From contig NC_043018.1 of assembly GCF_006345805.1 (NCBI RefSeq), forward strand, positions 744,001 to 808,000: a stretch of DNA of 64,000 nucleotides, read 5' to 3'. A program made the position numbers and the translations under genes. The DNA comes from Octopus sinensis (taxonomy: Eukaryota). This document shows, piece by piece, positions 1-64,000 of this stretch (its first letter is position 1; each line of letters begins with the position of its first letter). The notes below the pieces were generated by a model, which was given only the letters and a program-made list of their open reading frames with translations, did no database searches and was not told the DNA's origin.

Positions 1-510
1 ACGTGTAAAGTTTTGTATAGATCAGATGCTACTATTTCCAAAACAGCTCATTATAGTTAACGACGTAATTTTGCAGATTATAACGTAACCTTAGACCTGC
101 GATTCCCTTCGATTCATATTGTAGCCATCATATAAATTTGAACACATTTTTGCTAATAGGCTACATATACTTTTTTAATCACTTTCCAGAAAGAGTAAGC
201 CTAAAAGCTTTTTGGGAATGAGAAGCCTCTAAAGAAATATCACATATGAATTTGGCAAGGGACTAGTAGACATATATCCACATATAAATTGGGAGCAAAT
301 CTCTAAGAATTCAAACTAATATTGTAACGGAGGGAGTTTATATTTGTCGCTTTTTGAAAAATTGTTGGGTAACTTCATGTAATACTGTGCCACTAGAGGA
401 AGAAGGTCGACTCGGTGAAACGGATAAGCAACTAGATGAGGCAAAATGAAACGAAGCTCTACCCTATAGTTAGATGGCGTGAAAGATATGAAGTTATATA
501 TATATATATA

Positions 511-931
511 CTCTTTTACTCTTTTACTCTTTTACTTGTTTCAGTCATTTTGACTGCGGCCATGCTGTAGCACCGCCTTAGTCGACAAATCGATCTCGGG
601 ACTTATTCTTTGTAAGCCTAGTACTTATTCTATCGGTCTCTTTTGCCGAACCGCTAAGTGACGGGGATGTAAACACACTAGCCATCGGTTGTCAAGCAAT
701 GTTAGGGGGACAACATAGACACACAAACACACACGCATATATATATAATATATATATATATACATATATACGACAGGCTTCTTTCAGTTTCCATCCACCA
801 ATCCACTCACAAGGCATTGGTGGCCCGGGGCTATAGCAGAAGACAACTAACACAGATGCCACGCAGTGGGACTGAACCCGGAATCATGTGGTTGGTTAGC
901 AAGCTACTTACCACACAGCCACTCCTGCGCC
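511..931 (-). mobile_element. tRNA-derived SINE, family A (head GGCGCAGGAGTGGCTGTGTGGTAAG, internal (AT/GT)n, (AAAAGAGT)n tail), full length
   Basis: The reverse complement has an A-box-like TGGCTGTGTGG and a B-box-like GGTTCAGTCCC. It is close to the copies at 34807-35212 and 44080-44482. The tail reads ctcttttactcttttactc on the + strand. Confidence 0.9.
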
Positions 932-1451
932 TATATATATATTATTATTATTATTATTATTATTATCATCATCATCATCATTATCATTATTGCTGTAAGG
1001 CCAGGCATATTTAGGCTTCTAAAAATACTCTTAGGAACTACTTTTGTACTAGTGGGGCTAATGCACACCAGAAGAGGTTGTAAAAGCATCGAAAACTCGA
1101 TCAGATTTCAACTGGATTTTCCTCATATGGCAGTATTCAGATATAGTATATTTTAGCTCATTGGACAGATATAACATAGGTTGTTCGTAATTAAAATTAG
1201 TCGGTTACACAGGCCACACAATATTGATATGCAGAGTCGATTTATATGGCACATTTAGACTGGGACACGGTTACTGGAATTTGAATACGTCCTTCCCTGC
1301 ACCGAAAGACTAGACGCATCGGATTAGTGAACTTGTTAGGCGGCAGTGGATCGTGCTAAAGCGGTCCATTAAGGTAGAATTAACAAAGTGTTAACAATAG
1401 AATGACATAGACTGGAGGGACAACTAATTAGCAAACTAAAAGCGGTTATTT

Positions 1452-1694
1452 GAGTTCAAATTCCGCCGAGGTCGAAGAATCGTTAGCACGTCGGGTGAAA
1501 TGCTTAGCGGTATTTCGGCTGCTGTTACGTTGTGAGTTCAAATTCCGCCGAGGTCGACTTTGCCTTTCATCCTTTCGGGTTCGATAAATTAAGTACCAGT
1601 TAAGCACTGGGGTCGATATAATCGACTCAATACCTATGTCTGTCCATGTTTGTCCCGGCTATGTTTAACCCCTTGTGGGTAATAAAGAAATAGG
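1452..1694 (+). mobile_element. tRNA-derived SINE, family M (Meta-domain-like core GCCTTTCATCCTTTCGGGGTCGATAAATTAAGTACCAG), with a duplicated B-box segment at its 5' end
   Basis: It matches the copies at 28261, 35445 and 47740. GAGTTCAAATTCCGCCGAGGTCGA occurs twice (1452 and about 1534). The Meta-domain assignment rests on a recalled consensus. Confidence 0.85.
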
Positions 1695-2099
1695 TTATTA
1701 ATAAAGGAATCACGAACGGCCTGCTTCTCGTGAGATTAGCACTCGGCCAATTCTTCTCAACGAAACCCTAGGGTTGTGGTGTCAGAGCTAGACCCCATGC
1801 GTCGAAACGCGTGGGAACTAAAGTTGTCTGATGGTAAAGACGTGACGAAAATCCACGATTAGGTTTTGACATTGGTTCCGAGCAGATCTGTAGGGCAACT
1901 CTTGAGCCACACGTTGTGCGGCTGTTTGGGGAGGGCAATGGATCGACGATGTTAGTAGACTTCGTTTCGTACATAGATGGCCTCTCATGGCTCTTGGCAG
2001 CAGACGCAAATTTCTACAAGTATTGTTCAATGGTAAAATCTTTTCTTCGTTTACTTCTATCGATTCACACAACTATCCAATACAAACACACAATGACAC

Positions 2100-2176
2100 A
2101 CAGAGATACACGTATATGTACATATACCTCTCTATATCAATATATAACTGTGGGCACGTGTACATATACGTATATG

Positions 2177-2215
<39 letters not shown>

Positions 2216-2222
2216 TATATAA

Positions 2223-2277
<55 letters not shown>

Positions 2278-2420
2278 TATATACATATGTATATATATGT
2301 ATGTATATATGCATATATATATTATATATAATATTATATATATAATATATATATAATATATATATATATATAATATATATACGTAGATACGTTCACACGC
2401 ACACTCACACATGTATATAT
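2100..2420. repeat. Imperfect (AT)n microsatellite. Similar tracts: 3220-3540, 3838-4136, 7780-8140, 14285-14660, 15440-15590, 18780-19540, 24520-24860, 31675-32040, 32715-33200, 33575-34005, 46228-46300, 47170-47315, 50890-51430, 54080-54845, 57580-58115, 61005-61580, 61900-61960
   Basis: Dinucleotide runs are directly visible. They explain the YIYIYI ORFs in the track. Confidence 0.97.
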
Positions 2421-3458
2421 ATTGAATAGATACTCATAACTACGTGCACTGAGCGTACGAAACTACACATTGTTAGTGTACAACAACGAGCATACAAAGC
2501 ATATGTAAGCTGAGTATAATATAATAGTATGATTACATACAAATGCACATTCGTGCGCAAATATGCGTACATATGCTCACAGTCACACACAGACACTCGC
2601 GCCCTCACAAACACATACATAATTATAAATGTATGTATGTTTATACGTATACACATATTATCAGCGATTAGATTTACGTGTATTTATAAATAGTTCTGGC
2701 CTTAACGTTATAATAATGAAGAGCATACAGAAACTGATATAATTCAAAACGAATACAAAAGTACTTCAAATAAGAAAAGAAATATAATCACACACCCACC
2801 GACAGCCGCCACAGTCAGAAACACGATCTCACACGGACATACTCACAAGTCAATGAGGATACACATATATGCTGAAGTGGGCAGATAGCATTGACTATTT
2901 TCATTGATTCGATATTCAAGGAGAAATATGCGTATTTATTCATGTATCGCACATTCGTATTTGGAACAAACGGTAGAGAAAACAGGTTTTGTTGGTGAGC
3001 ACGTTTATAATTAATTCTCCTTCATTAAAGACTTGATCTGCTGAACTGAAGATATGAACAAGAGACCAACACAAACATCAATATCATAACACGGACTACG
3101 AACACACCCGAACAAATATACACTTGTATGTATATCTATGCGGTTTTATATCTACAGAGAGAGAGAGAGGACACACACACACCACACACACAACGAATAC
3201 AAATACACACACCCAGATGTATATATAATATATATATATATTATATATATATATATGTGTGTGTGTATATATATATAGTATGTATATATATATATATTAA
3301 TATTATATATATACATCTGGTGGGTGTGTGTATTTGTGTTCGTGTGTTGTGATAATATATATATATATATATATATATACAAACATACATGCATACATAC
3401 ATATATGTATATAACATATATTATATATATATATATATATATAAATACATATATAAAT

Positions 3459-3541
<83 letters not shown>

Positions 3542-3836
3542 CGTGCTTACATAAATACATCATTGATTTGGCGTGATTGTGTGTCTCTCTTATAGAGGGT
3601 CCTGTTGGTATATGAAGGTAGCATTATGTGAACGTTGTGTATTAATCATATATATATATATGTAAACATGAAAATATGTTTCCGCTTCCTTTTTTGGAAA
3701 ACATCCTGTTGTTTGCTATTTATATTACAAAATACAAAAGAATTTTTTTCGACGAGCAATTACAAAATTCTACACGCACACATAAACATCACAGCGGCAC
3801 TATCATTCACGTAGACACACAACAAACCAACACACG

Positions 3837-3945
<109 letters not shown>

Positions 3946-4073
3946 TATATATATATATATATGAGTGTATGTATATATATATACATATGTATATATTTTT
4001 ATATATATATATGTGTGTATATATATATTTATGTTATATGTGTATATTATATATGTATTTATACGAACACATA

Positions 4074-4136
<63 letters not shown>

Positions 4137-4140
<4 letters not shown>

Positions 4141-4681
4141 GGTATTGGTGTCTGGACGACCCAAAATATATCGGTTAAATGCAAATTAAGTGCTGTGGAT
4201 AGAACACGGTTAGGCTCCAACCGCGATAATGATACGAGTAACGTGGGTCATTAATTGGCGTTCCCGTATATAAATTTACAGAATGAGATGAAAACAGCCG
4301 AGGCACTAAATAGATTTCATAACATTTATCACGAAAAAGGTCTTACAGCTGTTTCCGTGATATTTTATACATGTATATTTGGAATACAGTTATAAGTTAT
4401 AGTTGTTTAAATCTTCTAAGGGATAGATATATCTAAAGGCATTCCTGATAATTACCTTAGTAGATATAACTCTTGTAAAAGTTATTCGACAGCAAGTAAT
4501 TTAGCTGGTAAACGATGGTTAAATTTATATAGACAATAAGAAAATGGAGGTAAAATAACAAGTGTGTCCTTTGCGCTAGGAAATTTATTTGATTAGTTAA
4601 GGAAGTTGAGCACGTACCTTAGCTAATTTTTCCTCCATTTTATTATCGTCTGTATATTTGAAATATACATATATATCCTGA
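4137..4681 (-). mobile_element. Penelope-like pseudo-LTR remnant abutting (TA)n, with the 3' half of a hammerhead motif and long internal inverted repeats
   Basis: The minus strand reads GAAAC-AGCT-GTA-AGACC at 4339-4355, with a palindromic stem III. An inverted repeat pairs 4521-4560 with 4620-4659. The element runs into the (AT)n tract ending at 4136. Confidence 0.5.
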
Positions 4682-4699
4682 TTATTTTCTTACATTTAC

Positions 4700-4967
4700 G
4701 TTTTTCAGTCATTTGACTGCGGCGATGTTGGAGCATTGCTTTGAAAGGGTCAAGCGGGGATAGGGGACAAACACAAACACTTAGTCTCATCAAATCAAAT
4801 TGAGAGATATGTATATATTTGCGTTTGAGCGTCTATTCGACGGGCTTATTTTATTTTCCGTCTACCAAATCCACTCGCAAATATTTTGTGGACCCAAGAT
4901 GCCATGCAGTGGAACTGCACCCTTAACTATGTGGTTGGGAAGTAAGCTTTTTACCAATCAGCCACGC
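4700..4967 (-). mobile_element. Degenerate family A SINE
   Basis: The blocks tcagtcatttgactgcggc, ccgtctaccaaatccactc and atgtggttgggaag match family A. Confidence 0.75.
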
Positions 4968-5038
4968 TGATATACATACATACATACATACATACATACA
5001 TACATACATACATACATACATACATACATGCATATATA

Positions 5039-5533
5039 GGCGCAGGCATGGCTGTGTGGTAGGAAGTTTGCTTCACAACCACATGGTTTCGGGTTCAATC
5101 CCTTTGTATGACATCTTGGATAGGTGATTTCTATTATGAATTCGGGTCGACCAAGGCCATGTGAAACGATTTGGTAGACGGAAACTGTGAGAAGCCCATC
5201 GTATATATATATATATATACATGTATGTATGTATATATACATATGTATGTATATTTATACATGTATGTGTATATATATATATGTATGTATATACACATGT
5301 ATGTATATTTGTGCATTTGTCTGTGTGTTTATGTGTGTTCCCCCACCATAGCTCGACAGCCGATGTTGGTGTGCGTACGTCCGCATAACTTAGCGGGTCG
5401 GCAAAACAGAGTGATAGAATAAGTACTTGGCTTACATAGAAGAAGACCTGTGGTCGATTAGTTCGACTAAAGGCGGAGCTCCAGCATGGCCACAGTGAAA
5501 TGCCTGAAACAAGTAAAAGAATAAAAGAATAAG
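5039..5533 (+). mobile_element. Family A SINE, head-to-head with the copy at 4700-4967
   Basis: It has the GGCGCAGGCATGGCTGTGTGG head, the gatttggtagacggaaactg block and the ccagcatggccacag...gaaacaagtaaaaga tail. Confidence 0.85.
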
Positions 5534-6384
5534 AATAAAATTAAGAATATACATAAATATATATGTCTCCATAGACATATATTTATACATATATACATAA
5601 TATATATATATATATGTGTGTGTGTGTACATTGGTTTCACCTACGCACATTACATAATCGTATCTAGTTCTATTTCTTCCAGTCCAGTGTATCACTTTGA
5701 ATGAGCAGTACGTGTAAATCAATGTGAGATTTTTACATATTTGTAAGCCTCAATAGCATTATATATCGAACAATATTATATCGGAATATATATTTCCTAT
5801 CTCTGTAGCTTCATTGTAAGTAGCATACAGGTAGCATTCTATGATTTATAACAAGGTGAATAAGGTTGCAACTATTATATATTTTTCACGGCGGTGGATT
5901 GTCGCCTAGCTCTCTACCTTAGGGTTTTTGCTAATTCAAGTGTATATGATGTAAAAATAAATGAACACAAACGTGAAAATTGAGTCTTTGCTATAACTTG
6001 AAAACATTTCAGGGATTCCAGATCATAATGCGACTGAGATACGTAAGTAATAACAGCAACCGAAGCTGAAAAATTGTTTTACCTTTTATGTGTTGATTGA
6101 AATGTCATTATCGAGATAAATTGGATATCCTTTATGCAAACAATGCACTACAGATGCTTTACATCAATCTATAGCATACAAAACTTTGCAGTCTACGACA
6201 GAGCCTTCGTGTCATCATTCGTGCTTTCACAAATTGCAATCGAATCTCCAATTCACTCTCTACACACCTAAAACAGGAGCTGTTGTATGATGCGACCTTG
6301 GGTTTGATCCATATGAATTATATAATCTCCACTCACATTTGCAGTGGTTTCGAACCTCATCTCGTATAAGCAGAGTTATTAAAC

Positions 6385-6575
6385 ATATGATAAATTGTCT
6401 TGCGGCATTTATTCCAGAATATCCGTTCCGATATCAAATCCCACTGGATATCAACTTTGCATTTCACACGCCCGGTGTCAATAAAATATAGCGCCATCTA
6501 ACAGCTGTATTCGATGTTACCAACCAACCAACCAGCCTCTCCTTTCAATACTGCGGGCCTTGTTCCTAAAAGGGT
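6385..6575 (+). mobile_element. Highly degenerate family M SINE
   Basis: tcaaatccc...tcaactttgcatttcac...gtcaataaaat...gggccttgttcc follows the family M block order. Confidence 0.45.
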
Positions 6576-6834
6576 AGTTGTTTTAGTTTACCACAATAAA
6601 CTTTGCCCCAAGGAAACATGATACTTCATCATACATATCAGTGTCAATTAGAATTATAAACTTACTAGGAATGGTGGTGTGATCCCATGGCATGAGGGAA
6701 GCTGTCCTGGGATCACACGCTTACCCAGAAAGGGCTTCTCTCAAACGTACTGACGAAACCTAAAGCTGGTATCTAAGCACATCGGAATTCGTAGTTTCTC
6801 CTCGAAGAAAGAGAGTACTTGCCAGTAATATACA

Positions 6835-7142
6835 CGCGGGCATGGCTCTGTGGTAAGATGTTTGCTTCCCAATCTCGTGAATCCCTGTTCAGTTCCACTG
6901 CGCTCCTCCTTGGGCAACTCTTTTATACTATGGTGTCGGGCCAACAAAAGCCTTGTGAGTGGATTTGGTAGAGTCCGACCAATATATGTGTGTGTGTGTA
7001 TTTGTGTGTGTGTGTTTGTGTGTGTGTATGTGTGTGTGTGTGTGTACCTGTGTGAATATGCGTGTTTGCGTGCTTGTTCGGGAGTGTGTGTGTGTCTGTG
7101 CCTAGCATGGTTGCAGTCTAATGATTGAAACAAGCAAAAGAT
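6835..7142 (+). mobile_element. Degenerate family A SINE with an internal deletion
   Basis: It has the catggctctgtggtaag head, the gccttgtgagtggatttggtaga block and the agcatggttgcagtc...gaaacaagcaaaaga tail. Confidence 0.75.
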
Positions 7143-7779
7143 GCCGTTCTGCGCAGAGTGATGCGATGTAGTTTACTTGTTGCAAAGGAAAATTTTATTC
7201 CGGTAGTGACAATTATGTTTAAGCAGGAGATACATCCGGTTACAGGTAAGAAGATTTTGCTTTTGTCTGTAGGGTCTTTCTGCTGAAATCAACAAACAGG
7301 GGGCTGTTGATTTTTCTGATAAAACAAATGCTAAGTCCCGTTGTAAATGTACACATTTAGTTTCTGAACTGAATCAGAGAGAGAAAGATATCGTTCCTTG
7401 TACTTTTGCGATATCTTAGTATAAATGCTAGATTTGGCGTCCACGCAGCCTGTCATAGTACAAACACCACCGCATTTCTTCTATCAATATATTTTTTTAC
7501 GGTTAGATAGAGTTTGTTACAGAGAGATTGTCTGCCCTGGCAGAATTCTATTAATCCATGATGGAACTAATATATTGTTTTTACACGAGTTGTTTCTTTG
7601 TAGTATTGAAATATGGCTACCTGCGAATGTTGTGTGTTTAAGTGTGGTTTTCTACTTCGTTTAGTTTCTTCTCTTTGTTTCGTACCTATCGCTGATACAT
7701 TGTAATCTACTGCATGCATGAATGTGTATGTGTATACAAGTCCGTATGAGTAGCTGAAATTCATATATATATACGCACG

Positions 7780-7819
<40 letters not shown>

Positions 7820-7987
7820 ATATATATATACTGTAAGTATATGCCCATGTGTGTATGTAAATATATATGTAAATATATGTAAGTATATACACACATATAT
7901 ATATATATACAGTAAGTATACGCTCATATGTGTGGTGTATTGTAATATATATATATATATATATAAATATATATGTATCTCTCTCTC

Positions 7988-8039
<52 letters not shown>

Positions 8040-8040
8040 G

Positions 8041-8074
<34 letters not shown>

Positions 8075-8408
8075 TATGTATATAGATATATATATATATA
8101 TATCTATGCATGTGTATGTATGTATGTTGTATGTATATACGTGTAGCAGGCTTATGATGTTAGTATAATGGCCGATCTTTTGATGTGTTCTTTATTAAAA
8201 AATAAGCAAAGGTGGAAACCTAACAGAAGAAGTCAATACATTTGCTGAAACTGTTGCTTCCTTGCGTTTTTTGTTGTTGTTGTTGTTGTTGTGCTACTCG
8301 TGATTCTTTTCTTGCTAGTCAACCCTAATCATTTTGACATATCATCAAAGAAAACGTACGACTGACCATCTTCCCGTCTTACATGCATACAATACTACAT
8401 CAACATGT

Positions 8409-8739
8409 GAGGGCGCGTGGCTTAGTGGTTAGGGCATTCGGCTCATGATCGTAAGGTTGTGAGTTCGATTCCCGGCGACGCGCTGTGTCCTTGAGCAAGA
8501 CACTTTATTTCACGTTGCTCCAGTCCACTCAGCTGCCAAAAATGAGTTGTACTTGTATTTCAAAGGGTCAGCCTTGTCACTCTCTGTGTCACGCTGATTA
8601 TCCCCGAGAACTACGTTAAGGGTACACGTGTCTGTGGAATGCTCAGCCATTTGCACGTTAATTTCACGAGCAAGCCGTTCCGTTGATAGTATCAGCTGGG
8701 ACCCTCGTCGTCGTAACCGGCGGAGTCTTTTTTTTTTTA
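8409..8739 (+). mobile_element. tRNA-derived CORE-like SINE, family B (resembles octopus OR-type SINEs), poly-T tail, 12-bp TSD
   Basis: A box TGGCTTAGTGG, B box GTTCGATTCC and a CORE-like GTCCTTGAGCAAGACACTT are present. The TSD ACTACATCAACA is at 8394-8405 and 8740-8751. The 3' part is shared with family C. Confidence 0.9.
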
Positions 8740-9094
8740 ACTACATCAACAAATAGAAACTGCACATCTATAAGCCGGCATAGAACTATATGGTAACTAA
8801 CTTCAAGCAGATTCAGTAACTATATAGATTCTCCCTCACTGATTCATTTTGGAATTAGTATTAGATATATGGTCTTAGAAATTTAGGGGTAGATTAGAGT
8901 ACCCTGCTTACTCTAATCTTACAGTGAAGGAGGAATTAGAAATGGGATTTTCGTTTACTGTATCAAAAGATATGTAGTCAGTTTTCGTAGAAGAACGTTT
9001 AAAACAATGCTTGTCTTCTATAAGCTCGGGATTCCTTCGGCGATTTTGAAGTAACGTTTCTATAGTTACTTCATATAGTTATTTCGTTCTCCAT

Positions 9095-10051
9095 ATTTCT
9101 TTATTGCCCGCAAGGGGGTAAATATAGAGGGTACAAACAAGGACAGACAAAAGGATCATGTCGATTACATTGACTCCAGTGCGTAACTGGTACTTATTTA
9201 ATCGACCCCGAAAGAATGACAGTCAAAGTCGACCTCGGCGTAATTTGAACTTGGTACGTTACAGCAGACGAAATACCTATTTCTTTACTACCAACAAGGG
9301 GCTAACACAGAGAGAACAAACAAGGACAGACAAACGGATTAAGTCGATTATATAGACCCCAGTACGTAACTAGTACTTATTTAATCGACCCCGAAAGGAT
9401 GAAAGGCAAAGTCGACCTCGGGGTAATTTGAACTCGGAACGTAACGGCAGACGAAATACCTATTTCTTTACTACCCACAAGGGGCTAAACACAGAGAGGA
9501 CAAACAAGGACAGAATGAACGGATTAAGTCGATTATATCGATCCCAGTGTGTAACTGGTACTTAATTAATCGACGCTGAAAGGATGAAAGGCAAAGTCGA
9601 CCTCGGCGTAATTTGAACTGAGAACGTAACGGCAGACGAAATACCTATTTCTTTACTACCCACAAGGGGCTAAACACAGAGAGGACAAACAAGGACAGAC
9701 AAATGGATTAAGTCGATTATATCGATCCCAGTGCGTAACTGGTGCTTATTTAATCGACCCCGAAAGAATGAAAGGCAAAGTCGACCTCGGCGTAATTTGA
9801 ACTCGGAACGTAACGGCAGACGAAACACCTATTTCTTTACTAACCACACGGGGCTAAACACAGAGCGGACAAACAAGGACAGATTTAACGGATTAAGTCG
9901 ATTATATCGACCCCAGTGCGTAACTGGTACTTATTTAATCGACCCCGAGAGGATGAAAGGCAAAGTCGACCTCGGCGTAATTTGAACACGGAACGTAACG
10001 GCAGACGAAATACCGCTAAGCATTTCGCCCGGCGTGCTAGCTCGCCGCCTT
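9095..10051 (-). repeat. Tandem array of family M SINE: one head followed by five ~184-bp bodies
   Basis: The CGAAATACC-like junction recurs at 9269, 9452, 9637, 9821 and 10006 (period 183-185). A full head is present only at about 10015-10051. Confidence 0.92.
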
Positions 10052-10287
10052 CATTCATTTCATTTATTTCAGTTATGTCATTCTTTATATGTTGATATAT
10101 TAAAGGAGAAAATTTCGGAAGTGATATTTTGATTTATTTTGACGTTGTTTCATTCGAGTTCCGAATTGTCAAACCTAAGGGGTTAAAAATCGTAATCACT
10201 CACAGCTATATTAAGGGTCAATAGGGTCAAAATTACACATTAAAGGATCCATTATTCTTGCATATCAGGTATTTTAGACAACGAAAC

Positions 10288-10543
10288 TATCATCGTTGTG
10301 ATCGTTGTCATCATCGTCGTCATCGTCGTCAAGATCGTCATCACTATCCTCATCATGATCGTTATCGTAGTCATCATAGCCGTCGTCGTCGTCGTCGTCG
10401 TCATGATTATAACGATTCCGGTATCATGATGACTTGATTGCCATTATCAATGTCGTCATCATTGTCGTCGTCGTCGTTATTGGCGTCAAAAGCATCATTA
10501 ATCAACATTCTCGTGGTGGATGAAGTCATCGCTCTCACCATCG

Positions 10544-10574
<31 letters not shown>

Positions 10575-10583
10575 AACCACCAC

Positions 10584-10626
<43 letters not shown>

Positions 10627-10715
10627 GTCGTCGTCCTCATCATCGCCCTCCTCCTCCTCCTCCTCCTCCTCCTCATCATCATCATCTACAATCCTCGTTA
10701 TCTCATCGTGTTCAT

Positions 10716-10746
<31 letters not shown>

Positions 10747-10800
10747 AGCAGCAGTAGTAGTGGCAGTGCGTGTACCAGCATCGGCATCAACTAACATCAT
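10288..10800. repeat. Degenerate (ATC/GTC/CTC/AGC)n trinucleotide tract. Similar tracts: 15680-16245, 34270-34660, 42880-43160 (CTT/ATT), 59520-59906 (CAA/CTA/TAG), 60361-60715 (GAT/GAC)
   Basis: The repeats are directly visible and produce the poly-M/D/I/H/S ORFs. Confidence 0.93.
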
Positions 10801-11059
10801 TAAGTACAGATATCAACGTTTAGCGAGGAAAAAGTTACAGTTGTGTTGGAATAGTAACGTGATAGTCTGAAAACAGCCAATATTTCAGAAATTAAAAAAA
10901 AATAAACGTATTGCATTTACCTATAAAAAATCTCATCAAAATAGTTTATATTACAACATTGCCTCATATTCCTCTAAACAGGTTCTCAAAACTCAATCAA
11001 GATTCTAGTAGCTACTATTTCATTGCTTATTATTTTAAAGAACCTCATATCTTGAAACA

Positions 11060-11800
11060 TGATTAAGTATTGTGCCGCGAAATAGTAATTCATGTGAAGT
11101 GGTGCCTTCTGATGCAATGCTTCCCGTATAGCATATTGTTGATGACGGAGGTAATACTGTTGAGGAAATGTTTTGTTGTAGGTTATATTTTCAGTACATA
11201 CATATGACTAAGCGGATATACCATAGGAAACGTTTAGCTAAAGACAATCACATCAGTTTCTTAGGATTTCTGCATCTCATCCTACAACACAGCAGGGTGT
11301 CGGTTGTAGGAAATATTTCTAGGACATTTGTATTTCTGATGTCTATAAAGTATTTATAACTTCTGTCGCTGCCTCGTTGTTCTCTTAATGTAGCATCTAT
11401 TACCTATATAATTACACACTTCTCTATTTCTTTCATGGGGTAGAAAGGGCTCCTTAGCCGTAGTGAAGGCAATCTATCTAGGGAGATAACCTTACAATAA
11501 ATCACTGGGTCCGTAGCTTAGAAATACTGGGTTGACGTCCAGCGGGAATAGCTTTGTTTCATGGAGGAGGAAAGATCTTCTTTAGTACTTGGTTGTACAA
11601 TCTTTCCAATGTGTGTAGTAGTGGCGCACGCACACATTATTAGCCATTTGAAAAGACTATGAAAGTCTCGACCACGGTCGAACGATGATGAAATGATGAT
11701 GATGATTTCTTTCATTCTCTGCGTTAGTGTATTAAAATATTGATCCTTCAGAGATGCAAAAGGAAGAGAAATTAAATAGAATCCGCGTATCATTGAATAA
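11060..11800 (-). pseudogene. Probable decayed Penelope-like element ORF (linker plus GIY-YIG endonuclease region)
   Basis: The minus-strand translation gives ...LISLPFAS...SSFDRGRDFHSLFK..CAC...IGKIV, then YPMK..CVII..ATL...YKYFIDI...LSLAKRFLWY...ENITYN. This follows the order of recalled PLE motifs (WFNPPF, HxLxKIFN, SYSC, CPL..VIYxA..YIG, LSKxIW). It contains many stops and shifts. Confidence 0.4.
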
Positions 11801-12345
11801 ATGGATAATCTAACTTCTGAAGACTTCGTATGTCACGTGAGGTGTGATGATAACTCTTCATGAAAATATTTTTTTCCTGTATATGACCCGGAAATATTGC
11901 TTTTATTTTATAAAAGACTAGCGAGCCTTCATTTAATTAAACCACCTAACTCCGCGACCATCATTGTTTCAAAGAAAAGAGAAAACCTGCATTAATCTAG
12001 CAAAAATGTGGAACCGAATTCCTTATTGCAAGTAGATGCCAAAATGAATAAACAGAAAAACAGAAAATGCAAAACGCTAGACGACATCCCACCCAGCATT
12101 TTTAAAATTCTATCAATTCACTTTCCATTCATGAATATTTATGTAAAGCAACGTAAGAATATTCATATAAACTGATCCTAACAGAATTTGATGTTGGAAC
12201 GTAAAGGGCCGGAATAAATTATATGGCAATGCATTATGACCGAGGCCATAATAACCGGACAAATCGGATGTCATAAGTCATTTATTTTCTCTAGTTGTTA
12301 TGCACTGTGAATCATCCAGTGTTCATATAATAATATGCTATTCAA

Positions 12346-13718
12346 AAGGCGGTCAGCTTGCAGAGACGTTAGCAGTATTTCGTCCGTCTTTACATTCTGA
12401 GTTCAAATTCCGCCGAGGTCGACTTTGACTTTCATCCTCTCAGGGTCAATAAATTAAGTACCAGTTGTGCACTGGGGTCGATCTAATCAACTGGCCCTCT
12501 TCCCCAAGATTTCAGGCCTTGTGCCTATAGTAGAAAGGATTATTATTATCATTATTATTAAGGTGGCGAGCTGGCAGAATCGTTAGCACACTGGACAAAA
12601 TGCTTAGCAGTATTTTGTCTGTCTTTACATTCTGAGTTCAAATTCCGCCGAGGTCGACTTTGACTTTCATCCTCTCAGGGTCAATAAATTAAGTACCAGT
12701 TGTGCACTGGGGTCGATCTAATCAACTGGCCCTCTTCCCCAAGATGTCAGGCCTTGTGCCTATAGTAGAAAGGATTATTATTATCATTATTATTAAGGTG
12801 GCGAGCTGGCAGAATCGTTAGCACACTGGACAAAATGCTTAGCAGTATTTTGTCTGTCTTTACATTCTGAGTTCAAATTCCGCCGAGGTCGACTTTGACT
12901 TTCATCCTCTCAGGGTCAATAAATTAAGTACCAGTTGTGCACTGGGGTCGATCTAATCAACTGGCCCTCTTCCCCAAGATTTCAGGCCTTGTGCCTATAG
13001 TAGAAAGGATTATTATTATCATTATTATTAAGGTGGCGAGCTGGCAGAATCGTTAGCACACTGGACAAAATGCTTAGCAGTATTTTGTCTGTCTTTACAT
13101 TCTGAGTTCAAATTCCGCCGAGGTCGACTTTGACTTTCATCCTCTCAGGGTCAATAAATTAAGTACCAGTTGTGCACTGGGGTCGATCTAATCAACTGGC
13201 CCTCTTCCCCAAGATGTCAGGCCTTGTGCCTATAGTAGAAAGGATTATTATTATCATTATTATTAAGGTGGCGAGCTGGCAGAATCGTTAGCACACTGGA
13301 CAAAATGCTTAGCAGTATTTTGTCTGTCTTTACATTCTGAGTTCAAATTCCGCCGAGGTCGACTTTGACTTTCATCCTCTCAGGGTCAATAAATTAAGTA
13401 CCAGTTGTGCACTGGGGTCGATCTAATCAACTGGCCCTCTTCCCCAAGATGTCAGGCCTTGTGCCTATAGTAGAAAGGATTATTATTATCATTATTATTA
13501 AGGTGGCGAGCTGGCAGAATCGTTAGCACACTGGACAAAATGCTTAGCAGTATTTTGTCTGTCTTTACATTCTGAGTTCAAATGCCGCCGAGGTCGACTT
13601 TGACTTTCCTCCTTTCGAGGTTGATAAATTATGTACCAGTTGCGTACAGATCTGATACACAGGCCCCTCCTCTCCACAACACTTTCGGGCCTTGTGCCTA
13701 GAGTAGAAAAGAATAATA
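12346..13718 (+). repeat. Young tandem array of family M SINE with an (ATT)n tail, 235-bp period, about 6 units
   Basis: Heads start at 12560, 12795, 13030, 13265 and 13500, an exact 235-bp period. Internal units are nearly identical; the first head and the last body are divergent. Confidence 0.95.
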
Positions 13719-13884
13719 GGCTATTTAAAAAGAAGTAAACCTTTGTATATAAATTTGGCATGATTTTGTCAGGTTTCACATGGTATAGAGACAGAGGTTG
13801 CTGGATCAGTTTCACATAAGGCTTTGGAAAGTGTGTGCAGATATGTAATAATATATTGACGAGAGAAATGGTTTTGATTGCGTC

Positions 13885-14250
13885 ATTCTTGTAGTCCTTA
13901 CGCTGCGGCCATGATGGGACACCATCTTCAGATAGATTTAGTCTTTTGGAAGTTTGGTACTTATTCTATCAGTCATATGCCGAACCGCTAAATCAGGCGA
14001 TCTTAAAGACACTACCTGTTAGTTAAGTAGTGGTGGAGGCATCCTCAGGCACAAAGACAGAAACACACAAATATACATATACGTATTTATATACGATGGG
14101 CTTATTTGCGTTTCCATCCATTAAATTAACTCACGATATTTTGGTGCGGAACGTGGTTATAGTTGAAGACATGTGCCTAAGATGCCACGCACTGGAACTG
14201 AATCTAGAACCATGTAGTTGAGGACCAAACTTGTTGCCACACAGACACGC
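13885..14250 (-). mobile_element. Degenerate family A SINE
   Basis: The blocks ctgcggccatg, gtacttattctatc, gccgaaccgctaa and gatgccacgcactggaactgaa are present in order. Confidence 0.7.
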
Positions 14251-15389
14251 TTACACACACACACGCGCACCCCTCCACACACACATATGTATATATATTA
14301 TATATATATATATATATATGTATGCATATATATATTTATATACACAGACAAACACACTTATATATATATACATGCATTTATATAGACATATGTATATATA
14401 CATACACAAATATACATATATATATACGTACATATACAAATATATATACATGTAATATATTATATATATATTATATATATATATATATATATATGTATAA
14501 TATATATATATATATACATGTATATGTATGTATATGTATGTATATGTATGTATATGTATATATGTATGTATATGTGTATATGTGTGTATATATATATACA
14601 TATGCATGCATATGCATGTATGTGTATATATACATATATATGTGTGTGTGTGTATGTGTGTGTGAAAAGAAGCACATGGTTTTGTTTCACGGTACTCTAA
14701 GGCAATAAGTAGTTTCTCCTTTGTAAATTAGTAACCCTTTCAACATTTTTTTTTATAAGCAGTCAAAATGTTTGATAACATTGAAATTATAATTATTGCA
14801 TGCTTGCCACATTTCCTGATATTACATATGATAGCAAAAGTATGTTTTATATATTCGCCCTCACATGATAAATAACTCCCCAATCTGCTTAATAGTTATA
14901 CTTGTTAAAACGACAATATTATCAGAATTTATTATTTAAAAGAAAATATATAAAACGTACCTCGAACATATACAGTGTGTTTTACTTAAAATAATACTAA
15001 ACCACACAGACTGTTTTGAGTTCTGTTTTCTAAATTCTACTATATATTTATTATTTTTTTGTTGTTTTAAAAGTATTTTAACAATGAATTACGTTGCGGT
15101 TTTTTTTTTCTGTCAAATTTTTATGATAGTCATTAATTTAACGTATTGATCGTTTCCTTGGTAACTTAAACTTGCATAAATAAATAAAAACGAATGAAAT
15201 AAATTGAAATAAAATACACTAAATAAACGAAAATGAACAAGAAAAAAGAAACAAAAACAAACAAAACGAATATTTAAAACAATAAAAAATATGAAAAAAA
15301 GAACAGGCATTCAAAAAAAGAATTATTTGAACAAATATGAAAATAAATAATGTAAAAGAAGTATCACAAAACACACGCACACACACACA

Positions 15390-15456
<67 letters not shown>

Positions 15457-15498
15457 GTATATATGTATATATATATATATATATATGTGTATATATAT

Positions 15499-15589
<91 letters not shown>

Positions 15590-15959
15590 ATAAAACTATC
15601 TAAACACACAGAGTGCAGAACATCAATTTGGTTTAAATTACTACTTAAAGTGTCCATTGTTCTTGCATGTCACATAATTTAGACGACGTCATCGTGATCA
15701 TAATCATCATCAACTCCTGATGCTGCTATCGTCATTATCATCATTATCGTCAATATTTTCGCCCTCATCAACACAATCATCATCATCATCATCATCATCA
15801 TCGTCGTTATCGTCGTCGTCGTCGTCGTTGTCGTCGTCCTCGTGGTCATCATCATCACCATCCTCTTGAGTTTCGGCGATTTCGGCGTCGAAGACATCAT
15901 TAATCATCGATGCAGCCATCACTCTCATCATCAACATGATCGCATTCATCACAACCACC

Positions 15960-16019
<60 letters not shown>

Positions 16020-16952
16020 GTCGTCGTCGTCGTCGTCGTCGTCGTCATCATCATCTCCGTCGTCATCATCATCATCATCGTCATCATCATCAGCATCCGC
16101 ATCATTATCATCATCATCATCATCGTCGTCATTATTATCATCATCATCATCATCATCATCATCGTCGTCGTCATCATCATGATCATCATGATCATCATGA
16201 TCATGATCATCGTCGTCGTCGTCATCATGAACACTTCATCATGAAGGAAATATCGAGATTTTTATAAAACAAAACAAACAAAACAGTATCACGAAGCAAC
16301 ACAATAGAAACAAATACGTGACCTTTCAGCGTTATATAACAAAAAACAGCCAAATATTCCAGAAAGACCAGATCTCACAGACGAAAATACACAATTACGG
16401 GGAAAGGAAGGAACACACATATCATATAGTATAGCCCTACATCCCCGGAAAAAGGAAGAATGGAAAATTTTAGAAAAGGATGTGATCGGATAATTGCTCC
16501 TTTAAGATGTGCCTGGGGCTAAATCGTTTAATAAAAGATATAAACCAGACCGATCCTATAGGCGGTAGCAGTGGAATTGCAAAGAAGACCACTGATTTCT
16601 TCAACAAAAAGGGATTCACACGAGAAACCCATGAGCGTTTATCAGAAGCGATAGGGTACATACTGGCCTGTAATTTAGAGTAGAGGCAGTACGTAAATGT
16701 AGAGAAATTGAGCCCACGTTAGGCAAACAGCCTATTGAAAAATACAGTAAAATCTATTTGCCAGCATGAAGAGGCAATCGTGATTAGGACGATGGTATTA
16801 CCGATTTTACCCTTGGATAACACCTTTTCCGGCTGGCCACTGAATCTGCGTCCTTATACCTCAAAGAAGAGAGCCAATGTCACCACTCAACTTTAAACCG
16901 TTCCTACGAACCTCTCATATGTATATGCACGTATGTATACACACGCACACAC

Positions 16953-17019
<67 letters not shown>

Positions 17020-17031
17020 TACATACATACA

Positions 17032-17612
17032 TAATAAGTATGGAAAAGTTATCGATTCCTTAATACAACTCGTAAGACACTAAGGCAAAGACACAGGCAT
17101 GCAATATGGCATTGATAAGTGGGCATACTAGTAATGAGAAGGGAATAGATAGTCAACAGCGAAGGCATCCAATTACCAGATGATCGCCCTTCATAAAAAT
17201 CATTGAAAGGAGAGAGATATAAGTAGCGAGAAGTATTAGAATGTGACAGGTTACTAACAATAGAAATGAAAACGAAAATTGAGGAGTGCATCAGAAGGGT
17301 GAGGAAGCTAATGGAGTCAAAGCTAAAAAATCTGAATCTGGTGTGCGCTGTAAATACTTGGGCAGTATAATTAATTAGATACTCAGCAGGTTTTGTAGAT
17401 TGGACAAAAGCTGAATTAGCAGAGCTAGACTGAAGATCTAGGAAAGAATTCGATATGAATGGAGGATTTCCACCCAAGGGCAGGTATAGCAGGATTATAC
17501 CTACCTAGGAAGGAAGGCGGAATAGAGTTATTATAAGTAGAAAACTGCGTGGAGTCAGGTAGAGTAGATATAGACTCCTATGTAGGTAATAGTGATGGAA
17601 GTTTAATACTGA
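17032..17612 (+). pseudogene. Decayed R4/Dong-clade non-LTR retrotransposon fragment (C-terminal RT and thumb)
   Basis: It translates, with stops and shifts, as DSLIQLVRH*GKDTGMQYGIDK...SEGIQLPDD...ERYK*REVLECD...IRRVRKLMESKL..NLVCAVNTWAV*LIRYSAGFVDWTKAELAELD*RSRK...LYLPRKEGG. This matches the recalled R4-clade motifs AINTWAV, RYxAGxxxWT and RLYxPRKEGGRGL. Confidence 0.85.
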
Positions 17613-17622
17613 AGGAAGTTTA

Positions 17623-17860
17623 CTAATAATAATAATAACAACAATGGTGATGATGATAACAATGATAATGGTTTCAGATTTCGAGACGGGTCACCAATAT
17701 ATGGATAAGTGTAGTCGAGTACATCGAACCCAGTTCTCATTTAGTCCTTGCCAGAATCAGAGAACAAGTTGAGCTTGACAAGGTTTCAACTTCGATAGTA
17801 ATGAGTTGAAAGAAATGCCGTTAAGCAATTTTACGGTACACCAATGATTCTGATGGTTTG
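17623..17860 (-). mobile_element. Highly degenerate family M SINE with an (ATT)n tail
   Basis: (TAA)n is followed by gtcgagtacatcgaaccccagt, aagttgagcttgac and gaaatgccgttaagca, the reverse family M block order. Confidence 0.5.
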
Positions 17861-18777
17861 GCACACCTATATGTATATATTTAGAACATATTTTGTGGAG
17901 ATATCTATGGACTGCCACATAAGTTACTAATTGACCAATCTAAGGCGCCACGCACAACCAAGTCACTATCGAATCTTACAGCTTCTAGCAATAACTGCAT
18001 AGAGTATTACTGGTATTTAACCCTTCACAATTATGCAAAGCAACTAGGGAGCGGAAAAGGGAATAAAATGGAGGCATGGGAAAGACATTGCGTAGTCAAT
18101 GGATGTGGTAAATAAAAACAAATGAATCGTTCTGCATTTAGGACTACGTCACACTAAAGAATTGCATAGGTTACTGAAATAAACAAGGGACGAAATAATT
18201 GAAATAAAAATGGACGGGGTTTCGTAGGAGGAAAATCATTGATGATAATATGATAACTCATTTAAGGATCAACTGATATTCAGCAACAGACAAAAGAAAG
18301 GAACAATAGATCAATACAACAGGAGAGAGATATAAAAAAAGATTTAGACATAAAAGAGAATAGAAAGATTTTCTTTTAAATGTGATCGAAAGTGAGATGG
18401 TTATGTCAGCAGACTTTCAGACTTCGAAAGAGGAACAGAATAAGACTAAAACATTTAGAATCGAATAAGTCGTTGGGGAAGAAGTGAAATCACTGCAATC
18501 ACATCTGACTCACGTAAGCAATGAACAAAACATAATATTGAGAGAGAAAGAACAACCACCAAAAAAAAAAAAGAAAAAGAAAAAAAAAAGGATATTAACT
18601 ACGAAATATGTTCTGGTTTCAAACATTTTTTCTCATAAACTCTGAAATTACAATACATTTCTTTGTGTCTATAAATGTTTTTGTTAAACCTCAAGTCTCT
18701 TGAGATGTTTGGAATTTCCTACAAGATTATTTCCGTATATGCTTGATTGATTGTAAATCTTTTAAGAGGCTAATTAC

Positions 18778-18852
<75 letters not shown>

Positions 18853-19045
18853 ATATGTGTTTATATATTTGTATATGTACATATAGGTATATGGATATAT
18901 ATGCACATATATGTATATATACATATATACACACATATATGCATATACACACGCTCATATATACATATATGTATGCGTGTGTATACGCGGGTATTTATTT
19001 ATGTAGATATGTAGTAAGGTCGGTTGGTATCGATGTATATATTTG

Positions 19046-19088
<43 letters not shown>

Positions 19089-19460
19089 GTTTTTTACGTA
19101 GGCGAGCGGGTTTGTATACAATACAATATATATGTGAGTGTTTCCGTATGTGATGTGATTATGTGTGTATACGTGTGTGCTTGTGTGTGCATGAGTGCGT
19201 TTATAAGCGTCTGTTTCTGTGTGCCTATGTTTTTATGGATATTTGAATGGTTGAAACACTACACTAATACAAGTTAAATACACACACGCACACGTACAAA
19301 CATACATATATATATATATATATAAGACATATTATATAAATAATTTTACTTTAGTATATATATATATACATGTAATATATCATATATATATATATGTATA
19401 TATATGTATCCCTATATATATATATGTAAATATATATGTATATATATATATATATAATAT

Positions 19461-19492
<32 letters not shown>

Positions 19493-20539
19493 CATATATA
19501 TACACATACATTACATACATGTGTGTGTATGTATATATATTATGGAATACTAATAACTGTATTTTCATAAAATTGACATTAAAAGTTTTACTTTTGTAAA
19601 CAACAGAAGTTAGATGGAAAAGAAGAAGATAAACACTCCCCTGCCGCTGATAAGAATCGAACCGTGCACCAGAAATACTTCTATTTTCTTTTTTGCTTTA
19701 CAAAATAACTTGTTTACGGCAGAATAAATTCTGGCGTAGACACTACTTTTGAGATATAGCTTTGTAATTTTTGCAGATGTTGTTCTGATTCTTCCGAAAT
19801 ATCTCGCCCCAGGTTAACTGAAAGATTTATCAGAAACATGTTCAAAGCTGTTCCGTCTATCACCGTCCTGTCTTTGCTTTTATCAGACATTGAAATGTTA
19901 TTATCCGATGTCTTTTTTCCGGTTTTAAGCCTGTCATGTCTAATTTGAGGGAGGTAGATTTACAATGTTTTCCAGAGAGGAAGACAGCATAGAACATAGC
20001 CTTATAACAAAATCTTAATGCTGTTACATTTTTGTTTTGGTTGTTTCTCTTGTTGCGGGTTTAGCCGAAGATATACAGCTGTTGAAGCGATATGTGTTCA
20101 ATAACTTTCGAGGCAGGACTTCTGTATTTTTCTGCTCAAAAATAGTGTCTATGAGATGATAGTTCATTTTCAAGTTTCTATACGTTTTAACTATAAAATT
20201 TGAAAGAGATTTGACTCTTCCTCTCTCAGTATTACAGGTATCACAAGAAGTGGAATTTTGTTTGTGCAAGTTCAACGTTATGCTGTATAAAGAACATGAG
20301 TTACGTAGTAAATTATACTCTTTATACAAACTCTTAACAGTCAGACGAAATATGTGACTGCCCTTATCTTCTTTCTCATCTCTAAACGGCTACTGAAAAT
20401 GAATGTTATATCAATGCATGTGTAATCGCCTTACTATTCTTTGTCAATACGTCTGAGTTTCCCTATATACAAACAGAAACTGAGCGCTACAATCCTATAA
20501 GTAACACAAACAATTGCTTGAAAACTAAACAACTGCTAG

Positions 20540-21400
20540 AGATCCGTGACATCTATGGATATGCTTCTTTTTTGTCTTGTCCTCAAAGATTGTTTCGAGA
20601 ACGGTATCAGCCAGATGCAGCCTTTGCGAAGTATTTTAAATTCTACTAGCAGAAGATATAAGACCCTTGTCAAGGCCAGCACCATGATCCCATTGTGTGC
20701 TGAGTGGATCTATAATTTCTTTGATGATATTCGACGTTTATATACGGAAAGTAATTTTCATAGATTGAATGTCTCTAAGTGCCTTGAAATTGCTAAAAAG
20801 GGTGTAAAAGTAGGCGGCTTTAAACTCAGTGGGTGGAGTATGCCCTCTATTGTAGATTATGAATCATCGGTTGTAAGTATTTCTGCCGTCACTATTCACG
20901 GAGGGAGGCCTTTCGGTATTTATGTAATGGAGGTCATAAGGGAGTGCATTAAACTACGAGAAAAGAAAACGTTTGCTTTTATCGACTCATCGCAAAAATG
21001 GAACCGATTCCTGACACGATACCAATTTAACCTGGTCACTGATCAAGGGTTAGTTTTCTGAGTATATAAAAAGTTGTACAAAGATAAAGAATGCAATGAT
21101 TCGAGTATGTAGAGTGTACACAAGGAATTGCTTTCATTTTGAGACAGGTTTACATCTGTTCAGTTGTCTGTACATTCTCGCTTTCTGCCATTTACATTGG
21201 GGGATAACACATAAGAGCACCCTGGTAACATTTTTTCAGCAGGAAGAATCTCAATTCCTCTGCAAAAGATGTGACGAGAGCTAATGTCTGTTTTAGCGTC
21301 AGTGCTAAAATAAAACCTCCGGGTCTATCACTGCTTAGAAGAGATTCTTATCAAAGCATCAAAGACGAAGGAACGACTAAGTTCAGGGAAACGTTAGCTA
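20540..21400 (-). pseudogene. Possible heavily decayed LINE reverse-transcriptase remnant
   Basis: Minus-strand fragments such as ...FYTLFSNFKAL.DIQ...SNIIKE loosely follow the RT pattern FxDFxKAFD...IIKxLY. GC content is above background. Support is weak. Confidence 0.3.
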
Positions 21401-23081
21401 TTGTCTCAATTACTTCAGACTTATAATAGTTGATCAATACTCGTGTTTCGCAGTAGTGTTCAATATCCCTAGTGACAGAGAACAGATGCTAGGAGATCTT
21501 GTTACTCTTAAATAGAATATCAAATCATATACACTTTATTCGTAAAACTTGCTTTATGTCTAATTATTTCCATAATTAATTCACACAGTCTTGGGTTGCC
21601 TCCGGTATTTCTCGATAATACATCAACGTGAATGGACAGTTTCAACGTCAAGATATGTAGCGTTGTCCGCTTTCCTCTTTGATCACATATTCTCTCCTAG
21701 ATTCCTTGGGGAGTTTTACATCCTCCAGTACTTCCCTCAAAAAGACCACAGCTATATCATGCGAGAAACATCATGAAATCTGCTTTGCATTTCAGCGCTA
21801 CTTTTCCCATGAAAATTCGCAGTCCTGTAGACACATGGCAGTTGACCCGTACATAGGGAACAACGAGCATGACACATTAGAAGGTTGAGTCCAACTCGTC
21901 GACAGTAATTTAATTTATGCAAACGAGAGGTATACCGGAGAACCGTACTCTAACTTCGCGTTATGTCTTACATAAGGCTCGTGCTAAACACTCTCAGTCG
22001 ATACGTTACATATTCCTTCTACCCGGATGCTTTCAAAATTGATTCGATATGTAATACATCAATTTATAGAATATAACAACATTAATTCATTAAAAGGATA
22101 TGCACACTTGATAAAGTACTTTATTAAGAAACCGATTGTATACACTTGTATTTGTATACAAAACTGGAACGACATAAGCTGAAACATATTACTTAGAACA
22201 CCGGTGGAATTCCCGGCTGTGTTGGAACCTTGTTTTTTTTAATAAAACTCGGTGAGCAAAATATTTGGTGATATGTACAAAAGTTAACCAGGATGGAATT
22301 AAATCACTATATGCATTTAGAACGATTTTAGAATGGCTTTGAGAAAGCAGAATACTAATGTATATACAAAAAAAAAATGAAAAGAAATCGTGGAGCGTCA
22401 CTTTTTTCACCCACAAACGGGAATATTTAATTATGCTAAGTGTTTTGAATATATACTTGATATAGTTTCTTTCTTTTTACAATAGCTAACAATGGAAAAG
22501 TGTTCATTATTATTGTATCTTAATTATTTTCACTGCCAAGTGGAAAAACCTAATTCATAAATATACGCTGATTCATGCAAAATAACATACTGATATAATG
22601 GTATACTAGAGCACCGGAGTAGAAAAGGTGGGAATGTAACGGAAAAAATAAATGAGATGCCGTTTAATTCTAACCCTTGATGGTTTGTTTTCTTCTCCCG
22701 CCCAAGTATTTATCAGTTATAATAGACTACAGCTAGTGCACGCCAAAAACATAACTTTATCACTTGTACCTATCCATCTAAGAAACCAATACTTTTATTT
22801 TACTAACTAGAAAAAAAAAAGTTGATCTCTTTTGTTCGCGGATCTTTGGTTTCCTTTTGTTTGTATAATGATTTAAGATTATTTTCATTGTGTTTTTGTA
22901 AAATTTCGTTTTTCTTTCTCTTTTACTGCTGGAAAACAAAATCCTTGAATTTACTATCTGAAAAAAAAAAAAACAGAAAAAGAAAAGAAACTAAGTCAAA
23001 GGAATATATTAACAATGCAACATAAATTTGTTTGTTGTTTCCACTGACATATCAATATAAGAAACGTTTCCTGTGCAAAGC

Positions 23082-23150
23082 AGAAGAAGAAGAAGAAGAA
23101 GAAGAAGAAGAAGAAGAAGAGGAAGGAGAAGAAGAAGAAGAAGAAAAGAA
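23082..23150. repeat. (GAA)n microsatellite
   Basis: Directly visible. Confidence 0.95.
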
Positions 23151-23367
23151 GGCTGCAAACTTTTGTTTATTTCGTTGAAAATAAAAGAAAATCTAGAAAA
23201 ATTCAAAGCTAAAATAAAGCGAATAATTTTGCAGTGTAAATTTGGAAGATTGCCGGAATGATTTCAAGATTGTTGGGATGGAACCTTCAGGAAATGAGAG
23301 TAAATTATAAAAAAGGGGAATTTAATCTCTTTTTTTTTTCTGCTTAAGCTTCAGTCAGAGTATATCT

Positions 23368-24098
<731 letters not shown>

Positions 24099-24516
24099 AA
24101 CCACTTTATGTGTATCTATACATATATGTGCGTGGATGAGGTTGGTTGTGTTTGGGTGTGGCTGTGTGTGCCTGTGTGCCTGTATGTGTATCTATGTCAA
24201 TATGTATATTGTTTTTCATATCAAACAGAATCACAATATGTGTGTGTGCTGATCTATACGCGTGTATGTATCAATAATAGTGTATTATTACTCTTCTTTA
24301 TATTTTCTAGCATTATTTTTATATGTTCGCACCAACAGTTAAAAATTCGTTCTACCCTAGAGACAAGATTTTTTTTTTCTTTTTGTTATTGGAATGTTAG
24401 GAAAAAATTTGTCGTGTTTCCATATAGGCATGTACGTAAGTGTGAATGTATGTACTTACATATCTAACTATGTCCGTATATATGTATGAATGAATATACG
24501 TATATATGAATACACG

Positions 24517-24552
<36 letters not shown>

Positions 24553-24554
<2 letters not shown>

Positions 24555-24644
24555 AATTAAGGACTGAACACGAAAAGGTGGACAGTCAACATGCTAGATA
24601 TAGACGTCAAATCGCCATTCTCCACAAGGATTATGTTCTCAAAT

Positions 24645-24645
<1 letters not shown>
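24553..24645 (-). mobile_element. Short (TA)n-anchored fragment related to 47325-47410 (putative Penelope-like pLTR 3' end)
   Basis: The pattern ttaag..aaag(g)tggaca...cgtcaaatcgc.att..ccac....gttctcaa is shared with 47325-47410. Confidence 0.55.
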
Positions 24646-24711
<66 letters not shown>

Positions 24712-25780
24712 TATATATAGATATATATATGTAAATATATATATATATAGATATATATATATGTAAATATATATATATATATATATATAGATATATATAT
24801 GTAAATATATGTATGTGTATATATATATACACATATATACATCATATATATATATGTGTGTGTGTGTATGTGTGTATTTATTTATGCATGTGTATGTATT
24901 TATGCTTCTATACATGTGTATCCTTGCTCGTCCGAGAGGAAAGAGTTGCATTGTACGGTGTGTAGAGACCTGTGTATATGATATAATGCATCAGTACATA
25001 TGTATATCTACATATCTGTTTATCTACAAGAATGTACGTATTTATCACAGCCGTGAATTCCGATGTGCTTCACTTTCCTTCACAGCTCTAGTAATTACTC
25101 GTAATTACAATTATATAAGTAACAATGTTCCACAAAATCTTGTGATGCTCATAGCATCGTTTTTGCTCGTAGAGCAATTTGTTACTCAGTTTTTGTCCCA
25201 GTGATTACCAAATGTACAGACCGTTTGAATTTTTTATCTATTGTACTCGATTTCGTTAGATATTTTTTCCTCTTTAGTTGTCTTTAAATGTCTTTTAAAT
25301 ATTCGGTAAAGAATATTTTTTCCCATTATATTACAGGGGAAAGTTCCAACAGCATTATCATATTATTGGTCAGTGTTCACTTCCGATATCCATAAAATTT
25401 TATTCGGAATCCATTATATAATGTTTTGAAATCTTTAGGAATTAACATTATACCACACGTGTATATTAATGATGTCTGGTTTACGAAAATAAAAATGATG
25501 TTTCTTCTTATGCACAATATATACACTCCGCACTAACTGTAATTACGATTTTCTTCCTTGCTCATCTCAAAAACATAGGTGTCGAAATTTTCCACGATAT
25601 GGTACAGCAATGGAAGAACTGCTATATGGCCTATTTCTACATGTTTTTTCTTCTATTAGATCCGCAAACATTCCCTGTTTGACAGCTCAACTATTGGTCT
25701 TCACCAGTTCACTTACAAAGCAGGTGGTATCCCTAACAGTATTTACTTCGTGTTTAGCGCCACCCGCTACATAGCGAGAA

Positions 25781-26169
25781 TGGAGGCGCAATGGCCCAGT
25801 GGTTAGGGCAGCGGACTCGCGGTCCTAGGATCGCGGTTTCGATTCCCAGACCGGGCGTTGTGAGTGTTTATTGAGCGAAAACACCTGAAGCTCCACGAGG
25901 CTCCAGCAGGGGGTGGTGGTGATCCCTGCTGTACTCTTTCACCACAACTTTCTCTCACTCTTACTTCCTGTTTCTGTTGTAGTGTATTTCAAAGGGCCGG
26001 CCTTGTCACTCTCTGTGTCACGCTGAATATCCCCGAGAACTACGTTAAGGGTAGACGTGTCTGTGGAGTGCTCAACCACTTACACGTTAATTTCACGAGC
26101 AGGCTGTTCCGTTGATCGGATCAACCGGAACCCTCATCGTCGTAACCGACGGAGTGCTTCCATCCATCC
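25781..26169 (+). mobile_element. tRNA-derived SINE, family C (GGAGGCGCAATGGCCCAGTGGTTAGGG head; OR-type), (CATC)n tail, 11-bp TSD
   Basis: A and B boxes are present. The TSD ACATAGCGAGA is at 25769-25779 and 26170-26180. It is close to the copy at 44633-45013. Confidence 0.92.
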
Positions 26170-26977
26170 ACATAGCGAGATCAGCGTTCAATGCATAGCG
26201 TTCCTAAACTAAAGTACTTAGTTGTTTTTTGCGAGCAGTGTTTCGCTTGCACTGCGTTCCGTTTTAAAAAATAAATCAAAACTCGAATAAAGTAAGAACA
26301 TGTGCTAAGAAATCCATGTACATAGATAAAAAAAGTTTATACTATAATAAAGAAGAAAATTTATAATAAAATAATTTGCAATTAACTTTGCTCATAATTT
26401 AAGATATTCATACAATCTGCCCATTGTAATGCTACCCTAATGACAATCCGTAGTAATTAATTGCAATTATTTTAAATTCAAAGCGAATATGATCAACTAA
26501 GGAAGAACAACACGAAACATTTCTAGACATTTCTTTACCATATTTCTTATTAAACAGGTGAATACGATAAAAATTATTTCGAAACCTTATATCTTCAAAT
26601 CACGGGAAGCTGATACCAGTGTAACTGAAATACTTAGATCGACGATGGCGCAGGTACATAAGTTCGGTGCAATGGTTGATTGAGTGAGAGACATTCTTGT
26701 GCTGAATAGTAGTAATATACAAGTTGGATATCAGGATGCAGGATAATGGAGGACAACACATAATGATGACAAAAATGAGAGGCTGGTGTACATGAGGATC
26801 ATTTTAGCATTATGTCTGACTTAAGGAAATCGTCTATTCGACATATTTGAGTGCTGACGTCTATTGATATCAGATCTATATTTTAATTCATCAAGATACT
26901 TTTCTCTCTTTCCCTGTCTGTCTCTGTCTGTCTGACTCTATCTATTTATCTATGTATCTGCGTATATATATATATAT

Positions 26978-27168
26978 AGGGAGAGTTTACGAAAAAAAAG
27001 GACGTAGACAGGTGGTGTACAAAACAAACAGATGTATTAGTTTAACGCTCAGGAAAAGAAAAAAGTATGTTACGTATCGAGCCTACGCTCTTCTACAGAA
27101 AGGGATACAGAAAGAAGCAACGAGAGAAACAAGGAGAGAAAGAAAGCAGAGAAAAAATCTATCATGGC

Positions 27169-27170
<2 letters not shown>
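26978..27170 (-). mobile_element. (TA)n-embedded Penelope-like pLTR fragment with a decayed minimal hammerhead; homologous to 57633-57840
   Basis: The minus strand at 27066-27103 reads CTGTAGA-A-GAGC-GTAG-GCTC-GATA-CGTA. It aligns with the 57633-57840 copy. Confidence 0.7.
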
Positions 27171-27202
<32 letters not shown>

Positions 27203-27204
27203 GA

Positions 27205-27500
27205 TTATATACGGCATAAATTTTGTGAGTACACTTACGACATTCCTGTTTTCATGGCCAGTTTACTCCACTGCCTTGAATTTGCGCTCCTTAACCGTGG
27301 GTGGGGTCCTAAATGCACCAGCTTTTTTTACTGCGCTTCTCTTATACTTGGAGGATGAATTCTTTGGCATTTATATTCAGTCCTTTCTGACATTGACAGA
27401 ATGTACATATACGAAGATGGAGAATTGCTCCTTATATTTTTTCTATATCATGATGTCTCTCATAGTTTCCACAGCAATGATCTTGTGTCTATATCACCTC
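27205..27500 (-). pseudogene. Possible decayed pogo/Tigger-type transposase N-terminus
   Basis: The minus-strand translation ...EQFSI..VNVRKD..MPK...KKAGAFRTP..VKERK...ENRNVVS loosely resembles the pogo DNA-binding region. Support is weak. Confidence 0.25.
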
Positions 27501-28260
27501 TTATTAATACATATTATAAAATGGAGTGCATTTTGCAAAGTGTCTGTTTATACTTTCACACACATTTTACTGTTGTGTAATAGAAAGATTTCGGTATTTG
27601 TAGCAAGCAAAATGGCCGCAGAATCACTCCGGCTATGTTGGAATAACCGGTGTTTGTTACTAGAGGAAGTGTTTTATATTGTATTACTAATTAATTATTA
27701 TATCTAATTTCAGCGTAATTCATTACCATAAATTTTGTTTATTTGACTAATTGTTATTACTAAATAACAGATGCATTAAACGGATAATTTAATATGATAG
27801 CAGAACTTTAACAAGCGTCCTTGGTTAGTTTATTGGTTTCTTTGCTAACCATTTCAAACTTTGTCCTTAACCGACTTGCTTAAATATCCATGGCTCAGTT
27901 CAACTGACTGTAATCGATTAAAAATCATCGCAATTTTTGTTTTAATTTTCCTGAACCTAATCACAGGGCCTTGGGAATGTTATTTACGCCATTTCTGTTA
28001 TTTGATTAAAACAATAATCCAAGCTTTCAAACAAATTTCGTTATCAGATGATATGTAAATGATTTGATTTCTACTGCAGCCAATCATGAGTATTTCTTCC
28101 ACATTTCCCTCCTTCTGGTTTCAATGACTCTTACACATATGAACCACTCTCTACTTTTGGAAGACCTCTAAGCCATCGACATTCCAGCTGCTTTAGTCGT
28201 ACGCCCCCAAATCTAGGAGGACCTTCATATGTAATGAAATTCCCCCTTATATTTTAACTA

Positions 28261-28493
28261 AAAGGCGGCGAGCTGGCAGACACGTTAGCATGCCGGGCGA
28301 AATGCGTAGCCGTATTTCGTCTGCTGTTACTTTCTGAGTTCAAATTCCGCCGAGGTCGACTTTGCCTTTCATCCTTTCGGGGTCGATAAATTAAGTACCA
28401 GTTACGCATGGGGTCGATATAATCGACTTAATCCGTTTGTCTGTTCTTGTTTATCCCCTCTGTGTTTAGCCCCTTGTGGGCAGTAAAGAAGTA
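28261..28493 (+). mobile_element. Family M SINE, full length, with TSD
   Basis: It has the GGCGGCGAGCTGGCAGA head and the B box GTTCAAATTCC. The TSD TATATTTTAACTAAAA is at 28248-28263 and 28494-28509. Confidence 0.93.
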
Positions 28494-28919
28494 TATATTT
28501 TAACTAAAAAGTTTGGAAAAATTATAATTTTACTGAAATGAAAAAAAAAATTAATTTGTTTTTCTTATTCCTCTCTCTTCAATAAAGCGCTGAATGAAAT
28601 GGGTTGCATTCTAGAACAATCCGACAATGTTAGATAAGTAATATAATTGTGAAATACTATTATTTGTAATTGCTTTAAAAGTGGATTTACATATTGAGTG
28701 GTCCTAGTTATTTTCAATATTGTTTTTATACCAAGAACACTCTGAAGATCAGACTTACATTCCGACTCACAATACATAGTATAGAGCTAATTTTATCTGC
28801 ATTTATATTACAATTAGATGCACATTATATAAGCGATAAAAATGTTTCCTCTCCACAGCACCAGTAACAGTTTCTATTTAAATATTTGTGGTCTGCACTT
28901 CTGTTTTAGCCGATTTAAA

Positions 28920-29480
28920 TATCAAGTATTTGATAACATACTGGCTCGTATCCGGAATTCCCGACAATGTGACAGAAAGTAGTTGATGGTGATCTCAAAC
29001 AAACATAGATGGTTGTTATGCTCATTGAAAGACATTTCCGGCGTGGAATCGCTGTGTCAGAAGAAAGCTTGGTATGTATGTCAGAGAGACAGAACGAAGA
29101 GTAAACGTTACCAAAAGAGTCAGAAATGGTAGTCCACTCGTGGTATGAAAAGTGTCCGTTCAATCTTTCATGAGTTTGTTCACTTTTGTGGACGGTATAG
29201 TCTAACGTTATATAAAGTTTACGTTCAACCTCCATACACCAGGATGATATCCAACAGAGATACGTCAGTTTCTTCAAATGTCAGAAATGAATTTGATTTG
29301 GCTCGACATAACTATCGTTGCCAATGGGCATTTTCCTTCTCATGAATGTTCTAAATAATGTGCAATCGTCATCGTCTCCGTCATGTTTATCATTGTGCCT
29401 TGTTACTTTTTTTTATAAGTCACTGATCGCCTCTGGCTGATGAGACATATGTTTGACGGCAAACAACTTCCACTTTATCA
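28920..29480 (-). pseudogene. Possible decayed mariner transposase C-terminal remnant
   Basis: Minus-strand pieces ...FMRRKMP..., ...LDY..HK..ERLNGHF... echo the mariner motifs LRRKRP and DYxLFxxLKxxLxGxxF. Very degenerate. Confidence 0.25.
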
Positions 29481-31671
29481 GATTTGTTTAAATATTACAT
29501 ACACTGGATTTTGAACCAGTTTACGAAAATATCACCTCTGTTTGTTCGTGAAAATTTATGAGATAGACAAAGTCATATCTAAGTACACACGCACTCGGAA
29601 AGAGATCCAGACACATACAAAGGGAAAAGGAAATGAATGGAATGTGTACATAATGTAAATTTGATAGCTTAATATATTCAAAGGAGAGTGCAGTGTAGCA
29701 TAAAAGGTAAATTGATTCTGAGGCTATTCGTAACTGCATCTGAAATGTTTCGTTTATGTACTTCAGTTAATAAAACACTGCTATTGATAATAAAGCCCCT
29801 GAAGATGCCAGTACGTAGCCAGGGACACAAGTAGATTTTGCTATTCTTCATTTGATTTCAGTTTCAATATATACAAACAAAGTATACGCCGTGCAAATTG
29901 AAATTCATCTTATCGATAACCGATTATATTACTTAATATTTGTCATAGATTAAGTGTTAAAATTTAGGGACGCAAGGAGACGCAGATATGATTGATTCAA
30001 AAGAATATTATTCAAATCTCAGTTAACTATCTTAATATTCTGATTTCAAATTCGACTTTAATCGACTCAAAACTGCTGTAAAATTTCAACAAAACCTTTC
30101 GATATAATTCTCTGCACCTTCCCTCCAAAATTTCTGGTCATGTGTCGCGGCTTCATGATTGTATTGTAGAATGTTGGGCGTTATAATTTTATACTTCTGA
30201 TTAACGTAAAACTAAGCAGAAGTTGTCTAACCAAAACCGATTCTAAACTGGACTGCATATCTAATGTTTGCTTAGACTTAATTTACTCTACAAAAGCGTT
30301 CGGGTAAGGTACAAAGTCGAGTGTTTCAGTTTTCGCGTTCATTCAGAGATTACAAAGGTTAATAATATCAGGTAAGATTCTATTGTATAGAAGTGTTTCT
30401 TACGTGTTCAAGCATAATTGTGATGCCATTGCTCAGCATATTTTCTTCTCTGTACTTTTTAGTGTATCACCTTAAAAGAAATCAGATTTAGAACATATAA
30501 AGTAAAATCATTCAAATCACACTCAACAACATTCAGTGAAACTTGGGGATTGGGAATTTGGAAATAACAATAATAACGTAAGTAAAAATTAGGTTCAGAA
30601 GTTATGCAGTTAGCAATCTTTCAAGCGCTCTTCAATTAATTTATGATTGATATTCTAAGCAATTTTGTGTTGTTTTTGAGAGGACTCCTGTTTCAATACA
30701 AAAGTTAATTCTTTCAAATAAATGGTTAACATTTATTCTTTAACATTCTTACTGAGACAGTTGCCTATACTGTAATTTCTTCTAGTAGCATTTAATTCAT
30801 AAGAAGCCATTTTAGTGATGCTAAATAACTCCAATTGCAAATGTGCATTAAAATCGATATTATATCCGACGAAATTAAGTTATCCAACTTCGTTAAAATC
30901 ACGTCAGTAAATCTAAAGTTCAACAACATTTTAATCCACGTTTACTGAATATATTAGGTAATCATGAAATATTTCGCTAATTTCCATTTCATTATAAATC
31001 GTAAGTTAAGGACATATCTCATCAGGCTAAAAGTTGCCAATGAAATGGCTGCCTACTTACAAAGTCACAAACTTCACTGTATTAGATGCATGCCCGCTCA
31101 TACCATGGCATCTTCCAAGACCTGTTACAAGTAAAACTGTCCGTATTGGCTTCCATATTAATGGCTGAAGAAATTTTACAATTAAACGATAACATTTTGT
31201 AAGTTACAGTAAATCATAATCAATTTAATTAACCCAAGGCATTGTGACTTATAAGAATGGATGGCGGACGTGAAGAGCAAAGAAAGAGAAGATGGTGGCG
31301 GTTTGTTTCAAGATTTATTGGAGATCCATAGGCCTCCAGTCCATTTCCTGCTTAGGGCGTATAGAGCCTTCGAAACAAGCGAAACGCCTCCTCGGAAAAC
31401 AAACATATGTTTGTGGGAGAAAGACATTGATCGGAGAAATTAGTAGAGTGCGACCGACATACAAGATCAGGCTTGATGATTCTACATTGGGTGGCTCCGA
31501 TGAAATTTAAGTTTGTATGAATCTAAGAACCAGTGACTACAAGAGACTACATTAATAATATCTCCAAGTACTACATATGTATATGTCTGTAATACGTACA
31601 CACAGAGACACACACACTCACACACACATAGAGCAAACACCCATATATGCATAAATATTCAAATATCTACA

Positions 31672-31724
<53 letters not shown>

Positions 31725-31800
31725 TAATATATATATATATATATAATATATATATATATATGTAAATATATATATATATATATTTACATATATATATAAG

Positions 31801-31835
<35 letters not shown>

Positions 31836-32715
31836 CTTACATACGTACGTATATGTAAGAGTATATATACTTATACTGTATAAACATTTACGTGTGTATA
31901 CACACACACACACACACATATATATATATGTATGCATGTGTATGTGTATACGCATACATATGTATGTATATATGTGTATATGTATATATTTGGCTGTGGA
32001 TGTGTGTATGTATATGTATGTACGTGTGCGTGTATGTGTATGGGACATACCAATGTTTGTGCTTATGTGCTCGACTATGTCAAGTGTCTCTAGAGATTCC
32101 ATTTATCATAACAAACCTATGTTATATGGTCCGTGTATATTGCAAATACGCTGTAACTACCTAAAACTATGCCGTACTATAAAGACATATTGATCAGTTA
32201 ATCTCATATAACACTTGAATAGTCCTGGAGAAATTCCGTAACATCTATCAGTTTTCGAAGCAAAACAGAGAGGACAAATATGGGCGTGAACAGAATATAC
32301 ATTTAGCCTATTTATTTTTATACAAGAGCGAATATATACAATAAACCCATAATCTGTGATAAACAATTAGAATTATAACTTTCATTTGGAACATTCTCAT
32401 ATCGTTTAGTTTTAAATATGATATTAGAGAAGAATGAGTATGAAAGACAGGAATTGAAAGAGGAAAATGAAAATCGACAAAATCTCTACAATTATTGGAC
32501 AATGAATCCGACAACATCTAAAACTGAAAGAATATTTGTTCTTCTGTAGTATATTGCACAATTTTTCCTCGAGTGAGACTACAGTTTCATGTATGTTGAA
32601 CCTAACCTATTTCAATAAAATATTTGCAGATCTCGCTTTTAACTTAAAATAAGCAGCTCCCAGGCTAGCGGAAAATATTTGATGTTCAAACGTATTTATC
32701 CAATATAGGCATACG

Positions 32716-32772
<57 letters not shown>

Positions 32773-32812
32773 CACAATATATATGTGTATAGATATACAT
32801 GTACATAAATAC

Positions 32813-32850
<38 letters not shown>

Positions 32851-33142
32851 TATATATATATATATATATATGCAGCACACGCACACACATATATATGTAT
32901 ATACACACACTCACAAAGATATATGTGTATATGTATGTGTGCGTACCTGTGTAATTGATGGAAACCCATTCCCACAAAGCCAAGTCACACGCACATACAT
33001 GCATTTACTCAGATACATACATTTACACACATAAATACGTACACACATGTATATATATATATATATATATACTCACATACATAAACTTATAAATATATAT
33101 ATGTATGTATGTATATATACATATATAAATATATACACATAC

Positions 33143-33208
<66 letters not shown>

Positions 33209-33619
33209 GCTTATACACATACACACAGGCGTATATAAACACAGACACACTATATTCTAGTACCGCTTTATTGTAGAAATTTCAAAAGAAAGCATTATTC
33301 ATCTAGTCAGTGTAAGAAATTTGTCGAAATTTCTAAGTAGATAATTATATCTTTTAATATATAGACCGGATGTATTAGATAGATTATGTGCATTCCTTTT
33401 GTGTGAACGACCTGTATTCTTTGACCACATCAAAGATCCAAACTATTGAAATAGATCATCATATTAACGAGTTGTAGAATCTAACATTTCTCTTTCACGC
33501 TTCTTCTTTCCTCTTTGAACTCAATCTACAACTTCCTCGCTTCACAGTCTTTGAATTATTACTCGTCTGTAAGTATATATAATATACTAGTATATATACA
33601 TATACATACATATATATAT

Positions 33620-33675
<56 letters not shown>

Positions 33676-33809
33676 GCTTATCTATATATATACATATATA
33701 TATTAGTATATGTATCTACATATATCTATACATATGTATATATATAAACACATATATATATATATATATATATAATATATATATATATTATATATATATA
33801 CATATGTAT

Positions 33810-33842
<33 letters not shown>

Positions 33843-33881
33843 TAAATATAAATATATATATATACATATGTAGATATATAA

Positions 33882-33912
<31 letters not shown>

Positions 33913-33914
33913 TG

Positions 33915-34011
<97 letters not shown>

Positions 34012-34279
34012 TAGACGGCAGGTGATAAAGACATTAGTATTAGACAGTCAATAAATGGTCATTGTTTCGTTCTTTCACTTCCGTCCAGTCCATCTCTGAG
34101 TTCCTTTCCTTCTTTGCTTCTGAACGTAGACATAAGTTTCCACTTTTTTCTTTCCTTTTTCTTCATTCTTTCAACCGTTCTGTTTCTTATTTTTGATATT
34201 CTTGCCTAAATTCCTCTTCTTCATTTTAGTACGAATAACAGCATATTTATCTTGCGTTTTGTAATTGTTGTTCTCATCG

Positions 34280-34333
<54 letters not shown>

Positions 34334-34621
34334 TCGTCACCCTTATCACCATCGTCTTCATTAATGTCGTTGTCTTCATCGTCAAGTTAGTACATGCTGA
34401 TTAAATTAGCAGGTATGTCATCTGAAAATATGGTCACAAGTCTCATATCATCTTCATCTTCATCATCATCGTCATCATCATTATCATCATCGTCCATCAA
34501 CATCATCATCATCATCATCCCCATCATCATCATCATCATCAGCATAACCACCACCACCACCACCATCATGATCATCGTTATCACCATCATCATCATCGAC
34601 ATCATCATAATCATCATGATC

Positions 34622-34656
<35 letters not shown>

Positions 34657-34806
34657 ATTCTTTTCTTCATTTTTATTGTACATTTATACTTGTTAGATTT
34701 CTCAATTTCACTCGCTCCATCGAGTCGAATTCTGTACCAAACCGACAACAACCTGTTGTTAAGGGTCTCACAGGGTCTTCTTCCGCGATACTTAACATCC
34801 ATATAC

Positions 34807-35212
34807 TCTCTTTTTTACTCTTTTACTTGTTTCAGTCATTTGACTGCGGCCATGCTGGGGCACCGCCTTTAGTCGAGCAAATTGACCCCGAGACTTATTC
34901 TTTGTAAGCCCAGTACTTATTCTATCGGTCTCTTTTGCCGAACCGCTAAGTGACGGGGACGTAAACACACCAGCATCGGTTGTCAAGCAATGCTAGAGGG
35001 ACAAACACAGACACACAAACACATACATACATATATATATACATATATAGGACAGGCTTCTTTCAGTTTCCGTCTACCAAATCCACTCACAAGGCATTGG
35101 TCGGCCCGAGGCTATAGCAGAAGACACTTGCCCAAGATGACACGCAGTGGGACTGAACCCGGAACCATGTGGTTGGTAGGCAAGCTACTTACCACACAGC
35201 AACTCCTGCGCC
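34807..35212 (-). mobile_element. Family A SINE, full length
   Basis: It is close to the copy at 511-931 and is flanked by CCATATAC on both sides. Confidence 0.93.
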
Positions 35213-35444
35213 ATATACAAGTTTTTTAAACATAATTGCTGCCCCCATTATAGCAGTTTTCTGAGCTTATCAATTACATATCATTTCCAGTTTCTCCAAG
35301 AACTTTCTCTAATATGCATGTATGTTAACCCTCTCAGTACCCCTAAATTAATGGAATAACAGCTAAGTTCCTCATGACCATGTTGAATTTATTTGTGTTT
35401 CTTTATTTTTTCAGTTCTTCATCATCTACTCATACACCCAGAGG

Positions 35445-35657
35445 TCAGAATCGTTTGCACGTCGGGCGAAATGCTTAGCGGTATTTCGGCTGCCGTTACG
35501 TTGTGAGTTCAAATTCCGCCGAGGTCGACTTTGCCTTTCATCCTTTCGGGGTCGATAAATTAAGTACCAGTTACGCACTGGGGTCGATATAATCGACTTA
35601 ATACCTATGTTTGTCCCCTCTATGTTTAGCCCCTTGTGGGTAATAAAGAAATAGGTA
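35445..35657 (+). mobile_element. Family M SINE, slightly 5'-truncated
   Basis: It matches the copies at 1476-1694 and 28261. Confidence 0.9.
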
Positions 35658-36027
35658 TGGAAACATCGATGATCTCTGCTTCTTTCGCGCAAGGATACCA
35701 TTCCCTCAACTTCAACTCTTAACTCTCTAATTTAATAAAGTGAATTCATTTTTCCTCTCTCGCGTTTCATCTTCCTCTCGCTCAGCAAAACACTTCACTA
35801 ATTGTAATCGCACTTGTATTTATTTATTAAGGTAAACACCTAGAGTAAACCAACCCTTTCTTCCCACGCCATCCACACACTCATTTTGAATCAGTTGTAT
35901 GAATAAAGTAAACAACATCATACAGTAAGACATTCCGCATTTGCACTCAGTAAGAACGCACGAATGCTTGTGAATGGTCCGTGCTGAAATCATTAAATTT
36001 GACTTCAAAAATAACTAAAATAAAATT

Positions 36028-36090
36028 GCGGTGCCCCAGCGTGGCCACAGCTCGTGAGCAGAAACTAGATAAAAATAAAATAAAATAAGA
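36028..36090 (+). mobile_element. 3'-terminal fragment of a family A-related SINE
   Basis: gcggtgccccagcgtggccacag...gaaactagataaaaataaaa resembles the family A tail. Confidence 0.55.
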
Positions 36091-37049
36091 AAATTACAAA
36101 GCTATACTGAAACTATGAAAAACGAAAAGATAAAAAGAACATGAATGTTATTTCAAAAACAAGTAGGAAATATCTATCTAGTTGATTGGTGTGATTAACG
36201 AACACCTTCCTGAAAATTCCCGGCAGTGTGCATCTGCAGGGAATGATAAATATCATTATTGTTATCATTATCATTATCATTATCAATATCGCGGTGGGAC
36301 ACAAGCGTTAAGGCATCGGATAATTATTCTCCATACTCATTCTGAGGACTGATTTTTGCATTCTAAGGCGGTCGATCTTGCATTCATTATTTTCATGATT
36401 TCAAAAATAAATATCTGCTGAAAACTGGTGTTTGCGGTGTATACTTTTCCCACTCGGAATATTTGCTGACGACCTGGTGCTAATATTATTAATATTATTA
36501 GATTTTCTTCTTTCAATTTTGTTTCCATTTCTTTCTGAGTCTTTTCTCGACACCTAGGGCAAATACACTCTCTATACACATTGGTAGGATATTAAAATAA
36601 AGACAGCAGATTGTTCATTTCCATAGTCAAATAATGATACAAAAAAAGAAAAAAAGGTATCACAGTGGAAATGTATACCCTGCGCGCAGATAATTTTTTT
36701 CGCCAGTTGTAGTATGGCTTACAACGCTTTGCTTACCCATGCTTTTAAAATTCAACACAATTATTATTTTCATTTTCAGTATCACCTTTGTAGGTATTCA
36801 TATTGCGGTAAAATTAAGAAATCAACTCGTAAATAAACGAAACCCTCGAATCCTTCACAATACGCACACGCGCACACATGCACACACACATGCACGCACA
36901 CACAGAGTCGCATATGTATGTATGCCCCTATACGTGTCTACGCGGATAGTTACACTATCATCTATACACACGCAGACGAGGGTAGATTCATATGAAAAAG
37001 CAAGTGAACAAAATAATATGAACACTAGCTTATCGGGAAGTTTGTAAGT

Positions 37050-37200
37050 TCGATTAAAATTTTTTGTCATCATTTTGAGCCACTCACCCGATAAATATTT
37101 CTGTCAAATTTTGTGAAAATCCTTTTCGCCGATTTCCAGTTCTTATGCAAATAGACAAACAGATAACAGCGAATGGTTACATTACCCTGTTTTTGCTTAT
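37050..37200 (+). mobile_element. Non-autonomous Helitron/HINE-like internal remnant
   Basis: tgtcaaattttgtgaaaatcc...gatttccagtt...agacaaacaga resembles the recalled motif 'ccaaatttcatcaaaatcc...acagaca' of such elements. Confidence 0.35.
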
Positions 37201-37629
37201 GCTCGCTAGGTAGAAAGGGGGAAAAAAAGAAAAAAGAAACCATTATTATTATTATTGTTACCATTATTATTATATTTAGTATTATGATAATCATTTTTGT
37301 CGTTACCGTCGTCAATAGAAATGACACACCTTTCGAATAATAAGTAACGTGATATTCTAGTTTATAAAAATCTACTTCTAATGTATCTTCTGTGTTCTGG
37401 ATTTGTAACATTGTTATTGTTTTCCGAGAAGTTACCTGTTCCATATAAACAAGATCAAACATAACGGATACCCAAAATCCCATCTAACCACTTCTGTTTT
37501 TAACAGAACTTGTAGCTGTGACACCAGCAAAAGATAACAGAAACAACGCGGAAAACCGCAACAGTAACGAACAATGACAGCGATATTGATGAATTGTATG
37601 TCACATTATTACTGCCACAATTGTCATCA

Positions 37630-37892
37630 ATGAGATTTTCAACGCAAGGGTGGAAAAACAAGGTTTATGATGGTGACAAAGAAGGGAATCCGAAAGTGCA
37701 TGGTGATAGTGAACAATCAAATTCTTCATCAGGTGTCATCATCTAATTTCCTTGGATCATTGATCACGGAAGACACAAGATGTGTTGTGAAAATGAAAAG
37801 ACGAATAGTGGTTGCAAATCCTGTAATCTCAAAATCATATAGTATCCTCAGAAACCGTACTTTGAGTATTAAGTCCAGGATCCGTATATTAA
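37630..37892 (+). pseudogene. RTE-clade LINE reverse-transcriptase C-terminal fragment
   Basis: The ORF MMVTKKGIRKCMVIVNNQILHQVSSSNFLGSLITEDTRCVVKMKRRIVVA...ILRNRTLSIKSRIRILK matches the RTE pattern QVxxFxYLGSxITxDxRCxxEIKRRIxxA. A SINE interrupts it. Confidence 0.8.
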
Positions 37893-37900
37893 AAAAAAAA

Positions 37901-38127
37901 TTTTTTTTACTACCCACAAGGGGCTAAACACAGAGGGGACAAACAAGAACAGACAAAGGGATTAAGTCGATTACATCGACCCCAGTGTGTAACTGGTACT
38001 TAATTTATCGACCCCAAGAGGATGAAAGGCAAAGTCGACCTCGGCGGAATTTGAACTCGAAAACGTAACGACAGACGAAATACGGCTACGCATTTCGTAC
38101 GGCGTGCTAACGTTTCTGCCAGCTCGC
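37901..38127 (-). mobile_element. Family M SINE abutting the RTE fragment
   Basis: It is a reverse-complement match to 28261-28493. Confidence 0.92.
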
Positions 38128-38802
38128 AATACTGATTCATGACAGACGAAAAACTTTATGTCAAAATATAGGGGATCTGTAACCATAATTACACTTCAAT
38201 TAAGAACCGTATATTGAACTGTTATGTCTAAATTGAGTCAATTTATGGAAATGAGGCGTGATCTATAAAATCAGAAATGAGAAACGCTTAAGAAGCTGTG
38301 TGGGTAACTAGAGGATAATTCAGCCGGCGTCTGCGACAGTGGCAATGGATCTCTACGTAGTTGTGGGTACTCAGCTTGGAACATACAGAATGAAATTCTC
38401 TCAAACTGCATACTACAACCGTTAGGAGAATATAGGACGTATTAAATATTATATTCTTTAGTATTATTACAAGACTGTTTCACAGAAATTCTCTGTCAAG
38501 ACTGATCTGAGGTTATAAAAACAACAACACAATCAACAATTATTTCAGTATTTATCATCGCGCGGACATTTTTCTGCCGATTTATTGCGCTAATTAGGAA
38601 TCATTTAGGCAATATTCTGATGTGTGCTATTTCAACTTCCATAAATGAAGAGTCAGATGATATACGATATGAGACCCCTTGAGACCCGAGAGATGAGAAA
38701 TATAATGAAATAAACAACGCAATACTGATTCATGACAGACGAAAAACTCTATGTCCACATATAGGGGATCTGTAACCATAATTACACTTCAATTAAGAAC
38801 CG
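38125..38802 (+). repeat. 85-bp direct repeat (38125-38209 and 38718-38802)
   Basis: CGCAATACTGATTCATGACAGACGAAAAACT...CAATTAAGAACCG occurs twice, 593 bp apart, with about 3 differences. Confidence 0.9.
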
Positions 38803-39439
38803 ATTTCTTAAAAGTGGCAGCTTTGCTATACAGTTCGTGACAAGTCTATGTTTCGTAACTCCCTCTCAATCTAATTCAAACTTTTAATTAAAATTTGAAC
38901 TGACCTATATGTCTGCAAGACATGTTAATTAAATTTATATACGTTTTTCTTTGACCTCTTCAATAGGTTACCCCCTGCTACATTTCTCAGGAGGTAACGA
39001 ACTTTTGTAACAGATGTATATTGCAGCTTGTTAATTAGTGAAACATCAAGATAAGAACGCGATGAATTGCTATAAATATTTCTGCAAATACAACTAGTGA
39101 AAAATGTACACACACGTTCTGGGCTCTAATTCAAATTGGTTTTAAATTTGGCAATGAATGTACTGAATATTTCCGAAAATACACTGAGGTTTGCTTAAGA
39201 AACTTTTGTCTAAATTGTTAAGTCTAGAAATTACATTTAAAACACACAGCATTTGCACGAGATCAAACTAAAATTTGGTAGCAAAGACTACTATAATTGT
39301 AATGATCTGGCAATCCGTAGAGAAGTCGTAAGCTGTATTTTCATAAGGAATTATGTCATGAATGCATACAGGTATGATGGTACACGCGCATACTCATACA
39401 ATTATATAAATAAAAATACACACACACGCACACAGAAAC

Positions 39440-39562
39440 ACTAGCAGAGCATCCCGGCGTTGCCTGGATGTTATGATCTACACCCACGTCATATTATTTG
39501 TTTCTTTCTTATGGGTAGAATCGGCATACGGAGAGTGTAAGCTAACGTCTCTTCTTTATAAA
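39440..39562 (-). mobile_element. Helitron-type 3' terminus (hairpin plus CTAG|T) of a non-autonomous element
   Basis: The minus strand reads CATCC-AGGC-AAC-GCC-GGGATG (hairpin), then CTCTG-CTAG-T, ending at 39440. The other boundary is uncertain. Confidence 0.6.
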
Positions 39563-40479
39563 CATGTTTTATGACCATTTTGTGATGAACAATGCTGAAA
39601 TTGTCGAAACGAAAATTGACTTTGTCTATTGCATAGACGTCGTGGTCATCCTTGAATCAATTCTCATACATGTTTATGAATGTATATATATGTATGGTCA
39701 CATGTTATTAAGCACGCAGAAACAGGATAGTATATGCGTATCTGTATTAGTTTTTCTTCCAAAATATTTACGTGTGAATTTGTTAAGGGGGTAGTATACA
39801 TCTTGTGGTTTCGGTGCCATACTTTATTTAATAAATCAAATTTCATAATTCCGGTAATAAACAGATCGAAAGTCAAGAGAGGCACAACAATTTATTATCA
39901 TTAATCTCTCAATAAATGCTATGATAATTACTAATTATATAAACATATTATGTTTGATATGAGATTGCGCTTGCGCGCTTTCCTGTGCTCCCTATGACGA
40001 ACTGGATTCATCTCTTCCATCCTTGAATCAGTTTTAATTTATAATGTTATTGATATGCATTAAATTTGTCCCTATCTCCTTTATTCTCATTGATATTTAA
40101 TCACATGCCATCTCTGATTTTCTAACTCCATCATACGGATTCTCGACTATATCACCTCATCCACTACTCAGGCCCTTGGTCATGTATTTAAGCGGGTATT
40201 TTGATTTTATCTCTCACAGGAGCAGAAATCCCTTGCAGGCTACTTCTTCAGTATTACTGACTTAATTGAAACTAGTCTTGGAGTTGTATCTGCTACGCAA
40301 ATTAATGGTGAAATTAGTTCTAGCAGATAGGTTTTTAAAAAAAATAATTAAGTAATGATAACAATGATAATTAAAAGTATATATCATATTCCAAAGACAG
40401 ATAATTTAAACATCAAAACTGGATATTAATTTTATATTAAATTGGGTATTATTCCGGATATAGGTTACAGAATAAGAAA

Positions 40480-40720
40480 TGTTCCAAGCGTTAGCGATAT
40501 TGGAAGGCCCTAGGGGGACGAGCTGCATGCTGGACAAAACACTTCATAGCATTCCATGCGTCTTAACGTTCTGAATCGAAGCGCTGCACAGTTTGCTGTT
40601 TATACTTTCGGAGCGGATAACCTAACGACCCGTCGAGCCCTGGGGTCAACCTAATCCACACAGCTTATCGCTTAATACTGGTGGCCTTACGCCAAAATTT
40701 GAAACTATAGTTAGAAAACC
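40480..40720 (+). mobile_element. Highly degenerate family M SINE
   Basis: The blocks ctggacaaaa, acgttctga, tttcggagcggataa, ctggggtcaacctaatc and gtggcctt are present in order. Confidence 0.5.
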
Positions 40721-40892
40721 TGAGTGATACGGCGTAATTTTTTAGGGAAGAGCATGAAATTTCATTCAAAATTCCTCCCAGACAGACACGCAACATAAAA
40801 CAACAATAATACATTAAAGTCAGATAAAATGCTTGATAGTACATAGATTTACATTCATACATATATATAGCCACTGGCTATATATATGTATA

Positions 40893-40956
40893 CAGTATAC
40901 CTCGGTTTTCAAACAACTCCGATCACGACTAAATCGTGATTTTTATGTATGTGTAT

Positions 40957-41045
<89 letters not shown>

Positions 41046-41118
41046 ATGATTGATATAGATATATATAAAGCACGATTTATTTGTGATTAGAGTTCTTCGA
41101 AAACCGAGGTGCTACTTG
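40893..41118. mobile_element. pogo/Tigger-type MITE with ~45-bp imperfect TIRs, TA flanks and an internal (AT)n
   Basis: The left end is CAGTATACCTCGGTTTTCAAACAACTCCGATCACGACTAAATCGTG and the right end is CACGATTTATTTGTGATTAGAGTTCTTCGAAAACCGAGGTGCTACTTG. TA lies on both sides. Confidence 0.75.
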
Positions 41119-41892
41119 TATTAGATAGCGGTGCAAATAGCAGAGAATTAGATTCAAGTCATTTTAATTTAAGAAGGAATTTAATAAAATTATTTGAACA
41201 TTATATTTTTAAAATTGTACCGCTTTCGATCATTATTCTATACATTAGAATTGTAATTTATTTTAATGCAATTAATTAAAAAGTTTAGATTGTTTCGTCT
41301 TTGTTTCCTCACTAGAACTATTGATATACATAAAGATAGAACATATAACCATGTGCATACACTCAACTAATTGTCATCGTTTAATACCTCCCCTACGCTT
41401 CCACTTTAATAACTAATACGCGCCTATGAAGCAGTTGCCCGTTGTCCACTTCACTTCATATCGATTTATACTTAATATATCTATCATTACTTCACAAGTG
41501 TCCTGTTGATTGTTATATCTCAGCACAAAGATTCTGTTCATTCTTATACCTCGCACATAAGGGGTAATAATCCCGAAAATTATTTAGTTTTTACTGTCTT
41601 GATACCGCCCCACTCCACTCAATTACATACGCTATAAGATACTGTTAATTAAATTATTGGAGAGTTTATAATGGCTCTTGATTACTTTTTGTGTTTGATA
41701 ACAATTTTCATAATCGCGATTAGTATAATTTATGTAGATTACATTTGCTTTGATTACTAATTTTGCAAACCAGATTTAGTATCAATGCGTGGTACAAAAT
41801 GCCTCATATCATTGCATACATTGCTTACCTCTTCGTATATAACGGGTTGCCTAAACCAGATCTAACATGATTCTGAATATATCAACAGCACT

Positions 41893-42127
41893 ACCTATTT
41901 CTTTACTACCCACAAGGGGCTAAACATAGAGAGGATAAACAAGGACAGGCGAACGGATTAAGTCGATTACATCGACCCCAGTGCGTAACTGGTACTTAAT
42001 TTATCGACCCCGAAAGGATGAAAGGCAAAGTCGACCTCGGCGGAATTTGAACTCAGAACATAGAGGCAGACGAAATACGGTTACGCATTTCGCCCGGCGT
42101 GTTAACGTTTCTGCCAACTACCACCTA
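41893..42127 (-). mobile_element. Family M SINE
   Basis: It is a reverse-complement match to 47740-47972. Confidence 0.92.
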
Positions 42128-42883
42128 CATCAGCACAACCACCATGATACAAAAACATTATGTACGGCAACGACATCGTCGTGAACTATAGCAACAGCAA
42201 CAAGCCTAGCGACCAAAACAAAAATATGAAACTTACATGGGAGATTTACACACGGACCATATATTTCCTTCGCATATTATTGTAATTATTCTTATACCTA
42301 GGTGCATTAAGCGCTTTAGTATAGTTCGTTCTATACTTTCACATACGAAGAAAACAGAAGATTTTAGTGTGTACGCATCATCCAGTGATATTGGAATCGC
42401 TTCAACAAATGATAGAATTCACATCGCAATATCCGCCAAAATGGGTCAGTACTTCATTTTTGATACTTCTCATTTATGATCGTATATAATTACGCCATGC
42501 TGCTATGCCGATCCATGTTATCTACTAAGAATTTTACCGCGATGACCGCCTCCGCATATTATATAATATATAATGTTATATAATATATAATATATAATAT
42601 ATGATATTATATAATGTTTAATATATAAGACAATGCGGTAGGTCTTGATGGCCATTTAAATGCAATTTCTAGCAGACTGAGATACCACAAATACTCCAAC
42701 TTCATTAGTTATCCGAGTAATTATGTAATCTGTCTAATGTGATATTTTTATCTCTTCCACCCGCTTTCTTCCCCCTCCGGTCGTCTTCCATCCCTGTTCG
42801 TCCATGTTTCTTTAACGCATTATTTTTCTACGATTAAATTAAAATTTCAAATTTTATTTGCAGCCGTGAGCCATGCATTTCTT

Positions 42884-42961
<78 letters not shown>

Positions 42962-42977
42962 GCTGTTGTTTTTGTTA

Positions 42978-43046
<69 letters not shown>

Positions 43047-44079
43047 TCATTATTATTATTATTATCATTATTATTTTTATTATCATTATTATCATCAACA
43101 TCATCATCATCATCGTCGCCGTTATTAATTTTATTATTATAATTATCATAATCATTGTGATGTAGAGGTGGAGAGAAGACCTTTACAGAAAGAAGAGAAG
43201 CTGCATAAGATACGGGGATATGCAGACAAACCACCCCACTCTTCCCCTCCCACCGAAAAGAGAAAAAAACAAAGAAACCACATGCCACAACAACGACAAC
43301 AAATACACAAACAACATCGGCATTGGCAATAACATCAAAAACACAAACAGAACATGAAGAAATGAACATAGCCTCCTACTATTTATTCGAGTGCGATGTA
43401 GGGAATTGGTTATGCTAATAATTTTCCATGCGTTATATAATTTCCATATTGTTTTCTGTATGATATGCTATACAAAAATATCGTTTAAAATACATTTGTG
43501 TCCAAAGTTTAGGGATATTGACGTCTGATTCGAACGTGGACAATTGAAATAGAAACTGGAAATTGCTCAATATTCGTCCCTCTTGAATTGGTGGTAATTT
43601 ACCTAAGGTGTAGTTTGTATCAGCATATTCCGGATAGATTACTTGGGCTTTGAATGAGAGTTAATTAACTAGCATACCCCATTGGAGAACTGTGAAACAG
43701 TTCGTCCTATGTTTATATATACATGCAGTAGAGTAATATTGTTTTCATTAATTCATGGATCTTGCACAGAGCGAACCGGGTTGAAGCCAAATTCGGATGC
43801 CTTAGGTTGGGCAAGAGCGTTGCTGGCAATTTATACGGCCAATAACGACGGACACATTACCCTGGCCACAAGTTGACAGCCACCATGTACACATACACTA
43901 CACACAAACATATATACATACGTAGCATACTGTTGTGTCGACGCCCCCAGACGATGAAGTAGGCTAGCCCAATACGTAGATATATAGGGATAAGTTTAGA
44001 CCGCGTAGACTAGACCAGAATCGAGTGGTGTAGAAGTCACTCGAACGTGCGACATAAAACATACTAACATAAATATATA

Positions 44080-44482
44080 CGCAGGAGTGGCTGTGTGGTA
44101 AGTAGCTTGCTAACAAACCACATGGTTCCGGGTTCAGTCCCACTGCGTGGCATTTGAGCAAGTGTCTTCTGCTATAGCGCCGGGCCGACCAATGCCTTGT
44201 GAGTGGATTTGGTAGACGGAAACTGAAAGAAGCCTGTCGTATATATGTATATATTTATGTGCATGTGTGTCTGTTTGTGTGTGTGTGTGTTTGTCCCCCT
44301 AGCATTGCTTGACAACCGATGCCGGTATGTTTATGTCCCCGTCACTTAGCGGTTCGGCGAAAGAGACCGATAGAATAAGTACTGGGCTTACAACGAATAA
44401 GTCCCGGGGTCGAGTTGCTCGACTAAAGGCCGTGATCCAGCATGGCCGCAGTCAAATGACTGAAACAAGTAAAAAGAGAGAG
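44080..44482 (+). mobile_element. Family A SINE, full length
   Basis: Head, internal microsatellite and tail match 511-931. Confidence 0.93.
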
Positions 44483-44632
44483 TATACGTAAAGTTATAAT
44501 GAGTAAACATCCGAATCAGTCAAAACAATTTTATATCATTCCCAGATTATCAAAAACCGAATGTAAATATATTCCATCGTATTACCCTTTAGGTTTTATC
44601 ACATTTTATTCGTGGATATGTGTAAATTTCAT

Positions 44633-45013
44633 TGGAGGCGCAATGGCCCAGTGGTTAGGGCAGCAGACTCGCGGCATAGGATCGCGGTTTCGCTTCCCAG
44701 ACCGGGCGTTGTGAGGGTTTATTGAGCGAAAACACCTGAAGCTCCACGAGGCTCCGGCAGGGGATGGTGGTGATCCCTGCTGTACTCTTTCACCACAACT
44801 TTCTCTCACTCTTACTTCCTGTTGTACCTGCATTTCAAGGGGCCGGCCTGGTCACTCTCCGTGTCACGCTGAATCTCCCCGAGAACTACGTTAAGGGTGC
44901 ACGTGTCTGTGGAGTGCTCAGCCACTTACACGTTAATTTCACGAGCAGGCTGTTCCGTTGATTCGGATCAACCGGAACCCTCGTCGTCGTATGCGACGGA
45001 GTGCTTCCATCCC
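44633..45013 (+). mobile_element. Family C SINE, 12-bp TSD
   Basis: The TSD ATGTGTAAATTT is at 44618-44629 and 45014-45025. It matches 25781-26169. Confidence 0.92.
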
Positions 45014-45627
45014 ATGTGTAAATTTTATACTATTGCGTTTTACCATTGGGTGCTCTATCACTTTAATATATTATATTTACAGTCGATTTTTGATAATTTG
45101 GGTTTTACATAAATTAGTGGTTTTGGCCGATTGCAATGTTTATTCATCATATCTTTCAATTTACTTCGCTTTTCGCCCCAGTGTCACCAGAGAACTTCCA
45201 GCTGCACTCCGATTTTTAATTTTGAACTTCGGTTTAATGAAGTTATAAAATTATCCCCTTATACATGCATGCATGCAAATATGCAAGCATATATACATTT
45301 ATATGCACATACATGCGTACATACATGCCTAACATACCAGACTACATTGAAAAATGTGTAATTAAACACCCTTACTTAATTAAAGATAAGCAATTCGTTA
45401 CATTTCTTTGTTTCCTTTGATTATATTCTTGAATTTCATGCGAAATTCTTCGAAGCGAACACTGCATTTGCTAATCAAACAGAACACATTTATTTTATTC
45501 TGTATATATAGGTCACCAGGTTCAGATTGCAAACGAGAATCTATAAACCATCTACATGAATTTTGATACATCTATGTTAGATACAAACGCAGAAACACAT
45601 ACACAATCACGCATCAGCACGTTCACA

Positions 45628-45951
45628 TCACACATACACACACACACACACATACACACACACACGCACACACACACACGCACACACATACACACACACA
45701 TACACCCACACACATACACACACACACACACACATACACACACACGCACACACACACATACACACACCCACACACACACACACGCACACACACACATACA
45801 CACACACCCACACACACACACATACACACACACACGCACACACACACACACACACGCACACACGCACACACACACATACACACACCCACACACACACACC
45901 CACACACATACACCCCCCCCACACACACACCCACACACATACACACACCAC

Positions 45952-45987
<36 letters not shown>
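45628..45987. repeat. Long imperfect (CA)n microsatellite
   Basis: Directly visible, about 360 bp. Confidence 0.96.
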
Positions 45988-45988
<1 letters not shown>

Positions 45989-46016
45989 TGCTAAACCTCG
46001 CTAAGATAAATATTTC

Positions 46017-46091
46017 AATCACCTGAAGATTGACTGCAACCATAACTCGAATTATTACGAATTGGACAGCCATGAAACGATCGTAGTGTTT
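46017..46091 (+). ncRNA. Type I hammerhead ribozyme motif (Penelope pLTR type) with an extended loop 2
   Basis: The sequence reads AATCAC-CTGAAGA-T-TGACTG-[30 nt]-CAGCCA-T-GAAAC-GATC-GTA-GTGTTT. It has core CUGAAGA/GAAA, palindromic stem III ACGATCGT, a GUA cleavage triplet (46083-46085) and stem I CAC/GTG. An AT-rich tail leads into (TA)n at 46228. Confidence 0.7.
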
Positions 46092-46220
46092 TAATCATTA
46101 TCTTTTATTAATATTTTAATAATTTTGATATATATTTAAAATAATATAAGTTAATTAATTTTATGTATTGGCTTAAGTTTTTCATTGTTTGATTTGCATA
46201 ATACTGGTTTTATCTCTAAT

Positions 46221-46296
<76 letters not shown>

Positions 46297-46650
46297 TACA
46301 TACAATGTATTTCATGAAGATGTTTGAGAAGTATCATGAGAACATGCTGGCTAGAACACGTAACCAATAAGTAGTTTCTAGAAATAAATCAACATGAGAC
46401 CACTTAACAAAAATAAACATGGAAGGAAAACTTAATCTAGCAGGGAATATAATTCAGTTATTATAAAAACCCCGTTGAAAAAAATCACCTTTAAAATTGA
46501 CGCCAGACGAGAGGGAAAAAATATATGTGAGAGGCCAATATCATATGGCCGACTGTACAGAAATCCGTAGCCAATAGACGCAAGCGGCATCAGCAAGCTG
46601 CTGGATATGCCTGGGAGCACATGAGGAACTGTTACTAATAATGTAAATAA

Positions 46651-46683
<33 letters not shown>

Positions 46684-46968
46684 TTGTGTGTGTGTGTTGC
46701 GTGTGTGTATTATATATATATATATATAAACTATATATATATATATATATATACATGCATAAATAGATAGATATATAGATAGAAACACAGATAGATAGAG
46801 AGAAAGAGAGGGAGAGAGATTTAACTGTTAAACCGAAAGATATTAATTTACAGTAAGAAGAAGATACAACATGGGCATTATATTGGGGTTGCAATTGGAA
46901 CGGTTACTAATGGCTACGGTAGAAACATGTGTAGGACTACGTAAAGATGTATATATACATATATATAT

Positions 46969-47105
46969 ATTAATTTATTTTATAGAAGGAGCTTCTACAG
47001 GACTAGAATTGTTTCATTCAAATGAAATCATCGGGCTTCCTGATGATTTCATTTGAATGAAACAGTTCTAGTCCTGTAGAAGCTCCTTCTATAAGATAAA
47101 TTAAT
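46969..47105. repeat. Near-perfect 64-bp inverted repeat (fold-back) with a 9-nt spacer
   Basis: Arms are 46969-47032 and 47042-47105. There are only two differences, and both give G.U pairs on the + strand. Confidence 0.97.
47033..47085 (+). ncRNA. Type I hammerhead ribozyme motif overlapping the fold-back
   Basis: The sequence reads GGGCTTC-CTGATGA-T-TTC-ATTT-GAA-T-GAA-ACAG-TTCTAGTC-CTGT-A-GAAGCTC. It has a 7-bp stem I, a 4-bp stem III and a GUA triplet (cleavage after 47078). About 85 nt of tail lead into (TA)n at 47170. Confidence 0.75.
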
Positions 47106-47169
47106 TTACTCTGCTATGTATTGAGTACCTTATTTACTGTGGTTAACGCCGACTCAACCCGGGACCTAC

Positions 47170-47210
<41 letters not shown>

Positions 47211-47256
47211 TAGAGATACACATTATATAGTATGCATATATATATATATATATATG

Positions 47257-47304
<48 letters not shown>

Positions 47305-47324
47305 TATATATATATACACACAAA

Positions 47325-47555
47325 ATTAAGAGGAATGACAACTAAAGTGGACACCTAATATACTAAATACAGTCGTCAAATCGCTATTACCACGAAGAAT
47401 TTGTTCTCAAGAAATCTCTCAGCAAAATGCTAAAATGTAAAAATGAGAAATATAAATGAAAATATATGAACTGAGAAACGATTAACTACCTACCATGGTT
47501 TCACTCGTTACTATCTAAGTATCGAAACAGCGTAGACTTTCGCTTACAAAACAAT
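47325..47555 (-). mobile_element. (TA)n-anchored Penelope-like pLTR remnant with the 3' half of a hammerhead
   Basis: The minus strand reads GAGT-GAAAC-CATG-GTA-GGTAGTT at about 47484-47506. It is homologous to 24553-24645. Confidence 0.55.
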
Positions 47556-47739
47556 TTAGATATATGTATATATATATACGTGTGTGTGTGTGTAAAGAGG
47601 GAGAGGGAGAGAGAGAGAGAGAGAAAGCGATTGAGATAGATTGATGTGTACGTGTGCGTTTATGAATGTATATTTAAACACATACAACTTCATGATGGAA
47701 ATACATATTCGAAAATACAACTCAATGATATTCTGTATA

Positions 47740-47972
47740 GGCGGCGAGCTGGCAGAAACGTTAGCACGCCGGGCGAAATGCGTAACTGTACTTCGTCTGC
47801 CGCTACGTACTGAGTTCAAATTCCGCCGAGCTTGACTTTGCCTTTCATCCTTTCGGGGTCGATAAATTAAGTACCAGTTATGCACTGGAGTCGATGTAAT
47901 CGACTTAATCCGTTTGTCTGTCCTTTTTTGTCCTCTCTGTGTTTAGCCCCCTGTGGGTAGTAAAGAAATAGG
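47740..47972 (+). mobile_element. Family M SINE, full length, 11-bp TSD
   Basis: The TSD TATTCTGTATA is at 47729-47739 and 47973-47983. Confidence 0.93.
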
Positions 47973-49157
47973 TATTCTGTATATTTCTTTGCACGAGTAT
48001 GTGTGCATGAAGTATATGGGTGCAATATTATGGATGCATAGAATATAGGCTCATATCTTGAGATTACTGTCTTACCCTTGCCGCATATGTTCATTACTTC
48101 TAAGCATAATAGATTAATCACAATAATTAACCAAAGTTGCAGACGTACATATATTTATATTTGTACATCAATTCATACAGGCATAGATCTAGACGAATCT
48201 GTCTCCATATATATATTCGATATATATTTCATTGTATGTCTTATGTTTTCCGCGTTTGAGAATGTGTTCCGAGATATATAAAGCGAATAGACATACCAGA
48301 AACTAAAAATAATAATAAACTTTTACCTTGATCGTATATCTCAACAGTTAATCACTGCTTTGTGTTTCTTCTATTTTAAAGACATGAATATTTATGAACA
48401 GAAATAAAAATACAGCTATACAAACGTACTTAATTCTTTGATTTTTTTTCTCGAAAATGTATATATACAACATTGAAACGTTTTATTTGTTAAGATCTTC
48501 GAGCCCTGTTTGATTGTGAGTGACTATAAATGCTTACACAAGCACACACACAGACGCACACAGATATAAACGTCTATGTATATATATATATATATATCTA
48601 TATATATATGTATATAAGCAAATTTATTTATTTATCTATTTCTTTTAACGTCTCAGTGTGTAAGTACGTATGTATACACGTTTGTATTTATGACACCCAG
48701 TCTCTTCGATTCCCAGTTTTATAGGATAGACCTACTGTGTGACTGCCTTTGATAGTTTTACGAAAAGTTTCTCTAGTAAATACAATATATTGTATATACC
48801 CTTCTATAAATATAAATGCATATACAATCATATATATTATACACTGTCTTAGAGAGATTGTTTTAAGTAATACCTAAGAAATGTTTTAAAGCAATGACCT
48901 CAAAAACGAAATGTTTGTCTATGACTAGCGGAGTGTATCACTTTCCATTGGAGTATAAAACTGTGCGCATTTGCAAAGTATATATTTACATATATAGCTA
49001 TATACGTGTGTATATAAGTGTATGTACGTGCATAAGTGTGTGCGAGTGTGCATATGTATTCATACAAACATATATGTAAATACATATTTCTATATATATA
49101 CATATATATTTTGTCATACACATGTGTATGTCATAAAAATGACTACATATAAACATG

Positions 49158-49188
<31 letters not shown>

Positions 49189-49277
49189 ATATACATATAC
49201 ATATGCATAGGTTTATAAGTATACGCATGTGTATGAGTACTCATACTTATACTCACATGCTCATATATATGTGAATG

Positions 49278-49315
<38 letters not shown>

Positions 49316-49834
49316 GTTTGTGTATGTGCGTGTCTGTGTGTTCATAATATGTATTTAGCCGAATTACAGAAGAAGAAAAAAAAAACAGGGAAAGGAAAAA
49401 TACCAACAGACAAAAGATATTGTGAGAAATAAATCATAACTGTCAAAATTACCCAAGAATATAAGAAAAAAAAAGGTGAGGTGTTGGAAGGAAAGTTGGT
49501 GGAAGAGCGAGTATTGGCTATTCCAAGAATGACCTCCAGAGATTGAAGTTAAAACTGTTAATCATGCCAGCAACACATGATTTATCTCTTCATCCCAAAC
49601 TTTTTATTTGACTCCCCCCCTCTCGGTCTGTGTATAACAATATAAAGAAATCTGAAGTGAGCGCACCTGTGAGTTGGCCTTCCCCCACGCTCGCTCGCTC
49701 TCTCTCTCTCTCTCTCTATCTCTATCCTTCTGTGTGTGATTGTGCACCTCTATGCCTTTGTGTGCACGCGCTATCATAAGTACGTATATACATACTTGCA
49801 TGCATACAACATACACACATACAAACACTCACAC

Positions 49835-49878
<44 letters not shown>

Positions 49879-50494
49879 TTCTGTATATCTATGTATACAT
49901 ATACATATATATGCGAGTTAATATGTTTATTTATATATATATATATATATATACATATTTCTGTATATGCATGTATACATATCATATATATGCGCGTTAA
50001 TATGTGTGTGTGCATATATATGTGTATAAGTAAATATATATAAGGATATATATATCATATATTGCTTGCGCATGTACCTGTATACATTCGTGTCTTTCTG
50101 TGTATATATGTATATATGCTCTTATACGTAATTATACAATCATACACAAATATACATGTATATGCATATATACGTTTATATATGTATATGCGTTACGCTT
50201 AATGGTGCCTTGACTGAACCCAATGTTATGTACTATGTGTGCCGCTATATTCCTCCTACTCTTCTCTCTCTCTCTATCCCACTTCTATCTCCACTATGTC
50301 TCTGTGTCTATATATATATAGAGAAATAAGCAGGTATATATATAAATATATACATATATATATACATACATATATATACATATATACACATATACATAGG
50401 TATTTTAAGTATATATGTGTATATATACATACAGTACAGAATCACATACAAATACACTTCACACACACCCATGTATACATGTATCTCTCTCTCT

Positions 50495-50534
<40 letters not shown>

Positions 50535-50891
50535 CCACATAAATTTATTCGTCTGTCTAAGTGTGTATGTTTATGTAGCCTTACAAAACACATTGTATTA
50601 TTTGCGTAAGTACATATTTTCTAATACCTTCATACATCACGATGTAATTATGCTCTCCTACCTAGTGTTAACTACCTATCTTGGCATACGTATAGCCATA
50701 TATCTGAACCAATCTCACGAACCACATTTACACGCCAATACACATACACTCAGACATATTTGGATATATTTATGTCTCACTATAATTAATTTTCTCTCTC
50801 ACAAATACTGGCCACATACACAGGAAAACTATATATTCACTCAAACATAGACAAGCACATGCACATACACACACGCACACACACCACATAA

Positions 50892-50937
<46 letters not shown>

Positions 50938-51395
50938 ATTATAGATGTATATGTATGCACGCATATATATATATAAAGGTACCAAGGGAGAGATATAAAA
51001 TGAAGTAACGGGTTTATAGATGTGTGCCTCCTTGCATGTCTGGGTGTCTCTTTGTATGTACATGCAAATACAAATATATACGTAGCAGCACACGACACAC
51101 ATACATGTGTGAACATATATATGTATATGTATATATCTATTCTATATATAATATATATATATATATAATAATATTATATATATATACATATATATATACA
51201 TATTGCATATATACTATATTATATATATATATATATACTTATATATATATATTTATATATATATATACATATATATTATAGATATACAGATATTACATAT
51301 ACACACACACATCGTATATATATTTATATATACAGTTATATAGAGTAATATTTGCATCCATAAGTTGCTACATATATGTGTGTGCGTGTATGTAT

Positions 51396-51432
<37 letters not shown>

Positions 51433-52534
51433 GATAGATTTATAAACATATATATACACATACCTATTCACAGACAGGCAGACAGGCAGAGAGTTAGACA
51501 GACGGACAGACATATATATAGATAGATGGATAGATATACAATTAGATAGAGAAAAAGGCAGATAGAGGGAAGCGGGAAAGAGAGTGTGGAGGGAATCAGA
51601 AAGAGATAGCGAGGGAGATAATCATTAGTTCGTGTAGACATAAATACGTGTATATCTGTGTGTTCGCGTGAGAGGTGGAAAGGTGAGAGGGTATAGATTT
51701 AGTGAGTAACACCATTTCATCAATAATACTATTCAACATCGATATTTCTAAGTAGAATTCAGTTAAGGAAATATAATATAAGGAAATTTATATGTCTTTT
51801 AATGTGTGTTAAAACTAATATATCGTCTACACGTTCAACAAAGTTTCAGATAGCTTTGTCATTTGAACGTTTATGGCGGTTATGTTGTTCCGTGTGTCCT
51901 CTGAGCTTTATTGTAAAGATGGAGTCTTCTGTTATAATCTTAAAAATGTATTAATACCATTTACGGAATTGTAATGTGTTTCATGGGAATTAAATAATAA
52001 AAGGAAGGTTGAAGATATGTTTCAAAGTGCGGTTGTTACGAGGCAACTTTCCGTAAGTGTTGTATGGTATTATATCACTTAATATCAACACTGATATTGT
52101 CTGGTTTGTTTGGCTGTTTGCGGCCATTTTATTTTGTTTTATGCTATAAACTAGTGACCAGTAAATAGTTATTACTCACTCGGGTATCTTATTTACGTGT
52201 TGCTTCTTATCGATTTCTTCTTTATGCTCTGGGCCACATGTTTCGTAAGCTGAAATAGATGATGGTATCTACCTCAGTATATTACTGTTACGTTACTCTA
52301 CCACCCATTGCGAACGGAATGCTGCTACACATTAAATCTAGTTTATGTTAGGCAATTTCTGTCATAAAAGGCACGAAAATGAAATGAAAGAATGAGAAAT
52401 GCTTCAATTTGAAACCACATTTTAAAAATTGATAGAATAAACTTATATTCCAAAGATCATTTACTATTTCATCAGACTGCAAAATCCTACCAATCTGAAG
52501 CCTTTAAATACTGACTGGTCGGTAATATTGGTTA

Positions 52535-53227
52535 TAACTTTAGCACAAGGATAGCAATCTCGGAGGAGGGGGTTTGTAGATTACGTCGAGCCCAAGTGGT
52601 CGCAAACCAGCTAAGCATTTTGCTCAGAGTACAAATTATTCTGGAAGCTCGTCGTCCTTCTGATCAGTAATATTATTTTCTACTGGAGGCACAAGGTTAG
52701 AAATTTTGCGGGAGGGGACTATTCGATTAGATCGACTCCCGTACACAACTGATACTTATTTTATCAACCCCGGAATTTGAACTTAGGTCATAAAGACATA
52801 CGAAATACCTATTTCTTTAGTGCCTACAAGGGGCTACACACAGAGGGGAGAAAGAAGGACACGCAAACGGATTAAGTCGATTATATAGACCCCATTGCGT
52901 AACTGGTACTTATTTAATCGAGTCCGAAAAGAATGATGGGTAAAGTTGACCTCGGCAGAATTTGAACTCAGAACGTAGCGGCAGACGAAATACATATTTC
53001 TTTATTACCCACAAAGAGCTAAACCCAGAGAGGACAAACACGGAGAGACAAACGGATTAACTCGATTACATCGACCCCAGTGCGTAACTGCTGCTTCTTT
53101 AATCGACCCCGAAAGGATGAAATGCAAAGTCGCCCTCGGCGGAATTTAAACTCCGAACATAAAGTCATACGAAATACGACTAAGCATTTCGCCCGGCGTG
53201 CTAACGTTTCTGCCAGCTCGCCGCCTT
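52535..53227 (-). repeat. Older tandem cluster of family M SINE: head, two ~190-bp bodies, a unit with the alternative tail and an adjacent degenerate copy
   Basis: CGAAATAC(C/A)TATTTC junctions occur at about 52801 and 52986. The head is at about 53170-53227. Confidence 0.85.
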
Positions 53228-54095
53228 ACTGATCAGAAATAGTAAAAGAAAGAATGTTTCCGTGCTATCTTACTCTGAATTATTGGCTTTATATTACTCA
53301 TAGTATATTCATTATTTAGTACATTTATGAATCCGTGTTTACACTCTTGTATTACGTAGCGTCTGCCGGGTCGACATTTCCTATTCATATTTTGAAAGAA
53401 ATAGTCACTTATCAGCCTATGATTCTTAACTAACAAACATTATATATTTACCATAGTCACGAGAGTTTGTATAAAGGAATTGAGATTCCACCGATTGACA
53501 CATTCGGAGAATATAAGCATTATTAATAATGATTTCTAAATATATATCGAATGTCAAGGAAAATTGTTAGGAAGGTGAATGGTTTTCGATTAAAACATCC
53601 CAAAGAGTGACTGTTTAATTCAAGTTATTTTGGATATCAGTAACAATAATTTTAGTCAACCATTGATATTTAACGTTCGCTTATATCTATTTATAAACAA
53701 TAAGTGTCTCAGCATTCATAAACTGGTATCAAGGATATCCAGACCGGAGATATGAAAGACAAAGAGAAACTGTTTTTTAATGAAATTATTCATTAATAAC
53801 CGTTTCACTTGGATCGTACATGATTTATTGGTCACGTATCATAATATAACATTTTTGAATTGCGAAATATGATAAGTAATGCATCACTTAACTTTGGGGG
53901 TATGCGGCATGGCACCAAATCTTTTGTTAGGTAGTTATTATTGTCATAATATATTGAAAATTATATTTGATTAGAATATAATTTTGCTAGTGAGGGGGCG
54001 ATGGCTCACTCTCTATACCGAATTAAAATAGCTGCTATATCACTTCGACATTACATCACAAACTTTACATAAGATATTCAAAACTACGTCGATTC

Positions 54096-54162
<67 letters not shown>

Positions 54163-54320
54163 TATTTTTGCAATTTACTTATTCTTTACATTTTACTGTT
54201 CTTTTAATTTTAACTTTTCTATTATATGTAATTTTCTAGATGGTGTAATTTAATTGTTCATTCTGAATTGATAAAAGGTGTTTTTTTCTAATATAATATA
54301 TATATATATATTATATATAT

Positions 54321-54354
<34 letters not shown>

Positions 54355-54722
54355 TCAGAGAGAAACAGCCAGACAGACATATAGCTAGATTCGATATATA
54401 TATATATATACTTATATATATATATATTACAAACACACACACAATCACACACAAATACACACACATATATAGATATATAGATAGATAAACAGATAGATGG
54501 CTGGATAGATAGATAGGTAGATAGTAGATATAGAGTAAAATAATATCACGTAGACCACCAGTACTTTGTGTATAAAATTCTTGCCTGACACATGAATGGC
54601 ACATTGACATGTTGCACTCACGGATTCATTTCCCTCTCTACTATGGATGGAAATGAATCCGTGACATAAAGCAACATAAATCAAAGTTGCCTCATATATA
54701 TATATATATGTATATATATATG

Positions 54723-54755
<33 letters not shown>

Positions 54756-54765
54756 ATATATATAT

Positions 54766-54845
<80 letters not shown>

Positions 54846-55249
54846 GTAAATTGTGACATTTCCCAGCTTCTGTAGATAAGATATTAATTACAAGTTAACA
54901 GGAGTTAACCTCTTATAAACTACTGCATCAACTAAATGTTTCTTCCCAAAATCAGGGAGGCCATGAAAAAAATGAAAATAAGCAAAATTCAATAGCATCG
55001 AATATGAGTGAAATGATGTCGGGTTGATCATGTAGACGAATAGTGCTGAGTATATTCTCATTGTACCATCACCGGCCTGACTCAAAACAGGAAAAAAGAT
55101 AACAAAAAACGTTATTATCTTCATGGCTTTCATTAAGGTTTGCACTTGATATTTTAAATTATGAATACATATAGATTTAAACAGAAGTTTAAAAAAAGCA
55201 CCTTAAGGGATTGAAAATACCCGATGAATTACTGGTTCTTTACCTATTA

Positions 55250-55390
55250 TAAGGTTGTCCCAAACGTTCGTAGAAAGTCTTGGAAAATAATGGTCTTTAT
55301 TTTGAGGAATAATTTTTGTTGTTTTTGTTAGTACTTGGCGAGTAAAAATTCAATTTTTGCAAGTGTTTACGAACTTTTGGGACAACCTAA
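55250..55390. mobile_element. mariner-type MITE, about 141 bp, 23-bp TIRs, TA TSD
   Basis: The ends read TA|TAAGGTTGTCCCAAACGTTCGTA ... TACGAACTTTTGGGACAACCTAA|TA. Confidence 0.85.
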
Positions 55391-56675
55391 TATTTTCTTG
55401 AGAACAGCAATATACCTAATCTAATAGGTATAAATATAAATCTTGGTTCATAAATATCCAAATTAAAATACAGAAAATGGAGAATTAGCGTTAATATAAT
55501 TCATTAACTAATTTATTGAATTTGTCAACCTTTCAAGACTCAGGTTGTGACTTTAGCGCAGTGATGTCTTTCACAACCTGTAAATCTCTTTCACTACTTT
55601 AAACCACTTTGTATTGTCACTTCAATTAATGTTCATAACTGTATGATTTGATCTAAAAGAACTAAGATTAAAAATAAATAATCCATTCCTAGTCTCATCT
55701 TAGTTTAGTGTATTTTATTACTTCGTTACACGGCATCGTATGTATTAGGTCTTCTTTTAAATTTGGTGACCAGGGTAGAGGAGGTTTAGGAGTTCAAGCT
55801 ACCACGTGGAACAGTTTGCAATATTCATTCATTACTAGTGGACAGTACTTTGTGTACATAATGGAATTTGGATATATATATATTACGGCCATGAAGCATG
55901 ATAATATATCTTAAAATATCAATTATAATGTTTAAACATGATATATGTAAAGTATAATTTACAATGAATAATAATAGTACATTACTTTAACACCTTCTTA
56001 TGCTCGTCGTGATGTTGAATAACATATCAAAGAAAAAGGAATAAAAGAAATATTTTAAACATGTTGGGTAGAACACATTCGACGGCTATTTTCATCAGTG
56101 TTAGATTTTGTCTAACCGACATGAAATAACAAATATCTATATTGCACTGATCCTGGATTTAGCGGATAAGATACTATTGTATTTAAAGTTCATTGACTCG
56201 TCGAGCTACAAATAGTCATTAAATCTACATCAAATTATGTAGCTTCATCATCAGAAAGCGATGCTGCAAAAAATGAAAAGGAACAGGTAATATTAGGAAA
56301 AGGTTTATGTTAAAAACTGGTAATGGCAATAATAAATTGGTTCATAATTTTCTTTAATTAAATTTGACCGTAAATAATACCATCAGTATCAATAAATTAA
56401 ATTAAAGGAATGAGGAAAATGGGATGTAAAGAGTGCAAGGTTAGACAATTGCAGTGCAATTTATTTTTATCATTTTCCTTAGTAGATCGGCTATCACGGT
56501 GCAACGGAGGTCAGGGTTATAATCAACATCCATAAGAGAAGATCTATACAAAAATCAATGCAACTGAAATAATTTATGCTTGTTTTATTTTTAATTAAGT
56601 GGAAATAGGCCAAATATTCATAAAGTAAACTGTTGTTATTTAAAATAACTATTCAACACTTAAAGCGTGCAACGT

Positions 56676-56865
56676 TGGCGAGCTGGCAGAAATGCTACTA
56701 CGCAGGGGGAAATGCATAATGGCAGTTCGTATGTCTTTACGTTCTGAGATCAAATTCCTGGTGGCTGACTTTGCCCTTTCGGGCTTGATGAGAGAAATTA
56801 CCAGCTGATCACTGAGATTGATACAATCGACATAAATTGCTGACCTTGTGAGAAAATTTGAAGAC
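56676..56865 (+). mobile_element. Degenerate family M SINE
   Basis: It has the ggcgagctggcagaa head and the gtctttacgttctgagatcaaattcc and gactttgccctttc blocks. Confidence 0.7.
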
Positions 56866-57591
56866 AATATCTCTCTATTTTTTGAGATGCATAATCTTTG
56901 AAGAACATTTTTTATTATACAATAATTTTGTTTGCAAGAGAATGTAGCACCGCGACTATTTAACATTATTTCAATAAAACGAATCACACAAACAATAATG
57001 TAATTTTGGTTCTCCTTTCCTGATCTAGAAGATATTTGAATAAAGATGTTTCAGTTAAGAAAATACCATAATTTAACCATACATCGTATATCTTCAATGA
57101 TACGACGTGTCTAGATGTATCTTTAAAGTGGTAGATTACTTGAACACTTTCAGTGTTTCTCATTTGATGTTGGTAGTAAATAGTATTATAGTTGTTGTGG
57201 TTGCTGTTAGACCTATATTTCCTGTTCTCGAGCACGCTTATCATGAAGGGTGCTTACGCCGGTCGTTTTTCGAAATAGATTGTATAAAGGTGAGATTATT
57301 TTAAATATACATGTGTGTTCCCATATATAAAAGTCAAGGTGCGATTTTGTGAAAGATATGTAACAACTGTTTCTAGCAGAATTATCATGTTGAAGATACA
57401 TTTTGGTAAAAGAGATTCACTCGGTCTAAAAACAAAACGAATCCAAATAAAAAAAAATATATTTCAATTGTGGGAATAATTATTATTAGTAGAATTTATT
57501 TTAATAGTCTATTACATTAAATTACTTACAAATCAAGCAAGCAGCCAATTGAGTTATATTACTCTTTTCTAATTCAATGTATATATATATA

Positions 57592-57632
<41 letters not shown>

Positions 57633-57633
<1 letters not shown>

Positions 57634-57840
57634 CGGGAAGCTTTATGAAAATAAACAAAAGACGAAGGCAGGTGGAATACAAACAAACAATTGTATTAGT
57701 ATGGCGCTCAGGAATATAAATAAAACAAGTCTTTTACGTTTCGAGCCTACGCTCTTCAACAGAAAGATACACAGAAAAGAAACAAAGAAAGAAACAAGGA
57801 GAGAAAAAAAATGCGTGCAGAGGCTAGCGAATCAACATAT
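57633..57840 (-). mobile_element. (TA)n-embedded Penelope-like pLTR fragment carrying a minimal hammerhead
   Basis: It is flanked by (AT)n on both sides and is homologous to 26978-27170. Confidence 0.7.
57730..57767 (-). ncRNA. Minimal type I hammerhead-like motif with a variant core
   Basis: The sequence reads TCTTT-CTGTTGA-A-GAGC-GTAG-GCTC-GAAA-CG-TA-AAAGA. It has a 5-bp stem I, a 4-bp stem II and a palindromic ACGT stem III. Core position A6 is replaced by U. Confidence 0.65.
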
Positions 57841-57844
57841 AGTT

Positions 57845-57902
<58 letters not shown>

Positions 57903-58039
57903 CCGAAACTCTGTGTATAGACATGTGCAAACCCCTCGCAGTAGTACACAAACGGAGTAAAACATCGGAACTAAACGCTCTTAACACGTCAATAAATAAC
58001 CGAACTCGCTACCAACTATGCACTAATACTGTCTATACG

Positions 58040-58113
<74 letters not shown>

Positions 58114-58641
58114 TTAATGATATTGGCTTATAAGCATTGTCTTGTTGAAAGGTAAATAGCTTATTCATTTGCAGAAAAAAATTATAAATCTGGATTAAAA
58201 CTAATTCGGACGCTTATTACTTGTGCTGTCACGAATATACTCAATATAAAACCGATACTTTACATCTATCTTTTTCATACACTCATGGCTAAATACTATA
58301 CATTTATTCAAACAGAAGGAGAATATGCACTGAAAGAGAACCGTGCTTTGATCTTAAGAATATTATACGATAGTCATATTTTCCAGATGAGAAACCTGAA
58401 TTTTAGAATGAATATATAATAATTTTTATTCTTTTTACATTTCCTCTTGTTTCCATTATTTTCATCTCTAAAGAGATTAGTTGTTACTTCTGTGTTCTAC
58501 TCCAGATGTGTACAGAGAAACAACATGGATTTAAACATAGGGAAATTTTATTTCTAAATGAGGTGTAAAGTTCTTACAAACATACTCGGAGTTGCATCAG
58601 GCAGAGTAAAATAAAAAAAAAGAATGGAGAAACTATTGATG

Positions 58642-58842
58642 ACCCGTGATGAAGCCGCTCACTCCAGATGTAGCAGTGCAACGGCAAACGATCTTCCAGC
58701 GATGATCAATACGTCTTTATCTAATGGTAGTGTTCTTAGAACCCGTGATTAAGCCGCTCACTCCAGATGTAGGAGTGCAATGGCAAACGACCTTCCAGCG
58801 GTGACCAATACGTCTTTATCTAATGGTAGTGTTCTGAGAACT
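58642..58842 (+). repeat. 99-bp tandem duplication (2 copies)
   Basis: ACCCGTGAT.AAGCCGCTCACTCCAGATGTAG... starts at 58642 and 58741, with about 7 differences. Confidence 0.92.
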
Positions 58843-59623
58843 ACGTAATACGTGTCATTCACCGCATTCGATGCTGGGTGTTTACAAGATATTCCATGTG
58901 TATTTCTAACGACCACCTAGAGATTTTCTTAGTTGTCTTTTGTGTACACGAGGTCATTCAATCTGGTGTTCGAACAGTTCTTCCTTCTCCAAAGATGATC
59001 TTCGCTGCGATTGCATTAATGTTATTCTTCAATGAGAATGCTAATTAGAAATCCGGCTTCGTTAATGCTAAACAGTATTTGTCAGTGTCGACAGGATTGC
59101 AATGAAAGGTTTCTGTGATTCAGGAGAAAACAAAAAAAAAACAGAAAAAAAAACAGTACGATGTATAGAATAGCAGGGGGTTGATTGTATGGCGAAGGGG
59201 TTGGAGGAGCAAGATGTTGGGGCAGATTGGGGAATGCTAGAGGAAAGAAACCAACAAAAACAAAACACACAGAAAAAAACTGTCATCTTTAATTAAGTGA
59301 AATATTTTTTTTTATTTCATTTATTGAATATAGTTTCATGTTTTTTTTTTTCGTTTGATTATTTATTTCTTCAACAAACAGAATTATTGATTTTATCAAT
59401 ATTATTACAGGTTACAATATTCTCAACATTCAATAACACCTAAACAAAAAGAAAAAAACGAACACACGCACACACACACACACATACGCAACAATACTAG
59501 TAACAACAAGCAGGACGACAAAAACAACAACAACAACAACAACAGCTGCAAAAACAATCTCATGTTCCATTCACTCTGCCGCAACAACAACACAAACAAC
59601 AACTAACAGCGACAACAACAGCA

Positions 59624-59654
<31 letters not shown>

Positions 59655-59678
59655 GTTCCGCTGCTACTGCTACTATGG

Positions 59679-59718
<40 letters not shown>

Positions 59719-61158
59719 TACTACTACTAGTAGTATTACTGCTACTGTTGCTGGTACAGTGTCAAATTTTCACTACTACTACCACTACTACTACTACTAC
59801 TATTGCTACTTCTACTACTACTACAACAACAAAAACTACTACTAGTAGTGGTAGTAGTAGTAGTCGTAGTAGTAGTAGTAGTAGAGTAGTAGTAGTAGTA
59901 GTAGTATTGACTATCTCTAAATACTATTAAATGGTTTTTATCCTGATTTCTTTTTGCAGATTCGTTTTTGCGGTTTTTGCAAGGAGACAATGCTATACAG
60001 CTATTAGTGATGGATATTAATGAACCGTGTTCGAATCTTGTAATGGTCATCATTTCCAGTTATACCTTCCCAATGGATTATGGGACAACAATTCGTAAAA
60101 CGCGTTCAATATAAATGGCTGCATCATTCGGACACTCATTTGTAACTTCTTCCACACCAGGAAAAGGATTACGGGCATAACAACTGATTCGATTTATTGT
60201 CGTCAGTGTTAGATTAACGAATTGTCGCGTCTGCGCTGGAGCACGTCTAATCCGACACGCTTTAATGTTCTGGAGCCGTGGAAGTAGATTATGGAGAGGG
60301 AAAGAAGGCTTCAGAATAGTAGTTAAATACGGACTATCACGAGGTTCACCAATAATATCAGGATGATGATGATGAAGATGATGATGATGAATATGCTGAT
60401 GATGATTATGATGATGATGGTGATGATGACGAGGAAGATGATCTTGTTGTCCACGACAATGACGACGACGACAAAGATTGTAATAACGGTAGAGATGATG
60501 ATGATGATGGTGATGATGATGATAACGATAATGATGACGAGAATGAGGATGACGATGAAGATGATGGTGAGGAGGAGGACGACGATGGTGATGTCGACGA
60601 CGACGGCAACGATAACGACGATGATGGTGATGATGAAGATGATGATGATGATGGTGACGACGGCGATGGCGACGAAGAGGAAGTTTGCGATGGTGGTAAT
60701 GATGATAATTACAGCAGAAAAAAAAATTGAAATTGATAACAATAACATCAATTACAACGCTGATATGAATAATATTATTAATTGCCTTAAGGAAACAAAT
60801 ACAGAAAAATGTACTAACTTGCATATGTACAAAAACACACACATAGACACACATATAAATACACATTGATACACACACTCACATGCACACTCTCAGAAAA
60901 AATAAAATACTAAAACATTTGTTATAAAAATTAGCTGCCATCACAATAATTTTGTAATATATAATTTATCTATGGATGCATAAATACGTATCTATATACT
61001 TCATTATATATATATATATATATATACATATAGACACACACACACACATATATATATATATGTATATATATAATATGAATATATATATATATATATATAT
61101 ACATATACACACACACACACATATATATATGTATATATATAATATGTATATATATATA

Positions 61159-61227
<69 letters not shown>

Positions 61228-61912
61228 TGTGTGTGGTTGTGTGTATGCACATATCCACGTCTATTTCTCTTTCGATTTATATATGTATAGTATGTATACA
61301 TAAATATATATATATATGTATTTGTATACACATATCTATATAAATATTTGTGTGTGTATGAGTGTGTATATATAGAAATATATTTATATGTGTGCATACA
61401 CACACACGCACACGCACACACACATATATATATATGTATAATCTATAGAGATAGATAAGTACGTTCATTCATACATATATACGTATATGCATACATACAT
61501 TCATATATATATACATACATACATGCATGCATGCTCACATACATATATATATGTAGAAACAAACTATGCATATATATATATACGGGCATTCACATACAGA
61601 TATAGAAGATGGTTTGTATTATCAAAATTATTGAAGAAATTACCTTCCAAAATAGATAAATTTTCCGCGGGGAAAACGGTAATTATGCGCTTCTTATCTC
61701 TTGAGTGGCGCAGAACATCACAAATCAAAAATATCGTGCGAACAGACGGAGTGGTACAAGAAAATTAAAGAGAGGATTTAAAGATTCTGTTCCATACAAT
61801 ATAATAATTTTATACACACGCACACACACACACACACTTATATATACTTGCATGTGCGTGTATGTCTCTCTCTCTGCTTATATATAAATGCATATATGTA
61901 TATGCATATATA

Positions 61913-61960
<48 letters not shown>

Positions 61961-62149
61961 TTATACACATATTCATATGCACTCTGACGTCTATACTCAG
62001 CAATATTTTTCCATAAGTGTATGGATTTACAGATCAGACAATTAAACCCATGAATCTCTTTCTTTTTGAACTTTTTCTAAGACTAAGTCGTTTAAATGTC
62101 AATATATAATATATAATTACATTGTTTTGTACACTTTTCTATATTATTG

Positions 62150-62300
62150 CTTTCAAATTTTAGCACACGGCCTACAAAATCGGGTGAGTTTGAAAATCGA
62201 TTAGATTGACCTCAGTAGTTAATTGGTACATATTTTATAGACACCAAGGGGACACAATTTAATGTTGCCCTCAGTAGATCTGGAACACAGTACGAAGAAT
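62150..62300 (-). mobile_element. Degenerate family M SINE, interrupted by a younger SINE
   Basis: The blocks tcgattagattgacctcagt, tggtacatattttatagac and gttgccctc are present. Confidence 0.5.
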
Positions 62301-62305
62301 AGAGT

Positions 62306-62566
62306 GGAAGCGCGTAGCTTAGTCGTTAGTGTGTCGGGATCATAATCGTAAGGTTATCGTTTCGATTCCCGAACCGGGCGACGTGTTGTGTTCTTGAGCA
62401 AAACACTTCATTTCACGTTGCTCCAGTTCACTCAGCTGTCAAAAATGAGTAACGCTGCGACGGACTGGCGTCCCGTCCAGCTGGGAAACGCAAACGCCAT
62501 TGAAACCGGGAAACAGGGCCCGTGAGCCTGGCTAGGCTTTAAAAGGGCGCATCTAGTTTTTATTCT
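62306..62566 (+). mobile_element. tRNA-derived SINE, family D: family B-like head and CORE with a different 3' half
   Basis: The head and GTTCTTGAGCAAAACACTTCATTTCACGTTGCTCCAG match the 8409 copy. It then continues CTGCGACGGACTGGCGTCCCGTCCAG. An imperfect TSD TACG(A/T)AGAATA is at 62291-62301 and 62567-62577. Confidence 0.85.
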
Positions 62567-63550
62567 TACGTAGAATACAACGAAAAATTATTACCGCTAA
62601 TAATTTTTCGTAGTGTTACCAATCATATTTCCAACGTGAATATCTGGTGTTATTGAAGTTGTGTTTATAAGTATATAAAAATTCATGTATTTATTTAGAA
62701 AACCCCTGCTTCTGTGTTGTGGAAAGATTCCGACCATCATTTCAGTAACAAAACCGTAAACTGACTCATTGTTATAAAACAACCTTTGATAAAGTGCGTT
62801 GAGTAGTGAATCTTGTATATAATTTCTCCCTACCTGCTTCGGTACATTATATATATATCTCCAATAGTTTCGAAAGTACATGTATTAAAAGGGAACGCAG
62901 TGTAAATAACGGACAGAGTCAAAACTATTGAAAAGGTTGCAAAACGCAACGAAAATTTTAGAAAATAAAAATAAGAAAATAAAAGTGGAAATTCTACCGG
63001 TGAGTGTGTTAAATAATAAGGTACTAAAAGAGAATGACTCTCCCCAGATAAAACAGTATATGCTTCAACAAACGAACTCATATAAAGAATCCTGCAAACC
63101 AAATCCAAAAACGAAACATGTATTATAGTTTTATGGATTATATAATCATTAGTTGATACATACAGTTTCTATGTTTTCGCTCATAACTAGTATTACTGTA
63201 TAACTATAGATTAATCAATGGAGTCTTAATGAGGTGTTATTACATTCTTTGTGTTTTACAAGCTCTCCCTTAACATATGTTACCAAACAGAGGTATTTGA
63301 AGGAATATTGATTTCGTCTTAAGTACAGTTTACATAAGAATGTGGTCGTGAAGATTATGGCTATAATGCTTGTGGTTTTATGTCTGTCAGATCAGACTTG
63401 ACTTACGGTTAAATAAAAGACCGATGATGTCGTTTCCTTTGATCACAAAGATCAACAAGGAAGAATGCAGAATGATATTTCTTTGGTGAAATTTAACATG
63501 AAAGCAGGAAGTCTAAGATTAATACGTTCAACAAATAAACACACACACAC

Positions 63551-63587
<37 letters not shown>

Positions 63588-63617
63588 ATATATATATATA
63601 TATATACTACATACATA

Positions 63618-63618
63618 C

Positions 63619-63690
<72 letters not shown>
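63618..63690. repeat. (GATA)n microsatellite
   Basis: Directly visible. Confidence 0.96.
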
Positions 63691-63692
<2 letters not shown>

Positions 63693-64000
63693 ATACATAG
63701 ATATTGATTGGCAAAAGGGAGAAAACTGTTCAAATGGCATTTCTACTAATGTTGACTCTAAATCTAGTTTGAAATCGAATTCAAAGGGGAATATGTATAA
63801 ATATTCACGAACTAAAGAGAGCAAAAAATGTAAAATCGAGAGAAATTTATCCCTACAAATAGCGAACAATTTGACAATTTTAGAAAGAAAATATTCTTAT
63901 TGTATATGACAATCGGAAAATGAGAAATGCTTTAGAAAATCGATATTAATATCAAAAGCAAATGTTAACCTTAGATATTGAAAAATATACTTGCTAGAAC

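Follow-up and report, generated by a model that had tools for sequence, protein, structure and literature searches.

A hammerhead motif inside a 64-bp fold-back of Octopus sinensis belongs to a head-to-head stub of a young Penelope-like element, probably made from two cDNAs primed on the element's RNA

In the stretch of the Octopus sinensis genome that we analyzed (64,000 nt of contig NC_043018.1, positions 744,001 to 808,000; hereafter the window), a hammerhead motif is directly preceded by an inverted copy of most of its own sequence. Is this fold-back an RNA device, or is it a trace of the way in which a mobile element inserts? The initial annotation allowed for both, describing a minimal insertion of a Penelope-like element (PLE) whose hairpin could hold the ribozyme in one of two exclusive folds, feed small-RNA pathways or be edited by ADAR.

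The inverted copy adjoining the 5′ side of the ribozyme and the duplex that it forms are real. The arms, 46969–47032 and 47042–47105, pair over 64 bp with 62 Watson-Crick and two G·U pairs (46979/47095 and 47009/47065), and three extra pairs (a G·U pair at 47033/47041, then two G-C pairs) lengthen the stem to up to 67 bp and leave a 3-nt loop at 47036–47038. The region 46960–47180 folds with −120.2 kcal/mol (z = −19.25), and none of 200 shuffled sequences was equally stable. Using an element numbering in which q equals the window position minus 47032, the locus is a 205-nt head-to-head stub of a young PLE inserted in a TA microsatellite. The left target flank, a (TA)n microsatellite at 46950–46970 whose junction is blurred by AT microhomology, leads into a short, tail-less arm on the minus strand (46969–47032, inverted q73 to q10) with one private change at 47009. 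A plus-strand hinge at 47033–47035 follows, with GG at 47033–34 in place of element q1–q2, and then a long arm on the plus strand (47035–47173, q3–q141), whose last 4 nt are common with the TA target and which differs from a sister copy at two positions, 47095 and 47148. Only this arm carries the ‘tail’ (q74–q141, 47106–47173, plus strand) in the sense used for such elements in the available text of PMC8557442, PMC3846280 and PMC11167929. The right flank (47170–47192) is (TA)n as well, and no target-site duplication stands out from the TA repeats. The short arm is likely a cDNA primed from the left DNA end at an inner start site, and the long arm likely one primed from the right DNA end at an outer start site. 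Elsewhere in the window, 47740–47975 is a dispersed repeat that we take to be a tRNA-derived SINE, and two of the window ORFs gave no Pfam match.

A 28-nt word from the ribozyme has 6,337 exact matches in the whole 2.7-Gb genome. The right arm is a young repeat: the 40 of 648 candidates that were scored show 99% identity, and 20 of the 40 have an adjacent inverted arm. Long copies tie the pLTR to an ORF, and a protein search then led to two full units, L066 and L075, each consisting of a pLTR, an ORF with RT and GIY-YIG motifs, a UTR of about 3 kb rich in microsatellites, and a second pLTR. With the 5′ pLTR of L075, the window arm shares 98.6% identity. In L067 and L070, the YRDD and YIG motifs lie in one frame; L066 and L075 gave no Pfam hit at E ≤ 0.05, and the assignment to the endonuclease-bearing PLEs is made from motifs. 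With a parent of pLTR-ORF-pLTR layout and copies that combine an inverted, 5′-truncated pLTR with a one-sided tail, the family has the hallmarks of such elements, and the proposal of a minimal PLE insertion is borne out by the parent units and by the anatomy of the copies.

The parent ORF appears, by its motifs, to match the Hydra clade of C-terminal EN+ PLEs as described in the available text of Craig et al. (2021, PMC8557442). Both have DKT (in place of DKG; here in L075, L067, and L068), a CxCX5C linker, no CCHH within GIY-YIG, and CxxC and CxH near the conserved E and N (here in L067, L068, and L070), and both share the (TA)n target and the hammerhead. The family differs in having RWR (L075) rather than RWK, which is found in the sister family L170; in containing YGFKS, although GxKF/Y is described as not conserved in that clade; and in its unit of about 6.2 kb, lengthened by the 3-kb microsatellite UTR, whereas members of the clade are generally shorter than 3 kb (PMC8557442). 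This 3′ UTR (L075:4600–8200, L066:5050–8400) is mostly (TA)/(CA)/(TG) microsatellite-like, i.e., of the kind into which the element itself inserts. RT frames in L039 and L046 and a GIY-YIG frame in L042 were rejected as the parent, as they look like other nearby PLE families. A second young PLE family (L170–L175, about 48% identity) has open frames of up to 727 aa with RWK and YRDD, and a simple motif scan near six of its ORFs did not find a type I hammerhead matching the window motif. Another TA-flanked repeat, at 57577–57838 and 26939–27145 of the window, also occurs in the UTR of L066 and in L039 and L044 and is possibly the end of a different PLE family.

How typical the window copy is can be judged from an unselected sample, the 64 loci behind the first 100 listed matches of the ribozyme word, which cover the first 39 Mb of C1. 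These loci contain 51 inverted pairs, 48 of which join a long arm (to about q141) to a short one (q55–80); three are complex, and neither two long nor two short arms were ever combined. In 32 of the 51, both arms start at q−3 or later, and scaling this minimal class to the 6,337 matches gives an extrapolated figure of about 2,000 hairpins like that of the window genome-wide. A second set, biased because it was selected by hinge, comprises 79 fold-backs (a few of them local duplicates), 50 with a perfect hinge (nine of them from a one-subfamily sample) and 29 of the window type; here, 71 are long plus short and none is long plus long. Some members of the family have a more complex history: at L118, L122, L010, and L107, newer insertions have hit the TA repeats beside older ones, and complete fold-back units are in some cases duplicated in tandem.

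The hinge varies, with more than 20 different forms in the unselected sample, and the commonest single one is a perfect palindrome. A unique inversion point, with which the initial annotation had associated an inert by-product, is not what we found: 240 copies have the palindromic hinge and 29 that of the window, and in 28 of the latter A takes the place of the window's G at 47033. This G may be a cap-derived or untemplated addition, or a point change. Of the 29, 14 have a left-hand and 15 a right-hand tail, and four subfamilies are represented. Since the same hinge is found in different subfamilies and with the tail on either side, shared hinges arise anew and reflect the mode of insertion, not selection on the hairpin. 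Five of about ten long arms in the unselected samples stop within q66–73, at the priming site of the short arm; given that the stretch is AT-rich, this agreement is no more than suggestive.

The two arms of a pair appear to come from the same template or source, since loop II is mostly identical in both and private unit junctions recur in both halves of arrays. Loop II agrees between the arms in 72 of the 79 hinge-selected fold-backs, and the other seven have a private change or a gap; no pair among the 79 mixes the three common subfamilies, and L010, outside the set, mixes two loop II types. L295 (G000:C16:42874300-42878600) and L296 (G000:C9:87419500-87423500) are inverted, head-to-head tandem arrays with units of 249 nt and 422 nt, respectively, that include a TATA box and the hammerhead. 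Each has one private unit junction that is present in both halves (8 and 5 times in L295, 2 and 3 times in L296) and in no other fetched locus, as would be expected if the RNA template was circular or was read several times over. The two ends of L296 lie at q141 and q69; L295 continues on its left beyond the stretch examined. In L033 (1240–2040), both arms share an internal deletion joining the linker region to the 3′ UTR, and thus a deleted, non-autonomous RNA was the template.

The 5′ ends of the arms point to where this template began. They pile up at q1–q10 in a sample enriched for hinge-selected loci, and the same zone dominates the unselected sample. After removal of junctions explained by the partner arm, a preceding G is seen at 20 of the 23 starts at q2/q3 and at 4 of the 42 later ones, a comparison in which some control rows are point changes and in which only C or G is possible at q2 by construction. 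Among 40 direct joins to (AT)n, 28 start at q2, and the preceding letter is G in 19, C in six, A in two, and T in one. From the target one would expect A, and from the element A, T or C; neither accounts for G. Starts at q3 joined directly to (AT)n have this G in 2 of 12 cases. Upstream, TATAAA stands exactly 29 nt before q2 in 123 of 132 pLTRs, and the letters of the spacer vary among subfamilies. A distance of 29 nt is the usual TATA-box spacing, and an extra 5′ G is a known mark of a reverse-transcribed cap. From the extra G and the fixed spacing, we infer a capped RNA that would start at q2, the first base of stem I; the G could instead be an untemplated addition at any defined RNA end. 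A splice acceptor at q2–3, as in Drosophila Penelope, was rejected, as the joined sequences share no upstream exon.

The same ends indicate that the templates were mostly uncleaved, as they are in vitro, because there is no pile-up of 5′ ends at the ribozyme cut site (54 vs. 39 matches; 17 of 30 vs. 13 of 30 true ends, with stem I microhomology explaining 7 of the 17). Cleaved RNA is thereby rejected as the template. Although the shape of these insertions is already published, the cap and TATA evidence, with arms that stop at the first base of the ribozyme behind a G, is new here; the literature searched, mostly without subscription papers, contained no report of twin priming or of a cap-derived G for PLEs. 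Five further loci (L265, L277, L292, L298, and L300) contain short direct tandems in which a downstream unit from about q2 is joined to q164–q237 of an upstream unit, and these junctions look as if synthesis, on reaching the RNA 5′ end, had switched template to an AC-rich site close to where the ORF begins.

How did one template give rise to two opposed arms? For Adineta Penelope elements, self-priming has been proposed from the palindromes at the junctions (PMC3846280): one cDNA, or an antisense RNA, would snap back at a palindrome and prime itself, so that the second arm copies the first. This route would directly explain the identity of the arms and agrees with the palindromic nature of the commonest hinge, shared by 240 copies, as well as with the nearly symmetric hinges in 15 of 35 close pairs, where the 5′ ends of the two arms lie within 2 nt of each other. 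It requires, however, that the short arm be nested within the long one. Among the 35 close pairs, 13 have a short arm that extends 5′ of the long one by 3 nt or more and seven show the opposite, the alignment ends being uncertain by a few nt. In L239, L095, and L031, the arms differ by hundreds of bases with the short arm again further 5′ (in L239, the short arm extends to −1307 and the long arm starts from q71), and in L040, L050, L097, and L108 the arms do not overlap at all. In L006, L105, and L332, each arm begins behind an extra G and 1–5 nt separate the two, a zero-loop hinge is more easily made between two strands than within one, and the extra G marks the 5′ end of a sense RNA as the template. 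Self-priming is thus refuted as the sole route, and we regard it as an unlikely general explanation, although snap-back may account for some of the symmetric hinges. Because either arm may reach further 5′, the genomic data instead appear to favor two first-strand cDNAs.

Our preferred reading, which we hold to be probably correct, is that both cut DNA ends primed reverse transcription at two fixed sites on a capped, uncleaved sense RNA, and that the resulting cDNAs were joined near the RNA 5′ end. The endonuclease would cut both strands of (TA)n, after which one DNA end would prime at about q137–141 and the other at about q64–77. With transcription starting at q2, cDNAs primed at such 5′-proximal sites would reach the end of the template after 70–140 nt, the cap being copied into an extra G. 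The ends of the two cDNAs, both of the same sense, could then be joined through short self-complementary words near q1–q10 or by end joining, and the hairpin would be a by-product. The evidence for this scheme consists throughout of genomic end products, and several considerations weigh against it. The 5′ ends within 2 nt in 15 of 35 close pairs are also what snap-back gives; the identity of the arms could partly come from one dominant source locus or from arm-to-arm conversion, as the mixed L010 illustrates; and the start sites show no strand difference in vitro in the available text of PMC11167929, a result that does not in itself predict the strict rule of one arm of each kind.

The scheme resembles LINE-1 twin priming, in which a 5′ inversion results when the RNA is primed internally from the second target end. 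There, the arms barely overlap; here, overlap is usual, as the two cDNAs extend to a common 5′ end, and the second start site does not vary. A close biochemical parallel is the Poseidon protein of Anolis, which in vitro cuts and extends both strands, uses two RT start sites, does not need ribozyme cleavage, and is predicted to be a dimer (Frangieh et al., 2024, PMC11167929). As far as the available text describes it, Poseidon shares with the octopus family two internal RT start sites bounding the tail, an AT-rich target, an uncleaved RNA template, the cutting and extension of both strands, and a protein-dependent hammerhead. Its start sites are inside the ORF, have no homology to the target, and show no strand bias, whereas those described here are upstream of the first ATG, have 2–4 nt in common with the target, and are used strictly one of each (PMC11167929). 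The insertion units of endonuclease-bearing PLEs, as described in the parts of PMC8557442, PMC3846280, and PMC2377424 that were available, likewise have head-to-head arms, palindromic junctions, a tail on one end, a microsatellite target, a pLTR hammerhead, and partial tandems. The published tail is 30–40 nt long compared with about 70 nt here, and about half of our sampled loci are minimal stubs with arms ending at the 5′ foot of the ribozyme. Those sources left the mechanism of the inverted ends open between self-priming on antisense RNA and endonuclease-mediated resolution, whereas the present data favor two first-strand cDNAs from a capped sense RNA.

We then considered whether the hairpin and the hammerhead could act as an RNA switch. 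The type I hammerhead motif of the pLTR (47033–47085, plus strand), drawn by hand, comprises stem I (47033–39/47079–85), CUGAUGA (47040–46), stem II (47048–50/47055–57, with a U·U closing pair), GAAA (47059–62), and stem III (47062–65/47074–77), with a predicted cut after GUA at 47078. It thus contains CUGANGA, GAAA, UH, and stems I and III in type I order. The Rfam hammerhead families gave no match in the window, either at the gathering score or at E ≤ 10, and the purine-pyrimidine pair G10.1-C11.1, which opens stem II and is called highly conserved in hammerheads in the available text of PMC4209133, is absent: the window and the 14 commonest of the listed variants have the U·U pair instead. 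PLE minimal hammerheads and metazoan retrozymes have the same type I topology in the pLTR, and pairs of opposite-strand hammerhead motifs have been noted before (PMC4209133, PMC7229834, bioRxiv 10.64898/2026.07.22.740005, as far as available). In contrast to the minimal hammerheads described there, the motif here lacks G10.1-C11.1 and has a 4-bp stem III with an 8-nt loop, closer to fungal and protist variants; unlike non-LTR retrozymes, the window locus is a single stub, and tandem hammerhead units occur in L295 and L296. The motif nevertheless appears to be constrained, since all five shared variant sites within q2–q53 fall in N7, loop II or loop III, i.e., in 13 free positions of 52 (p ≈ 5e-4). 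As to compensatory changes, the stems are invariant among subfamilies.

Predicted folding speaks against a switch in the window copy. As the initial annotation proposed, the hairpin would, if transcribed, sequester the catalytic core, with the probability of stems I and III falling to 0.0 when the left arm is present. The second state on which the switch depends does not follow: even without the left arm, the hammerhead is not the favored predicted fold. The exact hammerhead structure has a probability of 0.003 in 47033–47088, and stem I (0.8–0.9) and stem III (about 0.4) are predicted only in RNAs that extend no further than 47088. With the 3′ end at 47092 or beyond, a built-in hairpin on the plus strand (47077–47091, pairing probability 0.93–0.95), which covers the cleavage site and the 3′ strand of stem I, takes over. 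The same takeover is predicted for the natural parent pLTR, which suggests that the ribozyme of the parent would be restrained as well, as fits PLE hammerheads that act with protein assistance. Nor does the window copy favor a transcript beginning near 47033, as had been suggested, since no TATA box lies upstream to set an RNA start at about 47034, and the copy has no evident start of its own at 47033–47035. The switch idea is therefore weak, and the copy is most likely inert unless read through.

The claim that the hairpin might be edited by ADAR has one suggestive genomic trace in the family on its side and no general signal. Across 587 arm alignments, from which flank duplicates were removed although some may remain, A>G and T>C changes are equally frequent (4.38 vs. 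4.36 per 1000). One locus, L132 (1377–1626; G000:C1:76372138), has seven A>G changes among the 31 A of one arm, plus an eighth in the other arm that affects the same DNA strand; the cluster has a chance probability of about 1e-7 after correction. ADAR prefers U or A as the 5′ neighbor, and the 5′ neighbor in L132 is always U or A (UAG three times, and UAU, UAA, UAC, AAG, and AAC once each). The second arm of this locus is unusually long, extending to q115, and a pattern search for further hyper-edited copies found G at both q38 and q46 in L132 only. L132 looks like a copy of a hyper-edited family RNA, and it weakly supports the idea of family double-stranded RNA, without bearing on the window locus. 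An ADAR origin of the three G·U pairs of the window itself was rejected: two would be A>G on the plus strand (47033, 47095) and one C>T (47009), which is too few, and the family shows no excess. Rfam miRNA models produced only E-value hits to the hairpin shape in the window, below gathering scores.

Against this background, it is quite improbable, in our assessment, that the hairpin is a functional RNA, either as a switch with the ribozyme or as a selected source of siRNA or miRNA that silences the family. The duplex is long and nearly perfect, read-through of the estimated 2,000 or so hairpins would yield much family double-stranded RNA, the eight A>G changes of L132 share one strand and ADAR-like contexts, and small RNAs are produced from Penelope copies of Adineta (PMC3846280, in the text available). 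Yet nothing sets the window copy apart from its sisters, it has no upstream TATA box, its predicted fold blocks the hammerhead with or without the left arm, the 587 arms show A>G and T>C at equal rates, and the Rfam miRNA hits, far below gathering scores, reflect hairpin shape only. Passive double-stranded RNA from the family as a whole is compatible with the two-cDNA explanation. The exact hinges common to 240 and 29 copies might suggest that a master fold-back RNA was mobilized whole as a non-autonomous hairpin element and that the hinge was inherited, and L132 may itself copy an edited hairpin RNA. This is very improbable, since identical hinges turn up in three to four subfamilies, with a left-hand or a right-hand tail, and since the unselected sample has more than 20 hinges. 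A still more remote option is that the palindrome is a long-read or assembly artefact, fold-back chimeras being a known artefact of long reads. The arms differ at two positions, end at fixed sites of the element, and have unrelated flanks, and contigs of the independent run X15 show hinge-type insertions at 47032–47034 and fold-back loose ends at 47047. Contigs of X15 and of runs X1, X2, and X3, which we guess to be RNA, cover family sequence from 47034 on; those of X1–X3 do not extend over the left arm or its flank, a gap that speaks neither for nor against the fold-back.

Joining these strands leads to a broader proposal that is tentative and, to our mind, falls somewhat short of an even chance as a whole. 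RNA of the family would start at the first base of the hammerhead; a dimeric RT-endonuclease would use a single capped, uncleaved RNA as template for the two ends of a TA break, priming at two fixed sites, so that the cDNAs meet at the cap; the ribozyme would be a cap-removing timer held off by its built-in hairpin; and the roughly 2,000 hairpins would constitute a self-made pool of double-stranded RNA that is edited by ADAR and sometimes copied back into the genome.

The window locus itself is an ordinary stub of a known kind of element, and the evidence at the family level is of moderate interest for the mechanism of integration, since the origin of the inverted ends and the one-sided tail of PLEs is still described as open in the available text of PMC8557442 and PMC3846280. 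The young, high-copy octopus family provides exact coordinates for this problem: a putative RNA start at the first base of the ribozyme, two priming sites, a one-tail rule, and apparently uncleaved templates. It also predicts about 2,000 near-perfect hairpins of 60–70 bp in one animal genome, which would form a substrate set for studies of ADAR and small RNAs.
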